From: an uncultured Planctomycetales bacterium
Lineage (GTDB): Bacteria > Planctomycetota > Phycisphaerae > UBA1845 > PWPN01
Direction of reading: 5' to 3'
Assembly (NCBI GenBank): GCA_964617025.1
Contig: CAZTVU010000015.1
Location: 1 to 42,520, forward strand
Length of the DNA stretch: 42,520 bases
A program made the position numbers and the translations under genes. Shown here piece by piece: positions 1 to 42,520 of the stretch. The notes below the pieces were generated by a model, which made no database searches, was not told the origin of the DNA, and was given only the letters and a program-made list of their open reading frames with translations. Within the stretch, counting starts at the first letter, position 1. Every line of letters starts with the position of its first letter.

Positions 1-1580
1 TCGGCCTGGGCGATCTCGATCGAATCCCGCCCGCCGATGGAAAGGATCTCCGCGGCCGGCGGCAACTGGGCGATCGTGGTGATGTCCGCGGGGATTCGCA
101 TCGTCGTCGTCTGCTCAGGCTGGTCGCCGACCTTCCAGGTCAGGACCACCTTGCCGCCCGCCGCCTCGAAGAACTTCAACGCCAGGTCGTTCCAGGTGTG
201 GATCGCCTGACCGTCGGCCTTCGTAATGACTGCGCCGGCCGGTATCACGCCGTCGCACAACCCGCTTGCGGCGGTCGGGCGCCCGTCGGGCTCGGTGGCC
301 AGCCGCGCGACGACCACCGGCCCCTCCTCCTGGGCGCCGATTCCTACGCCCACCTCGGGCTTGCCGCGGCCAAACCAGCCCGTGCGCTTGGGTCGGACGG
401 TCGTCCGGATCGGCCGGCCGTCGCGTTCCACCACCACCGGCAGGTCTTTCTCCGGATTGGCCTCGATGGACGCCGCCACCTCCGCGAACGTCGGGCCGAC
501 GATCCCGTTCCATTCGACGATCACGTCGCCCTCGCGGATGCCCGCCAGGTCGGCGCGGCCGCCCGGGGCCACGCGGACGACCTTCCGGCGCGGAACGAGA
601 CCGAGCAGGTGCCCCACCGCGTTCGGCGCTTCCTCGGTCGCCTCGAAGTCGACCCAGGCCCGCCGGCTGCACGTCACACGCTCCTTCTTCGACGGGTCCT
701 TCGGATCCGGCCGATTCACCACGATCGTGATGCGCGCCCCGCGAGCGGCCCGCAGTTGATGATAGACCTCGAAGAAGTCCCGGACCGGCCGCCCGTTCAC
801 CTCGACGATCTCGTCGCCCGGCTGGAGCGAGTCGGGACGCGGCGGGCCGGGCTCGGGCGCGACGGCCACGAGGAGGTTCGTGTACTTGGGCGGCACGCCG
901 ATTTGCAGGACGTTCTTCTCCGGGTCGTTCTGCGGCGTCACGCGGACCGCGATGACCTTGCCGTCGCGACTGATCTTGAGGTTCAGAGGCGTGTGGGGCT
1001 CGGCGAGCACGATCGCCATCTTGAAGTCGAAGTAATCGCGAACCGGTTTCTCGTTCACCTCGAGAATGCGGTCGCCGTACTGCAGGCCCGCCTTGTCCGC
1101 CGGCGACCCGGGCAGCGGCGCGCCGATCACGGGCACCGGCGCCTCGCGGCCGATCATGAAGACGAGCATGAACAGCAGCGCCGCGAAGATGAGATTCATC
1201 ACGACGCCGGCCGAGACGATCATCATCCGCCGTCCGACGGGCTGCCGGCCGAAGGCGCGGGGGTCGTCCTTGACGACCAGGTCGCCGTTCGCGTCGACCG
1301 CGAAGTCGTCCTGACCGAGCATCCGCACATAGCCGCCCAGCGGAAGGATATTGAACGAGTACCGGGTCTCGCCGCGCGTGAACCCGACGATCTCCTTTCC
1401 GAAGCCGATGGCGAACTTTTCGACCTTCACGCCGGCCCACTTCGCGACGGCGAAGTGGCCGAGCTCATGCGTGAAAATCACGAACGAGAAGCCCGCGACG
1501 ATCAGCAGGATCGCCAGCGGGGTCTCGAAGATCCCCGCCAGAACCGTCGTCGCCATGAGTGCCGCACTGACGTCCGTCAT
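1..1580 (-). CDS. rseP: RIP metalloprotease RseP (site-2 protease), C-terminus runs off the left edge
   Basis: Not in the ORF track because the frame is open at base 1. Hand translation of the minus strand from ATG 1580 gives MTDVSAALMATTVLAGIFETPLAILLIVAGFSFVIFTHELGHFAVAKWAGVKVEKFAIGFGKEIVGF...LPLGGYVRMLGQDD. This contains the HExxH motif HELGH, followed by PDZ-like blocks (PLPGSPADKAGLQYGDRILEVNEKPV; VAPGGRADLAGIREGDVIVEWNG). There is an ATGA overlap with the dxr stop at 1577-1580. The dxr-rseP synteny is classical. Confidence 0.85.
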   Translation of the reverse strand, partial: MTDVSAALMATTVLAGIFETPLAILLIVAGFSFVIFTHELGHFAVAKWAGVKVEKFAIGFGKEIVGFTRGETRYSFNILPLGGYVRMLGQDDFAVDANGDLVVKDDPRAFGRQPVGRRMMIVSAGVVMNLIFAALLFMLVFMIGREAPVPVIGAPLPGSPADKAGLQYGDRILEVNEKPVRDYFDFKMAIVLAEPHTPLNLKISRDGKVIAVRVTPQNDPEKNVLQIGVPPKYTNLLVAVAPEPGPPRPDSLQPGDEIVEVNGRPVRDFFEVYHQLRAARGARITIVVNRPDPKDPSKKERVTCSRRAWVDFEATEEAPNAVGHLLGLVPRRKVVRVAPGGRADLAGIREGDVIVEWNGIVGPTFAEVAASIEANPEKDLPVVVERDGRPIRTTVRPKRTGWFGRGKPEVGVGIGAQEEGPVVVARLATEPDGRPTAASGLCDGVIPAGAVITKADGQAIHTWNDLALKFFEAAGGKVVLTWKVGDQPEQTTTMRIPADITTIAQLPPAAEILSIGGRDSIEIAQA

Positions 1581-2728
1581 GCATTCAAGCATCGCGCAAC
1601 CTCGTCCCTGGCCCACCGGTCGGCGGCGAGCAGGTCATTCATCGTCGGGTCGGACACCACGCGGTGCCGCCGGAGCGCCTCCTCCACCAGGGGCACCACC
1701 CGCCCGAACGGGATCCGCGATTCGCGGAACGCCTCGACCGCCACCTCGTTCGCGGCATTGAAGACCGCACCGGCCGTCCCGCCGGTTCGCGCAACCTCAT
1801 AGCCGAGACGGAGCGCCGGGAAGCGATCCAGGTCGGGCGGCTCGAAGTTCAGCCGGCGGATCGTCGACCAATCCAGCCGGTCGCTGCAGCCCGGATGCCG
1901 CTCCGGGAACGTCAACGCATATTGGATCGGCGTCCGCATGTCCGGCGTGCCCAACTGCGCCACCACCGACCCGTCGCAAAACTCCACCATCGAGTGGATG
2001 ATCGACTCCGGATGGATCAGGACTTCAATGGCATCCACATCGACGCCGAACAGCCACTTCGCCTCGATGATCTCGAGGGCCTTGTTCATCAGTGTCGCCG
2101 AGTCGATCGTCACCTTCGGCCCCATGTTCCACGTCGGATGCCGAAGGGCATCCTCCACGGTCGCCTCGGCCATCTGCTCGGCCGTCCATGTGCGGAACGG
2201 ACCGCCGGACGCCGTCAGGTAGATCCTGCGGACCTCCTCCCGCCGGCCCGCCTGCATCGACTGAAAGATGGCCGAGTGCTCGCTGTCGATCGGTACGAGC
2301 CGCGCCCCCGTCTGGTTCAGCCGGGGGACGATCAGCGACCCGGCGACGACCAGGGCCTCTTTGTTCGCCAGGGCAACGGTCATCCCCGCTTCGACGGCCT
2401 CGACCGTCGCGGGCAGCCCCGCCGCCCCGACCACCGCGGCAACGACCACATCACACCCGCATCGCCGCACGAGTTCGCACAACGACGACTCGCCCGTCAG
2501 AATCTCCGTGGCCCCGTTCACCGTCTGCCGCAGACGCCGGGCCGCCGCTTCATCCGACAGGGCGGCCGCCCGGGGCCGCCACTGCCGCACCTGGCCGGAC
2601 AGGATCTCCCAGCTTGACTTGGCCGCCAGACCGCACACCTGACACGCCCCGCCCAGATTGGCGGCCACATCGAGCGTACTCCGCCCGATCGAGCCGGTGG
2701 ATCCGAGGATGGCGATTCGCTTGGTCAT
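1577..2728 (-). CDS. dxr: 1-deoxy-D-xylulose 5-phosphate reductoisomerase
   Basis: 383-aa ORF. N-terminal NADPH fingerprint ILGSTGSIGRSTLDV, plus conserved PIDSEHSAIFQ and MNKALEIIEAKWLF blocks. Full length for Dxr. Confidence 0.95.
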   Translation of the reverse strand: MTKRIAILGSTGSIGRSTLDVAANLGGACQVCGLAAKSSWEILSGQVRQWRPRAAALSDEAAARRLRQTVNGATEILTGESSLCELVRRCGCDVVVAAVVGAAGLPATVEAVEAGMTVALANKEALVVAGSLIVPRLNQTGARLVPIDSEHSAIFQSMQAGRREEVRRIYLTASGGPFRTWTAEQMAEATVEDALRHPTWNMGPKVTIDSATLMNKALEIIEAKWLFGVDVDAIEVLIHPESIIHSMVEFCDGSVVAQLGTPDMRTPIQYALTFPERHPGCSDRLDWSTIRRLNFEPPDLDRFPALRLGYEVARTGGTAGAVFNAANEVAVEAFRESRIPFGRVVPLVEEALRRHRVVSDPTMNDLLAADRWARDEVARCLNA

Positions 2729-2794
2729 GCGGGAATCGACCGGTCGCCAAGGGTGCGGGCACGCCCGAGGCGTGAGGCATCCTTGAGACCTGAT

Positions 2795-2823
2795 ACTATA
2801 TGGCCCCCCGATCCCCCAGGCAA
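2795..2823 (-). promoter_or_regulatory. sigma70-like promoter candidate for dxr-rseP (TTGCCT-N17-TATAGT)
   Basis: Read on the minus strand, the -35 TTGCCT is at 2823-2818, followed by a 17-nt spacer and the -10 TATAGT at 2800-2795. It lies about 65 nt upstream of the dxr ATG. Motif match only. Confidence 0.4.
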
Positions 2824-2830
2824 GCCGTCG

Positions 2831-2859
2831 TTGATGCCGCTAACTATTGCACCTATAAT
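2831..2859 (+). promoter_or_regulatory. sigma70-like promoter candidate for the NUDIX-rhomboid operon (TTGATG-N17-TATAAT)
   Basis: -35 TTGATG at 2831-2836, a 17-nt spacer, and a perfect -10 TATAAT at 2854-2859. It sits back-to-back with the dxr promoter, with the two -35 boxes 7 bp apart. Motif match only. Confidence 0.45.
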
Positions 2860-2902
2860 GCCTTGTGTCGTCTGGACCTGCGGAACACGCGGAAAGACCC
2901 TC

Positions 2903-3418
2903 ATGCCGGAAATTCTCCTCAGGGCTCGCAAGTTCCTCGTCGAGCGTCGCGAGTACGCCGTGCCCGGCCGCCCGCCGATCATCCGCGAGATCGTGGTGCA
3001 TCCCGGAGCGGTCCTCGTGCTACCGCTGCTGACCGCTACGGAGGTCGTGCTGATCCACAACTACCGATACGCCGTTGACCGAGAATTGCTGGAACTGCCG
3101 GCGGGTACGCTGGACCCCGGCGAGGATCCGGCCGCGTGTGCCGCCCGGGAATTGGAGGAGGAGACCGGTTACCGCGCGGGGCGGCTGGAGCCGATGGGCG
3201 AGTTCTACACCACACCGGGCTTCACTGACGAGCGGATGTGGTGCTTTGTTGCGCATGAATTGAAACGGACCGCCCAGTGTCTCGATGCGGGCGAACGGAT
3301 CCGGCCGGAGGTCGTGCCGCTGACCCGTGCGATCGAGTGGATTCGGGACGGTCGCATTGTGGACGGCAAGACGATCGCCCTCCTGCTGCGCTATCACCTG
3401 GAACGGGGGGTGAGTTGA
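2903..3418 (+). CDS. NUDIX hydrolase (ADP-ribose pyrophosphatase-like)
   Basis: Nudix box GTLDPGEDPAACAARELEEETGY fits Gx5Ex7REUxEExGU. I moved the start to ATG 2903 (MPEILLRARKF). The listed ORF start 2753 is a GTG inside the divergent promoter region. Confidence 0.85.
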   Translation: MPEILLRARKFLVERREYAVPGRPPIIREIVVHPGAVLVLPLLTATEVVLIHNYRYAVDRELLELPAGTLDPGEDPAACAARELEEETGYRAGRLEPMGEFYTTPGFTDERMWCFVAHELKRTAQCLDAGERIRPEVVPLTRAIEWIRDGRIVDGKTIALLLRYHLERGVS

Positions 3419-4293
3419 TGTCCTGGCGCGATCGGCCCTACGCCGACGAGGACGGGCAGCCGGAGCTTCGCCTGGCGCTGCCGCGACCCACGACGGCCGT
3501 CGTCTGGCTGCTGGTGGCCAACGGCACGGCATTCGTCGCGGACGTCATCTCACAGCATGCCGATCCCTTCTTCTGGCATCGGGTCTTCGGATTGAGCTGG
3601 AACGGCCTGTTCGGCGGTCACGTCTGGCAACCGCTGACCTACATGTTCACCCACGGCAGCGTGCTGCACCTGCTGTGCAACATGCTTGGGCTGTACATCT
3701 TTGGGATGGAGTTCGAGCGGGCGTTCGGCCGAGACCGGTTTCTCACGTTCTACGCTCTGTGCGGGCTGGTCGGCGGCATCGCCTATCTGGCCGCGCAGGC
3801 GTTCGAGTGGGTTCCGCGATCCGTCCCCCTGGTCGGAGCCAGCGGCGCGATCTACGGCCTTCTGATCGCGGCGATCATTTTCTTTCCGCACATCCGGGTC
3901 GTGCTGATCATCTTTCCGATGCCGATCCGGGTGTTCGGCCTGATCGTTGCGGGCATCCTGTTCATCCGGCTGATCAGCCCGGGAACCGTGGAGAACCTCG
4001 GCGGCGAGATCTGCCACGTCGCGGGGGCGGCGGCCGGCGTGGGGGCCCTTTACGCCTGGCGGATGATGCCGCGAATCCGCCTGGGGGCCGGGCGTCGCGC
4101 GATGCAGACGGGCGCCTGGCAGCGGAAACTCGAGCTGGAGCAGGAGGAGCAGGACGAGGTCGATCGGATCCTCGCCAAGGTGAGCGAGTCGGGCCTGCAG
4201 AGCCTCACCCGCCGTGAACGCCGCGTGCTCGCGGAGGCGACGCAGCGGCAACAGGAGCGGGACAGGCGTACGGGCCGCATCGACCGGATCTAG
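3418..4293 (+). CDS. rhomboid family intramembrane serine protease
   Basis: HxxxN motif (HLLCNML), catalytic GASGAIYG, and a TM6 His in CHVAGAAAG. ATG 3418 shares one base with the NUDIX stop (TGATG). There is a charged C-terminal extension (ILAKVSESGLQSLTRRERRVLAEA). Confidence 0.85.
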   Translation: MSWRDRPYADEDGQPELRLALPRPTTAVVWLLVANGTAFVADVISQHADPFFWHRVFGLSWNGLFGGHVWQPLTYMFTHGSVLHLLCNMLGLYIFGMEFERAFGRDRFLTFYALCGLVGGIAYLAAQAFEWVPRSVPLVGASGAIYGLLIAAIIFFPHIRVVLIIFPMPIRVFGLIVAGILFIRLISPGTVENLGGEICHVAGAAAGVGALYAWRMMPRIRLGAGRRAMQTGAWQRKLELEQEEQDEVDRILAKVSESGLQSLTRRERRVLAEATQRQQERDRRTGRIDRI

Positions 4294-4358
4294 AACCGCC
4301 GGCTCGCCGCGCGACGCGCGGAGGCCCGAACGCAGCCTCGTCGTAGAACCCGCACCCG

Positions 4359-5105
4359 TTGGAGACACCGGAGAGGTCCGTGAGCATCGTCGCCGCGCTA
4401 CACATCCACACCCGCCACAGCTACGACTGCCTCATGCGTCCGGCGGCAATCATCGAAGCGGGAGTGCGGGCGGGGATCGACCTGATGCTCGTGTGCGATC
4501 ACGACTCGCTCGCCGGCGGTCTGGAGGCCGTGGAGGCCGCCCGGGGCCGACCGGTCCACGTGATCGCCGGCGCGGAGTACTACACCGAGCTGGGCGACGT
4601 GATCGTGATGGGCATCGAGCGGGAGTTCCCTTGCCGCGACGCCGAATTCGTCTTCGCCGAGGCCGCCCGACAGGGCGTGCTGACGATCCTCCCGCACCCG
4701 GCCAAGAGCCACAAGGAGCATGAAATGCTCGTCGCCCGTGCGGATGTGATCGAAATCGTCAACGCTCGTACGTACCCGCACCTCAACGAGCGTGCCGCCG
4801 AGTGGGCGGCGAAGGCGGGCAAGCCGGTGATCGCCGGCAGCGACGCCCACTTCCTGCACGAGATCCTGCACGCCCTGACGATCTTCGAGGGCGACTGGGA
4901 CCTTCGCGACCCCGCGGCGGTCCGCGAGATGTTCCTCCGCGCCCCGCGCCGGTGCGAACTTCGCCGGCCGACCGGCTACCGCGACTTTATGAAGTCGCAG
5001 TACGTCAAGGCGTACAAGCAGCGTCGGCCCCGCGTGGCCTGGCAGACGACGATCAAGGCGGCGAAGAAGGCATGGCGGACCGTAACGGGCCGGCCGGAGC
5101 CATAA
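4359..5105 (+). CDS. PHP (polymerase/histidinol-phosphatase) domain metal-dependent phosphoesterase
   Basis: LHIHTRHSYDC, CDHDSL and a late GSDAHF motif are typical of the PHP fold. The start is uncertain: TTG 4359 or in-frame GTG 4380, which is preceded by GAGAGG. Confidence 0.75.
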   Translation: METPERSVSIVAALHIHTRHSYDCLMRPAAIIEAGVRAGIDLMLVCDHDSLAGGLEAVEAARGRPVHVIAGAEYYTELGDVIVMGIEREFPCRDAEFVFAEAARQGVLTILPHPAKSHKEHEMLVARADVIEIVNARTYPHLNERAAEWAAKAGKPVIAGSDAHFLHEILHALTIFEGDWDLRDPAAVREMFLRAPRRCELRRPTGYRDFMKSQYVKAYKQRRPRVAWQTTIKAAKKAWRTVTGRPEP

Positions 5106-5244
5106 GGGACGGCCGTCTATGTATCCCGCTGCGGACGACCGGCTTTGGACCAACGCTTTCGCCTGTGACAATCGAACTCCGTCGCCTGCGGACCCGCACG
5201 GAGCGGTATGAGGCAGGGGCGGCGGTTGTGATCTCGCCCGTTGT

Positions 5245-6042
5245 TCAGACGATGCCGGTCCGGGGCGGGCGATCGGTGTTCGCGCCGTCAGGCGGCGAAA
5301 GCAGCGGGGCGAGGCGGTGACGGGCGAAGGCCACCGTGGCCGTGCCGACGTGGTGGCCGTGGTTGCCGAAGCGCCGCATGTCCGCGTCCCACCAGATGTG
5401 GCGAAGCTTGCCGCCCCACGGTTCGCCGCCCGCGGGGGCATCGGGCGGCGGTCGAAACCCCACGAGCCCGGCCGCGCGGCAGTGCTTCCGATCGATCGTG
5501 CCGAACACCGTCGTGCCCAGTCCCAGGAAGCCGTAATCGCGCCGACTCGCGAGGGCGTAGCAGCGGTCCACGTTTTGCAGGGCCGCGCCCAGTGGGTAGT
5601 CGGGCGAAAGCGCGGAGCAACAGAGCACCAGCGTGTTGATCCGCGCCAAGCCGCCGAGATGCTCGGCGGCGAAGACGGCGATGCCGGTGCCGCCGCTCCA
5701 CGCCACGACGTGCAGCGGTGCGCCGGGATAGTCTCGGTGGAAACGGCGAATGACGCGGGCGAAGCGCAGGCCTTCCACACGGTTTCGTCGCAGCCAGACC
5801 AGGTCGGCAAGCAGCTCGCCCCGCGGGCCGACATGCCAGTCGTAGGCGTAGGTTGCGAGCGGCAGACCTGCCTCGCGGAAGCCCCGGCGGGCCGTCACGG
5901 GGGCGAGCAGGATCCCGCCGATCCCGTCCAGAAGAAACACGGTGCCACGGCGCGGATCGCCTTCGAGCGTCGGCACGCGAAGCGGCCACCCCTCCCGTAC
6001 GGCCGCCGCCACCATCCCCAGCCTCGACAGCAGCACCCGCAT
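5245..6042 (-). CDS. alpha/beta-hydrolase-like protein (function unknown)
   Basis: 265-aa ORF with normal composition. Nucleophile-elbow-like VVAWSGGTG (A-x-S-x-G). It starts 30 nt after the GH42-like stop on the same strand. Confidence 0.6.
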   Translation of the reverse strand: MRVLLSRLGMVAAAVREGWPLRVPTLEGDPRRGTVFLLDGIGGILLAPVTARRGFREAGLPLATYAYDWHVGPRGELLADLVWLRRNRVEGLRFARVIRRFHRDYPGAPLHVVAWSGGTGIAVFAAEHLGGLARINTLVLCCSALSPDYPLGAALQNVDRCYALASRRDYGFLGLGTTVFGTIDRKHCRAAGLVGFRPPPDAPAGGEPWGGKLRHIWWDADMRRFGNHGHHVGTATVAFARHRLAPLLSPPDGANTDRPPRTGIV

Positions 6043-6071
6043 CGACAGCCCCCGTCCTTTCGTCGCGGCGT

Positions 6072-8339
6072 TTACTCAACGAGCAGCACACGGGCCTCGA
6101 CCGGCTTGAGTTCGATGGAGAACCGGGCCTCGCCCTCCTTCTCGCCCGGCTCCAGGACCACTGCAGCGCCCGACAAGAGATCCGATATCTTTGCAGCCGG
6201 CCCGACCGCGATACGCGCATTCGCCTTCGCCGGGACCTCGCCGTGATTGAGCACAATCACCAGACGCTTTCCCCCGGCGGCCGTCAACACGCGGGCCTCC
6301 ACCGCGGCCGGCGGAGGCTCACACAGCAGCGTGACCGGCGGCCGGGCACCGGCCCAGGCGGCGCCGCCCTGAATCAGTTTGAGCGCATTCGCGTTGAGCG
6401 ACTCGTCGAAGTGTCGGCACACGGGCGTCGCCGCATAGATCGTCCGACCCTTGCCGAACGTGCCGACGACGATCGCGGGGTCGCCATCTTCAAACTCCGC
6501 GACGACCTCGGCGCCGTCCAGGACCTCCAACTGCTCCTGCCACCTGGTCGTCGGGACCTCGGTGCCGACCGGCAGGCCGGCCACGGCTGGATGCGCCCTG
6601 GTGATCTTCAGCTTGCCGGTCGGCCGCGGGTTGGTCTGCACCTCCTTGCACCGGAGAACCTCCGCCATCCCCGCGCCCGGCACCGTCTCGTACAAGAACG
6701 TGCGATCGTCCTTGAACCCGCACCACATGTCCGCGAACAACGTCCCGCCGTTCTCGACATACGTGCGGAGCCGCGCCCCTTCGGCCCTCGACAGCGTGTA
6801 CCCGAACGGCACACAGAGGATCCTGTAGCGGCTCAGGTCGCGCTTGAGGAGCTGCTCGGTCACCAGGAAGTCCACCGGCAGCCCCGCCCGCCACATCGCG
6901 CGGTACGCGCCACGGACGCTGCGGATGTAAACCGCTTCGTCGCCATCGCCGTAAGCGTGGATGGATGTTCGCGGGCTGTGAAAGATCGCCACCTCCGCCG
7001 GCGCCGGCCGGGCCGAGCGGAGCAGCCCCGCATGCCGCTGGAGTTGCTCGCAGACCTCGCCGGCCGCGCGGGCGCGGTCGGTCAGGCTGCCGTCGTAATG
7101 GACGAGTCCGAAGCCGCCCGCCTCGATGCCCGTCGTCTCCGGCCGCCAGTTCCAGAAAAAGATGCCGCTTGCCCCGTGCGCGATGGACTGCCAGACCCAC
7201 AGGCGGATGTCCTGCGGTCGCGGAAACTGCGAGCGGTAAAGCAGGCCGTTGATGGTGGGGCCGCCCTGGAGTTCCTCGACCCACATCGGCTTGCCGTCGC
7301 CCGCGGAGCGGACGCCGTCCAGGACCATCCCGGCAAAGGCGGGTTCGTAGAACCCGTGGCCGTACTGGATCCAGTAGGGAAACAGCGACAGGCCCACCAC
7401 GTCGAAGTGCTTGCCGATGGCGTATTCATCGGTCGAACCGTAGACATATGCCGCGCCCCAGCTACCGATGTGGCACGTGATGGGGCGGCTGCGGTCGGCC
7501 CGTCGGGCGGCGTCGGCCTTGAGCCCCTGGGCCTCGGCCACGTTCTGCAGCATGAACTCGCGCCAATCGACCCAGTGGACCTGCGCCCGCTCGAAGATCC
7601 CCGTGCGGACCGGCCGGATCTCCGACCAGTCGCCGTAGTATGTGGACCAGGTCTCGTTGAGCTTGCCGAGCGTCCCGTACTTGCGGCGGAGCCAATCACG
7701 ATATCGCCGTACCGTGTGGTCGCAGTAGCAGTAGAGGCGCGACGTCCGTGCCTGGTCGATCGGGTTGTTGATCGTTGAGACCCAGTTGCCCGCCTCCGCG
7801 CCGACGTCCCATGCCAGGACCGACGGCCGGTCCTTGTAACGGCTCACGACCCGGTGCACGAACGCCGCCACCATCTGGCGCACGGTCGGATGGTCCCAGC
7901 AGGCCATTTCGGGGCGGTAGCCGTCGGAGGCGATCATCTCGCTGTCGGGGTACGCCCGCGCCACCCACTCGGGCTGCAGCTCGGGCCAGGGCCACAGCAG
8001 CAGCCGCAGGCCGTGCTTCTCGGCCAGCTTGACGAGCTTGTCGAGCCGCTCGAAGCGGAATCGCCCCGGCGCCGTCTCGATGTCGCACCAGTCGACGTGA
8101 ACGGCCACGCTGTTGAACCGCGCCTCCCGCATCCGGGCGAAGTCGCCGTCGAGGTACCTGACGTACTCCTCCATGTCCGGCAGGTAGTGCTGCCAGTGCG
8201 GGATGGTGCACATGTGCATGGCCCCGTACGGGAAGAACGAGTCCTCCTTCGGGGGTTCCGCGGCGAGCGCGTGGACACCGCAACCCGCCGCCAGGGCACA
8301 CGCCCACCACCGGGCCCGATCCGAAAACCGGCCCGCCAT
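6072..8339 (-). CDS. secreted GH42-like beta-galactosidase family glycoside hydrolase
   Basis: I moved the start to ATG 8339, with GGAGG 8 nt upstream. Signal-peptide-like MAGRFSDRARWWACALAAGCGVHALAA. TIM-barrel blocks FNSVAVHVDWCDIETAPGRFRFERLDKLVKLAEKHGLRLLLWPW and SVLAWDVGAEAG. The middle domain (YRILCVPFGYTL...GGTLFADMW) resembles the GH42 trimerisation/GATase-like domain. The 119 upstream codons of the listed ORF overlap the preceding gene and are Arg/Gly-rich. Confidence 0.8.
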   Translation of the reverse strand: MAGRFSDRARWWACALAAGCGVHALAAEPPKEDSFFPYGAMHMCTIPHWQHYLPDMEEYVRYLDGDFARMREARFNSVAVHVDWCDIETAPGRFRFERLDKLVKLAEKHGLRLLLWPWPELQPEWVARAYPDSEMIASDGYRPEMACWDHPTVRQMVAAFVHRVVSRYKDRPSVLAWDVGAEAGNWVSTINNPIDQARTSRLYCYCDHTVRRYRDWLRRKYGTLGKLNETWSTYYGDWSEIRPVRTGIFERAQVHWVDWREFMLQNVAEAQGLKADAARRADRSRPITCHIGSWGAAYVYGSTDEYAIGKHFDVVGLSLFPYWIQYGHGFYEPAFAGMVLDGVRSAGDGKPMWVEELQGGPTINGLLYRSQFPRPQDIRLWVWQSIAHGASGIFFWNWRPETTGIEAGGFGLVHYDGSLTDRARAAGEVCEQLQRHAGLLRSARPAPAEVAIFHSPRTSIHAYGDGDEAVYIRSVRGAYRAMWRAGLPVDFLVTEQLLKRDLSRYRILCVPFGYTLSRAEGARLRTYVENGGTLFADMWCGFKDDRTFLYETVPGAGMAEVLRCKEVQTNPRPTGKLKITRAHPAVAGLPVGTEVPTTRWQEQLEVLDGAEVVAEFEDGDPAIVVGTFGKGRTIYAATPVCRHFDESLNANALKLIQGGAAWAGARPPVTLLCEPPPAAVEARVLTAAGGKRLVIVLNHGEVPAKANARIAVGPAAKISDLLSGAAVVLEPGEKEGEARFSIELKPVEARVLLVE

Positions 8340-8380
8340 CGCAGAGACCTCCTTTTCCGGACGGCCGCGGCCATCGAGCG

Positions 8381-9607
8381 TCAGACGATCTCCCGCATCA
8401 GGACCTTTCGCCGCTCGTACACCGACTTGCGCACGAGCAGCCCGACCAGCGTCGCCAGCCGCCCGTTGACCACGCCGCTGACCACCGGCTTGCCCGTCCG
8501 CATCGAATCGAAGAACGCATCCATCGACGCCTCGGTCATGTACGGCTCGCCGCCCGGCGACGCGAGCGCCTCCGGCTTCTTCTTGTCGTCGCGCCAGTAG
8601 ACCTTGCCCTCGTCGAGGCAGATCCCGCCCTTGGGCCCCGAGACCCGCTCGTAAATCCCGAAGAAACGCCCCTCGTCGTTCTTCGGGCAGATCCAACTGT
8701 GCTCGAAGCTGACATAGAAGCCGTCCGGGTATTCGATCTGCGCGAGGTAATAGTCGGTCACGTCACGCTGCGGATCGATGTCGGTGAACAGCCCGCCCGT
8801 CCCGATCCCCGTGCACGAGAGCGGCAGCCGGCCGGCGACCCAGTTCAGCACGTCCCACGTATGGCACGCCTGTTCGAGCATCCAGTCGCCGCTCTGCTTC
8901 CGCCGGCCGAACCAGATCGCGGTGCCCTGGTCGGGCAGGCCCAGCGGCCCCCACGAGTTGTTCCACGCGGCCCGGCCGTGCGTCGGCCTGCCGATCACGC
9001 CGTCGTGGATCAGCTTGATCCCCTCGTGGTAGCGCGCGGCAGCCCTCCGCTGAAAGCCGATCTGCGCGACGACCCGCGGGTTGAGCTCCTGCGCCTTGAC
9101 GAGCGCGTCGGCCTCGTACGCCTCGATGCACATCGGCTTCTCGCCGTAGAAGTGCTTGCCCGCGGCGAAGCAGGCGAGGTACATCTCCGCGTGCAGGTTG
9201 GGCGGCACGGCGATGATGCAGGCGTCGATGTCCTCGCGGGCCAGCACCTTCTTGTAGCCCTCGGGGCCGTCGTACGCCTCGGGCGTCTGGCCGATCGCCT
9301 CCTTGACCTGGTCGAGGCATTTCTTCCGGTTCGGCTCGTTCGGGTCGGCGATCGCCTTGACCTGAACGTTCTTCTGCTTGAGGGCCGGTTTGAGGATCTC
9401 GCGGCCCCGCCCGCCGGTGCCGATCAGGCCGAGCCGGATCGGGCTGTCGGGCCCGATCGGTTTCGGCGTCGGCCCGGCCTGGACGGCCGGGATCGCAAGC
9501 GACCCGGTCATCGAGCATCCCGCCGTTGCCGCCAGCCCCGCGAGGCCGGCGATCCGTGCCGAGGTCGTCAGGAAGTCCCGTCGAGTGGTGGAAACGGTGT
9601 CTGCCAC
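8381..9607 (-). CDS. twin-arginine-exported Gfo/Idh/MocA family oxidoreductase (GH109-like architecture)
   Basis: GTG start with AAGGAG 7 nt upstream. TAT motif TTRRDFLTTSARIAGLAGLAA. Rossmann fingerprint LGLIGTGGRGREIL. EKP motif FYGEKPMC. Confidence 0.85.
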   Translation of the reverse strand: MADTVSTTRRDFLTTSARIAGLAGLAATAGCSMTGSLAIPAVQAGPTPKPIGPDSPIRLGLIGTGGRGREILKPALKQKNVQVKAIADPNEPNRKKCLDQVKEAIGQTPEAYDGPEGYKKVLAREDIDACIIAVPPNLHAEMYLACFAAGKHFYGEKPMCIEAYEADALVKAQELNPRVVAQIGFQRRAAARYHEGIKLIHDGVIGRPTHGRAAWNNSWGPLGLPDQGTAIWFGRRKQSGDWMLEQACHTWDVLNWVAGRLPLSCTGIGTGGLFTDIDPQRDVTDYYLAQIEYPDGFYVSFEHSWICPKNDEGRFFGIYERVSGPKGGICLDEGKVYWRDDKKKPEALASPGGEPYMTEASMDAFFDSMRTGKPVVSGVVNGRLATLVGLLVRKSVYERRKVLMREIV

Positions 9608-9825
9608 GGTATGGCTCCTTGTCTTGCCGGATGCGGTTGACCCGGGCGAGGCGCGGCGCTCCGCGCAAACCGCCGCACTCGCCGCACGACCGGCGGCATT
9701 GTAGCGGCCGGATGCCGCGCGCTTCCAGCCGAGGGATTACGTGCGAAACGGCGAACGACGACCGCCCGGGCAAAGCCGCAGGGGCTTCGCAACGCACCGG
9801 GTGCGAGGCGCAATCGCGTCGTCGG

Positions 9826-11076
9826 CTATTCGCCGGGCTGCGACGCGGGTGCGTCGTCGAGTTCGAGCGGATCGTAGCCCTCGATCTCGAAGTTCGTCTC
9901 CCGCCAGAGGTTGGTCTCGGCGTCGAAGTAAGGCTCGGTGGCGGCCTTCTTGATGGCTGTCGCATCCGTCTGCGAGGCGTCGAACGTGATCCTCGCCTCG
10001 CCGCCGTCCGGCCCGGGCCACGCCTCGATCTTCAGGTAGCCGGGGATTGCGAACGCGTCGTCCCGTTCCAGGTAGTAGGCGAAGCGGTTCGCGCTGCCGC
10101 GGCAGTTCAATCCGATGACCTTGAGCTCCACCGTTCCCGTCCGGGCCGGCGGCGTCCCGCGCGTCCGTATGAACGAGGGCAAAGCAAAGGCGTAGCTGGC
10201 CGCGACCGCCGCGCCAACGCACGCCAGCGTGACGCTGACCAGCAGCGCCTGCGGCCAGCGCCGGCCCGGCGGCCCCGGCGGGCCCCAGCGAACGGATCCG
10301 CCCGTGCTCGGCGGGCATGCCTCGACGCACTCCATGCACGACAGGCAACGCGCCTCCGTCACCTGGCGGACCTTGTCCACGGGGATCGCCATCGGGCAGA
10401 CGCGCGCACACTTGCCGCACTCGATGCAGGTGACCTCGTCACGCTTGATCCGGGCGAGCCCGACGCGTGAGAACGGGTTCAACACCGCCGCCAGCGGGCA
10501 CAGCCACCGACAGAACGGAACGGTCACGAAGAGCGAGCCGACGACGACACCGCCGGCAACGACGTAGGCCCAGTAAGTAATGTCCTCGCCGTGGCGGCTG
10601 AGCAGGGCGTAGCACGGATCGAAGCCCCGGAAGAGCAGCTCCGCCGCCCGGTACGTGATGATGAGGATGACCGCCAGCACCGGGTACTTGAGCAGCGACA
10701 GGGCGCGGTCGACGTTTTCGGGCACCCGCGCCGGCTTGAGCCCCACCCGCGCCGCCCCGCGGCCCAGCCACTCGGAGATCGTGCCGATCGGGCAGAGGTA
10801 GCCGCAGAAGACCCGCCGGAACAGCAGCGTCATCACGAGCACGGCCGCGAGGATGTAGAAGTTCGTGATGCCGAGCGAGCAGAGGAGGTTGCCTTCGTGA
10901 AGGTAGGTGTACGCCGCTTCGACGCCGCCGAACGGGCACCAGCGCTCCGCATTCCCCTGCACGATGAAGACGCCGACCAGGGTAATGGCGAGAAACGCAA
11001 ACTGTACGAGCCGTCTCGTCTTGCGCACGAAACCTCGGTTTCCGGGGTGGGTCGGGGTTGTCCGCTGTCGATCCAT
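9826..11076 (-). CDS. membrane polyferredoxin, NapH/MauN-like 4Fe-4S binding protein with extra C-terminal soluble domain
   Basis: CPFGG, CGYLCPIG and CRWLCPL membrane Cys motifs, plus two ferredoxin motifs CIECGKCARVCP and CLSCMECVEACP. The C-terminal ~120 aa (VELKVIGLNCRGSANRFAYYL...) are of unclear function. Confidence 0.8.
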   Translation of the reverse strand: MDRQRTTPTHPGNRGFVRKTRRLVQFAFLAITLVGVFIVQGNAERWCPFGGVEAAYTYLHEGNLLCSLGITNFYILAAVLVMTLLFRRVFCGYLCPIGTISEWLGRGAARVGLKPARVPENVDRALSLLKYPVLAVILIITYRAAELLFRGFDPCYALLSRHGEDITYWAYVVAGGVVVGSLFVTVPFCRWLCPLAAVLNPFSRVGLARIKRDEVTCIECGKCARVCPMAIPVDKVRQVTEARCLSCMECVEACPPSTGGSVRWGPPGPPGRRWPQALLVSVTLACVGAAVAASYAFALPSFIRTRGTPPARTGTVELKVIGLNCRGSANRFAYYLERDDAFAIPGYLKIEAWPGPDGGEARITFDASQTDATAIKKAATEPYFDAETNLWRETNFEIEGYDPLELDDAPASQPGE

Positions 11077-11098
11077 CCGTGCGGCACGTGCCGCACGA

Positions 11099-11986
11099 TC
11101 ACTTCGTCTCGGTGGCGCAGCTCGATCCGCCCTTCGCGCTGCTGCAGCCGCCGCGGCTCGGGCAATTGCCGCAGCTCGATCCGCCGCTGCACTTCGACTC
11201 CTTGACCTTCGACTCGGTCTTCAGGGCCTTCTCGAAGCCGGCGCTGCCCACCAGGGAGGCCAGATCCTTGTCCGTCTTCGCGTGGGCCTTGACGGCGTCG
11301 AGCCGACTGGGCGGCGTCAACTCAAACGCGCGGGTCAGCAGGGCGTTGGCCTCGTCCGACTCGCCGACGAGGGCCTTCACGCACGCCATGTCGTAATAAA
11401 GCCCGCTGTCCGAGTCGGCGGCGAGCTTGCACTTGGCCACGGCCGCCTTCGCCTCGTCGATCTTCTTCTGCCGCGCCAGCGCGATTCCCAGCAGGATCCG
11501 CGCCTCGGCGGTCATCGACTTCTCATCGAGCCCGCCGATGACCTTGGCGGCGTCCTCATTGAGCCCCATCGCCAGTTGCGTCCCGGCGAGGGCGGCGGCG
11601 GACTCGCCGTTCTTGAGCTTCTCGTGGACCTTCTTGTCGAGGGCCAGCGCTTCGGAGTAAACCTTGTTCTGGTGATAGTAGGACCGAAGCGCGCGTGCCA
11701 TCGCCTGCCACTTCTGCTCGTTCTTCTCCTTGTCGATCGATTCCCGCATCTGCATCACCTGGCGCAGCATGGAGTACTGCTGCCGGTACTCAAGCTTCTT
11801 CTCGGAATCGAGCTTGGCGGCGGCGGCGAAGGCCTTTTGTGCCCCTTCGAAGTCGGCCTTGGCCACGAGGGCCTTGCCCTCCGCGAACAGCTTGGCCGCG
11901 TCCTCGTTAACGCCGGCCAGCGCCTGCGGCGCCGACATCGCCACCAGACCGATCAAACTGCAAACCAAAACCCTGCGAAGTTTCAT
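11099..11986 (-). CDS. secreted TPR-like repeat protein with Cys-rich C-terminal tail
   Basis: Signal peptide MKLRRVLVCSLIGLVAMSAPQALA. The body is Ala/Lys/Glu-rich and helical, TPR-like. The tail is KCSGGSSCGNCPSRGGCSSAKGGSSCATETK. AAGGAG lies 6 nt upstream of the ATG. The gene ends 22 nt upstream of the polyferredoxin gene. Confidence 0.75.
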   Translation of the reverse strand: MKLRRVLVCSLIGLVAMSAPQALAGVNEDAAKLFAEGKALVAKADFEGAQKAFAAAAKLDSEKKLEYRQQYSMLRQVMQMRESIDKEKNEQKWQAMARALRSYYHQNKVYSEALALDKKVHEKLKNGESAAALAGTQLAMGLNEDAAKVIGGLDEKSMTAEARILLGIALARQKKIDEAKAAVAKCKLAADSDSGLYYDMACVKALVGESDEANALLTRAFELTPPSRLDAVKAHAKTDKDLASLVGSAGFEKALKTESKVKESKCSGGSSCGNCPSRGGCSSAKGGSSCATETK

Positions 11987-12039
11987 TGCTATCTCCTTGT
12001 TATATCAAGGTTTATGGCTCTATGCCGCCCCGAAGCCCG

Positions 12040-12063
12040 CCTGCGGGCACATCAGCCCGCAGG
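12040..12063 (-). promoter_or_regulatory. 5' UTR stem-loop of the TPR/polyferredoxin transcript (candidate)
   Basis: Perfect 9-bp stem CCTGCGGGC/GCCCGCAGG with a 6-nt loop. It begins a few nt downstream of the predicted TSS. It overlaps an alternative pairing, GCCCGC-CT-GCGGGC (plus-strand reading), at 12035-12048. Confidence 0.35.
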
Positions 12064-12074
12064 TCCGACGCCTG

Positions 12075-12103
12075 ATTATACCGCATTGCGGCGGCGAGAC
12101 CAA
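12075..12103 (-). promoter_or_regulatory. sigma70-like promoter candidate for the TPR/polyferredoxin operon (TTGGTC-N17-TATAAT)
   Basis: On the minus strand, -35 TTGGTC at 12103-12098, a 17-nt spacer, and a perfect -10 TATAAT at 12080-12075. It shares the 11-mer TGCGGTATAAT with the cupin promoter at 29635-29645. Confidence 0.45.
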
Positions 12104-12801
12104 CCGCAATTCCGGCATTGACCCACTACCGGCGCGGCAGTGACGTCTATGCGCATGGCGCGGCGCGTTTCGGCGTTCGGAAGACCCCCCACCGTAGATG
12201 CAGCATAAAGCCGTGGGCGTGGCCGGAGCGCAATTCGATGACGCGCCGGCGGACCGAATCCCACGGGTACTTCCGCCACGTCTATTGGGGCGACGTGTAT
12301 GCGCAGACGGCTTTGCAGAACTGGATGCAGGCGAATGCGGGCCAGCGGTACCCGTGGGACCTCTTCGATGATATCCCCCGATTTCTTGTTCTCCCGGCAA
12401 GCTTTTCCGAAAACGATCCGGCTGCGCTCGGACGATTCCGGCGACCCGCTTCACGCCATCCGTCGTCCGTCGGCGCCGTGTGGACTGCGGTGGCAACGCC
12501 ACCGCTTTGCCTTGGACGGTTCACCGTACGCTGGCACGCAGCGGCCGGCCGAGGAAAAGCGGCGGCAAGGCCGCCGCAGTCGACAACGCGCGGGCCGCGC
12601 CGCGCAGGACGGGCGGGAGGACCGCCGCCCGAGCGAAGGTCGAGGCATAGTCTTCCAGCGCAACCGACGAGCAGGACGCGTATCCTCGGGTCGCGGCCAG
12701 AGGCTAGGGTGGGAGATAGCGAGACTCCCGCCCGACCCCGACCGGCGGCGAACGGACCACGGCAGGCCGGAGGCGGCGGGCGTTCGCAGCGATCGGTTCG
12801 C

Positions 12802-12830
12802 TTGACCTTCGGGCGGATGATTCATAGCCT
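12802..12830 (+). promoter_or_regulatory. promoter candidate for the GT-C gene (TTGACC-N17-TAGCCT), near-leaderless
   Basis: -35 TTGACC at 12802-12807, a 17-nt spacer, and -10 TAGCCT at 12825-12830. ATG 12839 is only 8 nt after the -10, and there is no SD. Confidence 0.3.
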
Positions 12831-12838
12831 GCCGCCTG

Positions 12839-14410
12839 ATGATGCCTGAGGCCCGGCAGACGCGTTCGTCCGACGTACGTTCGGGCGATCGGGCCGCGCG
12901 GCGGTGGCTGGTCGCGTGTGTCGGCGCAACGGCGATCATCGCACTCGCCTCGAACGGAGCCTACCACGACGACGATCTTGCGCACTACCTGTACGCCCGC
13001 TGGACGCGGCACGATGCGCGGTATCTGGCCGATGTGTGGGCGCGACCGGGTTTCACCCTGCCGTACGCCCTTCCGGCGCAAGCGGGCTGGCCGGCGTGCC
13101 GGCTCCTGTCGGTGGCCGTCTCCGGCCTGACGGCGTGGGCGGCATTCCGCTGCGCCCAACGGCTGGGGCTGCCGCGGGCGGCGTGGGCGATTCCGCTGCT
13201 CTACGCCCAGCCGCTCTTTCTCCACCTTTCGTTCACGACGCTGACCGAGACGCCGGCGGCGGCGTACCTGACCCTGGCAACATGGGCCCTGCTGGCCGGA
13301 CGGCCGAGGACGTCGTCGGCGGTCTTTTCGCTCGCAATGATCACTCGGCATGAAGCGATCGTCCTTCTGCCGGTGTGGGCGTGGGCCGTGTGGCGCGCGG
13401 AGCCCCGCGGCAGTTGCGCGGGCCGATGGTCGGCCGCCGCGCTGCTCGTCGGGGCGCCCCTCGCGCACAACGCGATCGCATGGCCTGTACTCGGCCAACT
13501 GCCCGGCGCGATCTTTGCGCAACCGGCCGGGGCGGAGCATTACGGTCGGGGCACGCCATTGACGTTTCTGATGCGATTCGTCGTGATGGCCGGGCCGGTA
13601 ATCGCGACGTTGTCGGTGGTCGGCGCGGCCGCGATGTGGCGGAACCGCCCGGGCCGACCCCTGATCGTCGGCACGGCCGTGTTCATCATCGCCGAGACGG
13701 GCCTGTATATGGGGCAGGCGTACTCAACCGGCGGCTTTGCGCGGTTTCTCGTGCCGCTGGCGCCGTGGGTGGCGATCCTTGCGCTGGCGGGGCTACGCGC
13801 AGTGGGACGTACCGCAAGGGCCGGCGGTGTCCCCGTCAACCGCCGGTGGTGGCCGGCCGTGGCGATTGCGTTCTGGCTGGCCGTCGAGGTTGAGCAGCAC
13901 GTCAACCCGATTCACGCTATCTCGCCCTATTTCTGGCTCTTTCGCACGGGCGCGGCAGCGATTGTGCTGGGCATCGGATTGACGCTTGGCTCGGGGTGGC
14001 CTCGGCGTCTCGGCTTCGCGCTCGTCGCCGCGGCCGCGCTGGGGCCGGTGGCGCGGGCGGCATGGCCGCATCGGCTGCGGACTCGGGAGCTATACATCGC
14101 CGAGGCCGTGGCCGAACTCCGCGCGCGCGGCCTCGGCAATCGTCCGTTCTACTCGACGAGCGACTGGGGTTACTACTTCGCGGACCGCTGGTACCCGCCG
14201 GGATGGCGACTGTCCGCCGAAGATCTGCGCAAAGCGCCGGCCGGCGCCGTCTTCCTGTGGGATGGCCGTTACGGGCCGTCTCCGGTCTTCGGGTGGTCCC
14301 TCGAGTCGCTCCGGGCGGACGCGACGTGGCGCGAGGTCTGCCGCGTGCCCCGGGCCGGGCCCGAGGCGCCGTTCGCGTGCATCTTCGAGCGAGTGCCGGA
14401 GCGACGATGA
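12839..14410 (+). CDS. polytopic membrane protein, GT-C-fold glycosyltransferase-like (PMT/ArnT-like)
   Basis: 523 aa with many hydrophobic helices. The first loop carries an acidic motif (YHDDDLAHYLYARW), as in GT39/GT83-type enzymes. There is a soluble C-terminal domain. The functional call is by architecture only. Confidence 0.6.
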   Translation: MMPEARQTRSSDVRSGDRAARRWLVACVGATAIIALASNGAYHDDDLAHYLYARWTRHDARYLADVWARPGFTLPYALPAQAGWPACRLLSVAVSGLTAWAAFRCAQRLGLPRAAWAIPLLYAQPLFLHLSFTTLTETPAAAYLTLATWALLAGRPRTSSAVFSLAMITRHEAIVLLPVWAWAVWRAEPRGSCAGRWSAAALLVGAPLAHNAIAWPVLGQLPGAIFAQPAGAEHYGRGTPLTFLMRFVVMAGPVIATLSVVGAAAMWRNRPGRPLIVGTAVFIIAETGLYMGQAYSTGGFARFLVPLAPWVAILALAGLRAVGRTARAGGVPVNRRWWPAVAIAFWLAVEVEQHVNPIHAISPYFWLFRTGAAAIVLGIGLTLGSGWPRRLGFALVAAAALGPVARAAWPHRLRTRELYIAEAVAELRARGLGNRPFYSTSDWGYYFADRWYPPGWRLSAEDLRKAPAGAVFLWDGRYGPSPVFGWSLESLRADATWREVCRVPRAGPEAPFACIFERVPERR

Positions 14411-14728
14411 CCTGTCCAGGCTTCGCGTTCGGTGCAGCAATGACACGCTCAGTGCGCGCCCTGGAAATATGGTTCGGAATTCAGGTGCCACGAGCCCCTT
14501 TGCCTGTCCGAACGAACGGGACGGGTTCGGGGGGCGCGCAGGGGGGGTCGGGCGCTTTCCGGCACGAGACCTTGCGTGTCGGCGGTCGCGGCGGAAGCGA
14601 ACCAGTCCCGTTCGCCCGACGCTGCTTCCGGAGCGCGGTATCGGGGTTCACAGACCGCATATCGCAACATCCGGCAGGGCAGACGGCTTTTCATAGGGTC
14701 ACGGTTGCCCGACAACGCCCCGCCCTTT

Positions 14729-15532
14729 TCACCCCGGCGGCAGCGGGGCACGATACGGACGGGTGTAGCGCTCGGGCGTCGGGGCGGAGGCCAGCTCGAT
14801 GACCAGCGGGGCAAGACGAACAGCCATGGCATCGAGAATCCGATGGCCGAGCGATGCGCTGGCCCGGGTCGGATCGCCCTCGGTTCCGTCGGGCAGATCC
14901 TCCACGGTCGGGATCGGATACACGCCCTTCTGGAGGAGGCTGGGGTACGGAAAGCCGTCGCCCCACAGGTTTGCCGGACCGCGACGGGCCCGGGACATGT
15001 CAACGAGGTCGGGCCGAATCGCGAGCATCATGCTGGTCTCGGCGACGCCGCCGTGGTTGAGCGGTTCGCCGCACAGATCCTTGATGGCATCCCATGCCAT
15101 CTCGTAGGGCTGCACATCGACATACATGGCGTGTCGGCCGCGGCCGAGGGCCTCCCAGGAAGCCGAACGCGCGCACGGAAGCCCATAGTGGCCGTGCAGG
15201 AAAACGATCTTCCGGAAGCCGATGTCCGTCAGGGCGACAAGCAGGTCGAGCAGCTTCCGCTCGGTGCTGAACGCCGACAACCCTGCGGAGGCGAGCGGTC
15301 CGGCCCACTGCACGACCGTGTACTCCACCGTCGGGCAGAGACAGATCGGCAACGCGGGGTCGCACCGTTCGAGCGTCCGGCGGACGATCTCGTTGATCTG
15401 GTAGGTGTCTGTGCCGCAGGGCAGGTGCGGCCCGTGCTGCTCGAGCGACCCCAGCGGGATCAGGGCGACGCCGTCGGCCTCCGCGGCTCGACGCACCGCC
15501 GTCCAGATCGCATCTCGAAAAACGACGGCCAT
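14729..15532 (-). CDS. creatininase-family amidohydrolase
   Basis: IPLGSLEQHGPHLPCGTDT signature plus the later HGGVAETS block. Last gene of a four-gene minus-strand operon. Confidence 0.85.
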   Translation of the reverse strand: MAVVFRDAIWTAVRRAAEADGVALIPLGSLEQHGPHLPCGTDTYQINEIVRRTLERCDPALPICLCPTVEYTVVQWAGPLASAGLSAFSTERKLLDLLVALTDIGFRKIVFLHGHYGLPCARSASWEALGRGRHAMYVDVQPYEMAWDAIKDLCGEPLNHGGVAETSMMLAIRPDLVDMSRARRGPANLWGDGFPYPSLLQKGVYPIPTVEDLPDGTEGDPTRASASLGHRILDAMAVRLAPLVIELASAPTPERYTRPYRAPLPPG

Positions 15533-15547
15533 GGGACTTCCCCCGTC

Positions 15548-16636
15548 CTACGCCAGACAGCCGGATGCCTCGATCGGCCAGATCTCCACGACCCGGCGGT
15601 CCTCGTGAACACAGAAGCGCCGGTAGAGGTTGCACGTCGTGCACGCGTGGCTCGGGACCAGCTCCACAAGCTGCCCGATTCGCCAATCGGGGGCGTCATG
15701 CACGATGCAGTGCTCCTCCGACAAGAACCGCGGGATCTTCGCCGTGGGGCAGCCGTGGACCTCAGGCGGCCCGAACTCGTGCCCGACGCCCTTGACGCCG
15801 ACATCAAGGACCGCGACCCCCGGCCGGGGCCGGCTGATCACACGGGTCAGGACGGTGAGCGCCTGCTCAAACTCGGGACTGATCCGGCGGTAGAAACAAT
15901 CCATCGTCGCGTACGTCCCGGCCTGGATCTCGTCCACGCCCTCCAGCGAGCCCGTGGTCGCGTACGTCGCCGTCGACCCGCCGCTGATGACGGCGACGGG
16001 GATGCCGGCCCGCTCGATCAACCGCCGCGTGTCGATGGCGTCCTGCATGGCGGCGCGGGTGCGGCGGGCGCGCTCCTGGGGATCGGGCAGGCCGACGAGG
16101 TGGCCCTCGTACGCTTGAATGCCGTCCAGGCGAACGCCCGACAGCCGCACGATCTCGCGGGCCAGGGCCAGGGCCGGCTCGCCCGGCGGCACGCCGCAAC
16201 GGCCCATGCCGATGTCCACCTCGATGAGCAGGCCGACCGACGCGTTCGCCCCGCTCATCGCGTGCGAGATGTCGCGAACCTGTTCGATATCGTCCACCGC
16301 GACGCGAACCTTCGCCCGTTTCGCCAGATCGACGAGCCGCCGCAGCTTCGGCCCGCCCACCACCTGATTGGCGATGAGGACGTCGTCGAAGCCGGCGTCG
16401 GCGAGGACCTCCGCCTCGCCGAGTTTGGCGCAGGTCATGCCGACGGCGGAGCCGGCGGCGATCTGCCGGCGGGCGATCTCGGTGCACTTGTGGTTCTTGA
16501 AATGCGGACGCAGCCGGCAGCGTCGATCGCGAAAGTGCTCCGCGAGCCGCCGGAGGTTGCGCTCCAGCGCACCGCGATCGAGCAGCAGGGCGGGGGTATC
16601 CAGCTCCGTCAACGCGGATCCGATCATCCCCGGCAT
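15548..16636 (-). CDS. DSD1-family PLP enzyme (D-threonine aldolase / D-serine dehydratase-like, alanine-racemase-fold)
   Basis: PLP-lysine block RPHFKNHKC, an alanine-racemase N-domain pattern, and a C-terminal HACTTCNLY region. The start is ATG 16636 or ATG 16627; the latter forms an ATGA overlap with the ltaE stop. Confidence 0.85.
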   Translation of the reverse strand: MPGMIGSALTELDTPALLLDRGALERNLRRLAEHFRDRRCRLRPHFKNHKCTEIARRQIAAGSAVGMTCAKLGEAEVLADAGFDDVLIANQVVGGPKLRRLVDLAKRAKVRVAVDDIEQVRDISHAMSGANASVGLLIEVDIGMGRCGVPPGEPALALAREIVRLSGVRLDGIQAYEGHLVGLPDPQERARRTRAAMQDAIDTRRLIERAGIPVAVISGGSTATYATTGSLEGVDEIQAGTYATMDCFYRRISPEFEQALTVLTRVISRPRPGVAVLDVGVKGVGHEFGPPEVHGCPTAKIPRFLSEEHCIVHDAPDWRIGQLVELVPSHACTTCNLYRRFCVHEDRRVVEIWPIEASGCLA

Positions 16637-17703
16637 GAAGACACCCCCGCGGCCAGCTCGGTCACGTCGGCGGCCAGGGCGTCGACATCGGCGTCCGTCG
16701 TGTCCCACGAGCACATCAGCCGGGCGCCGCCGCAGCCGATGAACGTGTAGAAGCGCCAGCCCCTCGCGCGCAGGCCGTCGGCCACCGCCGGCGGCATCTC
16801 CACGAAGACCGAATTCGCCTCTCGCGGAAACATGATCCGAATGCCGGGCACGCGGCGAAGCTTCTCCTCAAGCCGGCGGGCACATTGGTTGGAGTGCTCG
16901 CCGTAGCGAAGCCACGCACCGCTGCGCAGCATGCCGACCCACGGCGCCGCCAGGAATCGCATCTTGGCGCCGAGCTGTCCGGCCTGTTTGCATCGGAAGT
17001 CGAACTCCTCGGCCAGCGAACGGTTGAAGAACACGACGGCCTCCCCGAAGGCCATGCCGTTCTTTCCCCCGCCCAGGCAAAGCACGTCGACGCCGGCCTT
17101 CCAGGTGATCTCCTTCGGGGCGACCTGCAACGTGGCGAGCGCGTTCGCCAGGCGGGCGCCGTCCATATGCACGCGGAGGCCGAGCCGGCGGGCCAGCTCG
17201 CCGACGGCGTGCAACTCGCCCACGGTGTAGACGGTGCCCAGTTCGGTCGCCTGCGTCACGCTGACGGCGTGCGGCTTCGGGTAGTGGATGTCCGATCGGC
17301 GATGAACCGTGTGCTCCACGGCATCGAGGTCCAGTTTGCCGTTGGCCCCGGGGACGACCAGCACCTTCGTGCCGTTGGAGAAGAACTCCGGCGCGCCGCA
17401 CTCGTCGGTTTCGAGGTGGGCGGTCTCGTGCACGATGATGCTGTGAAACGGCTGGCAGAGCGTGGCGACAACCAGCGAGTTGGCCGCCGTGCCGTTGAAC
17501 GTGAAGAACACCTCGCAGTCGGTCTCGAAGAGCTCGCGAATCGAATCGCACGCCTTCTCCGTCCAGCAGTCGTCGCCGTACGATGGGACGTGGCCGTGGT
17601 TCGCCTCGGCCATCGCCTGCCATGCCTCCGGGCAGATGCCCGCGTAGTTGTCGCTGGCGAACTGCCGTTGGCGTTCGCCGCCGGAACGAGCCGGTTCGTT
17701 CAT
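16624..17703 (-). CDS. ltaE: low-specificity L-threonine aldolase (beta-eliminating lyase fold)
   Basis: I moved the start to ATG 17703 (MNEPARSG...FASDNYAGICPEAW). Typical blocks are FTFNGTAANSL, HMDGARLANA and the PLP-Lys region LCLGGGKNGM. There is an ATGA overlap with the SDR stop. The upstream part of the listed 576-aa ORF is Arg/Gly-rich and overlaps the SDR gene. Confidence 0.85.
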   Translation of the reverse strand: MNEPARSGGERQRQFASDNYAGICPEAWQAMAEANHGHVPSYGDDCWTEKACDSIRELFETDCEVFFTFNGTAANSLVVATLCQPFHSIIVHETAHLETDECGAPEFFSNGTKVLVVPGANGKLDLDAVEHTVHRRSDIHYPKPHAVSVTQATELGTVYTVGELHAVGELARRLGLRVHMDGARLANALATLQVAPKEITWKAGVDVLCLGGGKNGMAFGEAVVFFNRSLAEEFDFRCKQAGQLGAKMRFLAAPWVGMLRSGAWLRYGEHSNQCARRLEEKLRRVPGIRIMFPREANSVFVEMPPAVADGLRARGWRFYTFIGCGGARLMCSWDTTDADVDALAADVTELAAGVSSCRG

Positions 17704-18536
17704 GGCCGCAGCCCCCTTGTTCGCGGACCCGTGCGGTACGCACCCGTGTAGAAACTCAGCCGCGGGAACTGGTCGCACGTCAGCCCGCCGTCGACCACGA
17801 TCCGCTGGCCGGTGATGTAGCGGGCGGCATCGGACGCCAGGAACACGACGGCGCCGGCGACCTCGTCGGCCGTGGCCCAGCGGCCGAGGGGGATGTGCCG
17901 GTCGGCCCACGGCTTGAAATCCGGCCTGAGCGGGAAGTCCAGGCCGATCTCCGTTTCGACGAGCCCGGGGGCCACGCTGTTGACCGTGATCTCGTGCGGG
18001 GCCAGCTCGATGGCCAGCGACCCGGTCAGAAGCTCCAGCGCCCCCTTGCTCGCGTTGTAAGGCGAGAGCAGCCCCTCGGCCATGAAGCCGTTCGTGCTGG
18101 TGATGTGGATGATGCGGCCGGCCGTGCCCTTGTCGATCATGCACGTGGCGGCGCGCTGCGACAGGAAGAAGGGCCCCATGACGTTGATGCGGAGGGTTCG
18201 CTCCATCATCTCGGGCGTCACCCGGTCGAACGTCACGAGTTCGGCGACGGCGGCGTTGTTGACGAGGATGTCGATCGTGCCCGCCTCGTCGACAAAGCGG
18301 TCGATCACGCGGGGCAGGGCCGCCGTCTCCGCGAGGTCCTGGCGGATAAGCCACGCGCGCCGCCCCCGCACGCGGACGTCCGACGCGATTTGCTCCGCCT
18401 CGGCCTCGCGGGACCGATAGAGGATGCCGACGTCGGCGCCGGCCTCCGCCAGGGCCGTGGCGATCGCCGCCCCGAGGCCGCGGCTGCCGCCGGCGACCAG
18501 CGCCACCTTCCCCGTCAGGTCAAACGGATTCGCCAT
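17700..18536 (-). CDS. SDR family oxidoreductase
   Basis: VAGGSRGLGAAIA (TGxxxGxG-type), NNAA, and catalytic YNASK. GGGAG lies 5 nt upstream of the ATG. Confidence 0.9.
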   Translation of the reverse strand: MANPFDLTGKVALVAGGSRGLGAAIATALAEAGADVGILYRSREAEAEQIASDVRVRGRRAWLIRQDLAETAALPRVIDRFVDEAGTIDILVNNAAVAELVTFDRVTPEMMERTLRINVMGPFFLSQRAATCMIDKGTAGRIIHITSTNGFMAEGLLSPYNASKGALELLTGSLAIELAPHEITVNSVAPGLVETEIGLDFPLRPDFKPWADRHIPLGRWATADEVAGAVVFLASDAARYITGQRIVVDGGLTCDQFPRLSFYTGAYRTGPRTRGLRP

Positions 18537-18571
18537 TCAGTGCTCCCATGCATGCATGTCTGCACGATGCG

Positions 18572-18599
18572 ATTATCGGTTTCCCGAGTGTGCCTGCAA
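18572..18599 (-). promoter_or_regulatory. promoter candidate for the SDR-ltaE-DSD1-creatininase operon (TTGCAG-N16-GATAAT)
   Basis: On the minus strand, -35 TTGCAG at 18599-18594, a 16-nt spacer, and -10 GATAAT at 18577-18572. Motif match only. Confidence 0.35.
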
Positions 18600-18704
18600 G
18601 CCGGGCAGGCGACGGCAGAAAACCGTGCACCATCGGGCAATCGCCGCGACGCGGCAGCGCCTGCCCCGAGCCGATTGATGCGGCATGCCCGCCGGCGCGT
18701 TTCG

Positions 18705-20138
18705 TCACGAAGTCTCTCGGCCCGTGCCGTCGTCGAGACGCCTCGGCGGCTTCCGGTCGGCGGCGCGAGCCCTGGGGGGCCGGCGGCCGGCGGCCACGTC
18801 CGCCTCGAACGTCCTGCGGCGGCGGAGGATGTGATGGTAATGCTGGGCGAAGCGATGCGCCTCATCCCGTACCTGCTGCAGCAGGCGCAGGGCGTGGTCG
18901 TTACGGCTGAGGCGAAACGGCCTGGCCCGGGCCTGCGTGTAGATCTCCTCCTCCCGTTTCGCCAGCGAGACGACCATGGGCGGCCGAACGTTCATGTCGG
19001 CAAAGGCCTCGAGGGCGGCATGGAGCTGGCCCAGCCCGCCGTCGATCAAAATGACGTCGGGGTAGAGTTCCTCGCCCTCGGCGGCGTATCGGTATCGCCG
19101 GGTGACGACCTCCTTGATCATGGCGTAGTCGTCGATGCCCTCGACCGTCCGGATGCGAAAGCGCCGATAGCCTCCCTTGAACGGCTTGCCGTCGATGAAA
19201 CAGACCAGCGACCCGCACGACTCCTCGCCGTGGAGGTTGGCGATGTCGATGCCCTCGATCCGCCGGGGCGGGCCGTTCAGCTCGAGGACCTCGGCCAGGC
19301 GTTCGAGGCCCTTGCGCGGATCGATGTGAAAGACCTCCGGCTGCACGTCGACGTCGGGATCGCCGGAGAGCGCAAGGCCCTCGATGGCCCGAATCCGGTC
19401 GCGGAGCCGCGCGGCCTCCTCGAATCGAAGCCCCGCCGCCGCCTGCGCCATCTCGTCGCGCATCTGCCGGAGCAGGACGCTCCGCTTGGACGCCAGGAAC
19501 TTCCGGAGCCGCTGGATGTCCTTGTGATACTCCTCCCGGCTGATGAGGGCCGCGCACGGGGCCGTGCACTGGCGGATCGCGTGCAGCAGGCAGGGGCGGA
19601 AGTGCCGGCGGGATTCGTCGCCGTCGCGGATGTCCAGCTCGCAGGTGCGGAACTTGAACGCCTTCTGCAACGCGTTGACCGCGTCCCGCAACACCGACGG
19701 ACTCGTGAACGGGCCGTACAGCTTGCTGCCCTTGTGGCGCGGGGTTCGCGTGACGTAGACCGCAGGGAAGTCGTCGCTCGTCGTGATCTCGAGGTACGGG
19801 AACGTCTTGTCGTCGCGAAGTCGCTCGTTGTAGGGCGGCTGGATGTCCTTGATCAGCCGGTTTTCGAGCAGGAGGGCATCCACTTCCGTGTCGCAATCGA
19901 GGAAGTCCAGGTCGACGACGGCGGCGGCCATGCGGGCGATCTCCGGGCCGCGGGTCCGGAGCAGATCCGCCGAATCCTGAAAGTAGCTGCCGACCCGGCT
20001 GCGCAGGTCCTTGGCCTTTCCCACGTAGAGGACGCGGCCCCGCGCATCCTTGAACAGATAGACCCCGGGCGTCTTCGGCAGGTGCCGGATCTTCTCGCGC
20101 AGGGCGTCGAGCGGGGTTGGCGCGGGTGCCTCGTCCAT
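18705..20138 (-). CDS. uvrC: excinuclease ABC subunit C, short form without recognisable C-terminal (HhH)2
   Basis: I moved the start to ATG 20138 (MDEAPAPTPLDALREKIRHLP). GIY-YIG block GVYLFKDARGRVLYVGKAKDLRSRVGSY, UVR motif RFEEAARLRDRIRAIE, and endonuclease V-like block IEGIDIANLHGEESCGSLVCF. It is 477 aa and ends in a basic low-complexity tail. Confidence 0.9.
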   Translation of the reverse strand: MDEAPAPTPLDALREKIRHLPKTPGVYLFKDARGRVLYVGKAKDLRSRVGSYFQDSADLLRTRGPEIARMAAAVVDLDFLDCDTEVDALLLENRLIKDIQPPYNERLRDDKTFPYLEITTSDDFPAVYVTRTPRHKGSKLYGPFTSPSVLRDAVNALQKAFKFRTCELDIRDGDESRRHFRPCLLHAIRQCTAPCAALISREEYHKDIQRLRKFLASKRSVLLRQMRDEMAQAAAGLRFEEAARLRDRIRAIEGLALSGDPDVDVQPEVFHIDPRKGLERLAEVLELNGPPRRIEGIDIANLHGEESCGSLVCFIDGKPFKGGYRRFRIRTVEGIDDYAMIKEVVTRRYRYAAEGEELYPDVILIDGGLGQLHAALEAFADMNVRPPMVVSLAKREEEIYTQARARPFRLSRNDHALRLLQQVRDEAHRFAQHYHHILRRRRTFEADVAAGRRPPRARAADRKPPRRLDDGTGRETS

Positions 20139-20144
20139 CCTTCC

Positions 20145-20174
20145 ATTGTACGCCGTCCGGGAGCGGCACGTCAG
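20145..20174 (-). promoter_or_regulatory. promoter candidate for uvrC (CTGACG-N18-TACAAT), leaderless geometry
   Basis: On the minus strand, -10 TACAAT at 20150-20145, followed by 6 nt (GGAAGG) and then ATG 20138. The -35-like CTGACG is at 20174-20169. Confidence 0.3.
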
Positions 20175-20214
20175 GGCATCAAACGGCCCGCCCCCCAGCC
20201 CCGCGGGAAGTCCC

Positions 20215-21486
20215 TCACAAATCGGAAAACGGCAGCGCAACGGCGTGCGGACCGAGCGGCAGGCGAACATCGCCCGCGTGAACGACGTACCCCTTCGCGA
20301 CGCGCGGGCCTACATCGGCCGCAAACGCGTCGATCCCTTCCGCCATGCGGCGGTTGGGCGTCGAGGACAACTTGACCTCAATCGGGATGAGTCGGTCACC
20401 CGACTCCACCACGATGTCCACCTCGCTCCCCGCGCCCGTGCGCCAGAAGTACACGTGCGGTTCCTGCCCGGCGTGCGTCAGCGCGCGGATGATTTCCGAC
20501 AGCACCAGCGTCTCCAGGATCGCGCCGCCCATCGGACCGGCCATCGCGTGCTCGGCACTCCGTACGCCCGCCAGATAGCACAACGTCCCCACGTCATTGA
20601 GATAGACCTTGGGCGTTTTCACCAGGCGCTTGCGCACGTTGGCGCGGTAGGGGCGAAGAAGAGTCACCTGGTACGTGGCCTCCAGGATCGAAAGCCATGC
20701 TTTGACCGTGTTGAGGGCCACGCCGAGTTCGCGGGAGATCTCGGCGAGGTGCAGCAGTTGGCCGCTTCGCGCCGCGATCACCCGCAGAAAGGACTGAACC
20801 TGGCTCAGATCACCCACCTGCCGCAGCGATCGCACGTCGCGCTCCAGATACGTCTGGACATAACTGCCGTGCCAGAGGCGCAGATCGCGTCGCGGGTCCG
20901 CAACAAGCTCGGGATACCCGCCGCGCAGAATCCCCTCTCGCAGAGCAGCGAGCGGAATCCGCGGACGCCGGACGCTTCGGCCGGCCAGCCAGGGCAGGGG
21001 CGTCTGGGGCTTGCCGACGGCCTCCCGCCAGGAGCACGGCAAGAGCCGGAGCATGGCCGCGCGACCGGCCAGCGACTCGGTAACAGCGGCCAGGACCATG
21101 AGATTCTGCGACCCCGTGAGAAGGTACCGGCCGCAGCGGCGGCGGTCTGCATCCACCCGTTCCTTGATGTAGGGCAGCAGGATCGGGGCGCACTGTACCT
21201 CGTCGAGTATGACCGGAGGCGAATGAATCTCCAGGAAGCCTCGCGGGTCCTCGGTGGCCGCGGCGCGCACGTCCGGCGGCTCGAGCGATACGTAGCGGCA
21301 GCGATCGCCAAACAGGTGTTTCAGGAGCGTCGTTTTCCCGGACTGGCGCGGCCCGGTGAGGACGACCACCGGGAACTCTCGGGCCGCGCGCCGCACGACG
21401 GGCTCCAGGGTTCGCCGGATGTACACGGGCGGTGCGGGCACGGCAGCCTCCGTCAAGGCGCATGCAATCATGCATTTCAAATGCAT
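20215..21486 (-). CDS. AAA-type ATPase with C-terminal DUF4143 / PD-(D/E)xK-like nuclease domain
   Basis: Walker A LTGPRQSGKTTLL and Walker B-like VILDEVQ. The C-terminal GSEVDIVVE...LIPIEVK pattern is typical of restriction-endonuclease-fold domains. The start is either ATG 21486 or ATG 21471. Confidence 0.8.
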   Translation of the reverse strand: MHLKCMIACALTEAAVPAPPVYIRRTLEPVVRRAAREFPVVVLTGPRQSGKTTLLKHLFGDRCRYVSLEPPDVRAAATEDPRGFLEIHSPPVILDEVQCAPILLPYIKERVDADRRRCGRYLLTGSQNLMVLAAVTESLAGRAAMLRLLPCSWREAVGKPQTPLPWLAGRSVRRPRIPLAALREGILRGGYPELVADPRRDLRLWHGSYVQTYLERDVRSLRQVGDLSQVQSFLRVIAARSGQLLHLAEISRELGVALNTVKAWLSILEATYQVTLLRPYRANVRKRLVKTPKVYLNDVGTLCYLAGVRSAEHAMAGPMGGAILETLVLSEIIRALTHAGQEPHVYFWRTGAGSEVDIVVESGDRLIPIEVKLSSTPNRRMAEGIDAFAADVGPRVAKGYVVHAGDVRLPLGPHAVALPFSDL

Positions 21487-21492
21487 AATTGC
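21464..21492. promoter_or_regulatory. AT-rich 14-bp inverted repeat overlapping the ATPase start codon(s)
   Basis: GCAATCATGCATTT-C-AAATGCATAATTGC, with 13 of 14 arm positions complementary. It is one of the most A/T-rich spots in the window and lies between the GH78 stop (21524) and the ATPase start. Confidence 0.35.
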
Positions 21493-21523
21493 AAGACCGC
21501 CCGGGTTCGCCGCCCCGACGGGC

Positions 21524-24379
21524 CTACTTCGGGCGGAAGCCCTTCGAAACGAACCGGTACGTCCCCGAACCGACCTCGAATACGGCAGCGCCGCTTTCCA
21601 TGCGCACGAACCGGACGCCCTCGGACTCCGCGGCGGGCTTGTCGCCCTCAGTGACCGAGGCCTCGCCCGCCGCCGGCACGTACACCGCGGCCGACGTGTT
21701 GGCCGGGATGGAAACCGAGAGCGTCAGCGTGTCGCCGTCGATCTTCCACTCGCTGGCGATCGTGCCGCGGATCGAGTCGTAGCTGCCCCGCGCCCACTCG
21801 AGCCCTCCGCCCGGCTCCGGGCGGAGGCTGAATCGCTGATAGCCGGGATGGGCCTCGTCGGGGTTGATCCCGAGGATGACGCGATACATCCACTCGCCCA
21901 CCGACCCGATCGCGTAGTGGCAGAACGAGTTCATGCCGGGGTCCTGGTAGCCGCGGCCCTCGACCCAGCCGTCCCATCGCTCCCAGATCGTCGTCGCTCC
22001 GTGCTCGATCTCGTATCCCCACGACGGAATCGTGCGGTTGTGGATCAGCTTGTACGCAACCTCGTTGCAGCCGTTCCGCGTCAGCTCGCGCATAAGCATG
22101 ACGGTCGTGTGGAAGCCCGTGGAGATGTGGCCCTTGTACGCCTCGATCCGGTCGACCATCCGCCGGGCGGCCGCCTCGCGCTTCTCCGGCGGCACGAGGT
22201 CGAAGTGCAGGGCCAGCGCCTGTCCCGCCTGGGTGTTGCCCAGCACCTCGCCGTCGTCCTTCACATAGGCGCGGATGAAGGCCTGCCGGATCTCGTCGGC
22301 GAGCTTGCCGTACTTCCGCGCCTCGTCCTCCCGGCCGATGATCGCCGCCATCTTCGCCACGAGCGACGTCGAGTGCTGGAAGAACGCCGTCGCGAACACC
22401 TCCTTCGGCACCTCCGAGCCCGACTTCGGGTAGCCGAACATGTCGAGCTTGAGCGTGTCGCCGTTCAGCCAGTCGCCGTAATCGTTGTTTCGCTTGTTCT
22501 TCCAGAGCAGGTCGGGGTTATTCGAGTGGATCCAGTCGACCCAGCGGCGGGCCGAGTCGAAATGCTCGTGCAGGATGCGCGTGTCGCCGTAGTTCACGTA
22601 CATCCGCCAGGGGACGATCACGCCGCAGTCGCCCCAGGCCGGCACCCCGGAGAACCGCTTGTTGGGGTCGAACGGCATCGGCGCAAAGTCGGGGTAGCGG
22701 CCGTCGTCCGCCTGGTCGTCGCGGATGTCGCGGGCCCACTTCGTGAAGAAGGCAGCCATATCCATCAGGAAACACGCGGGCTGCGCGAAGGCGAGCATGT
22801 CGCCCATCCATCCCATCCGCTCATCCCGCTGCGGGCAGTCGGTCGGGACGCCATGCAGGTTGTCGCGCAGGGTCCACGTGATGTTCTGCATGAGCTTGTT
22901 CAGCAACGGGCTGGAGCACTCGAACCGGCCGGTCATGGGCGGGGCCGAGTGAAACGCGCGGGCGACGATCGAGCCCGCCGCCGGTTTGGCCGGCAGCCCG
23001 GTGATCTCGACGTACCGGAATCCGTGGTAGGTGAAGTGCGGCTCGAACACCTCCTCGCCGCCGCCGCGGAGGATGTACTGGTCCTCCTGCCGGGCGCCGA
23101 GGTATGGGCCCCACTTCAGGTTCTTGTCGGCCGCGTACACCTTCATCCGGAGGTTGTCGCGGTAGATGTTGCCGTCCGGCTCGAGGACCTCCGCGTGGCG
23201 AAGCGTCACCGTCGTCCCCGCCGGGCCCTGCACCTTCAACCGGCACCAGCCCGCCAGGATCTGCCCGAAGTCCGCGACATAGACGCCCGGAGCCGGCTCC
23301 GTGACGGCCACCGGCAGCCGCTCCTCCGTCACGCGGATGGGCTCATTCGGCTGCGCGTTGAGCTCCGCGTCGACGCGGTCCCGCGCCTCGGCGGCCGTCC
23401 AGCCCGAATCGTCGAAGCCGGGCCTGTCCCAGCGGGGGATCTCCTTGCGGGCGTCGTAGACCTCGCCGTCCAGGATGCACGCCCGCCGGATCGGCCCGTC
23501 GTCGGTCCCCTTCCAGGAACCGTCGGAGACGACCGTCTCCGTCGAGCCGTCGGCGTACTCGATATCCAACTGCATCAACAGGTGAAGTTCGCGGCCGTAG
23601 TGCCCCCGAAGCGGTCCGTCGGGGACGACGTGCGAGATGCCGATCCGGCCGGCGTACCACCCGTCGCCGAGGATCGCGCCGACGGCATTGCGGCCCACCT
23701 TCAGCATCGGCGTCACGTCGTACCGCTGGTACTGCACGCGCTTGTGGTAGTTGGTCCACTCGGGAGTCAGGAGCCGGTCGCCGACGCGAGAACCGTTGAT
23801 CCGCAGCTCATACAGTCCCAGCGCCGACGCCGAGACGACGGCCCGTTTCACGGGTTTGGCGACCTCGAACTCCTTGCGGAGAATGGGCGACGGCATCGGC
23901 GGCGGCGGCTCGCCTTGCGACAGCGGCCGGGGCAGCCGGATCCACTTGGCCTTCCAGTCGTCGGGCGATCGCCACCCGACCGTGAAGCGGGCCGTCTCGC
24001 TCCAGTCCGAAGGCTCGCTCCCGGCATTGGTCCACACGCGGACCCGCCACCAGGCGGTCTGGCCGGGACGCAGCGGCTTGCCCGCGTATACGATGTGGGC
24101 GGTCCGGTCCGATGCCACCTTGCCGCTGTCCCAGAGATCGCCGTCCGCCCCGCCCGCCGGCGACTCGCCCGTCCCCGCGACGATCTGGTAGGCGGTCTGC
24201 ACCGTAGCCCGCCGGTCCGACTCGATGACCCAGCTCAGCCGCGGTTGTGCCGTGTCGACGGCCAGCGGGTTCGTCAGGTACTCGCATCGCAACCGGACCG
24301 GTGTCACCTTTGCCATCACGGAAGCCTCCAACACTGCCAGAGCCAAACCGCATCCTGCAATCAACCGGGTCGTTTTCAC
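21524..24379 (-). CDS. alpha-L-rhamnosidase (GH78)
   Basis: PVRLRCEYLTNPLAVDTAQPRLSW, then SALGLYELRINGSRVGDRLLTPEWTNYHKRVQY, and a six-hairpin domain with DCPQRDERMGWMGD. The proposed start is GTG 24379 (VKTTRLIAGCGLALAVLEA signal, GAGAGGAA upstream). The alternative is ATG 24316. Confidence 0.85.
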   Translation of the reverse strand: MKTTRLIAGCGLALAVLEASVMAKVTPVRLRCEYLTNPLAVDTAQPRLSWVIESDRRATVQTAYQIVAGTGESPAGGADGDLWDSGKVASDRTAHIVYAGKPLRPGQTAWWRVRVWTNAGSEPSDWSETARFTVGWRSPDDWKAKWIRLPRPLSQGEPPPPMPSPILRKEFEVAKPVKRAVVSASALGLYELRINGSRVGDRLLTPEWTNYHKRVQYQRYDVTPMLKVGRNAVGAILGDGWYAGRIGISHVVPDGPLRGHYGRELHLLMQLDIEYADGSTETVVSDGSWKGTDDGPIRRACILDGEVYDARKEIPRWDRPGFDDSGWTAAEARDRVDAELNAQPNEPIRVTEERLPVAVTEPAPGVYVADFGQILAGWCRLKVQGPAGTTVTLRHAEVLEPDGNIYRDNLRMKVYAADKNLKWGPYLGARQEDQYILRGGGEEVFEPHFTYHGFRYVEITGLPAKPAAGSIVARAFHSAPPMTGRFECSSPLLNKLMQNITWTLRDNLHGVPTDCPQRDERMGWMGDMLAFAQPACFLMDMAAFFTKWARDIRDDQADDGRYPDFAPMPFDPNKRFSGVPAWGDCGVIVPWRMYVNYGDTRILHEHFDSARRWVDWIHSNNPDLLWKNKRNNDYGDWLNGDTLKLDMFGYPKSGSEVPKEVFATAFFQHSTSLVAKMAAIIGREDEARKYGKLADEIRQAFIRAYVKDDGEVLGNTQAGQALALHFDLVPPEKREAAARRMVDRIEAYKGHISTGFHTTVMLMRELTRNGCNEVAYKLIHNRTIPSWGYEIEHGATTIWERWDGWVEGRGYQDPGMNSFCHYAIGSVGEWMYRVILGINPDEAHPGYQRFSLRPEPGGGLEWARGSYDSIRGTIASEWKIDGDTLTLSVSIPANTSAAVYVPAAGEASVTEGDKPAAESEGVRFVRMESGAAVFEVGSGTYRFVSKGFRPK

Positions 24380-24439
24380 GGGTGGCGTTCCTCTCTGTTC
24401 GCTTCCGGAACCACGCCGACACACACAGCCGAGTGCGGC

Positions 24440-24468
24440 AGTATCGCAACGCGGCGGCGAAACGACAA
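24440..24468 (-). promoter_or_regulatory. promoter candidate for GH78 (TTGTCG-N17-GATACT)
   Basis: On the minus strand, -35 TTGTCG at 24468-24463, a 17-nt spacer, and -10 GATACT at 24445-24440. It lies in the gap between the permease stop and the GH78 start. Confidence 0.3.
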
Positions 24469-24500
24469 GGGGCGCCCGCACGGCGGCGGGCGGCGGGCCC

Positions 24501-27365
24501 TCACCCGAACTGCATCGCCTGGACGACGTTGCTCCGTGCGGCCCGCCGCGCGGGCAGCAGCCCGGCGACGAGGCACACGCCGACCGTCAACGCGATCGCC
24601 CCGCCCACGAACGGCCAGTCCAGCGCGAACCGCAGCGGAAAGCCCCAGATGCGGCGCGTCAGCTCGTTCACGCCGTAGGCCGCGTGCACGCCGAGCCCCA
24701 GCCCCATCGAGCTGCCGATCGCGCCGAGGACGAGGGCCTCGCCGATGACCAGCCGGGCGACCTGCGACCGCGTCGCCCCGACGGCCCGCAGCACGGCGAT
24801 CTGGCGCGCCCGGCTCGCGACATTCGCCATCATGAGATTGCCGACGCCCAGGGCCGCGACGATCAACGCCACCATCGGGATCGCCGTCATCAGCCGTGTG
24901 GCCGTCCGCAACGTGCGGTCGATCTCCGCCTTCAGCTCCGCGACGGACTTGCGGAAGGCGTTCGGCGTTCCCGCCCGCTCCGCGACGAGGTTCAGCACGA
25001 GCTCCTCGCGATACGCCCGCCAGCGTTCCTCGGGCGACCGCCCGGCCCAGTCGTCGCGAACGGCGTCGAATGCCGCGCGGAACGACCGCAGCACCGCCAG
25101 CTCCGCCGGCAGAGACACCCACGTGTACTCGCGGGCGCCTTCGCCCGCCTGCGGCCAGGCCGCCGCGATCGCCTGCAGTTCGGCCCGACGTTCGGGCATC
25201 ACGGCGGCCCAGTCGGTCATCGCCTCCGCCAGCCGCCACGGCCGCGTCAGCGACGGGAGCTTCGGCTCGCGAAAGAGTCGCGGCGGCTCGGTCGCCGGAA
25301 GATCGAAGTTGAGGAGAAACAGCGTCATCTCATCCTGCACGCCGAAGTACCGCTTTGCATCCGCGAGCGTGCCCATCACGCCGTTCACCTGGGCGGCCAT
25401 CAGGTGGCTGTCCGCATTGAAATAGGTCGCGGCGATGTCGAGCGCGGGCGACTCGACGATGCCGGCGACCTCGAACGCGTGCGCCCCCTGCCCGGCCTGG
25501 ATCAGCACGCGGCTGCCGACCTTGAGCTTGCGGAGCTCGGCGAACTGCGGCGCGACGAGGATGTAGCCGCCCTTGCGGAGCTTGGCGACGGCGTCCTCCT
25601 CCGTGCCGGCGATGAACTCGAGCCTCGCCATGCGAAAGAAGGCCTCCGGCTCGCCGGCCGCGAACCACCCGAGGTTGCAGCGGATGTCGTTCGCCGGGGC
25701 GTACATCGACACGCCCGGGATCTCGACGGCCTTACGCCCGACCTCGAGCTTGATCGGCCGGCCGGTCCAGACGAAGGCCTCGCACAGCCGCTTGGGAAAG
25801 TCCCAGCCGGCCGTCAGGCTCTCCGTATGCACCACGAGACAGACGATCAGCGACAGCCCGACCATCAGCCCCGAGCAGATGCCCGCGCTTCGCCAGGAGG
25901 CCCGGCCCACCTGATCGCGCAGCAGCCGGTGTCGAACGGCCAGGGCCCGGGCGGCCACCCGGATGAAGAGCTCCCCGCCGAACCGGATCAGCGCGGGCGC
26001 CAGGAGCGCGTAGCCGCAGTAGAGCAGCATCACGCCGACCATCGCGACGTGCGGCCGGAACCAGAGCATCGGGCGGAGACGCTCGATCATGGCGACGTGC
26101 CCGGCGATCATCGCCGCGCCCAGCACCGCCGCCACAAGGTCGAGGCCGGGCCGCGCCGGCCGCGACTGCGGCTTCGACGCCTCGAGCGGAGAGACCCGCA
26201 TCGCCTGGATTGCCGGCAGGATGCCCCCGCCGACGGCCGTCACCGCGCCGCCGGCAAGCGCCAGCCCGATGCCCCACGGACTGACGGCGACGTGGCCGAT
26301 GTACTCCGGCGCGATGATCACGCTCAGCCACGTCAGCCCGATGCCGACCGGGACGCCCAGCACCAGCCCCGTCAGCCCGATCGGCACGACCTCGCCCAGC
26401 ACGAGGACGCACATCTGGCCCCGGGTAAGGCCCACGCACCGCAGGAGCCCGAGTTGCCCGATCCGCTCGACCATGCCCATGCTCAGCGTGCTCAGGATGA
26501 TGAAGAACGCCGTGAAGAGCGCGACGCCGCTGATGAGCGTCAGGATGAACTCGGTCTGCGCCTGGGCCGCCTCGACCTGCCGGAGCTTCGCCTCGGCGGT
26601 CGTGACCAGAAAGCCCTGACGATGCGCATCGACGAGGCGTTTGATCGCCTGGTAGGTGACCCAGAACGCCGGCTTGGCGGCGTCTTTCAGAATGATATCG
26701 ATCTGCGTGACCCGGGGCGGACCGGGTCGCGGGCACATCCGGTGCACGTCGGGCAGCATGAGCACGACCATCGGCCGCTGGAAGCGGGCGATCCGCCGGC
26801 GCTGGATGAGCCCGACGACCTTGTACTCGAAGATTTGGGAGCCCTCGCCCCACCGGATCCGCAGCATGCTGCCGACGTCGAGCCCCAGCTCCTCCGCGAA
26901 ACCGTTCTCGATCAGGGCGACGCCCGCGTCGCCGGGCTCCAGGACGCGGCCCTTCAGGAGCGTCTCGCGGTAGTCGCGAAAGACCGTTTCCCGTTCCGGC
27001 TGAATGCCGATCACGTCGATGCTGACCGGCTCAACCTCCTCGTCGGAGCCCCCGGCCGCCGGCGGCAGGGCCTCCACGCGCTCCTTCAGCCGCCCGGCCG
27101 CGTGGGCGACGTTCGGCAGCCTCAGCACGTCGTCGATGATGGACTCGAAGACGGTACCGTACTGGCCGTAGGTGGACTCGACGCCGATCTGGCCCTTGCC
27201 GATCCACGTCCACACCTGATGGGCGACGCTCTGGCGGATCGACTCGTACGCCCCGGTCACCCAGACGACGACGCCCACCCCCAGGGCGATCGCGACGGTG
27301 GCGAGGGCCGTCCGCCCGGGCCTAGCCCGCCAGTTCCTGATAGCGAGTTGCCACCAATGCCGCAT
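24501..27365 (-). CDS. large ABC transporter permease with two FtsX/MacB-type domains
   Basis: 954 aa. N-terminus MRHWWQLAIRNWRARPGRTALATVAIALGV is typical of the FtsX family. There are two 4-TM FtsX blocks separated by large extracytoplasmic regions. The start overlaps the ATPase gene by 44 nt. Confidence 0.85.
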   Translation of the reverse strand: MRHWWQLAIRNWRARPGRTALATVAIALGVGVVVWVTGAYESIRQSVAHQVWTWIGKGQIGVESTYGQYGTVFESIIDDVLRLPNVAHAAGRLKERVEALPPAAGGSDEEVEPVSIDVIGIQPERETVFRDYRETLLKGRVLEPGDAGVALIENGFAEELGLDVGSMLRIRWGEGSQIFEYKVVGLIQRRRIARFQRPMVVLMLPDVHRMCPRPGPPRVTQIDIILKDAAKPAFWVTYQAIKRLVDAHRQGFLVTTAEAKLRQVEAAQAQTEFILTLISGVALFTAFFIILSTLSMGMVERIGQLGLLRCVGLTRGQMCVLVLGEVVPIGLTGLVLGVPVGIGLTWLSVIIAPEYIGHVAVSPWGIGLALAGGAVTAVGGGILPAIQAMRVSPLEASKPQSRPARPGLDLVAAVLGAAMIAGHVAMIERLRPMLWFRPHVAMVGVMLLYCGYALLAPALIRFGGELFIRVAARALAVRHRLLRDQVGRASWRSAGICSGLMVGLSLIVCLVVHTESLTAGWDFPKRLCEAFVWTGRPIKLEVGRKAVEIPGVSMYAPANDIRCNLGWFAAGEPEAFFRMARLEFIAGTEEDAVAKLRKGGYILVAPQFAELRKLKVGSRVLIQAGQGAHAFEVAGIVESPALDIAATYFNADSHLMAAQVNGVMGTLADAKRYFGVQDEMTLFLLNFDLPATEPPRLFREPKLPSLTRPWRLAEAMTDWAAVMPERRAELQAIAAAWPQAGEGAREYTWVSLPAELAVLRSFRAAFDAVRDDWAGRSPEERWRAYREELVLNLVAERAGTPNAFRKSVAELKAEIDRTLRTATRLMTAIPMVALIVAALGVGNLMMANVASRARQIAVLRAVGATRSQVARLVIGEALVLGAIGSSMGLGLGVHAAYGVNELTRRIWGFPLRFALDWPFVGGAIALTVGVCLVAGLLPARRAARSNVVQAMQFG

Positions 27366-28113
27366 GGCCCGCCTCGGCCGGGACGATCTGCCCGACCAGT
27401 TCGCCGTCCTTCAGCACCAGCACCCGGTCCGCGAACGACGCGGCCGCCGCCTCGTGCGTCACCATCAACACCGTCTTGCCGAGCTCGGACGAGAGCCGCC
27501 GCAGGAGCGCCCAGATCTCGTGCGCGTGCCGCGAGTCGAGGTTGCCCGTCGGCTCGTCGGCCAGCAGCAGGGCCGGGTCGTTCAGCAGCGACCGCGCGAT
27601 CGCGACGCGCTGCTGCTCACCGCCCGACATCGCCTGCGGCCGGTGCCGCGCCCGATCCTCCAGGTGGACGAGGCGGATCATCTCGTCCGTCCGCGCGTCG
27701 AGCTGCTCCTCCGAGGCCCCGTCCACCAGCAGCGGCAGCGAGACGTTCTCCCGCGCCGTCAGCGTGGGCAGCAGGTTGTACGCCTGGAAGATGATCCCCA
27801 GCCGCCGCCGGCGAAAGAGCGTCCTTCGCCGGTCGGAGAGCCGCGTGATGTCGTTGCCTTCGATGACGATGCGCCCCTCATCCGGCAGGTCGAGCCCGCC
27901 GATCAGGTGCATCAGCGTGCTCTTGCCCGAGCCGCTGGCGCCCATGATCGCGATGAACTCGCCCGGTCGGGCGTCGAACGACACGCCCCGCAGGGCGTGG
28001 ATCACCGCGTCGCCGCCGACGCGGAATCGTTTGTGGACGCCCTCCACGCGCAGGATCCCGGGCGTCGCCGCCGCCGGCGCATCCGCCGGCTTGTCGGAGG
28101 GAATGTCGCTCAC
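27322..28113 (-). CDS. ABC transporter ATP-binding protein (LolD/MacB-type)
   Basis: Walker A GASGSGKST, signature MSGGEQQRV, Walker B LLLADEPT, H-loop VTHE. The start is uncertain: GTG 28113 is proposed, because the listed ORF start 28284 would overlap the divergent gene. Confidence 0.85.
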   Translation of the reverse strand: MSDIPSDKPADAPAAATPGILRVEGVHKRFRVGGDAVIHALRGVSFDARPGEFIAIMGASGSGKSTLMHLIGGLDLPDEGRIVIEGNDITRLSDRRRTLFRRRRLGIIFQAYNLLPTLTARENVSLPLLVDGASEEQLDARTDEMIRLVHLEDRARHRPQAMSGGEQQRVAIARSLLNDPALLLADEPTGNLDSRHAHEIWALLRRLSSELGKTVLMVTHEAAAASFADRVLVLKDGELVGQIVPAEAGHAALVATRYQELAG

Positions 28114-28119
28114 TAGAGT
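28091..28119 (+). promoter_or_regulatory. promoter candidate for the metallophosphoesterase gene (TTGTCG-N17-TAGAGT)
   Basis: -35 TTGTCG at 28091-28096, a 17-nt spacer, and -10 TAGAGT at 28114-28119. The GTG start at 28153 is preceded by GAGG. Confidence 0.3.
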
Positions 28120-28152
28120 ACCCCGTGGCTGTGCCGGTGATGAGGTCGATCC

Positions 28153-29016
28153 GTGCGAATCATTGCGACCGCCGATCTCCATTACGACAACTTTCGGAGC
28201 AGGGCTCCGACCGAGCAGATGGCCGCCGCCATCTGCGAGCAGGCCGCCGACGCCCTGCTCATCCTCGGCGATGTCTGCGGCCACGACGCCGGCATTCTAC
28301 GGCATTGCTTCGAGCTTTTCGACGGCTTCACCGGACGGGTCTTTTTCGTCGCCGGCAACCACGACCTCTGGACGGACGGCGACTCGCTGGAGCGGTACGA
28401 ACGGGAACTGGCGGCGGTGTGCGAGGAGTGCGGCGTCTGGTACCTCGACGCCCGGCCGTACGTCCGCGACGGGGTTGCCCTCGTCGGCTCGATCGGCTGG
28501 TATGACTATTCGTTCCGCCAGGAGTCGCTCGGCGTCCCGATGCGCTTCTACGAACAAAAACTCGGCCCCGGTGCGGCGGCCCGGTTGAACCGGAACGACC
28601 TCGTCGACGGGCACGACGACCTGACGGACGCGCAGATGCGGATCTCGACGCGATGGATGGACGGCGTGCACGTCCACCTGCCGATGAGCGACCCCCAGTT
28701 CACGCGGTACCTGCGGGACCGCCTCGCCGGCCATCTGGATGCCGTTCGCGGCGAGGCCGAACACGTCGTCGTCGGCATGCACCACCTCCCGTTCGAGGCG
28801 CTGGTCCGCCGGCTTGGCAAGCCGGTCTGGGACTTCGCCAACGCCTTCATGGGCAGCGCCGCATTCGGCGAACTGCTCCTGGCCGAGCCGAACGTCCGCC
28901 ATCTCCTCTGCGGCCACAGCCACTTCCCGATGCGCATCCGGGTCGGCCACATCGACTGCATCAACATCGGCTGCACCTACCAGTTCAAACGCTTCGAGGT
29001 GCTGGAGGTCGGGTAG
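28153..29016 (+). CDS. calcineurin-like metallophosphoesterase
   Basis: Motifs ATADLHYD, LGDVCGHD, VAGNHDLW and LLCGHSHFP, in canonical order. GTG start. Confidence 0.8.
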   Translation: MRIIATADLHYDNFRSRAPTEQMAAAICEQAADALLILGDVCGHDAGILRHCFELFDGFTGRVFFVAGNHDLWTDGDSLERYERELAAVCEECGVWYLDARPYVRDGVALVGSIGWYDYSFRQESLGVPMRFYEQKLGPGAAARLNRNDLVDGHDDLTDAQMRISTRWMDGVHVHLPMSDPQFTRYLRDRLAGHLDAVRGEAEHVVVGMHHLPFEALVRRLGKPVWDFANAFMGSAAFGELLLAEPNVRHLLCGHSHFPMRIRVGHIDCINIGCTYQFKRFEVLEVG

Positions 29017-29261
29017 CACCGATCATACAAGCCACGACCGCCGGGACCGGCGCGTTCCGGGGCGGTCGGTGCGAGCGTGTGCTTGATATCGCGAGCGGCA
29101 CGCCGCGAAACAACGCCGACCGCCTGTCCCGTTCATTCGTCAGCACGCGAACGGGGCGGGTTCGGACGGCGGGCGGGCGTCGGGAAAGGCGAAATCACGC
29201 CCAACACTGCACGCCCAGGCGATCCGGGCGGAATCGAACCCGTCCCGGGCGCTCGCCGCGC

Positions 29262-29615
29262 TCACCGCGCGCAGTTGCACGGGGCCGGGATCAGACAGAT
29301 GAACTCGCACGGCTCCGTGCCGGTGTTGCAGAACTGGTGTTTCTCGTTCGGCGGGACATAGATCACATCGCCCGCCTTGATCGGCCGGTCGCCGTTCTCG
29401 CTCCGCGCGACGGCCGTGCCCTTCCACACGAGGATCTCGTGCTCGTAGTCGTGCGCGTGGTGCGGCGTGCAGCCGCCCGGCTCGATCTCAAAGTGGCGCA
29501 TGTGGAACTTCTCCGCCCCGTCGGCCGGTCCGATCAGGATACGGATCCGGGCGCCGACCGCGCCCTCCATGCACACAGGCTCCTGCCGATGAGCCTTGAT
29601 CGGTTGGATTCTCAT
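29262..29615 (-). CDS. cupin domain protein
   Basis: I moved the start to ATG 29615, with AAGGAG 5 nt upstream. Cupin motifs GGCTPHHAHDYEHEILVWKG and GDVIYVPPNEKHQFCN. The upstream part of the listed ORF is a translation of the repeat element. Confidence 0.8.
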   Translation of the reverse strand: MRIQPIKAHRQEPVCMEGAVGARIRILIGPADGAEKFHMRHFEIEPGGCTPHHAHDYEHEILVWKGTAVARSENGDRPIKAGDVIYVPPNEKHQFCNTGTEPCEFICLIPAPCNCAR

Positions 29616-29634
29616 GCGATCTCCTTGGCCGATC

Positions 29635-29640
29635 ATTATA
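29635..29640 (-). promoter_or_regulatory. -10 box candidate (TATAAT) for the cupin gene
   Basis: Perfect TATAAT on the minus strand, 8 nt upstream of the SD. The context TGCGGTATAAT is identical to the TPR promoter. The -35 is weak (TTGCGG at a 15-nt spacing). Confidence 0.35.
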
Positions 29641-29669
29641 CCGCAGCGTCGCGTGCCGCAACTCCGGCA

Positions 29670-29782
29670 AAGTGGAAAAATGGAAAAGTGGGAAAGTGAG
29701 AAACGCCCTTGGCGCGGGTGATATCGAAGACGCCGTCCCCGCGCCACCTTTCTCACTTTTCCACTTTCCCACTTTTCCACTT
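29670..29782. repeat. 113-bp imperfect palindrome: two inverted arrays of four tandem 8-nt units plus inner GC clamp
   Basis: Left arm 29670-29703 is AA GTGGAAAA ATGGAAAA GTGGGAAA GTGAGAAA. Right arm 29749-29782 is TTTCTCAC TTTTCCAC TTTCCCAC TTTTCCAC TT. By hand alignment, 31 of 34 positions are Watson-Crick complementary, and one mismatch is G-T. The inner clamp is TGGCGCGGG (29710-29718) with CCCGCGCCA (29738-29746). The 19-nt loop contains GATATC. Confidence 0.9.
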
Positions 29783-29831
29783 CTTGATTTCGCCGCAGGT
29801 CCCTTCGTCGCTGTTACCATCCCCGTATCGC

Positions 29832-29860
29832 TTGACCCGCCCGCGAGCCGTCCGTACAGT
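29832..29860 (+). promoter_or_regulatory. promoter candidate for URO-D-like/ndk (TTGACC-N17-TACAGT), near-leaderless
   Basis: -35 TTGACC at 29832-29837, a 17-nt spacer, and -10 TACAGT at 29855-29860. ATG 29871 is 10 nt after the -10, and there is no SD. Confidence 0.4.
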
Positions 29861-29870
29861 GCTCCCCGCG

Positions 29871-30872
29871 ATGGCAATGACCCGGATCGATCGCGTGAAG
29901 ACCGTCCTGCAGGGCCGTCGGCCCGATCGACCGCCCGTCAGCTTCTGGCACCACTTTGCCCCGGAGCAGTCCGCCGGGCCGCCGGCGATCGAGGCCCACC
30001 TGGCACACCTGAGCCGGTTCGACCTCGACTTCCTCAAGGTGATGAACGACAACGGCTATCCCCGCGACACCGCTCCGCCGGTGATCACGAGCGTCGCCGA
30101 CCTGAAGACGCTGCGGCCGCTGTCGGGCACCGAGGGCGCCTTCGCCGCGCAACTCGACGTGGTCCGCGGACTCGCCGGGCACCTCGGCGGCAGCGTCCTG
30201 TTCTGCACCACCGTGTTCAACGCCTGGGCTACGCTTCGGTCGCTCGTCGGGCCGCCCGTCGCCCGGCACGGCCCCCCGAAGATGGAGGGCTGTGACGATC
30301 GCGATGAGACGCTCAGCCGGTTCCTCAAGGAGGACCGCGCGGCGGTCGGGGCGGCGGTCGCGGTGATCGGCGAGTCGCTGGCCAACTTCGCTCGCGAGTG
30401 CATCCGCGCGGGCGCGAACGGCATCTTTCTGTCCGTTCGGGACGACTGGGTGGACCGCCCCGCAAACGGCGACGGCGTCTACGACGAACTCGTGCGGCCG
30501 ACGGACCGGCAAATCCTGGAGGCCGCCTCCGCGGGAGCGTTCAACATACTGCACATCTGCGGCCGGGCGGTGAACTTCGAGGCGTTCGCCCGTTACCCGG
30601 TCCACGTGCTCAACTGGGCCGATCGAGCGGCCGGCCCGAGCATCGCCTACGCCCGCGATCGCGTGCGGCCGGCTCTCAGCGGCGGCGTCGACAACCTCAA
30701 GGAACTCCCGCACGGCACGCCTCAACAGGTGGCCGACCAGGTTCGCGACGCGATCCGGCAGGCGCAATATCGCCCGATCCTGATCACCCCCGGCTGCACC
30801 TACGACCCCGCCGCCGTGCCCGTGGCGAATCTGCGGGCGATGGTCGAAGCGGCGCGGACCGCAACTCCATGA
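29871..30872 (+). CDS. uroporphyrinogen decarboxylase (URO-D) family protein, MtaA/CmuA-like
   Basis: I moved the start to ATG 29871 (MAMTRIDRVKTVLQGRRPDRPPVSFWHHF). URO-D-fold-like pattern throughout (DFLKVMNDNGY...ILHICGRAVNF...LITPGCTY). The specific activity is unknown. Confidence 0.75.
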   Translation: MAMTRIDRVKTVLQGRRPDRPPVSFWHHFAPEQSAGPPAIEAHLAHLSRFDLDFLKVMNDNGYPRDTAPPVITSVADLKTLRPLSGTEGAFAAQLDVVRGLAGHLGGSVLFCTTVFNAWATLRSLVGPPVARHGPPKMEGCDDRDETLSRFLKEDRAAVGAAVAVIGESLANFARECIRAGANGIFLSVRDDWVDRPANGDGVYDELVRPTDRQILEAASAGAFNILHICGRAVNFEAFARYPVHVLNWADRAAGPSIAYARDRVRPALSGGVDNLKELPHGTPQQVADQVRDAIRQAQYRPILITPGCTYDPAAVPVANLRAMVEAARTATP

Positions 30873-31369
30873 ACGCAACCACAGACCCCGGAGACAAACC
30901 GATTCCCATGGAACAGACCCTCATCATCCTGAAGCCCGATTGTGTGCAGCGCCGGCTCGTCGGCCGGATCATCAGCCGATTCGAGGAGAAGGGCCTCACG
31001 CTCGCCGCGATGAAGCTCATGCGGATATCCCGGGAGCTGGCCGATCGTCACTACGCCGTCCACAAGGGCAAGCCGTTCTACCCCGGCCTGCTCGACTACA
31101 TCACGTCCGGGCCGGTGGTGGTGATGGTCCTGGCCGGCCCGCGTGCGATCGAGGTCTGCCGCAAGCTGATGGGCCGGACCTTCGGCTACGAGGCCGAGCC
31201 CGGCACACTCCGCGGCGACTACGGCCTGAGCCGCACGTACAACCTTGTCCACGGCAGCGACGGACCCGAGTCGGCCCGCGCCGAGATCGCCCTTTACTTC
31301 GAGCCCGACGAACTGCTCTCCTACACGACCGCCGAGAGCCCGTGGGTGATCCGCCCGGACGAGGTGTAG
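30869..31369 (+). CDS. ndk: nucleoside-diphosphate kinase
   Basis: EQTLIILKPDCVQRRLVGRIISRFEEKG and the active-site block NLVHGSD. ATG 30869 forms an ATGA overlap with the URO-D-like stop and gives a 13-aa N-terminal extension. The alternative start is ATG 30908. Confidence 0.9.
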   Translation: MNATTDPGDKPIPMEQTLIILKPDCVQRRLVGRIISRFEEKGLTLAAMKLMRISRELADRHYAVHKGKPFYPGLLDYITSGPVVVMVLAGPRAIEVCRKLMGRTFGYEAEPGTLRGDYGLSRTYNLVHGSDGPESARAEIALYFEPDELLSYTTAESPWVIRPDEV

Positions 31370-31412
31370 CCCAGCGCACCGGCGGAGGGACGGGCCGTCG
31401 GCGGCATCCGGA

Positions 31413-31418
31413 TACAAT
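31413..31418 (+). promoter_or_regulatory. -10 box candidate (TACAAT) placed 6 nt before the trmJ-like ATG (leaderless geometry)
   Basis: TACAAT-ACCCGC-ATG. There is no SD and no convincing -35. Confidence 0.3.
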
Positions 31419-31424
31419 ACCCGC

Positions 31425-32294
31425 ATGGCCCCGCCGTTCGATAACGTCCGCATCATCCTGGTTCGCACCGGAAAGCCGGGCAACATCGGCGCCGTCGCCC
31501 GGGCGATGGCCAACACCCGTCTGTCCGACCTTTGGCTCGTGGAGCCGCGATGCGACCCCCTCTCGCACGAGTCGAAACGCCAGAGCACGCGGGGCGAACC
31601 GATCCTCCACGCCGCGCGCGTCGTCGGCCATCTCACCGACGCGTTGCACGAGGTCACCTTCACCGCGGGGACGAGTTGCCGAGGCGGCGTCTATCGCGGA
31701 CAGATCGAGATGCCGCCCCGACGGCTGGGGTCGGAGTTGTCCCGACTCGGAAGCGCCGGCAAGGCGGCGATCGTGTTCGGGCCGGAGGACTGCGGGCTGC
31801 GCGACGACGAGGTCCTCGCCTGTGACGCCATCGTGCGCATTCCCTCCAACCCGGATTACCCGAGCCTGAACCTCGCGCAAGCCGTGATGGTCTGCCTGTA
31901 CGAGTTCTATCTCGCCGCCACGACAACGGACGCCACGGCCGCCGACACGATCCCCGCCGCGCAGGCCCGCGGGGAGTCGTCGTCGACGCCGCACGGTTCC
32001 GCGACGGATCGCGGCGGATTCCTGGGCGCCGGGGCGCCCGTTCCGGCGGACGCCGCCACCCTCCGCCGGCTGATGACCGCCCTGGAGGCGGCCCTGCTGC
32101 GGATCGGCTACCTCCGCCCGGAGCACCCGCAGCACCTCCTATTCCCCATCCGCGCGATCCTGGGCCGCGCCGGCCTGTCGCAAACGGAGGCGCAGATCCT
32201 CATCGGCCTTGCCCAACAGATCCTCGACTTCGCCCGGAAAAAAGGGGTCGGGAAGATTCTTCGCGACACGGATCGGGCGAAGCCGGGGGAGTAG
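31425..32294 (+). CDS. SpoU/TrmH-class RNA 2'-O-methyltransferase, TrmJ-like
   Basis: VRIILVRTGKPGNIGAVARAM, IVFGPEDCGL and IPSNPDYPSLNLAQAVMVCLYE, which are SPOUT motifs 1-3. There is a long C-terminal extension, as in TrmJ. Confidence 0.8.
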   Translation: MAPPFDNVRIILVRTGKPGNIGAVARAMANTRLSDLWLVEPRCDPLSHESKRQSTRGEPILHAARVVGHLTDALHEVTFTAGTSCRGGVYRGQIEMPPRRLGSELSRLGSAGKAAIVFGPEDCGLRDDEVLACDAIVRIPSNPDYPSLNLAQAVMVCLYEFYLAATTTDATAADTIPAAQARGESSSTPHGSATDRGGFLGAGAPVPADAATLRRLMTALEAALLRIGYLRPEHPQHLLFPIRAILGRAGLSQTEAQILIGLAQQILDFARKKGVGKILRDTDRAKPGE

Positions 32295-32351
32295 TGGGGA
32301 CGGCTGCGCGCGCCGGGAACATCATTCCGCGTTCATCGTTATCGGGCACAA

Positions 32352-32371
32352 CCCCCGGCTCGCGCCGGGGG
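32352..32371 (+). terminator. GC hairpin downstream of the trmJ-like gene (terminator candidate, no U-tract)
   Basis: CCCCCGGC-TCGC-GCCGGGGG: a perfect 8-bp stem with a tetraloop, 57 nt after the stop. Confidence 0.3.
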
Positions 32372-32512
32372 CTCCGTCGCTTGCGCGATCCCCGGTCCGC
32401 GCTTCCCTTCGTCGCTTCGTCGCTGCCTCCCCCTTTGATCATTCATCGCTCATCGTTTCCGTAGCCGCTGCGTCGCTTCTCCCGGGATCGTCGCGCCGGC
32501 CTGCGCGGGGGG

Positions 32513-32542
32513 TAGGCAGCGAGCGGCAAAGCGCTGTATACT
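32513..32542 (+). promoter_or_regulatory. promoter candidate for fba (TAGGCA-N18-TATACT)
   Basis: -10 TATACT at 32537-32542 and a weak -35 TAGGCA at 32513-32518. The ~75-nt UTR ends in CAGGAGAA, 8 nt before the ATG. Confidence 0.25.
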
Positions 32543-32618
32543 GATGCACCTTTCGGCCGGACCGCTGTGTCCGCCGACAAGGAGAGCGATTGCCGGCCCT
32601 TACAGGAGAACAGCCTTT

Positions 32619-33635
32619 ATGCCACTCGTACCCATGCGCATCCTGCTCGACCATGCGGCGGAGAACAACTACGGCGTCGCCGCGTTCAACGTCAACAACA
32701 TGGAGCAGATCCAGGCCATCATGATGGCCGCCGTCGAGACCGATTCGCCGGTCATCGTCCAGGCCTCGCGCGGAGCCCGCGCCTATACCAACGACGCCTA
32801 CCTCCGCCACCTGATGCTCGCCGCCGCCGAGCTTCACCCAAGCATTCCCATCGCCATGCACCAGGATCACGGCAACTCGCCCGCCACCTGTTTCAGCGCG
32901 ATCGAGCAGGGCTTCACCTCCGTGATGATGGACGGCTCGCTCCTGGAGGACGGCAAGACCGCGTCCACCTACGAGTACAACGTCCGCGTCACCCGGCAGG
33001 TCGTCGAGGCCGCCCACGCCAAGGGCGTCACCGTCGAGGGCGAGATCGGCGTACTCGGCGGGATCGAGGACGGCCACGGTGCCGGCGGCACCGGTCTCGA
33101 GCACGTCACCGACCCCGCCCAGGCGGAACAGTTCGTCCGCGACACCGGCGTGGATGCCCTCGCCGTCGCCATCGGCACAAGCCACGGCGCCTACAAGTTC
33201 ACCCGGAAGCCGACCGGCGAGGTCCTCAAGATGGACATCATCGAGGCCATCCACAAGCGTCTCCCCAACTGCCACATGGTCATGCACGGCTCATCGAGCG
33301 TGCCGCAGGAGCTCCTGGAGATCATTCGCAAGTACGGCGGCGAGATGAAGGAGACCTACGGCGTGCCCGTCGAGGAGATCCAGCGGGGCATCAAGCACGG
33401 CGTCCGCAAGATCAACGTGGACACGGACAACCGCCTCGCGATGACCGGCGCGATCCGCAAGGTCTTTGCCGAGAAGCCGGGCGAGTTCGACCCGCGCCAC
33501 TACCTCGGCCCCGCGCGCGAGGCGATGAAGAAGGAGTGCGTCGCCCGCATGGTCGCCTTCGGCCAGGCCGGCAACGCCGGCAAGATCAAGCCGGTCACCT
33601 GCCGCGAGATGGTGGCCTTCTATCAGAAGAAGTGA
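32619..33635 (+). CDS. fba: class II fructose-1,6-bisphosphate aldolase
   Basis: I moved the start to ATG 32619 ([27 protein letters not shown]). Blocks [25 protein letters not shown] and VMHGSSSVP are diagnostic. Confidence 0.93.
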
Positions 33636-33706
33636 CGGCACCGGCCGCCCCGTGTCCGGTCCCGCCCGCCGGGCATTGCCTGTGCGCATCCGACGAGCCC
33701 GCCGAG

Positions 33707-33740
33707 GCGCGTGCTGCGTCCGAGGATGGAAGGCACGCGC
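33707..33740. terminator. hairpin in the convergent fba / flavoprotein gap (bidirectional terminator candidate)
   Basis: GCGCGTGC (33707-33714) pairs with GCACGCGC (33733-33740), with an 18-nt loop. It abuts the stop of the minus-strand gene. Confidence 0.25.
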
Positions 33741-35003
33741 TCACAGCTCCGCCGCGCGCGCCGCGATTGCATGGCCCGCCACCCATGCGCTCGACCACGC
33801 CCACTGGAAATTGAACCCCCCGACACGTCCGTCCACGTCGAGGATCTCCCCGACCAGGTAAAGCCCGGCACAGGCCCGGGACTCCATCGTGGCCGCGTCC
33901 ACCTCCTCGAGCGGGACGCCGCCCGCGGTGACCTCCGCATGCCGGTAGCCGCGGCTCTCGCGCACAGGCAGCGGCCATGCCGTCATCGCCTGCGCCAGCT
34001 TTCGCCGGTCCTCCTTCGACAGATGCGCCAGCGGGATGTGACCCGCGATCCCGATCGCCTCGAGCACCGCCTCGCCGACGCGCGCCGGCACGAGATGCGT
34101 CAGCCCCCCGCGCAGCGATGCCCGCGGGTGGTCGGCGGCGAGCGAGATCAGACGCCGCTCCGCCGCCGCGGCGTCGTCCTCCGGCAGGAAGCTCGCCGTG
34201 ACGCGGACGGCCCGTCCCTCCAGCCTCGCCCGGTGCCAGAACCGCGAGGCATCCAGCACAACCGGTCCGCTGACGCCGAAGTGCGTCCAGAGCAGCGGAC
34301 CTCGCAGCCGTGCCGGCCGGACCCCCTCCGCACGGACCTCCACCGACGCCTCGTGCGAGATGCCCGAGAGCCTCGCGTGAAAGTCGCCGTCGAGCACCAG
34401 CGGCACGAGCGCCGGCGTCGTCGGCACGACCGAGTGCCCCAACGCCGCCGCCAGACGATAGCCGCTGCCGTCGCTGCCCGTTCCCGGCAGCGACATCCCG
34501 CCCGTCGCCAGCACGACCCGCCGCGCGATCCACGCGCCGGACGTCGTGGCGATCGCGAACCCCTCGTCCCGCACCTCGATCCGCTCCACCCGGCATCGGG
34601 GCACCACGCGCACGCCGACCCGCATCGCCTCGCCGAGCAGCGCGTCGAGCACCGTCCGCGCGCGGTTGGAATCGGGAAAGAGCCTGCCCCGATCCTCCTC
34701 GTGGAGCGGCACGCCGATCTCGCGGAAGAAGGCCACCGTCCGATCGACCGGAAACGCCCGCAGCACGCGGCGAATCAGGTGACGGTTGCCGCCGGGGAAG
34801 TCGTCCGGCGTCACGGCCGCATTGGTGACGTTGCATCGCCCCCCGCCGCTGACCAGGATCTTCGCGCCCACCGAACGGGCGCCGTCGAGGATCACAATGG
34901 ACCCGGGACGATGCCGCGCGGCAAAAATCGCCGTCGCCAGCCCCGCGGCCCCGCCGCCGACCACCAGTGTCGCGGCCGTTCGCCTGTCCGCATCCTCACG
35001 CAT
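33741..35003 (-). CDS. HI0933/BaiN-family NAD(P)/FAD-dependent oxidoreductase
   Basis: LVVGGGAAGLATAIFA dinucleotide fold, KILVSGGGRCNVTN, and C-terminal GLYLVGEILDVDGRVGGFNFQWAWSSAWVAG. These are hallmark blocks of this family. Confidence 0.85.
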   Translation of the reverse strand: MREDADRRTAATLVVGGGAAGLATAIFAARHRPGSIVILDGARSVGAKILVSGGGRCNVTNAAVTPDDFPGGNRHLIRRVLRAFPVDRTVAFFREIGVPLHEEDRGRLFPDSNRARTVLDALLGEAMRVGVRVVPRCRVERIEVRDEGFAIATTSGAWIARRVVLATGGMSLPGTGSDGSGYRLAAALGHSVVPTTPALVPLVLDGDFHARLSGISHEASVEVRAEGVRPARLRGPLLWTHFGVSGPVVLDASRFWHRARLEGRAVRVTASFLPEDDAAAAERRLISLAADHPRASLRGGLTHLVPARVGEAVLEAIGIAGHIPLAHLSKEDRRKLAQAMTAWPLPVRESRGYRHAEVTAGGVPLEEVDAATMESRACAGLYLVGEILDVDGRVGGFNFQWAWSSAWVAGHAIAARAAEL

Positions 35004-35135
35004 CGCACCGCCCGCGCCGACGAATGGCCTGCCCCCGCCCCGCGGTCGCCGCCCGCCCGGTAGTCTACCGCCGCGGGCGTTCCGCGGTCACGCCGGTCGG
35101 TTCTCCCGACCCTCGCCGCCGCGGCGACGCCCCCA

Positions 35136-35141
35136 TACAAT
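35136..35141 (+). promoter_or_regulatory. -10 box candidate (TACAAT) placed 7 nt before the DUF5009-type gene ATG (leaderless geometry)
   Basis: TACAAT-ATCGGGC-ATG. There is no SD. Confidence 0.3.
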
Positions 35142-35148
35142 ATCGGGC

Positions 35149-36297
35149 ATGGCCACCAGCACCTACCCCGTGGCGTCCGCGGCCCTCGAGCCCTCGCGGT
35201 TTCCGCCGAACCGGCTCATGTCTCTCGACGCCCTGCGCGGGTTCGACATGTTCTGGATCATCGGCGGCGCCACGGTCGTCGAGGCGCTCGCGAAGGCCAC
35301 GCAACGGCCCTGGCTCACGCGCCTCGCCGAACAGGCCGAACATGTGCCCTGGGACGGGTTTCACCTGATCGATCTCGTGTTCCCGCTCTTCATCTTCATC
35401 GCCGGCGCGGCCATGCCGTTCTCGCTGACGGCCAGGCTGGAGCGGGGCGAGGCCAAGCGGGCGCTTTATTGGCGGGTGATTCGACGGGCCGTGCTGCTCG
35501 TCCTGCTGGGGATGTTGTACAACGGCTTTCTCCGTTTCGACTGGCCCAACACCCGATACCCCAGCGTCCTGGGCCGGATCGGTCTGGCCTACGGGTTCGC
35601 CGCGATCATCGTGCTGAACACCCGCGTGCGCGGGCAGGTGCTGTGGTTCGCGGGCCTGCTGCTGGGCTACTGGGCCGCGATGAAGCTCATCCCCGTTCCC
35701 GGCCACGGCGCCGGCGTGCTGACGATGGAGGGAAGCCTTGCCGGCTTCATCGACCGCCACCTGATCCCCGGAAAACTCTATCGCGGCGTCCACGACCCCG
35801 AGGGGCTCCTCTCGACGATCCCGTCGATCGGGACGGCCCTGCTCGGCGCCCTGGCCGGCCACTGGCTGCGGTACGCTCGCGGAGCGGGGTTTCTGCAGGC
35901 GCTGTTGCTCATCGCGGCCGGCGCCGCGTGTATCGGGCTGGCGAAGCTGTGGAACGGCTGGTTTCCGATCAACAAGAACCTCTGGTCCAGCTCGTTCGTC
36001 CTCTACGCCGGGGGCTGGAGCCTGATGCTGCTGGCGGTCTTCTACCTGCTGATCGACGTGTGGGGCTTTCGGCGGTGGGCGTTCTTCTTCGTGGTCATCG
36101 GCCTGAACCCCATCACGATCTACTTCACGAACGGGCGGCTCATCGATTACAACGCACCGGTCCACTTCCTCTTCGACGGCGCCCTGCGATACGTGGCCGA
36201 GCCCTGGCGCCCCGTCCTCTTCGGCCTCGGCGTGATCGCCGTCGAGTGGCTCTTCCTGTACTTCCTCTACCGGAAACGGGTGTTCCTGCGGGTCTGA
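35149..36297 (+). CDS. DUF5009 / heparan-alpha-glucosaminide N-acetyltransferase-like membrane acyltransferase
   Basis: I moved the start to ATG 35149. RLMSLDALRGFDMFWIIG, DLVFPLFIFIAGAAMPFS and INKNLWSSSFVLYAGGW, across about 10 TM helices. Confidence 0.75.
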   Translation: MATSTYPVASAALEPSRFPPNRLMSLDALRGFDMFWIIGGATVVEALAKATQRPWLTRLAEQAEHVPWDGFHLIDLVFPLFIFIAGAAMPFSLTARLERGEAKRALYWRVIRRAVLLVLLGMLYNGFLRFDWPNTRYPSVLGRIGLAYGFAAIIVLNTRVRGQVLWFAGLLLGYWAAMKLIPVPGHGAGVLTMEGSLAGFIDRHLIPGKLYRGVHDPEGLLSTIPSIGTALLGALAGHWLRYARGAGFLQALLLIAAGAACIGLAKLWNGWFPINKNLWSSSFVLYAGGWSLMLLAVFYLLIDVWGFRRWAFFFVVIGLNPITIYFTNGRLIDYNAPVHFLFDGALRYVAEPWRPVLFGLGVIAVEWLFLYFLYRKRVFLRV

Positions 36298-36321
36298 TCC
36301 GAACGAAAGCGAAGCGAGCCT

Positions 36322-37278
36322 ATGCGCTACACGCAACTGGGACGACGCGGACCGACGGTCTCCACGATCGGCTTCGGCTCCTGGGCCATCGGCGGGATGA
36401 ACTGGGGCAGGACCGATGACGAGGTCTCCCGCCGCGCCCTGCACGCGGCTCTCGACGCCGGCGTCACGTTCATCGACACGGCCGACGTGTACGGCTTCGG
36501 CCACTCGGAGGAGCTGATCGCCCAGGTCCTCCGCGAGCGGCGCGGCACGCCCGTGGTCATCGCGACGAAGGCCGGCAACGATTTTCACAACACGACCCGG
36601 GACGACGACAAGGGCTACGGCGCGATCCGTCAGAACTACGACAAGGACTACATCCTCCGCGCCGCCGAGCAGAGCCTCCGGCGGCTGCGCGTCGACGCCC
36701 TCGACATCCTCCAACTGCACAGCCCCGATCCCGTTCATGTGAAGCGCGACGACCCCTGGGAGGCCCTCGACCTGCTCAAGCGGCAAGGCAAAATCCGCCA
36801 CGCCGGGTGGAGCGTCCAGTCCTTTCGAGAGACGGAGCAAACCTCCGTCCTCGACGCCCGCCGCGACCTGCTCGACTGCATCCAGGCCCGCTACAACCTG
36901 CTGGAGCGCGAGGCCGAGAAGACCCTGTTCCCCAAGGCGCAGGAACTCGGCATCGGCGTCATCGTCCGCATCCCCATCCTGTTCGGGCTGCTTTCCGGCA
37001 AGTTCACCCGCCAGAGCCGCTTCGGCGAGGACGACCACCGGCGATTCAACCTGTCGCCGGAGAAGCTGCCGCAGTACCTCGACCGCTTCGAACGGCTCCG
37101 CCCGTGGTTCGACCGCTTTCCCGGCCAGAGCACGACGCAGGTAAGCCTGCGGTTCTGCCTCTCGCACCCGGCGTGCCACACGGCCATCCCCGGCGCGAAG
37201 ACGCCGGAGCAGGTCGCGGAGAACTGCGCGGCGAGCGACCTCGGCCCGATCCCGGCACAGGATCTCCCGCCGCTGTAA
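36322..37278 (+). CDS. aldo/keto reductase
   Basis: LGFGSWAIGG, FIDTADVYGFGHSEELIA, LDILQLHSPD, and C-terminal IPGAKTPEQVAEN. Confidence 0.9.
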   Translation: MRYTQLGRRGPTVSTIGFGSWAIGGMNWGRTDDEVSRRALHAALDAGVTFIDTADVYGFGHSEELIAQVLRERRGTPVVIATKAGNDFHNTTRDDDKGYGAIRQNYDKDYILRAAEQSLRRLRVDALDILQLHSPDPVHVKRDDPWEALDLLKRQGKIRHAGWSVQSFRETEQTSVLDARRDLLDCIQARYNLLEREAEKTLFPKAQELGIGVIVRIPILFGLLSGKFTRQSRFGEDDHRRFNLSPEKLPQYLDRFERLRPWFDRFPGQSTTQVSLRFCLSHPACHTAIPGAKTPEQVAENCAASDLGPIPAQDLPPL

Positions 37279-37296
37279 GGACCGCCGCGCCGGCCG

Positions 37297-39477
37297 TCAG
37301 TGTGTGATCTCGACGCGAACGCCCTCGGGATGATTGGGGAAGCGCAGACGGACCGTCGGACCGTCCGAGCGCGAGTCGACGGCGACTTCGCGGCCATCCT
37401 TCGTGCGCCCCGCGACCTGTCGCACCGGCCGCCCCCCCAGGCGAACGCGGACCACCGCGGGCGTCTCAGCCGGGCCGCGGATCTCGAACCGCAACACGCC
37501 GCCGGTCCGCTCCTCCGACATCAGCCGGTGCGTGCAGTGCAGGACGCGCGGCAGCGGATCCCCACCCGCTGCGTCAAGGACCGCGGTCACGTCGCGATAC
37601 ACGCCGCCGTGGCCGGCTTCCAGCCGAACGCCGTCGAGCACCGGCAGCTCCGGATCCCATACATCGATCAGCCGGCCCGGCACGGTCAGCGGCGACCGCG
37701 TGGCCTGCGCGATCACGAACGGCCCACGCCGCATGCAGAAGTAACCCGGCGCCGCCAGGCCGCCCGGCAGACCCGCCTTGCGCAGGCCCGCCTCCACGAG
37801 CGGGAGGTACTGCTCGCGGGCGACGGCCGGGTCGCCGAACCGCCTCGGTGAGATGGATCGCCGGGCCACCCAGCCCTTGCCCACGGTCCAGTCGCCGTCC
37901 TCCCGTGATCCCACGCCCAACTCGGCCAGCAGGTGGTGCATCGGCGAGTCAAAGCCGGCCGTACGCCACCACATCGGCGCCCCGCCGAGGTCATCCGCCG
38001 CTCCCAGGAGGATCAGCGATCCGCCCCGCTTGACCCAGGCCGCCAGTGCGGCGTGCATCTTCGCGTCGGTCGGTTTGAAGCTCTCGTGGGAGAGCACGAT
38101 CACGCGGAAGCGAGCCAGATACCTCGCGTCGCCGCACCGCTCCATCAGGCACGCGGCGACCGGCACGCCCCCATGAACCAGCGGCACGAACTGGCCGTAC
38201 AGGTCCTGCAGCTTCGGCGGCTGCCGGCGCTCGTACATCGCCGAATCGGCTACCGCCACGCCGACGCCCTCCGTCGGCCCCGGCGACGGCGTCGCGCACC
38301 ACCGGCTGCCCTCCGGCACATCCTGAAGCACCTGCGTGGCCGACAGCGTCAGGATGCGAAACCGCTCCGGCGCGGGCGTCTTGCCGCCGGTCTCGAAGCC
38401 GGGCAGGAAGATTCGATCCGGCCACGGCATGACCTCGTACATGACCGTCCCGGGGCAAAGCAGCATCGCCGTGACGCACCGGCGATACCAGATCTCGAAC
38501 TCCTCCCAGGTGTGCCGGGGGTCGTCCTCGACCGGGTCGACGAGCAGCCACATCCGCCGGTTGCCGCCGGCCACGAGCTGCGCGAAGTAGTCGTAGAGGA
38601 CGTGCGCGGAGTCGAAGAACGACTTCTCCGGCGAATCGTAGTTGGCGAGGGCCCAGTTGACCGGCCCCGTCCAGACCTGCCCGATGTAGCCGTCGATCAT
38701 GGGCGTTTCGATCGATGTACCCAGCGGCGCGACGAGGTGCGAGGCGATGTTGCTGTACAGGCCGTGCACCGGCATGATGAATGGGATGCGGCGATTGAGC
38801 CGACGACCGTGCTCGGCCGTCACCTCCGCCAGCCGGCGCTCCAGTTCGAGGTAAAGCTCGCTCTTGAGCTGCGCGGTCAGGAACCGCGCCTCGGCCGACG
38901 CGCTCTCCGGCTCCCAGGGCCGGCCGTACCGCCGGGCCCACAGTTCGTGAAAGGCCTTCTCGTAGCCGGTGAAGACGTGCGCGAGCGGCTCCTCCGGCAG
39001 GATCGCGTCGGCCCCGGCCTCGACCGACAGTCGGACCTGCTCCTCGCAATACCGTATCCAGCCCTCGGTCGGGAGCATGTAAGGGCGAATCCCCGCGCAC
39101 CGCATGACCTCGCCGGTGGCGTTGCGTTCGACTTCATCGAGACGCGGCGTGCCGTCCCACTTGCCCGACCAGTACGCGTTGGCGGCGTCGGAGTCGGCGA
39201 AAAACATCCGGCCCACCGGCCAGCCGCGCTGCTTCCACGAACCGATGGCCTTGCGAAGCGTCGCGAGGTCGTCGCCGTGGCGGTGGACAATAACGGCGTC
39301 CACGGCAATCGCCAATCGCGGATCGAAGGGGAGGTTCGTCTGAAAAACCGTCTTCGCGTTCAGGAACGGGACCGGCCCGTGCGGCTCGGCCGCGACGACG
39401 ACCGAGAAGAGTCCGAGCAGGCCCGCGATCGCTGCGCCGAGGACGCCGACGGCCGGCAATGTGCGTGAGTTCGGCAT
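37297..39477 (-). CDS. secreted hypothetical protein, distant glycoside-hydrolase-like three-domain architecture
   Basis: I moved the start to ATG 39477 (MPNSRTLPAVGVLGAAIAGLLGLFSVVVAAEP signal). The composition is normal and GC3 is high. The middle block RFRVIVLSHESFKPTDAKMHAALAAWVKRGGSLILLGAADDLG resembles a GATase1-like/GH42M-type domain. The C-terminal part is beta-rich. I do not recognise a family. Confidence 0.7.
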   Translation of the reverse strand: MPNSRTLPAVGVLGAAIAGLLGLFSVVVAAEPHGPVPFLNAKTVFQTNLPFDPRLAIAVDAVIVHRHGDDLATLRKAIGSWKQRGWPVGRMFFADSDAANAYWSGKWDGTPRLDEVERNATGEVMRCAGIRPYMLPTEGWIRYCEEQVRLSVEAGADAILPEEPLAHVFTGYEKAFHELWARRYGRPWEPESASAEARFLTAQLKSELYLELERRLAEVTAEHGRRLNRRIPFIMPVHGLYSNIASHLVAPLGTSIETPMIDGYIGQVWTGPVNWALANYDSPEKSFFDSAHVLYDYFAQLVAGGNRRMWLLVDPVEDDPRHTWEEFEIWYRRCVTAMLLCPGTVMYEVMPWPDRIFLPGFETGGKTPAPERFRILTLSATQVLQDVPEGSRWCATPSPGPTEGVGVAVADSAMYERRQPPKLQDLYGQFVPLVHGGVPVAACLMERCGDARYLARFRVIVLSHESFKPTDAKMHAALAAWVKRGGSLILLGAADDLGGAPMWWRTAGFDSPMHHLLAELGVGSREDGDWTVGKGWVARRSISPRRFGDPAVAREQYLPLVEAGLRKAGLPGGLAAPGYFCMRRGPFVIAQATRSPLTVPGRLIDVWDPELPVLDGVRLEAGHGGVYRDVTAVLDAAGGDPLPRVLHCTHRLMSEERTGGVLRFEIRGPAETPAVVRVRLGGRPVRQVAGRTKDGREVAVDSRSDGPTVRLRFPNHPEGVRVEITH

Positions 39478-39540
39478 ACCGCCACCATAGCCGAGCGGAA
39501 AGCCTTTCGTAATCCCCGGGAAGCGCCGCGCCGCCACCGG

Positions 39541-40734
39541 TCACAACTTGTACTGCGGGATCTTCATCAGCTCGCCGTCTTTGAGCGCCGACTGATGGGC
39601 GACGATCCCGGCCACCGTCATGTTCAGGGCCTGGGCGATGTCGATCAGCGGCTTGCGGTCCTCGAGGATCGCCGTGATGAACTCGTCCATCAGATAGCCG
39701 TGTGATCCGCCGTGGCCGCCCGCCTCGACGCGCGGCGGCAGCGGAGGTCGCTGGGTCGGCGGCAGATTCTTCTCGAGGCCCTCGTACTTGCCGTAGAACG
39801 AGCCCTTCTGGCCGCGGATGCGCCCCATTTCGCCCCCCGCGCCGGGAGAATCCCAACTGACGGCCATCCGGGCCATCCCGCCTTCACTGGTGCGAAACAG
39901 CGCGATCTCGGTGCCGAAGGGGTTCTTGTAACGGTTGTTCGCGGCCTGCAGCCACGGGATGCGGCTCGGCATGCCCATGCAGCAGACCTCCGTGAAGCTG
40001 CCGCCGCTCGCCCCGATGTAATAGGCGTTGGAGTGCGTGGGGTACCACTGCGGCGGCAGGCCCTCGCGCCAGCCCTTGTACGACGGGATCGGGTCCTGCA
40101 TGTAGTGATAGTACTCGCCCTCCGAATACACCAGCTTGCCGAAGCCGCCGGCGTTGTAGATCTGCCGCATCGCATACAGATCCGCGTGGAAGTACGACGT
40201 CTCAAACAGCATGTACTTGCGGCCGCTGGTCTTGACGGCCTCAAAAAGCTTGTCGGCCTCCTCCAGAGAGCCATACACGGCCGGCACGGCCGAAGCGACG
40301 TGCTTGCCGTGTTTGAGCACCTCGATGCAGAGCCGCGCGTGACTCGGGGCGTCGGTGGCCACGAATACCGCCTCAATGCGGTCATCCTTGACCAGCTCTT
40401 CACACGACGGATACGTCTTCTCGCAGCGAACCGCCTTGGCCAGGCCGGCGCACTTTTCCGGGTCCAGATCGCTGACCGCCACCACCTCGACGTTCGGATG
40501 GTCCTGGAAGCTGAACGCCGCACCGAACCGGCAGACGCCGTAGCCGACAATGCCCACGCGAACCTTTCGATCGGAGACGGGCTTCCAGCCCTTCGATGCG
40601 TTCGGATCGGTCGGAGCCGCCTCGAAACCCTGGATCGGCTTGTCCTCCGCAGCGCCCGCCGCCCGCAACCCCATCGCGGCAGCGCCGGCGCCAACGGCCT
40701 GCAGGAACGAACGGCGTGTCGTGGATTCGTGCAT
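39541..40734 (-). CDS. twin-arginine-exported Gfo/Idh/MocA family oxidoreductase (GH109-like architecture)
   Basis: I moved the start to ATG 40734, with GGAGGA 7 nt upstream. TAT motif STTRRSFLQAVGAGAAAMG and Rossmann fingerprint VGIVGYGVCRFG. The listed N-terminal 77 aa are spurious. Confidence 0.85.
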   Translation of the reverse strand: MHESTTRRSFLQAVGAGAAAMGLRAAGAAEDKPIQGFEAAPTDPNASKGWKPVSDRKVRVGIVGYGVCRFGAAFSFQDHPNVEVVAVSDLDPEKCAGLAKAVRCEKTYPSCEELVKDDRIEAVFVATDAPSHARLCIEVLKHGKHVASAVPAVYGSLEEADKLFEAVKTSGRKYMLFETSYFHADLYAMRQIYNAGGFGKLVYSEGEYYHYMQDPIPSYKGWREGLPPQWYPTHSNAYYIGASGGSFTEVCCMGMPSRIPWLQAANNRYKNPFGTEIALFRTSEGGMARMAVSWDSPGAGGEMGRIRGQKGSFYGKYEGLEKNLPPTQRPPLPPRVEAGGHGGSHGYLMDEFITAILEDRKPLIDIAQALNMTVAGIVAHQSALKDGELMKIPQYKL

Positions 40735-41073
40735 CGCATTGTCCTCCGTAAGCGTTCTCTCCGAATACCAGCCCTTCGCAGGGAGCCGGGCTCCTCGCGA
40801 GGCGCTGGCGGCGGCTTCTCCGCCGCTCACCGCTCGGGCAAGCCGCCCTTCCGAAGCCCGGGGCTCAGCGACGACCCGTGCTCCAACGTCGCTTCCAACG
40901 TCGAGCCGACATCTTACCGTCCCGCCGATGCCGCGGGCAACCGCGGAAGCGAAGGGCCGATCCACGCCTCGAGGTCGTCGATCGTGCAGTAGGCCATGCG
41001 GGGCAATTGTCCGCCCTCACGCCGCCGCCCGGCGTTTCCGCGCACGGCCCGTCCGGGCCCCGGGCGCCGGCCT

Positions 41074-41116
41074 GGGGTTGTTCGGGTCTCGGGTTCCGGG
41101 TTCAGGGTTTCGGGGG
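41074..41116 (+). repeat. G-tract heptad repeat (GGGTYNN x4 flanked by GGGG and GGGGG), G-quadruplex-type motif
   Basis: GGGG TTGTTC GGGTCTC GGGTTCC GGGTTCA GGGTTTC GGGGG. That is six G-runs of 3 or more, with 4-6-nt loops. It straddles the stop codon (41102-41104) of the small minus-strand ORF. Confidence 0.6.
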
Positions 41117-41347
41117 CAGGCCTCTCGGTCGGGGTTTCTCCCCGCCGCCTTCGTGCTGCTCGCCTTCCTTCTCCTCATCGATCGGCTCGAACCGGATGCC
41201 GTTATCGCCCGGGTACGGCTCCGAATGGTCGTTGTCGCCCTGAATGAATTCGTCCGGGATTCCGCCCTCAAATGCATCACATGTGATGGGTGGAACGACC
41301 CTGTGATGGAAATGCCTGCAAATGACGCATCGGGGCATCAGGAGCAC
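41102..41347 (-). CDS. small Cys/His-containing hypothetical protein (possible zinc-ribbon-like; possible partner of the upstream MuF-like gene)
   Basis: 81 aa from a GTG start with GGAGG 8 nt upstream; ATG 41338 gives 78 aa. Sequence PRCVICRHFHH...ITCDAFEGGIPDEFIQGDNDHSEPYPGDNGIRFEP, followed by an acidic then Pro-rich tail. It starts 2 nt after the upstream stop. The region is lower in GC than its surroundings. Confidence 0.55.
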   Translation of the reverse strand: MLLMPRCVICRHFHHRVVPPITCDAFEGGIPDEFIQGDNDHSEPYPGDNGIRFEPIDEEKEGEQHEGGGEKPRPRGLPPKP

Positions 41348-41348
41348 G

Positions 41349-42520
41349 CTACGGACCTCCGAGCCTTCTGTAGTATTCTAGCACCTTCCTCGGGAAGGTT
41401 CTACCGCCCAGGAGACCGGCGAAGACCTCCGCGACGAACTCGAGGTTGTCGCGTGCTGCCCGACCGCTGACATACGTCCGTGCCATTTCCTTTATCTCGC
41501 CGGGCATCCGCATCGCAGCGAGGGCATCGAATGCCTCTCGGCTTCCAAGGAGTCGGCGATGGCATACGTGACCTGCCTCATGCCGAATCGGATGCCGTAC
41601 GTCAGCACTGGACCACACCTTCAGCAACGCAATCTCCCTGACAGCCTTTTCCCGTCGCGATGGGATCAGGCTCCAGTAGTCTGCATCGGGATTGATGTGG
41701 ATGTCCGACCCGATCGCTCGCGCCGGTGTCGACCTCGCGCGGACGCCGAGGTCCTTGAATGCCTCGCGTGATACGATGATCCTCGCCGGAACCGAGTGCC
41801 CGGCCCACTCCAGCTCGGCGATCACGTCGTTCGCCGCCCTGGCGATGTCGACGCGACCGGCATACGACGCCGTGACGCCCTTCTTTGCCGCCCACTCCTC
41901 CTCAGCGCGCGTATCCCCCGGGAACCGATTCGCCTTCGGCGCCGCGTCGTCTCCCTTGCCGGATCGAGCCCTGCGGCGCGCTCCGGATCGACCCCCTCCG
42001 CCGTCCTGGACCAGGCGTTCCGTATCCGCATCCGCCGCCGACCGCGCGGCATCCTTCGTCAGCCCCGGCGTCTCTTTGACCACGCGGTCGAGCGTCTTGA
42101 GCCCGCTGGTCGGCGTCACGACCTGCCCGACGTCCACCAGCTTCGTCCGCAGCATCGCGGCGATCGTCTTGCCGAAGAGCCGGTCCATCTCGTACCGCGT
42201 CATCCGCTTCAGCCGCGCGCGGAGCACGTCGTTCGGCCGGTCCGGCTCGTCGAACGCCGCCTCCTCCGTCCAGAACGCGTAGTCGTGGAACGACAGGTCC
42301 ACCTCCGGCGTGCGGGTGCAGTTGCAGCCGACGTGCAGCGGGGGGATCGGGCCCCGCCCCTCGGGCCAGACCGTGTTGTGGTACATCAGGCACTCGGCGC
42401 AGACCAGGCCGCTGACCTCCGGGTGCGTCAGGTACCGCTCCCGCCCGATCTGCGAGAAGAACATATCGCCGTCCTTCGCCTTCCAGCGGAATCGATGGGC
42501 ATGGCGGAACACCTTCGAGC
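41349..42520 (-). CDS. phage head-morphogenesis (MuF / SPP1 gp7)-like protein fused to a C-terminal HExxH domain, N-terminus off the right edge
   Basis: The frame is open to the window edge; the listed GTG 42512 is probably internal. LVCAECLMYHNTVWPEGRGPIPPLHVGCNCTRT resembles the C..C...PP.H..C.C end of MuF/gp7 domains, from my recollection of the family. A Gly/Arg linker follows. The ~200-aa C-terminal domain contains IRHEAGHVCH (HExxH) and a downstream EFVAEVF. GC drops to about 57-62% over 41341-41700, versus about 72% at 42001-42060, by hand count. Confidence 0.7.
   Translation of the reverse strand, partial: SKVFRHAHRFRWKAKDGDMFFSQIGRERYLTHPEVSGLVCAECLMYHNTVWPEGRGPIPPLHVGCNCTRTPEVDLSFHDYAFWTEEAAFDEPDRPNDVLRARLKRMTRYEMDRLFGKTIAAMLRTKLVDVGQVVTPTSGLKTLDRVVKETPGLTKDAARSAADADTERLVQDGGGGRSGARRRARSGKGDDAAPKANRFPGDTRAEEEWAAKKGVTASYAGRVDIARAANDVIAELEWAGHSVPARIIVSREAFKDLGVRARSTPARAIGSDIHINPDADYWSLIPSRREKAVREIALLKVWSSADVRHPIRHEAGHVCHRRLLGSREAFDALAAMRMPGEIKEMARTYVSGRAARDNLEFVAEVFAGLLGGRTFPRKVLEYYRRLGGP

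Follow-up and report, generated by a model that had tools for sequence, protein, structure and literature searches.

Inverted octanucleotide arrays around a stem-loop between divergent cupin and URO-D promoters in an uncultured planctomycete, and related repeats in other phyla

The locus and its palindrome

The window analysed here, meaning the whole stretch of 42,520 nt from the metagenome-assembled genome of an uncultured, Phycisphaerae-like Planctomycetales bacterium (Planctomycetota; contig CAZTVU010000015.1), contains a 113-bp inverted palindrome of tandem 8-mers at positions 29670–29782, on which sequence, repeat finding and TRF were concordant. The palindrome lies between a Cupin_2 gene and a URO-D gene. 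Both neighbours are transcribed away from it, as originally predicted, with gene 5′ ends on either side, and its surroundings are chromosomal housekeeping genes with neither a rep gene nor a skew switch. Along the forward strand the features were:

29265–29615, minus strand: Cupin_2 gene, a neighbour
29635–29640, minus strand: −10 box of the cupin promoter, TATAAT (ATTATA conserved in L120, L124 and L150; ATTGTA in L146)
29670–29703, plus strand: left arm, AA followed by the octamers GTGGAAAA ATGGAAAA GTGGGAAA GTGAGAAA; A-rich and purine-rich
29704–29709, no strand: left linker CGCCCT, an internal loop whose right counterpart is merely 2 nt
29710–29718, plus strand: left half of the GC clamp, TGGCGCGGG, 100% complementary to the right half
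29719–29737, no strand: central loop of 19 nt, partly self-paired in the predicted folds
29738–29746, plus strand: right half of the GC clamp, CCCGCGCCA, located by repeat finding
29749–29782, minus strand: right arm, AA followed by GTGGAAAA GTGGGAAA GTGGAAAA GTGAGAAA as read on the minus strand; T-rich and pyrimidine-rich on the plus strand
29832–29860, plus strand: URO-D/ndk promoter, TTGACC-N17-TACAGT (TTGACS-N17-TAsAGT conserved in L120, L123, L124, L146, L148 and L150)
29871–30869, plus strand: URO-D gene, a neighbour
30908–31366, plus strand: NDK gene, beyond URO-D

The left arm reads AAGTGGAAAAATGGAAAAGTGGGAAAGTGAGAAA (period 8, 4.2 copies by TRF) and the right arm TTTCTCACTTTTCCACTTTCCCACTTTTCCACTT (period 8, 4.8 copies). 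Each arm is 34 nt long, the two are 45 nt apart and complementary at 31 of 34 positions (91%), and successive octamers within an arm start 8, 8 and 8 nt apart, with no spacers. Inside the arms, the two halves of the clamp (TGGCGCGGG and CCCGCGCCA) are complementary at 9 of 9 positions and are separated by 19 nt, in which GATATC occupies 29720–29725. Sequence, repeat finding and TRF therefore agreed with the original description of arms of four head-to-tail 8-mers, a 9-bp clamp and a 19-nt loop. All three mismatches between the arms fall in units 2 and 3, and the order of these units differs between the arms. The left linker formed an asymmetric internal loop in both the RNA and the DNA folds. 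The described strand asymmetry and A/T-richness were also evident, with 89% purine in the left arm and 52–60% GC in the local region compared with 68.5% in the window. Allowing at most two mismatches, the two-unit pattern GTGRRAAARTGRRAAA matched six times in the window, always within the element; shuffles gave a mean of 0.05 matches each, and none of 100 reached six. The element is thus single-copy within the 42.5-kb window.

Folding of both strands, as had been suggested, gave a very stable hairpin. As RNA, the plus strand folded at −73.5 kcal/mol (z = −8.3) and the minus strand at −83.3 kcal/mol (z = −9.6); the single-strand DNA fold was −39.7 kcal/mol (z = −9.4). None of 200 shuffles folded as stably as the element. 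Stability on either strand would suit a structured small RNA, such as one transcribed divergently from near the cupin promoter and ending in the hairpin, and initiation in both directions at the symmetric −10 region (ATTATA/TATAAT) is conceivable. However, no promoter was predicted for such a transcript, the element is not conserved in relatives, and Rfam gave no match at gathering thresholds. A permissive Rfam search returned only plant microRNA hairpin models, at 28–40 bits against gathering scores of 72–137. The small RNA among the originally proposed roles was therefore left unsupported and appears barely credible.

The left arm starts 30 bp upstream of the cupin −10 box and spans about −42 to −75 from the inferred cupin start site, while 49 bp separate the end of the right arm from the URO-D −35 box downstream. 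Both arms are upstream of the core elements of the two promoters and overlap neither a −35 nor a −10 box. The palindrome centre, at 29726, is ~88 bp from the cupin −10 box and ~108 bp from the URO-D −35 box. The element had been predicted to lie precisely between the two promoters; both promoters were corroborated by the conservation of their motifs, but the element is not at their exact midpoint.

With the element placed between two conserved outward-facing promoters, negative supercoiling between the divergent genes might extrude a cruciform that couples or buffers the promoters, with the left arm acting in a UP-like manner. The single-strand DNA fold is consistent with this, as is the A/T-richness of the left arm, which covers about −42 to −75 of the cupin promoter, against a genomic background of 68.5% GC. 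Large non-palindromic centres and asymmetric linkers are known from cruciform kinetics to disfavour extrusion, however, and the element has both, its centre being 19 nt long. The left arm is moreover a poor match to the UP-element consensus, relatives use the same promoters without the element, and the rest of the class described below lies at gene 3′ ends and not between promoters. This DNA-level explanation is distinctly unlikely.

Recognition by a protein was a further proposal, the element having been likened originally to an iteron-like array for an oligomerising regulator. Tandem 8-bp metboxes are bound by MetJ, 7-bp heptads by omega, and ACTC boxes with 4-bp spacers by ParG, so that tandem 7–8-bp units, direct and inverted, in promoter regions are what such proteins recognise. 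By analogy, a ribbon-helix-helix-type oligomer could bind the 8-bp units cooperatively from its position between the two promoters and control both. Against this, the ORFs scanned, namely the neighbours and other large GC3-selected ORFs of the window, included no regulator gene, whether ribbon-helix-helix, HTH or of another type, and the arms stand clear of both core promoters. Both promoter motifs are kept in relatives that lack the array, class members mostly follow stop codons, and unit sequence varies between loci even within one clade, which is a misfit for a sequence-specific binder. The operator proposal drew no support from these comparisons and is highly unlikely.

Related loci

Orthologous cupin/URO-D regions had been suggested as the place to look for conservation of the arms, and none was found. 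The element was absent from five related loci (L120, L124, L146, L148 and L150), whose URO-D proteins are 72–77% identical to that of the window. In L150 the cupin gene directly adjoins URO-D, as it does in the window, without any array. Relatives without the array retain both promoter motifs; homology with them ends just beyond the cupin −10 box, and on the URO-D side no more than a few bases preceding the −35 box are shared with L124 and L146. In L124, which has the URO-D protein 77% identical to that of the window, the same architecture occurs in another spacer and with another unit (GTTGCTCC/AACGGATC). The sequences of L124 and L125 are identical, as are those of L120–L122, and these duplicates are uninformative for comparison. 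Exact-sequence searches with the window cupin, NDK and URO-D proteins gave no match on record.

In L120, L124 and L146 an Abhydrolase_7 gene lies between cupin and URO-D. The element could accordingly have been the relic terminator of a lost Abhydrolase_7 gene. This candidate was weakened by the lack of any Abhydrolase_7 remnant in the window and by the adjacency of cupin and URO-D in L150 without an array.

The presence of the element in the window and its absence from L150 with the same gene adjacency would also fit the insertion of a non-autonomous MITE or a REP/REPIN-like element between the promoters, as would its palindromic structure and a 6-bp GCCGCA found 9–10 nt beyond the outer edge of each arm. 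No target duplication was present directly at the arm ends, and the outlying GCCGCA was unconvincing as one; the window ORFs scanned contained no transposase or RAYT gene, in accordance with the original observation on both points. A mobile element is further opposed by its single copy in the window, by the lack of a GTAG or CGTC head, and by centres that differ at every locus of the class. Among 241 million metagenome records, the 20-nt centre of the element matched 17 times, always in unrelated coding sequence and never in a related context, and the palindromic pattern had no match in viral contigs. Insertion of a mobile element is accordingly scarcely probable.

Octamer-array hairpins in other genomes

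A search for further tandem units, as had been proposed, gave a single copy in the window and many loci beyond it. Across 185,579 species genomes searched for at least three GTGRRAAA units, at least 119 loci were found, mostly in Acidobacteriota, Planctomycetota/Verrucomicrobiota and Bacteroidota. Several metagenome-assembled genomes contributed two to four loci each among the matches listed. Carriers of such elements also include cultured organisms, for example Pyrinomonadaceae/Blastocatellia isolates and Tenacibaculum caenipelagi (L013). The class statistics that follow describe loci chosen by this one unit type. Gene-context counts were restricted to loci below 58% GC or to those passing a GC3 filter, the ORF caller being crude, reliable only below ~58% GC and prone to mis-call genes in the 68% GC window.

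After removal of GTGRRAAA-like arrays, periods of 7 and 8 nt were the commonest among the matches listed (90 and 59 arrays), compared with 28, 13 and 34 arrays of periods 9, 10 and 12 at the same loci. An inverted partner, defined as a reverse complement at least 80% identical within 250 nt, accompanied 68 of the 341 arrays of 7/8 nt among the matches listed, but only 2 of 335 distant-region controls. The distant-region control was substituted for a complement-only control, which is invalid: complementing a tandem GTGAAAAA array yields a cyclic permutation of the array's reverse complement.

Closely spaced pairs were strongly oriented, with the A-rich arm first in 31 and the T-rich arm first in 2 among the matches listed; the associated p value of ~1e-7 was computed on 33 versus 2 of these matches, before the removal of duplicate rows. 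Among the same listed matches, 25 of the 31 A-first palindromes abutted the stop codon of a long ORF, at a median distance of 5 nt, and 10 of those 25 had stop codons on both sides. Stop-codon adjacency at shifted control positions was 37 of 87 (p = 3e-4, among the matches listed). Convergent gaps were enriched as well, accounting for 10 of 25 palindromes against 58 of 336 in the background (among the matches listed), and class members occupy the entire gap between convergent genes. The orientation bias and the stop adjacency imply selection or a directed mechanism at the level of the class, although the window copy itself may be exempt.

Loci L010 (Vicinamibacterales, 66% GC) and L116 (Limisphaerales, 65% GC) had the layout of arm, unique centre and arm. 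Class centres differed at every locus, even between loci within one metagenome-assembled genome, and unit sequence varied freely between loci, those of related genomes included (e.g., L124). In viral contigs the three-unit pattern had 25 matches and the palindromic pattern none, with no sign of a phage origin. Six two-unit octamer strings had no match in a literature string search.

Known repeats and a proposed origin

With high confidence, the element can be described as a lineage-specific extragenic palindrome in which inverted arrays of a GTGRRAAA octanucleotide surround a unique GC-rich stem-loop, and assigned to the widespread long simple-sequence repeats with 7–8-nt units that often form inverted pairs in several phyla. 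Its units lie head to tail, have a length within the 5–11 nt that characterise long simple-sequence repeats, and form arrays longer than chance. Its arms are two arrays of one unit, close together and on opposite strands, as in an inverted pair of such repeats.

The architecture had originally gone unrecognised, but inverted heptamer pairs in Xanthomonas and repeats with 5–11-nt units have already been published. Arrays of the heptamer GGGAATC in Xanthomonas include 70–75 inverted pairs positioned near a preceding stop codon (Rehm et al., 2015; PMC4692102). Like the window element, these consist of neighbouring opposite-strand arrays of one unit with the potential to form a stem-loop or cruciform, and they are intergenic, dispersed and usually of about four units (PMC4692102). 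They usually lie near the stop codon of the upstream ORF, are over-represented where genes converge and seldom occur where genes diverge (PMC4692102). The window copy thus lies between divergent promoters in a context that is rare for Xanthomonas pairs, and lacks their placement at a stop codon. The two also differ in phylum and in unit, that of Xanthomonas being a G-rich 7-mer with G-quadruplex potential and that of the window an 8-mer.

Long simple-sequence repeats as a whole (Mrazek, 2007, as summarised in PMC4679880) are likewise head-to-tail, longer than chance, mostly intergenic and patchy across phyla, and the summaries of that work examined here give octamers no special mention. Most heptamer arrays of cyanobacteria and Beggiatoaceae (STRR and TAACTGA; PMC4679880) are direct and occur singly; those of TAACTGA immediately precede start codons, and a single inverted set is on record. 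Inverted pairing around a unique hairpin, in contrast, is the defining feature of the window element.

REP/BIME elements are similar in being imperfect intergenic palindromes that typically follow stop codons or lie where genes converge, with many copies in a genome. REPs are 20–40 nt long, however; their sequence is conserved within a family, they carry a GTAG or CGTC head and they are associated with a RAYT transposase, whereas the arms of the window element are simple-sequence arrays, its class has unique centres, and it has no tetranucleotide head and no RAYT in the window. The dispersed REP/MITE-like family was the closest of the four roles originally proposed: arrays do occur in many genomes, but their locus-unique centres show that they do not derive from copying of a single mobile element.

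Other known structures fitted less well. The units are 8 nt long and abut, whereas CRISPR repeats are 23–50 nt long and alternate with unique spacers of similar size, so the original rejection of a CRISPR array was sound. Plasmid iterons or a replication origin would entail 17–22-bp iterons, a rep gene, an AT-rich unwinding element and DnaA boxes; the locus has 8-nt units and no rep gene. A G-quadruplex is unlikely, each arm having only three runs of at least two G, and for H-DNA the purine tract is broken by one T in every unit.

The most probable account of the window copy is an origin by slippage and, at most, a role as a two-way barrier to transcription. Taken as a whole, this leading explanation, of a slippage-grown palindrome that would form a two-way barrier at the RNA level if it has any effect, has a probability of roughly 0.45. 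Slippage during replication would have extended a unit made of an A-tract plus the base of the stem on either side of a hairpin, and each arm would have gained one unit independently. Independent gain of a unit by each arm is proposed to account for the different order of units 2 and 3 and for the confinement of all three mismatches to them. Polymerase slippage is the origin proposed in the literature for arrays with 5–11-nt units (Mrazek, 2007, as summarised in PMC4679880).

The same process may have left a neutral by-product, functionless and free to decay or change length, in which slippage and template switching built the arrays at a small hairpin already present. None of the available relatives has the element, which therefore bears no mark of purifying selection; a neutral slippage product would have the same appearance. 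Absence from all five related loci, including the one with the same cupin/URO-D adjacency, is what neutrality would lead one to expect, and the element sits where a terminator is unneeded. Scattered arrays of varied units occur in related as well as unrelated genomes, and slippage is the account given for 5–11-nt-unit arrays in the summarised literature (Mrazek, 2007, via PMC4679880). Neutrality accommodates less readily the equality of the arms (4 + 4 units), complementary at 31 of 34 positions despite apparently independent unit gain, and, for the class, the orientation of 31 versus 2 together with stop-codon abutment among the matches listed. A wholly neutral origin is somewhat unlikely.

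The proposal of a slippage-grown palindrome with a barrier effect draws its functional part from layout. The element has an A-rich arm, a GC hairpin and a T-rich arm in an order that is the same on both strands, as in a bidirectional terminator. The hallmark described for such terminators is an A-rich tract preceding the hairpin (PMC12207403), and intrinsic terminators with very long stems exist, such as TerR of pLS20 (PMC10325885). As in the element, the A-rich arm of bidirectional terminators can pair with the U-rich arm and so lengthen the stem (PMC12207403, PMC10325885). Their A/U tracts are 7–9 nt long, whereas the element has 34-nt octamer arrays interrupted by GTG/CAC and a 19-nt loop. 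Canonical terminators have a loop of 3–8 nt and at least five T in the 8 bases after the stem, and the element departs from this in its loop of 19 nt as well as in its T content after the clamp (4 of 8 on the plus strand and 2 of 8 on the minus strand). A simple terminator scan made no call for the window element or for L010, L075, L094 and L116.

The window copy follows no gene, the two conserved promoters are outside its limits, and no known transcript runs through it. The original statement that it is not a terminator accordingly fits the context of the window copy, but not the class, in which 25 of 31 A-first palindromes abut a stop codon among the matches listed. The class has the geometry of bidirectional terminators, and its position together with that geometry points to a putative terminator role. 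In the window, a barrier acting at the RNA level in both directions would halt stray or divergent transcripts from one promoter region before they reach the other. Confidence in this function for the window element, if it has any effect, is moderate to low.

The single window copy in itself matters little, being lineage-specific and having at most a putative effect. The class is more useful. Arrays with 7–8-nt units have been known since 2007 and have no agreed function, and one unit type now exhibits regularities across poorly studied phyla, namely inverted pairing, an orientation of 31 versus 2 and a median distance of 5 nt from stops (among the matches listed). These lead to the concrete hypothesis that the class consists of bidirectional terminators or 3′-end hairpins in lineages for which few terminators have been mapped. 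Were this to hold, operon and 3′-end annotation would improve in Acidobacteriota, Planctomycetota and Bacteroidota, and the class would be a natural case of terminators lengthening by slippage. A bolder version, which we consider unlikely, holds that the class is functional across phyla, either as self-extending bidirectional terminators kept symmetrical by selection or as one-unit-per-subunit arrays for a putative oligomerising nucleic-acid-binding protein, with the window copy co-opted as a shared insulator or operator.

Two further effects of the window element are conceivable. A transcript across it would carry a duplex of ~45 bp and would then be a likely RNase III substrate. Additionally, the left arm, A/T-rich and spanning about −42 to −75, may serve the cupin promoter as a UP-like element, as a side effect.

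Octamer palindrome and its flanking genes

The element between the cupin and URO-D genes is a slippage-type inverted array pair. The features of the region, in window coordinates, were as follows:

29265-29615, minus strand: Cupin_2 protein (117 aa), left of the element
29670-29703: left arm (34 nt)
29710-29718 and 29738-29746: perfect inner 9-bp repeat, 19 nt between halves
29720-29725: GATATC
29749-29782: right arm (34 nt)
29871-30869, plus strand: URO-D-family protein, right of the element
30908-31366: NDK, after URO-D

Sequence, repeat search and TRF agreed on the octamer palindrome of the original prediction (29670-29782), including its 9-bp clamp, 19-nt gap and GATATC. The repeat search recovered four copies at 8-nt spacing in the left arm and three or more in the right, with 31 of 34 positions (91%) complementary between arms; TRF independently reported 4.2 and 4.8 copies of a period-8 repeat. 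A two-unit degenerate pattern matched six times in the window, always within the element (shuffles, 0.05). GC content was 68.5% for the window and 52-60% for the element region. Folding also bore out the palindrome: the predicted hairpin was far more stable than shuffled controls as plus-strand RNA (-73.5 kcal/mol, z = -8.3), minus-strand RNA (-83.3 kcal/mol, z = -9.6) and DNA (-39.7 kcal/mol, z = -9.4).

Read from the outside in, the left arm units were GTGGAAAA, ATGGAAAA, GTGGGAAA and GTGAGAAA, and the right arm units were GTGGAAAA, GTGGGAAA, GTGGAAAA and GTGAGAAA. All three arm mismatches fell in units 2 and 3, and the unit order would fit an independent gain of one unit per arm, at different places.

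The other window genes were ordinary chromosomal ones (DXP reductoisomerase, glycosidases, UvrC, ABC/MacB transporter, SpoU methylase, class II aldolase), and no transposase, replication gene or regulator was found among the window ORFs scanned. A 6-bp direct repeat, GCCGCA, lay 9-10 nt beyond the palindrome ends (29655-29660 and 29792-29797); it is probably a chance pair in 68% GC DNA and was rejected as a target-site duplication for its wrong placement. The earlier statement that transposase and target duplication were missing therefore stands.

Promoters and comparison with relatives

Homologues of the window URO-D came from Phycisphaerae/Planctomycetota MAGs, the closest 77% identical, which makes the window a Phycisphaerae-like contig lacking close relatives in the collections searched. 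The URO-D neighbourhoods of L120, L123, L124, L143, L146, L148 and L150 (protein identity 70-77%) were compared. The order in L120, L124 and L146 was cupin(-), Abhydrolase_7(+), URO-D(+), NDK(+). In L150, cupin(-) adjoined URO-D(+) as in the window, which argues against a mis-assembly junction. L123 and L148 carried other genes before or after URO-D and NDK, and L143 (70% identity) had a different neighbourhood without a cupin gene. Gene content between cupin and URO-D was thus variable: Abhydrolase_7 in L120, L124 and L146, additionally CobA in L120, and no gene in L150 or the window, where no Abhydrolase_7 remnant was found (29616-29870 compared with L120, L124, L146 and L150).

Motif conservation in these relatives backed the cupin and URO-D promoters of the original prediction. 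In the window, L120, L124 and L150, 19-25 nt separated the cupin start from ATTATA (TATAAT on the cupin strand), whose counterpart in L146 was ATTGTA; the URO-D gene of the window and of six relatives had TTGACS-N17-TAsAGT upstream. The element was upstream of both core promoters, its left arm occupying cupin promoter positions of about -42 to -75 and its right arm ending 49 bp from the URO-D -35 box. Only 10 nt separated the conserved URO-D -10 box, TACAGT (29855-29860), from the ATG at 29871. No Shine-Dalgarno was found between box and ATG (29855-29873), so the URO-D/ndk mRNA is probably leaderless or nearly so; URO-D leaders were longer in L124, L146 and L150.

None of the compared URO-D loci contained a GTGRRAAA array. 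In the alignments, cupin-side similarity ended just beyond the -10 box, and on the URO-D side a few bases just upstream of -35 were common to L124 and L146. About 175 bp between the promoters, palindrome included, had no counterpart in the aligned relatives, so conservation in orthologous cupin/URO-D intergenic regions was not borne out and the element is lineage-specific. Since the relatives keep the promoter motifs and lack the palindrome, both promoters function without it there.

A 240-nt hairpin of the window element's architecture, built from a different octamer, lay between URO-D and NDK in L124, the 77% relative (L124 3686-3936). One arm comprised roughly nine GTTGCTCC units and the other roughly ten AACGGATC/AACGGGAT units, with 7 positions in each 8 paired (-125 kcal/mol, z = -7.0); the left arm was also present in L125 (1679-1730). 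The right arm prolongs an ACGGA-rich leader found upstream of NDK in all relatives, which suggests local amplification of pre-existing sequence.

Dispersal and geometry of the array class

A scan for three tandem GTGRRAAA units across 185,579 species genomes returned at least 119 loci. Among the matches listed, the main groups were Acidobacteriota (Pyrinomonadaceae, Blastocatellia, Vicinamibacterales), Planctomycetota and Verrucomicrobiota, Bacteroidota (Prevotella, Bacteroidales, Saprospiraceae), and Poribacteria and Desulfospira; several MAGs contributed two to four loci apiece. One design recurred at many loci: (GTGRAAAA)n and (TTTTYCAC)n, in that order, around a short stem-loop unique to the locus. 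The high-GC loci L010 (Vicinamibacterales) and L116 (Limisphaerales) closely resembled the window element. Hairpin centres differed at every locus among the matches listed, even within one MAG, and a search of 241 million metagenome records turned up no related context for the window centre; class members therefore do not represent copies of a single mobile element. Of the dispersed REP/MITE-like family originally proposed, the dispersal of a common design stood and the copying of one element did not.

With seed-like arrays removed, TRF on the listed loci gave 90 arrays of period 7 and 59 of period 8 (periods 9, 10 and 12: 28, 13 and 34). The remaining period-7/8 arrays used many different units, so unit sequence is not fixed. 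Some arrays changed unit or period mid-run, as in L056, (GTGGAAAA)4 then (GTGGGAA)8, and L031, a GTGAGAAA array then a GTTCCAGR array. A specific operator array, for which the MetJ, omega and ParG systems offer structural precedents, is an unlikely candidate for the window copy; against it stand the lack of a cognate gene, of overlap with promoter boxes and of conservation, and the inconstant unit sequence. The iteron-like regulator array first suggested meets the same objections, with no regulator among the scanned ORFs. The MITE, small RNA, CRISPR and iteron readings were each rejected on their own defining tests; the original prediction had already dismissed CRISPR and had listed a structured small RNA.

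At the listed loci, 68 of 341 period-7/8 arrays had a reverse-complement partner of 80% identity or better no more than 250 nt off; for control regions over 1 kb distant the figure was 2 of 335. In closely spaced pairs showing A/T asymmetry, 31 had the A-rich arm on the 5' side and 2 had the T-rich arm there (p about 1e-7, a value calculated from 33 vs 2, with two duplicate rows still included). A strand artefact cannot explain this bias, which is real, because a palindrome has the same reading on either strand. A long ORF end, mostly of ORFs over 200 codons, adjoined 25 of the 31 A-first pairs, compared with 37 of 87 shifted control positions (p = 3e-4); ORF ends lay on both sides in 10 pairs. 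The median gap between stop codon and element was 5 nt. As a caveat, GTGA-containing units have a TGA in each reading frame and so keep any ORF from extending far into such an array. Convergent gaps held 10 of 25 classified palindromes, counted from loci below 58% GC, against 58 of 336 background gaps (p = 0.013), and in several convergent pairs (L018, L062, L075, L094) the element was the whole intergenic region.

From this position and geometry, which are those of a bidirectional terminator, we infer that the class may act like two-way terminators. An upstream A-rich tract mirroring the U-tract has been described as the hallmark of bidirectional terminators (PMC12207403), and very long-stem terminators are known (PMC10325885). 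A simple E. coli-style terminator scan did not call the window element or four class members; their stems are AU-rich or their loops long.

Published precedents and likely role

Elements of this kind are already published. Mrazek et al. (2007), as summarised in PMC4679880, defined long simple-sequence repeats with units of 1-11 nt, heptamers being commonest, and proposed polymerase slippage as their cause. In two Xanthomonas genomes, Rehm et al. (2015, PMC4692102) reported about 185 arrays of the heptamer GGGAATC per genome, most commonly four units long. Inverted pairs numbered 70-75, the mean distance from the upstream ORF was 28 nt, and convergent genes flanked 16% of the arrays, divergent genes 7-8%. 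Unlike these, the window element is an octamer, non-G4, in another phylum and in the divergent context rare for Xanthomonas arrays. Six two-unit octamer strings had no occurrence in the literature text searched. The element varies a known yet poorly understood kind of repeat in a new way, through its octamer unit, its occurrence in Planctomycetota and its divergent-promoter context.

The window copy shares the class layout: an A-rich arm, a GC clamp and a T-rich arm. Given this layout and the terminator-like class, its most plausible effect would be to stop transcripts straying from one promoter region toward the other, RNA crossing it gaining a predicted duplex of roughly 45 bp. A neutral by-product is nearly as likely: no gene ends at the element, the clamp is followed by weak T-tracts, relatives lack the element and no selection is demonstrable. 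A DNA-level role, as a putative cruciform acting as supercoil sink or a putative UP-like A/T tract, is physically reasonable. The original observation thus held and its interpretation was partly right. By itself the window copy carries little weight; more interest attaches to the regularities of the class, which are directly testable by Term-seq.

Three Prevotella loci had the reversed order (L036 6301-6535, L077 123-351, L085 7071-7301), with (TTTYCCAC)3 first, (GTGGRAAA)3 second and about 175 bp between. In L036 and L085, both between divergent genes, the arrays enclosed an extremely AT-rich segment with a core common to these two; L077 lay at a contig edge. By analogy, this arrangement is like that of Bacteroidales invertible promoter segments, which are flanked by inverted repeats.

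The sole other intergenic 7/8-nt array of the window was a heptamer array, TTCGGGT x4.9 (41081-41114, 77% matches), in the 380-bp gap between minus-strand genes 39544-40965 and 41352-42512. Two similar GC-rich hairpins, GCGGTGGCAACGCCACCGC and GCGGCGGCAAGGCCGCCGC, lay 50 nt apart (12473-12591) within a long gene-free stretch of about 830 bp, jointly forming a 47-nt imperfect inverted repeat (77%).
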